Assembly: GCA_016839445.1 (NCBI GenBank)
Contig: JAEOUG010000152.1
Location: 1-10,205, forward strand
Source of the DNA: Candidatus Thorarchaeota archaeon
Lineage (GTDB): Archaea > Asgardarchaeota > Thorarchaeia > Thorarchaeales > Thorarchaeaceae
Direction: 5' to 3'
DNA: 10,205 nucleotides
This document shows positions 1 through 10,205 of this stretch, piece after piece. Within the stretch, counting starts at the first letter, position 1, and every line of letters begins with the position of its first letter. The notes under the pieces were generated by a model. It ran no database searches. It worked only from the letters and a program-made list of their open reading frames with translations, and was not told where the DNA came from. The translations under genes were made by a program, and so were the position numbers.

Positions 1-87
1 AAGGATGCAGTGGAAGATCTCAAGGCAGATATCATAGCGGGTATAATCCCGATTGATAACTACAACCACACCTACTGGCTAGATTAG
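1..87 (+). CDS. 3' end (partial) of a probable BMP-family (basic membrane protein) ABC substrate-binding protein
   Basis: Frame 1 is open from base 1 and reads KDAVEDLKADIIAGIIPIDNYNHTYWLD*, with TAG at 85-87. 'AVEDLKADIIAGII' resembles the typical BMP/PnrA C-terminus, and the position directly upstream of a CUT2 ATPase and two permeases is the usual operon order. Confidence 0.75.
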   Translation, partial: KDAVEDLKADIIAGIIPIDNYNHTYWLD

Positions 88-88
88 A

Positions 89-128
89 AGCGTGAGGCTC
101 TGTCCTCCGCTCCTTTCTCTTTTTTTTT
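89..128 (+). terminator. Hairpin plus oligo-T tract; probable terminator or attenuator after the binding-protein gene
   Basis: AGCG(T)GAGG-CTCTGT-CCTCCGCT (89-111) can form an 8-bp stem with one bulge. It is followed by CCTTTCTC and a run of 9 T (120-128), starting right after the TAG at 87. Confidence 0.65.
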
Positions 129-184
129 GTCTTGTCGGCCCATGAGAGATAGGTATGGGAGCGCACCTCGAATTGGCCCGTCTA

Positions 185-204
185 GCCCTATTGTTATATA
201 GGGC
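185..204 (+). promoter_or_regulatory. Putative TATA box (TTATATA, 194-200) inside a 7-bp inverted repeat; internal promoter/operator for the ATPase-permease genes
   Basis: The sequence is GCCCTAT-TGTTAT-ATAGGGC with perfect arms at 185-191 and 198-204. The AT-rich box lies about 63 nt upstream of ATG 263. Confidence 0.5.
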
Positions 205-262
205 GATGCCGTTTGCTTGGCAGGCTACACATCCACTTGGCCGGAACATGAAGGAGTGCACC

Positions 263-2062
263 ATGGTGTACGCTGTTGAACTGGAGAACATCAGCAAGAC
301 CTTCCCGGGTGGTGTTGAAGCAAACAAGGACATCACCTTGAGAATAAAGGAGGGCGAGGTCCACGGTCTTCTTGGGGAAAATGGGGCGGGCAAGAGCACC
401 CTCATGAATATCCTCTATGGACTGCTCTCTTGTGACACTGGACGTATCAAGATCCGAGGCGAAGAGGTCCACCTCACAACCCCTGAAGACGCCATTGTGA
501 AAGGCGTCGGCATGGTTCATCAGCACTTCAAACTGGTGCCGCCTCTGACTGTTACCGAGAATGTGATGATGGGGTCGGAGCCCCGGGACCCTGAGCCAGA
601 CATGAGAATGCGGTATGGCCTCATTGCCATTTCCCTCATCGCCATTCTTCTGGCCTACTTGAATATGGATATCATTGGAGCCACCGTTGCCACAGTGGTC
701 TACTTTGTTATCCTGGTCCTCGCCTTTGAGGCACTTGGCATCCTCAAATGGATCCATCTTCGGTTCGTGGCCGCGCAAGAAAAGCGCACCGGACGGTCGG
801 CTCAGTTCGTTGGCATATTCACGAGCATCTTCGGCTACCTCCGTTATGCTATCCTGAATATGACTTCAATAGGATTCTCAGAGGCAAAAGAGAAGATCAA
901 GAGAATCGCTGAAGAGAACGGTCTGACCATCGACCCTGAAGCAAAGGTCGCAGACATCTCGGTTGGTCTCCAGCAACGCGTTGAAATTGTGAAGGCCCTG
1001 TACAGAGAAGCTGAGATACTCATTCTGGATGAGCCCACGTCGGTTCTAACGCCTCAGGAGGTCGATGAGCTTTTCCTTACACTTAACAAGTTCAGAGACA
1101 GCGGTAAGACGATAATCCTAATCACGCACAAGCTTCGCGAACCGATGGCACTCTGTGACAGAATCAGCGTTCTCAGAGATGGCGAGCTGGTAGGAACCGT
1201 GGACAAGAAAGACACATCCCCGGAGCAGCTCGCCCAGATGATGGTCGGTAGGGAGGTCGTATTCCGCGTCGAGAAGCCGCCTGCCAGTCCTGGCGACGCA
1301 GTACTTCATGTTGAAGACTTACACGTGAATGACATAAGAGGCGTACCTGCGGTCAAGGGGATCTCGCTTGACGTACGACGGGGAGAGATCTTCGGAATAG
1401 CCGGCGTGGAAGGCAACGGTCAAACAGAACTAGTAGAAGCTCTGGCGGGTCTGCGGAGGCCCTCAAGAGGCCGCATAACAGTGGACGGCAATGATATCAC
1501 GCGAGCCAGCCCGCGCAGGGTTCGCGAGGCGGGAGTTGCGCACATTCCTGAGGACAGGCATCGTCGTGGACTTGTCCTTCCATTTACCATCAAGGAGAAT
1601 CTCGTAATCGGAAGGCACTACCAGAAGCCATTCGCAGAAGGTGCCATGCTACAGAACCGGCCAATGGCCAAGGTATCGCGCGATTTGGTCGACGAGTACT
1701 CTATCAAGATAGGTGGAATCGATTCACTGGCCAACACGCTATCAGGTGGTAACCAGCAAAAGCTTGTGGTTGCCAGAGAGTTGTCAACGTCACCCAAACT
1801 AATACTGGCGGCACAACCAACTCGAGGACTGGACGTTGGAGCTACCGAATTCGTACACAACACTCTGATCAGAATGCAGCAGGCGGGTGCGGGCATCCTA
1901 CTTGTTTCAGCTGAGCTTGATGAGATTCGCAACCTATCGGACAGAATCGCCGTAATCTATGAAGGTCGAATTGTGGCCGTCAAGGAGAGAGACGAGGCTA
2001 CGCAGGAGCAGCTGGGGCTGCTGATGGCCGGTCACGGTGAGGACGAGGAGGCGATAGTGTGA
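263..2062 (+). CDS. ABC transporter ATP-binding protein, CUT2/nucleoside type (NupA/YufO-like, two fused NBDs), with an internal hydrophobic insertion
   Basis: NBD1 has Walker A GENGAGKST, Q-loop VHQHF, degenerate signature ISVGLQQR, Walker B ILILDEPT and H-loop ITHKL. NBD2 has degenerate Walker A GVEGNGQT and intact signature LSGGNQQK. The start is moved from 155 to ATG 263 (MVYAVELENISKTF, 599 aa) because AAGGAG lies at 251-256 and the upstream extension would cover the putative promoter. Confidence 0.95.
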   Translation: MVYAVELENISKTFPGGVEANKDITLRIKEGEVHGLLGENGAGKSTLMNILYGLLSCDTGRIKIRGEEVHLTTPEDAIVKGVGMVHQHFKLVPPLTVTENVMMGSEPRDPEPDMRMRYGLIAISLIAILLAYLNMDIIGATVATVVYFVILVLAFEALGILKWIHLRFVAAQEKRTGRSAQFVGIFTSIFGYLRYAILNMTSIGFSEAKEKIKRIAEENGLTIDPEAKVADISVGLQQRVEIVKALYREAEILILDEPTSVLTPQEVDELFLTLNKFRDSGKTIILITHKLREPMALCDRISVLRDGELVGTVDKKDTSPEQLAQMMVGREVVFRVEKPPASPGDAVLHVEDLHVNDIRGVPAVKGISLDVRRGEIFGIAGVEGNGQTELVEALAGLRRPSRGRITVDGNDITRASPRRVREAGVAHIPEDRHRRGLVLPFTIKENLVIGRHYQKPFAEGAMLQNRPMAKVSRDLVDEYSIKIGGIDSLANTLSGGNQQKLVVARELSTSPKLILAAQPTRGLDVGATEFVHNTLIRMQQAGAGILLVSAELDEIRNLSDRIAVIYEGRIVAVKERDEATQEQLGLLMAGHGEDEEAIV

Positions 2063-3534
2063 CCATAGAGACCATAGAGGTAGAGCAGGAACCAGAGAAG
2101 ATGGACTTCTTCTCTCGACTCAGGAAGTCGATTGCGGACAGATTCAACGATCCATCGTCGCAACGGCAGGTCATGTGGGCGTTGGGCTCAATCCTGATGG
2201 CTATGATTATCGCCACAGTAATGATGGTCATCGCCGGCTACGACGCACTTCTGGCATGGATAGCTCTGATACGTGGGATGATTGTACGTTGGGATAGAAC
2301 ACTACTAGAGGCGACTCCGCTGGTATTCACAGGTCTCTCGGTCGGTCTGGCGTTCAAGTGCGGTCTCTTCAACATCGGCCCTGAGGGGCAGCTCTATGTA
2401 GGCTCAATGGTAGCGGCACTCACTGGATATCTTGTTGCATTGCCGATAGGGATTCACCCGATTGCATGCATTGCAGTCGCTGCCGGAGCTGGCTTCTTGT
2501 GGGGTCTTCTCCCGGGGATTCTCAAGGCATACAGAGGCGCACATGAAGTTGTAACAACAATGATGATGAGCTATATTGCCATCAATCTCACTTCGTGGCT
2601 TGTCCGGGGCCCATTCAAGGAGCCGAATCAGATGGTGGATCAGACACCAGACCTCCTAACAAGCGCATGGCTACCGACCATCTATCGAGAAGCCACTGTT
2701 GGCATATTGGTGGCTCTGTTCATAGTCTTCCTAGTTGATGTCTTCATCAACAAGACAGTAATCGGTTTCGAGATGCGCGCCGTGGGTCTCAATATGGATG
2801 CCGCCGAGTATTCAGGAATCAATGCCAAGAGGAATATGGCTCTCGCATTAGGGATTGCTGGTGCATTGGCAGGTATCGGAGGAGCAGTTGAGATGCAGGG
2901 CAACCTCCACCGCTTCGAGGCAAACTGGTCCAAGGGCTATGGGTGGGACGGTATCACTGTCGCAGTGCTGGGGAACAACTCACCCTGGGGAATCCTGTTG
3001 GGAGCTCTTCTATTCGGTGCACTTCGTACAGGGGGGCGTGAGATGCAGCGGTACGGTTTCGCGCCTGAAGAGATCATCGCCGTTGTTCAAGGGCTGGTTG
3101 TGTTGTTCATTGCGGCTCCAAGAATCATTGAGTATGTATCTAAGACATTCACAGAAGAGGGTCAGCGCGTGAAGGTGGACCGCAGAGAGGCCGCTCCGTT
3201 TCTCCTTGGTGCCAGCATAGCGCTGGCTGGCACTGTGTTTGGCATCGCAGGTGTGACACTGATTGCCAACATGATCTTCCTTTGGGTAATCCTTCTGGGA
3301 GGAATCGTGGGCGTCTACTCCTTCATGAAGTTCTTAGTTAGAGACCAGGCCGCCACAAACGCGCTACTCATCGAAGGCCTCATCTGGTTAGGTGTTGCTG
3401 CGGCGATGTTCTCTGGCTCAATGCTGGTCGTTGGTGTCTTTGGCGTTCTCGGTTTCATGAGCATCGTCGGCGCTCTTGTGCTTAGAGGGATGATTCGTGA
3501 GAGGGCAGGGACCCAAGGGGGAGGTGATCTCTAG
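2059..3534 (+). CDS. ABC transporter permease (BPD_transp_2 family, NupB/YufP-like) with an extra C-terminal ~4-TM extension
   Basis: Contains family motifs TPLVFTGLSVGLAFKCGLFNIGPEGQ, AHEVVTTMMMSYIA, GFEMRAVGLN and GYGWDGITVAVLG. The GTG start overlaps the ATPase TGA (GTGA), with a GAGGAGG SD upstream. Confidence 0.93.
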   Translation: MTIETIEVEQEPEKMDFFSRLRKSIADRFNDPSSQRQVMWALGSILMAMIIATVMMVIAGYDALLAWIALIRGMIVRWDRTLLEATPLVFTGLSVGLAFKCGLFNIGPEGQLYVGSMVAALTGYLVALPIGIHPIACIAVAAGAGFLWGLLPGILKAYRGAHEVVTTMMMSYIAINLTSWLVRGPFKEPNQMVDQTPDLLTSAWLPTIYREATVGILVALFIVFLVDVFINKTVIGFEMRAVGLNMDAAEYSGINAKRNMALALGIAGALAGIGGAVEMQGNLHRFEANWSKGYGWDGITVAVLGNNSPWGILLGALLFGALRTGGREMQRYGFAPEEIIAVVQGLVVLFIAAPRIIEYVSKTFTEEGQRVKVDRREAAPFLLGASIALAGTVFGIAGVTLIANMIFLWVILLGGIVGVYSFMKFLVRDQAATNALLIEGLIWLGVAAAMFSGSMLVVGVFGVLGFMSIVGALVLRGMIRERAGTQGGGDL

Positions 3535-4481
3535 TGGCAACTCCTATTGAGATACTCTTCCTGCTGTCCCTCCAGATGTCAGTACCCCTAGTACTAACAG
3601 CACTGGGTGGTATGTTCTCCGAGCGTTCTGGAGTCGTCAACATTGGACTAGAAGGAATGATGCTGATTGGAGCGTTCATGGCGGTCTGGGTGACGGATAT
3701 GGCACGGAGTCCTTGGATAGGCCTCATAGGGGCTGCCATAGGCGGTGGTGCACTGGCCTTTGTCCATGCAGTCATCTGTGTGAAATACAAGGGCAATCAC
3801 ATTGTCAGCGGCGCCGGCCTAATCCTGATTGGAGCAGGGCTCACAGAGTTTGGATCTAAGGCAATCTGGGGACACAAGGGATACTCTGATCCACTTCCGT
3901 CGTTCCTGGTCCTGCCGAAGATCGAGATTCCTGGAGCAGAGAATATCCCGGTTGTAGGCTACGCACTATCCTCAATGTCACCAATGATCTACCTGATGTT
4001 CCTCATGGTCATCATTTGCTGGTACGTCATGTACAGGACTCCCTTTGGTCTGAGACTCAGAGCAGCGGGAGAAGACCCTAGCACACTGGACGCGGCCGGG
4101 GTCAGTGTCGAGCAGACCCGCATGATTGGCGTCGTCATCAGTGGTGTGATGGCGGGATTGGGAGGAGCTTACCTGTCTATAGGATACAACAGTGCCTTCG
4201 GGTCCGGCATGACCGCTGGACGCGGGTTCATCTCACTGGCAGCTCTCATCTTCGGGAATTGGACTCCTATTGGATGTGCTCTTGCGGGTATGTTCTTTGG
4301 ATTCCTCTATGGACTGGGGATTCTCATCGAGGGATTGGAACAGTTTGCGTTTCTCGACCCATACACCGAGTTTGTAGCGATGATTCCGTATGTGTTCGTT
4401 ATCGTTGCACTGGCTGGCATTCGCAGGTCTGTTCCGCCCAAGTCAATCGGAGTGCCCTATGAGAAGGAAAAGCGAGCCTAG
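3534..4481 (+). CDS. ABC transporter permease (BPD_transp_2 family, NupC/YufQ-like)
   Basis: Contains motifs PLVLTALGGMFSERSGVVNIGLEGMML, RTPFGLRLRAAGEDP, GMTAGRGFISLAALIFGNW and a C-terminal PKSIGVPY. The GTG start overlaps the previous TAG by 1 nt, with SD GGAGGTGA at 3520-3527. Confidence 0.95.
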   Translation: MATPIEILFLLSLQMSVPLVLTALGGMFSERSGVVNIGLEGMMLIGAFMAVWVTDMARSPWIGLIGAAIGGGALAFVHAVICVKYKGNHIVSGAGLILIGAGLTEFGSKAIWGHKGYSDPLPSFLVLPKIEIPGAENIPVVGYALSSMSPMIYLMFLMVIICWYVMYRTPFGLRLRAAGEDPSTLDAAGVSVEQTRMIGVVISGVMAGLGGAYLSIGYNSAFGSGMTAGRGFISLAALIFGNWTPIGCALAGMFFGFLYGLGILIEGLEQFAFLDPYTEFVAMIPYVFVIVALAGIRRSVPPKSIGVPYEKEKRA

Positions 4482-4498
4482 GCGAACGAAGGGAGCTC

Positions 4499-6049
4499 CT
4501 AGGAAACGAGCCAGACGTTCAGACTCGTCAGGCCAACCCAGCCACTTAAATAGCTAGCAGAGACTGGAACACCTGTTTCCAGAGAAACGACCAATTCCCA
4601 GGAGACATAGCCATCGGGCAAAATCGTCATTGAATACTGGAGATGCATATACCCCTCTGAGATCCACGACCGGTACCCACTTGAACCAGAGTCAGGAAAG
4701 AACCCGTCGATGCTGGCCCACATCCCAACGGGAAGATAGGCCCTTGATATGAGCCGAGCCACGCTATTCTCCATGTACTCATATCCACTGGTCCCCCCAG
4801 AGAACTCGCACGATAGCTTGTAGCTCTCGACAAGAGAGTTGATGAACGACGAGGGCGTGTAGATGCCATGGAGTGGAGGAGGGTTGTGAAGGGTCGCGTT
4901 TACCATTCCATATGATACGGGACTGGGATCACCGGAGAATGATTGGGAGTACTGATAGGCAAACTGATGAAACGTCATCGCCTCGTCGCTCCAGTGCGCT
5001 CTAACAGCAGATGTATCAACTGCAGCAATCGACACCGCTGCAACGAGAATCACGAGGACTACCACTGCGACTCCTGCTCTTCGTGTCTGAGCTAGAGAGT
5101 ATTGCTCTGTGAAGGTTATACCACCATATCTTCTTGGGGCAACATCTAAGCCGAGACTTGCGCCTTCGCTCTGCCACAGCCAACCGCTAAGCATGAACCA
5201 ACCGCAGATCAACAGCAGCATACCGAAGAAAAAGAAGCCCAGCACGAAAGACGCAATCGGCGCTATGATATAATAGCAATATCCTACACAGAAACTGGAC
5301 GCGAGCAACATCTGTGTTGTCGAGGTGAAGATTACAATCGCTGCAAGAGTCATCAGGGTGAAGACAGTCATGACCCAGATGTACTGCGAACTCTCCTCTC
5401 GAAGCCTCGACCACATTGCACGGGCCGCAGTGAAGGGATTGGCTCCATAGCTCACTCTCCACTGGAACGCCGAGAAGTTGAGTGTCCAGAACGTACACCA
5501 GGCCAGTGTCACAGCCCAAAGTAGTTGCGATGGTATGCTTCCGGGGTCTCCGAACGCTAGGAAGACGAAAACGAGAAGCGCAACAACGGGGAGGTTGACA
5601 ACCAGACTCACAACGCTTCCATAAGCAAGCATGGAGATGACGCTAGTGGGTGTGCCAGGAGAAGCGGCTTCTCGATGGCCTATCCGCTGTGCCAGCTCCA
5701 CCTGCAGCAGGCCCAATCCTAGCATACCTGAAGCGCAGAACGGTATGAGGACAATAGCCCGGGAGATGACTTGGGGGAGGCTACCAGAGGTGAAGAAGGA
5801 GTAGTCAGAGAAACCTGCCAAGACGAGGTACAAGTGGGAGGAGTAGTCAGGAGGAAGAAGACTGACGATGCCCGCAATTCCCAGGACCGTCGTCGCGAAG
5901 ACGACTAACGTGACTATGAGTGATTTGAGTGAAGCCCAGACACATCCCCAGGGGTTGTCGATGATCACATCGTACGCACTATCAGCTGCGCTCAAGAGGC
6001 TCATGACCAGATTCCTCCCAGACACGCTTGGCATACGTAAGGGATGCAC
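4499..6049 (-). CDS. Hypothetical multi-pass membrane protein: ~6-7 TM N-terminal domain, then a further TM helix and a C-terminal soluble domain
   Basis: A 516-codon ORF that fills the gap between convergent and divergent genes. It has many hydrophobic segments in aa 40-292, then RRAGVAVVVLVILVAAVSIAAV and a ~170-aa Ser/Gly/aromatic-rich domain. The start is uncertain (GTG 6049, ATG 6034 or ATG 6004). Confidence 0.75.
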   Translation of the reverse strand: MHPLRMPSVSGRNLVMSLLSAADSAYDVIIDNPWGCVWASLKSLIVTLVVFATTVLGIAGIVSLLPPDYSSHLYLVLAGFSDYSFFTSGSLPQVISRAIVLIPFCASGMLGLGLLQVELAQRIGHREAASPGTPTSVISMLAYGSVVSLVVNLPVVALLVFVFLAFGDPGSIPSQLLWAVTLAWCTFWTLNFSAFQWRVSYGANPFTAARAMWSRLREESSQYIWVMTVFTLMTLAAIVIFTSTTQMLLASSFCVGYCYYIIAPIASFVLGFFFFGMLLLICGWFMLSGWLWQSEGASLGLDVAPRRYGGITFTEQYSLAQTRRAGVAVVVLVILVAAVSIAAVDTSAVRAHWSDEAMTFHQFAYQYSQSFSGDPSPVSYGMVNATLHNPPPLHGIYTPSSFINSLVESYKLSCEFSGGTSGYEYMENSVARLISRAYLPVGMWASIDGFFPDSGSSGYRSWISEGYMHLQYSMTILPDGYVSWELVVSLETGVPVSASYLSGWVGLTSLNVWLVS

Positions 6050-6194
6050 TAGGATATCATTCTACTTGTGAAACATGAAACACAAAGGATGATGAAGGGC
6101 GCGACTTCGAGAGGAGGGAGTGAGATTGAATCTGCTGCCATCATCTGGCTCTTTGGAGCCACAGGAATACGGAAGAGGGAAATGTCCATCTCCT

Positions 6195-6210
6195 GAAAGC
6201 TATTATAGCT
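6195..6210 (+). promoter_or_regulatory. Putative BRE/TATA promoter of the GTPase gene, within the palindrome AGCTAT-T-ATAGCT
   Basis: GAAAG-CTATTATAGCT has a purine-rich BRE-like GAAA followed by TATTATA (6201-6207). The palindrome spans 6198-6210, about 60 nt upstream of GTG 6271, in the divergent intergenic region. Confidence 0.55.
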
Positions 6211-6270
6211 ACAATACCAGTCGGTCTTTCTGGAAGACGGCCAAACATAGACCCAAAGGAGCGAATCAGT

Positions 6271-6846
6271 GTGAGTCCCGACAGCAACAACACTATCATG
6301 TTCAAAATGGCTCTCATCGGAGATCCAGCTGTCGGGAAGACGAGTCTCAGGCGCAAGTTCCTAGGACAGGGCTTCATTCATAGCCACATAGCCACAATTG
6401 GTGTTGACTTCGCTCAGAAGTATGTAGGCGTTGACGGCAGGACCATCCGCCTTGTGATCTGGGATTTGGCAGGCCAGCAATCCTACGAGTCCGTCAGGAA
6501 GCACTACTACCAGGGATGCAGTTCTTTGATTCTAGTGTACTCGGTCATGGAGCGGGAAACCTTCGACAATGCTTCTCGCTGGCTAGTAGAGGCCTACAAG
6601 TACATGGGAGAGCTGCCACCAACAGCGATTCTTGCCAACAAGACCGACCTGCGAGACCAGAATCCTGAGGGTGCTGTAACCACTGAGGAAGGACAGGCGT
6701 TCGCTGAGCTGTTCAAGGAGAAGTTGCAGGTTCCCGCCTTCTTCAGAGAAACCTGCGCCCTTACTGGCGACAACGTAGAAGAGACCTTCCTCGAACTCTC
6801 GAGGATGATGATTGCCGAACACGAAGCAAGACTCATTCCGAAGTAG
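6271..6846 (+). CDS. Rab-like small GTPase (Ras superfamily; eukaryotic signature protein)
   Basis: G1 GDPAVGKTS, G2/RabF1 TIGVDF, RabF2-like RLVIW, G3 WDLAGQ, RabF4-like YYQGC, RabF5-like LVYSVM, G4 NKTD and G5 ETCAL are present. AGGAG at 6257-6261 precedes GTG 6271; ATG 6298 is an alternative start. Confidence 0.95.
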   Translation: MSPDSNNTIMFKMALIGDPAVGKTSLRRKFLGQGFIHSHIATIGVDFAQKYVGVDGRTIRLVIWDLAGQQSYESVRKHYYQGCSSLILVYSVMERETFDNASRWLVEAYKYMGELPPTAILANKTDLRDQNPEGAVTTEEGQAFAELFKEKLQVPAFFRETCALTGDNVEETFLELSRMMIAEHEARLIPK

Positions 6847-6916
6847 ATGGGATCTTCCTGCATCTGCAAAGATTGAATAGGAAAGCCAACGCAAGTCATC
6901 TCGGAAGTGATGAGAG

Positions 6917-7204
6917 ATGAGTTGGGAAAAGCACACGAAGAAAATGTCTGATCTGAAGAAGTCGAACACTGACATTGACATGAAAGTCCGCCAGCGGCTC
7001 GAGGAGATGACTGACAAGATGGCAGACAAAGATCTGGCCATCAGTCTGGACTTCCTCATTGACCACCTTCACCTCCACAAGGACAAGAGCGACGCGATTC
7101 AGGAGCTCAAACTGCTTGTCGACCTTATGGAAGGCGTAGAATACGGGGTCATTGCGGACGACACAGACCAGAGTGTCTACGTCTTCTTCACCAAGGCCAC
7201 TTAG
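6917..7204 (+). CDS. Small hypothetical protein (95 aa), possibly winged-helix-like
   Basis: ATG start with a charged, protein-like composition, co-oriented 70 nt downstream of the GTPase and filling the gap before the convergent TPR gene. No family was recognised. Confidence 0.75.
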   Translation: MSWEKHTKKMSDLKKSNTDIDMKVRQRLEEMTDKMADKDLAISLDFLIDHLHLHKDKSDAIQELKLLVDLMEGVEYGVIADDTDQSVYVFFTKAT

Positions 7205-7294
7205 AACACATTGCCTCCAGAACTGCCTTGAGAGGTTGGGCATTGGGCGGCTGCCCCTTGGTAAGGTTGAGTGCTGCGCTACAAGCGTGACAGC

Positions 7295-8197
7295 CTAGTC
7301 AAGTTCCACTCTCTTATGATGTCGTGGATCCTTGGAAGTCTCTTTGGTGATCTCCCACGGCACGAAGTGGCTGAACAGCTCCGTCCTGTACTTCTGGACA
7401 TAGCAGGCCAGGAAGAGGAGAAAGGAGATGAAGGCTCCGACGATCAACGCCACCGCCATATGTGTAGTTGAGTCGACAGCGCCGGAGGTCAGAAGGGGAG
7501 TCAACAGCCAGTAGATACCCAAGATTATTCCAATGTACATCGGACAGGAAACTCTGCACCCGATGGGGACTCCGATTCTGTGACTCAAGTACTGCTCCAG
7601 TGTGAAGTCCTTAACGTAGTAGCCTAGTTTGGCACCAGCTACGGCCGCCTGTGAGAAGGCTTTCTCGGCAAGGGCTCGCTTCCCCATCCTGTAATGGACC
7701 AAACCTAGTTCATTCCATGCCTCATGATAGCATGGGTCGAACTTGAGAGCGCTCTCGAAAGCCTCCTGAGCAGAGTCGAATCGCCTCGCTACAACATAGG
7801 ACTTGCCCAACATGAACCATGCCTTTGGGTTCTCCGGTTCGTCGGTAGACAGCTCTTTCGCGGCTTCAATGGCTCTCTCAACTTGCAGCTGCTCGAGAAG
7901 CTGTTCAATCTCCTTGCGGGAATCCTTGCTCCGCTTCGACTCTCGCGTCTTCTTCGGATTCCGAGCCTCTTCAATATCATGACTGCTGGCTTCGGACAAG
8001 AGGCAGCTTCTGGTCACCGTGTTAGAGCAATCAAGCTCAACATAGATCTCGGAGCCGACTATGGGAATCTCTATGTCAGTCGACGGATCGTAGAGTATCT
8101 CCTTCTTCTTGCCATTCTCCAGTCTCAGGTCGACGCTTGTGAAAGCCCTGTCAGAGTAGACCTTCACTACCTTGCCAACAGCCCTTGGAATCACCAC
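7295..8197 (-). CDS. Tetratricopeptide-repeat protein with an N-terminal beta-rich domain and two C-terminal TM helices
   Basis: TPR consensus units AWFMLGKSY...A.EAFESALKFDP and AWNELGLVHY...A.KAFSQA have AW at aa 126 and 160 (34-aa period), with a degenerate unit before them. Hydrophobic segments lie at aa ~220-238 and ~247-267. Confidence 0.85.
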   Translation of the reverse strand: MVIPRAVGKVVKVYSDRAFTSVDLRLENGKKKEILYDPSTDIEIPIVGSEIYVELDCSNTVTRSCLLSEASSHDIEEARNPKKTRESKRSKDSRKEIEQLLEQLQVERAIEAAKELSTDEPENPKAWFMLGKSYVVARRFDSAQEAFESALKFDPCYHEAWNELGLVHYRMGKRALAEKAFSQAAVAGAKLGYYVKDFTLEQYLSHRIGVPIGCRVSCPMYIGIILGIYWLLTPLLTSGAVDSTTHMAVALIVGAFISFLLFLACYVQKYRTELFSHFVPWEITKETSKDPRHHKRVELD

Positions 8198-8245
8198 GAA
8201 ATCCCACTTCGTAGAGAGCCTGATTTCATCTGATAAGTGTGACGG

Positions 8246-8267
8246 GGAGTGAGGGTCAACTCACTCC
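8246..8267 (-). terminator. Perfect 8-bp stem-loop just downstream of pepF (possible terminator or mRNA stabiliser)
   Basis: On the + strand the sequence is GGAGTGAG-GGTCAA-CTCACTCC, 9 nt past the pepF stop (8277). No U-tract follows, so the function is uncertain. Confidence 0.45.
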
Positions 8268-8276
8268 ATAGGCGGT

Positions 8277-10070
8277 CTAGAGTGTCGCCTCGAAGCCCTT
8301 GACGAACTCCTTGAACTGGTCGATGCCCTTCTGCCAGAACTCCTCTTTGGTGATGTCAAAGCCGATCTCTGCAGCGAGGTCTCGTGGACTCTTGCTCGAA
8401 CCAGCAGCGAGGAGTGCCTTAAGCTTGGGAACAAACTCCTTGCCCAGCTCCTTGTAGAGTCGATACATCGCATAGACAAACAGCTGCGCGTAGACGTACG
8501 GGTAGTTGTAGTAGCGGAAGCCCGGCATGTAGAAGTGTAGCTTGAACGTCCACCACCATTTCATCTCCGGCAGCCACTCGACTGCGTCACCGTACATCTT
8601 GTCTCTGGCTTGCAGCCAAAGCTTCGAAACGTACTCGCCGTCAAGGTGCTTGCCGTCTCTCAGGGCATCGTAGAGCAATGTTTCGAACCAGACCCGCGTG
8701 CTGACCTGGAACGCGGCCTCGCCGAACTCGTCTATTACAGTGGCAAGGACAGCTCGCTTCTCTTCTTTTGTCTTAGCTTCCTCGAGCAACTTATCTGCAA
8801 TCAGGAGTTCCCCGAAAATCGACCCTGTCTCGGCAACGCAATAGCTGATCTGGTAGTTCGTAGGATTCTGGGCGCGAGTACCCAAGTGCGCATGCATCGC
8901 GTGTCCCAGCTCATGCGCCTGAGTGAAGACATCTGACATGATTCCATTGAAGCTCTGCAGGATGTAAGCAGTCTCTCCTTTGTGCCATGTTGCGCAGTAT
9001 GCGCCAGAACGTTTGCCCTTCCTGACAACGGCATCAATGTGCCGCTTCTCGTACATGTCCTTCATCCACTGCCCAACCTCTTCGTCGAACTCGTCGTAAG
9101 CTTGAGTCACAACGGCCTTGGAGTCATCCCACGTGTATTTCCTCTCTGGACTGTCAGGCAGGGGAGCAATAATGTCCCAGTTACCTAGTTTCTTCAAGCC
9201 GAGCACCTTGGCCTTCAGCTTCAGGTAGTCTTGGTAGACGCCAACGTTCTTCTCGATGGTGCTCATCAGGGCATCAACGGTCTCATCGTCGACATCGTTG
9301 ACAACAAGACTTTGAGTCATGGGAGTTTCCCATCCTCGGAGCTTCACCATTTCTAGATGGTCTGAGCAGACAGACCTAAGCGATGTCGCCCAGAGAATCT
9401 CGTCCTGGGCCAGGCCCTGATAGACGGATTCATGGGCCCGCCGTCTCAGATCGCGGTCGGGACTCTGATAGTACTGAATTATCTCTCCATATGGAAGGCT
9501 CTTGACCTCCCCATCGACTTCTAGTTCGAAGGTCCTAGTAGACAGCCAGTCACCCTGAAGGTTTGACCACGCTCTGATTCCGTTCTTGTCCTTGATGATT
9601 GCCATCTCTTCTTGTGCTTCCGATAGCATGTAGGGAATCTGGCGCACCATCTTCTCAAGGTAGTGCTTGTATTCGGCGAGAACAGGATCCTCGACGAGTT
9701 CTGGCTTCTCTTTCAGGAGCTGACCCAGTTCAAGTTCTGCGAATGCAGTCAGCTGATTCACCTGAGTGCTAGAATTCATGAACTGGTTGAACAGCTTGGA
9801 CGCATCTGGGTGCGTCATGTCCGCATCGTAGAACAGGTGTGCGTACGTGAAGGGGCCTTCGTACTCTAGCGTAATCCTATCTACTTCCCTAAGAGTCTCA
9901 AGCACCTGTTTGGCGTCATACTGCGTGATCTTCCCGCGATGCTTCGCGCGGAACTCCTCCGCAACCTTCACCACCGCCTGCATCCTTTCCATTATGTAGG
10001 CGGTGTCATCGAACTCTACAAGTTGTGACAGATCCCAAGTCATCTTCTTCGTGTCTGACATGACAACCAT
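8277..10070 (-). CDS. pepF: Oligoendopeptidase F (peptidase family M3B, zinc metallopeptidase)
   Basis: N-terminal TWDLSQL, RKGKRSGAYC, zinc motif HELGH (8901-8915), downstream AETGSIFGE ligand segment, HFY...YYNYPY and a C-terminal LAAGSSKSPRDL...GFDIT...FWQKG. About 597 aa from ATG 10070 (ATG 10061 is an alternative), which is typical M3B length; the GTG at 10124 is probably too far upstream. Confidence 0.95.
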   Translation of the reverse strand: MVVMSDTKKMTWDLSQLVEFDDTAYIMERMQAVVKVAEEFRAKHRGKITQYDAKQVLETLREVDRITLEYEGPFTYAHLFYDADMTHPDASKLFNQFMNSSTQVNQLTAFAELELGQLLKEKPELVEDPVLAEYKHYLEKMVRQIPYMLSEAQEEMAIIKDKNGIRAWSNLQGDWLSTRTFELEVDGEVKSLPYGEIIQYYQSPDRDLRRRAHESVYQGLAQDEILWATSLRSVCSDHLEMVKLRGWETPMTQSLVVNDVDDETVDALMSTIEKNVGVYQDYLKLKAKVLGLKKLGNWDIIAPLPDSPERKYTWDDSKAVVTQAYDEFDEEVGQWMKDMYEKRHIDAVVRKGKRSGAYCATWHKGETAYILQSFNGIMSDVFTQAHELGHAMHAHLGTRAQNPTNYQISYCVAETGSIFGELLIADKLLEEAKTKEEKRAVLATVIDEFGEAAFQVSTRVWFETLLYDALRDGKHLDGEYVSKLWLQARDKMYGDAVEWLPEMKWWWTFKLHFYMPGFRYYNYPYVYAQLFVYAMYRLYKELGKEFVPKLKALLAAGSSKSPRDLAAEIGFDITKEEFWQKGIDQFKEFVKGFEATL

Positions 10071-10094
10071 CTGTCCGTCCCACAACTCAAGTCC

Positions 10095-10112
10095 CTTAAG
10101 AGTGATGCTTTC
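10095..10112 (-). promoter_or_regulatory. Possible TATA-like promoter for a leaderless pepF transcript
   Basis: The minus strand reads GAAAGCATCACTCTTAAG. CTTAAG (10100-10095) ends about 25 nt upstream of ATG 10070, and there is no clear SD. Confidence 0.35.
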
Positions 10113-10127
10113 TGGATAATCCACAAG

Positions 10128-10205
10128 CTAGAACACACGCTCGAAGAGAATCAAGTCAATCTCATGGTCTTTCCGTTCCAGCCATGGAACTCGCTTGTGG
10201 GCCTC
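10128..10205 (-). CDS. Possible 3' end (partial) of an upstream gene of unknown function
   Basis: The minus-strand frame is open from the window edge and reads EAHKRVPWLERKDHEIDLILFERVF*, ending in TAG like nearly all other genes here. It is too short to assign, and an alternative + strand start exists at ATG 10164. Confidence 0.45.
   Translation of the reverse strand, partial: EAHKRVPWLERKDHEIDLILFERVF

Follow-up and report, generated by a model that had tools for sequence, protein, structure and literature searches.

ABC importers in textbook descriptions have a soluble nucleotide-binding domain (NBD) as the motor, and their transmembrane domain (TMD) pathway is found in separate chains or joined to the motor end to end. 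An importer ATPase encoded near the start of a Candidatus Thorarchaeota contig (JAEOUG010000152.1, positions 1 to 10,205; this whole stretch is referred to as the window) raised the question of whether a motor domain may instead carry membrane helices inside its own fold. An earlier reading of the DNA made without database searches (the sequence-only reading) had proposed that a membrane hairpin of ~95 residues, at 584..868, was grafted behind the Q-loop of the first NBD (NBD1).

The ATPase gene and its operon

The reading frame 155..2062 was found open throughout, as claimed earlier, on the + strand, which is the strand of all features given here. The likely start is the ATG at 263, with AAGGAG ahead of it, yielding a protein of 599 aa (P0001, 263..2062). 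Pfam PF00005 (ABC_tran) matched this protein in two stretches (E = 1.2e-50), and the motif positions are likewise those of a tandem-NBD ABC ATPase. NBD1 has canonical Walker A (GENGAGKST, residues 38-46, 374..400), Walker B and H-loop motifs and a signature-like motif, ISVGLQQR (residues 232-239, 956..979). The statement in the sequence-only reading that all catalytic motifs are intact holds for NBD1 and fails for NBD2, where the Walker A (GVEGNGQTE), the Walker B (LILAAQPT) and the H-loop are degenerate, as is typical for the family.

Two permease genes with BPD_transp_2 domains (Pfam PF02653) lie downstream. Permease 1 (2059..3534, 491 aa) matched the domain over residues 80-351 (E = 4.9e-40), and AF2 modelled it with a mean pLDDT of 90.6 as this core followed by a four-helix extension at the C-terminus (H375-400, H405-427, H431-449 and H455-486). 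Permease 2 (3534..4481, 315 aa) matched with an E-value of 9.5e-42. The window opens with the last 28 codons and the stop of an upstream gene, KDAVEDLKADIIAGIIPIDNYNHTYWLD (1..87). Its C-terminal pattern also closes the upstream genes at 8 related loci, and at 2 of these the upstream gene was matched by Pfam Bmp PF02608 (E = 6e-51 and 2.5e-51). Judging by the related loci, the gene ending at 87 probably encodes the operon's Bmp/PnrA-type substrate-binding protein. The operon would then consist of a Bmp binding protein, as read from those loci, the ATPase and two BPD_transp_2 permeases. An Rfam scan of the whole window returned no RNA family.

The top NCBIfam model for P0001 was NF047930 ('putative B6 ABC transporter ATP-binding protein'), with 451.3 bits and two matching stretches broken at the insert; because 451 bits lies below the equivalog cut-off of 670, no substrate was assigned to the importer. 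The Bmp/PnrA-dependent importer ATPases that this model represents (COG3845 type), which we take to include Bacillus NupO/YufO and Treponema RfuB, resemble P0001 in having two ABC_tran domains, of which NBD1 is canonical and NBD2 degenerate, in operon order (Bmp binding protein, ATPase, two BPD_transp_2 permeases) and in high identity outside the insert. The sugar CUT2 ATPases RbsA, MglA, AraG, XylG and AlsA have the same tandem-NBD layout and work with permeases of the same fold family, but their systems use another binding-protein family and have no insert, and the sugar CUT2 NCBIfam equivalogs gave only 325-389 bits on P0001 versus cut-offs of 689-828. By these sequence comparisons, P0001 is the ATPase of a CUT2-like, Bmp/PnrA-dependent (nucleoside-type) ABC importer, and the earlier assignment to the CUT2/nucleoside importer ATPases was borne out by the Pfam and NCBIfam results and by the Bmp matches at related loci.

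Extent and predicted topology of the NBD1 insert

The extra stretch measured 97 residues (108-204, 584..874), as delimited by profile breaks, structure and homologue comparison. The final canonical element ahead of it is the post-Q-loop helix TVTENVMMGSEP (residues 96-107, 548..583; AF2 H97-102), and the next helix of the helical subdomain, FSEAKEKIKRIAEENGLTIDP (residues 205-225, 875..937; AF2 H205-218), follows directly behind it. The Pfam and NCBIfam profiles stop at about residue 103 and pick up at about residue 206, and the ABCA4 NBD in the PDB has 8 residues where P0001 has 101. Among the 150 best 50%-identity representatives, which were gathered with an insert-containing profile, 133 were no longer than 561 aa, and in these shorter proteins profile position ~203 comes directly after residue ~112-115. 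Lengths and search coordinates were used for this comparison, as sorting by motif regex left 76 of the 150 unclassified. Canonical members of the family, at ~500-560 aa, are without the insert, in agreement with the earlier claim that the flanking landmarks normally stand close together in soluble relatives of ~500 aa.

An intein was considered and rejected. Such an element is expected to begin with Cys, Ser or Thr and to end in His-Asn followed by Cys, Ser or Thr, whereas the insert starts with R-D-P and ends with S-I-G, after which comes F; the termini are not of the intein type, as had been noted, and a Pfam search of P0001 found no intein or Hint domain.

Transmembrane (TM) propensity was assessed with Kyte-Doolittle windows of 19 residues (KD19) and a simple, unweighted Hessa sum. 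The three stretches singled out by the sequence-only reading were all located: YGLIAISLIAILLAYL at residues 118-133, IIGATVATVVYFVILVLAFEALGIL at 137-161 and FVGIFTSIFGYLRYAIL at 182-198. Hydrophobic helix 1 (residues 118-133, 614..661) has the basic stretch R-M-R ahead of it and KD19 values up to 2.33 (AF2 H114-134). The turn N-M-D (residues 134-136, 662..670) is predicted to lie outside, from loop length in homologues and from charge. Hydrophobic helix 2 (residues 137-161, 671..745) has a KD19 of 2.63 and a Hessa sum of -2.3 (AF2 H137-174), and is followed by the basic stretch K-W-I-H-L-R...K-R-x-G-R. A third helix (residues 178-200, 794..862; AF2 H178-200) is hydrophobic in this protein. 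The peak KD19 within the insert, 2.63 at residues 137-155, compares with 0.97 anywhere else in P0001. With 599 aa and segments reaching 2.33 and 2.63, P0001 departs from the canonical Bmp/PnrA ATPases (~500-560 aa, no hydrophobic segment) by 97 extra residues and two TM-like helices in NBD1.

The AF2 model of P0001 (single chain, 60-sequence alignment), which shows neither a membrane nor a partner, had a mean pLDDT of 82.2, and values of 87, 92 and 86 in consecutive 10-residue blocks over residues 121-150. A fold search with this model returned ordinary tandem-NBD proteins only, such as 8wdb_D and EttA.

Comparison of 64 homologues gave a median length of 19 residues for both hairpin helices and of 3 residues for the loop. 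On average, the 12 residues ahead of helix 1 contained 2.6 K+R and the 12 behind helix 2 contained 2.0. The loop had a mean K+R count of 0.08 and a mean D+E count of 0.81. Because the insert sits in a cytoplasmic domain, an N-in/C-in charge pattern is what a TM hairpin should display, and the homologues have both this positive-inside distribution and an even number of helices, as well as two uncharged helices joined by a short turn. Inserts in Asgard archaea fall into classes with two hydrophobic helices (spacers of 111-131 aa) or four (spacers of 156 and 221 aa); counts of one or three in the threshold scan are due to the third helix or to a helix below threshold. The third helix has a median maximal hydrophobic moment of 0.59 and a median K+R count of 3 in the 64 homologues (0.41 and 1 in P0001), and is probably interfacial, with a cationic-amphipathic character in the relatives.

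The membrane hairpin suggested by the sequence-only reading is thus supported by hydrophobicity, the positive-inside pattern, even helix counts, AF2 and the purifying selection described below, and from these we infer membrane insertion. The Hessa sum was favourable for helix 2 only, the best value for helix 1 being +0.94, and helix 1 of P0001 comprises merely 16-17 hydrophobic residues, at the short end of the homologue range. Because helix 1 is this short and the turn has 3 residues, the insert may be a re-entrant or monotopic hairpin.

Distribution and origin of inserts in the ATPase family

Equivalent hairpins were widespread among database homologues: of the 120 best clusters at 90% identity, counting that of the query, 64 had at least two hydrophobic segments at the insert site, as did 72 of 156 non-redundant rows after genome loci were added. 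All hairpin inserts share one architecture, consisting of EP, a basic stretch, TM1, a short loop, TM2, a second basic stretch, a linker, G, an amphipathic helix and P-x-G-F. Their sequences are poorly conserved, with few columns reaching 50% identity, and a phmmer search with the insert alone as query, run over 399 further genomes of the phylum, gave no match at E <= 0.001, because the insert diverges too fast. Selection on the insert is purifying: for six same-length pairs, dN/dS ranged from 0.21 to 0.35 over the insert and from 0.05 to 0.14 over the core, a 2- to 5-fold difference. Of the 55 related genome loci examined, 39 have no hairpin, and 13 genomes from the genus of the window are among those lacking it. 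Since most orthologues, some of them in the same genus, are without it, the hairpin is an accessory feature that this type of transporter can dispense with.

Constraining the 22 TM-bearing rows of a 50-row set to one clade gave a p-AU of 0.884 and a likelihood 35.5 log units above that of the quick free tree, so on these alignments a single origin of the hairpin within one Asgard family was not rejected. Spacers in this family measure 54-64, 73-77, 111-131, 156 and 221, and the motif-to-signature spacings in other Asgard families, by a slightly different measure, are 42, 54-58 and 83-88. Searches for a source of the insert were negative. A paralogous source in the same genome was not found by tblastn (best E = 3.1), a word-based search of proteins of 30-328 aa for a free-standing homologue returned only a 261-aa ATPase fragment, and an ESM Atlas feature search with the insert gave no usable match. 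A link between the hairpin and the C-terminal extension of permease 1 was ruled out; the extension is present in all 51 loci, and permease 1 is 485-509 aa long in 51 of 51, with or without the hairpin.

Chloroflexota members of the P0001 ATPase family likewise have TM inserts, which follow the Q-loop helix of either NBD. The insertion logic is that of P0001, with helices placed directly after the Q-loop helix, but the inserts are unrelated in sequence to the Asgard one and much larger, with 2 to ~19 hydrophobic segments at the P0001 site and two other NBD sites. Examples are P0131 (1079 aa), P0140 (1077 aa), P0124 (690 aa) and the ATPase of locus L118 (632 aa), and some of these relatives also bear an RDD-family domain in NBD2. 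Two permease genes adjoin 8 of the 13 full-length insert-bearing Chloroflexota loci, and 5 loci are without a permease gene inside 5 kb. The Chloroflexota inserts arose independently of the Asgard hairpin.

Known insertions differ from those found here. NBDs tolerate large insertions between Walker A and the signature motif with the fold kept, as in UvrA, the coiled coils of Rad50/SMC and the regulatory insertion of CFTR NBD1. These are soluble DNA-binding, coiled-coil or disordered regulatory regions, whereas the helices inserted in P0001 are hydrophobic and are predicted to span the membrane as a hairpin. In exporter half-transporters and MacB-type NBD-TMD proteins the TMD is fused at a terminus of the NBD and forms the transport pathway. 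Their ATPase polypeptide is membrane-embedded, as predicted for P0001, but P0001 has its two helices within the NBD, and its operon keeps the permeases as separate genes. We found no description of TM helices inside an NBD in the full-text literature searched (mostly outside subscription journals). Of the earlier caveat that such an insert might be already common and described, the first part stood, with one Asgard family and analogues in Chloroflexota, and the second did not in the literature searched; the nested-hairpin design has apparently not yet been described.

A doubtful extension of these comparisons is that membrane-integrated NBDs are an unrecognised class in this importer ATPase family, evolved independently in Asgard archaea and Chloroflexota, and that the translocator uses the nested helices as functional parts. 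TM modules of 2 to more than 10 helices would be inserted at three preferred positions: behind the Q-loop helix in NBD1 and, in NBD2, behind either Walker A or the Q-loop helix. There they would extend or remodel the membrane domain, and at those Chloroflexota loci that have no nearby permease gene they might even substitute for the permease. ABC transporters with the membrane domain inside the motor domain would have the Thor-type hairpin as their minimal form.

Possible roles of the hairpin

We consider it probable that the inherited 97-aa insert of NBD1 forms an N-in/C-in TM hairpin serving as an anchor that holds NBD1 by the permease. Helix 1 (~118-133) would cross the membrane outward, a 3-residue turn would lie outside, and helix 2 (~137-161) would lead back; the third helix (~178-200) would then rest at the interface on the cytoplasmic face before the chain rejoins the canonical fold. 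The insert sits in the helical subdomain, the part of an NBD that is turned towards the permease. Held there, NBD1 would stay at the permease and the movement of the helical subdomain might be restrained, with the hairpin acting as an accessory anchor or assembly element outside the transport path. With the hairpin in the membrane, the ATPase itself would count as an integral membrane protein and would stay next to its permease at all times.

It is less likely, though worth weighing, that the hairpin, instead of anchoring passively, is a module for regulation or for specific contacts within the membrane, which could tune the coupling of ATP hydrolysis to transport. Its partner might be the C-terminal extension of permease 1, with its four additional helices, or an N-terminal TM anchor of the Bmp binding protein. 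The exit of the insert at the permease-facing NBD surface (PMC6906923) fits such a role, as do the confidently modelled extra helices of permease 1, the N-terminal hydrophobic anchor on binding proteins of related loci and the location of the hairpin in the NBD with canonical Walker A, Walker B and H-loop. However, the scarcity of hairpin columns at or above 50% identity is easier to reconcile with helices that face lipid than with a specific interface. Loci lacking a hairpin also have the extension of permease 1 and the anchored binding protein just as often, so neither co-varies with it. A complex prediction of permeases 1 and 2 with ATPase residues 96-222 only scored 0.00 (mark 0.32) and counts neither way.

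That the insert is tolerated, essentially neutral baggage, which arose in a permissive membrane-facing loop, gains the protein no function and is merely kept harmless by selection for hydrophobicity, appears distinctly unlikely. The 39 of 55 loci that do without a hairpin, the variable length of this loop across Asgard families and the relaxed constraint on the insert relative to the core are in its favour. A useless insert would, however, be easily lost by in-frame deletion, yet this one is kept down to ~57% overall identity and no decayed or partly deleted hairpin was seen. Its dN/dS is well below 1, the length classes differ by whole hairpins, and analogous inserts evolved independently in Chloroflexota.

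Even less probable is a location of the helices outside the membrane, either in a soluble hydrophobic bundle, for example in ATPase oligomerisation, or bound only to the membrane surface. The shortness of helix 1 and its unweighted Hessa sum of +0.94 would suit such a location, and AF2 would give helices either way. Uncharged stretches that run for 16-25 residues and reach a KD19 of as much as 2.63 are nonetheless atypical of soluble bundles, and the positive-inside pattern and even-number rule in the homologues are expected only of membrane-spanning pairs.

Misassembly, which the sequence-only reading had named as a possible cause, was addressed with Logan contigs from runs of three independent studies, covering 300-723 (X1, 1 difference), 386-881 (X5, 2 differences) and 765-1200 (X3, 0 differences). 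X1 bridged the 5' junction and X3 the 3' junction, each by more than 31 nt, while X5 covered the entire insert and extended only 7 nt past the 3' junction. Among the sequencing runs listed, none that contained the sequence was of RNA. A jump from 409 to 1019 in an X5 contig (20-nt side) falls in a conserved Walker A pile-up of many organisms and was disregarded. That the insert is an assembly artefact, chimera or pseudogene has a negligible chance of being right: nothing was found in its favour beyond the shortness of the contig (10.2 kb) and a bin with 6.45% estimated contamination, and against it are the bridged junctions, the intact frame, the same architecture in dozens of independent assemblies and a GC content of the insert region (0.50-0.54) close to that of the flanking gene (0.51-0.58).

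P0001 and the lineage around it nest predicted membrane helices in the motor domain, at the surface that communicates with the permease. If the anchor-type hairpin favoured here is membrane-inserted, it raises the questions of how an NBD in two parts can fold about a hairpin that enters the membrane during translation, whether tethering alters the motions of the helical subdomain, through which ATP is coupled to transport, and why some Asgard and Chloroflexota lineages need it. No solved complex of BPD_transp_2 permeases with a tandem-NBD ATPase was found by searches with the permeases. By sequence, permease 2 had 0 matches and permease 1 had three chance-level MHC matches (E 0.22-0.27), and the fold search for BPD_transp_2 relatives gave weak matches to type-II importers only. 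The hairpin offers a natural handle for structural work on these transporters, and in annotation such 'ATP-binding proteins' should be predicted to be integral membrane proteins.

The insert in NBD1 of the ATPase

The tandem-NBD ABC ATPase is encoded by an ORF at 155..2062 (+), and the likely start, ATG 263 after AAGGAG, gives a protein of 599 aa. The sequence-only reading had proposed that its NBD1 holds about 95 extra, probably transmembrane residues, and an extra stretch of 97 residues (nt 584-874) was confirmed between TVTENVMMGSEP (residues 96-107) and FSEAKEKIKRIAEENGLTIDP (residues 205-225). Family profile alignments to the ATPase end at about residue 103 and restart at about 206, and a solved NBD has 8 residues at the position where the window's ATPase has 101. 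A profile made from 60 homologues with the insert was run against 1.84 billion representatives, and the best 150 were considered. Of these, 133 were no longer than 561 aa and had profile position ~203 directly after protein residue ~112-115. By motif spacing, 62 of the same best 150 were canonical without a hydrophobic segment and 9 had hydrophobic segments at the insert site, with 3 in an intermediate "other" class and 76 unclassified by motif patterns.

The insert is no artefact. Public runs from three different studies yielded contigs over 300-723, 386-881 and 765-1200, each with 0-2 differences, which disposes of the misassembly considered in the sequence-only reading. The ATPase gene is present as a single copy in the source genome (a 2.9 Mb bin, ~90% complete, of which the window is a complete 10.2-kb contig), and GC content over the insert region is unremarkable.

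Kyte-Doolittle 19-residue means reach 2.33 in helix 1 (residues 118-133) and 2.63 in helix 2 (residues 137-161) and never exceed 0.97 in the rest of the ATPase. The two helices are linked by N-M-D and flanked by basic residues, with R-M-R preceding helix 1 and K-W-I-H-L-R...K-R-x-G-R following helix 2. An AlphaFold2 model (60-sequence alignment, mean pLDDT 82.2) has helices H114-134, H137-174 and H178-200 in the insert, followed by the canonical H205-218; pLDDT values over residues 121-150 were 87, 92 and 86. The third helix is hydrophobic in the window's ATPase; in relatives it is cationic and amphipathic (median maximal hydrophobic moment 0.59, median K+R 3), properties that would fit an in-plane interfacial helix.

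Among the best 120 homologue clusters at 90% identity, 64 showed at least two hydrophobic segments at the insert site (the TM class), 9 a soluble extension (spacer 73-77 residues) and 47 a short spacer (54-64 residues). With 55 related genomes added at one locus each, there were 156 non-redundant rows, of which 72 had the TM insert, 13 were "mid" and 71 "short". A single plan is common to all TM classes, in which few sequence columns are conserved and the hydrophobic and charge pattern is. In the 64 homologues, mean K+R was 2.6 ahead of helix 1, 0.08 in the loop and 2.0 past helix 2, and median lengths were 19 residues for each helix and 3 for the loop. Spacers of 111-131 residues hold 2 hydrophobic helices and those of 156 and 221 hold 4, so length changes from class to class by entire hairpins, as must hold for an insert within a cytoplasmic domain. 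Purifying selection, named at the outset as a check on the insert, was found: dN/dS was 0.21-0.35 in the insert versus 0.05-0.14 in the core (six same-length pairs). The insert is under purifying selection, though relaxed, as expected of lipid-exposed helices.

The importer and the predicted membrane anchor

Pfam assigned BPD_transp_2 to both permeases, which follow the ATPase on the same strand (permease 1, 2059..3534; permease 2, 3534..4481). The gene fragment upstream of the ATPase comprises the final 28 codons and encodes a C-terminus like those of the Bmp/PnrA-type binding proteins that occupy the upstream position at related loci. The top NCBIfam model for the ATPase was the "putative B6 ABC transporter" ATPase (451 bits versus a cut-off of 670), and the sugar CUT2 equivalogs scored below 451 bits. 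From operon content and these scores below cut-off, the system is predicted to be a Bmp-dependent, nucleoside-type importer.

Permease 1 extends ~128 aa past its BPD_transp_2 core (residues 365-491, window 3151-3531). AlphaFold2 modelled four helices there (H375-400, H405-427, H431-449 and H455-486; pLDDT 83-96 in blocks 371-480). The extension was present in 51/51 related Asgard loci, with W443 invariant, and is independent of the ATPase hairpin. When solved structures were searched by sequence, permease 2 had no match and permease 1 three chance-level MHC matches (E 0.22-0.27); no match to the permease class was obtained among solved structures. The best fold matches of the permease 1 model were weak, to the type II importer TMDs BtuC, HmuU and PsaC (E 0.008-0.04, target-normalised TM-score 0.45-0.55).

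The insert exits NBD1 where the helical subdomain begins. In MalK, residues of the loop that we take to be equivalent to this site cross-link with the permease EAA loops. Because a hairpin that exits at this point would project directly into the membrane next to the permease, we read it as an N-in/C-in anchor, which with the interfacial helix would make NBD1 an integral membrane subunit; the whole reading is a prediction, computational throughout. Walker A, Walker B and H-loop are canonical in NBD1, and their NBD2 counterparts are degenerate (Walker A GVEGNGQTE, 1403-1429; Walker B LILAAQPT, 1799-1834; H-loop region LVSAEL, 1901-1918), with a canonical NBD2 signature, LSGGNQQK. Viewed with general knowledge of ABC proteins, only one ATP site looks catalytic, the one that pairs Walker A of NBD1 with the signature of NBD2. 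Since the hairpin is absent from most orthologues and no permease feature co-varies with it, it must be accessory to the transporter.

No description of TM helices inside the NBD of an ABC protein, or within this family of ATPases, turned up in the full-text literature searched, which includes few subscription journals, so an earlier one may exist. The retrieved passages of a survey of Asgard transporters that includes nucleoside ABC systems do not mention the nested helices (PMC7997004). A membrane-nested motor subunit in an otherwise ordinary importer is apparently undescribed.

Distribution and history in Asgard archaea

Downstream of the importer lie a 516-aa ORF with many hydrophobic stretches and no Pfam match (4499-6049, -), a Ras-family small GTPase of a kind common in Asgard archaea (6271-6846, +; PF00071, E 5.5e-41) and, by Pfam, a protein with TPR repeats whose C-terminal part is hydrophobic (7295-8197, -) and an M3-family oligoendopeptidase F-like peptidase (8277-10124, -). 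The GTPase and the labels of the named ATPase homologues, all Thor-, Loki- or Promethearchaeota, place the organism within the Asgard archaea.

Orthologues with the same insert, which the sequence-only reading had proposed to search for, were found in 7 genera of the window's GTDB family. An orthologue was present in 70/86 genomes of this family, own genome counted (E <= 1e-60), and 16/55 examined loci, spread over these genera, had a TM insert; in a contig-end fragment from genome G348 the match runs uninterrupted through the insert. Within the window's genus (g1 of family f1), the insert was present in G340, G356, G362, the window and the G348 fragment and absent from 13 genomes, and most genomes have one ATPase copy each. 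Both forms thus occur in one genus, which implies that the gene was replaced or that old paralogues were differentially lost.

Phylum-wide (E <= 1e-120), three more families had the ATPase: f11 in 10/22 genomes, f14 in 12/19 and f32 in one (G397, tallied 1/4 under "3 more" families). Six inspected loci from these families (L094-L099) had motif-to-signature spacings of 42 (canonical), 54-58 and 83-88 (soluble, Gly/Arg/Leu-rich and amphipathic-looking), and none had a hydrophobic segment. The spacer series in the window's family, measured slightly differently, runs 54-64, 73-77, 111-131 (2 TM), 156 (4 TM) and 221. Such graded lengths of the NBD1 post-Q-loop loop across families suggest stepwise growth of a membrane-facing loop.

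In a tree built on core columns, insert excluded, TM-bearing rows fell in a few clades with weakly supported branches between them. When every one of the 22 TM rows in a 50-row set was constrained to one clade, the resulting tree was not rejected (p-AU 0.884, a test weakened by the post hoc definition of the group) and scored better than a quick free tree. The simplest reading would be a single origin of the insert in the window's family, followed by hairpin duplication, and by replacement or loss among lineages. A source of the insert sequence was looked for and none was found.

Predicted membrane helices nested elsewhere in the family

Bacterial relatives came from the profile search described above and from a scan of genomes. 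Three homologues, P0124 (NCBI label Chloroflexia), P0126 and P0138, show 2-3 hydrophobic segments at the NBD1 site that holds the insert in the window's ATPase. Four others (P0131, P0140, P0129 and P0132) have 6-12 there, and in NBD2 they carry more segments or an RDD-family domain (PF06271), the latter in P0129, P0132 and P0140. At 12/76 Chloroflexota-dominated loci (L100-L112 and L118 come from Chloroflexota MAG records), the ATPases are full-length, 1063-1438 aa, and their NBD1 and NBD2 together enclose 9-19 hydrophobic segments; two permease genes are adjacent at 7 of the 12, and none lies within 5 kb at the other five (L100-L104). In L118 the ATPase (632 aa) carries a hairpin of two helices following the NBD2 Q-loop helix, with two permeases alongside; the ORFs recovered at L113 and L116 were all truncated, with 5-6 hydrophobic segments, and L110 is unclassified. 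At the other 60/76 loci the ATPases are canonical, 507-542 aa long and free of hydrophobic segments.

Among the 123 Asgard rows showing all landmark motifs, helices were present in NBD1 only (56), in NBD1 and after NBD2 Walker A (9), in NBD2 only (2) or nowhere (56). This second Asgard site lies past Walker A of NBD2 and ahead of its HIPEDR motif, and holds 2 or 4 hydrophobic helices (11/123 rows). Relatives with second-site helices include loci L087 and L089-L091 and proteins P0050, P0055, P0059, P0065, P0102 and P0122; P0065 (862 aa) has ~4 + 4 helices. From the Chloroflexota and Asgard site counts, predicted membrane helices nested in an NBD are a recurrent feature of this family of ATPases, found at three hot spots and spanning two domains of life.
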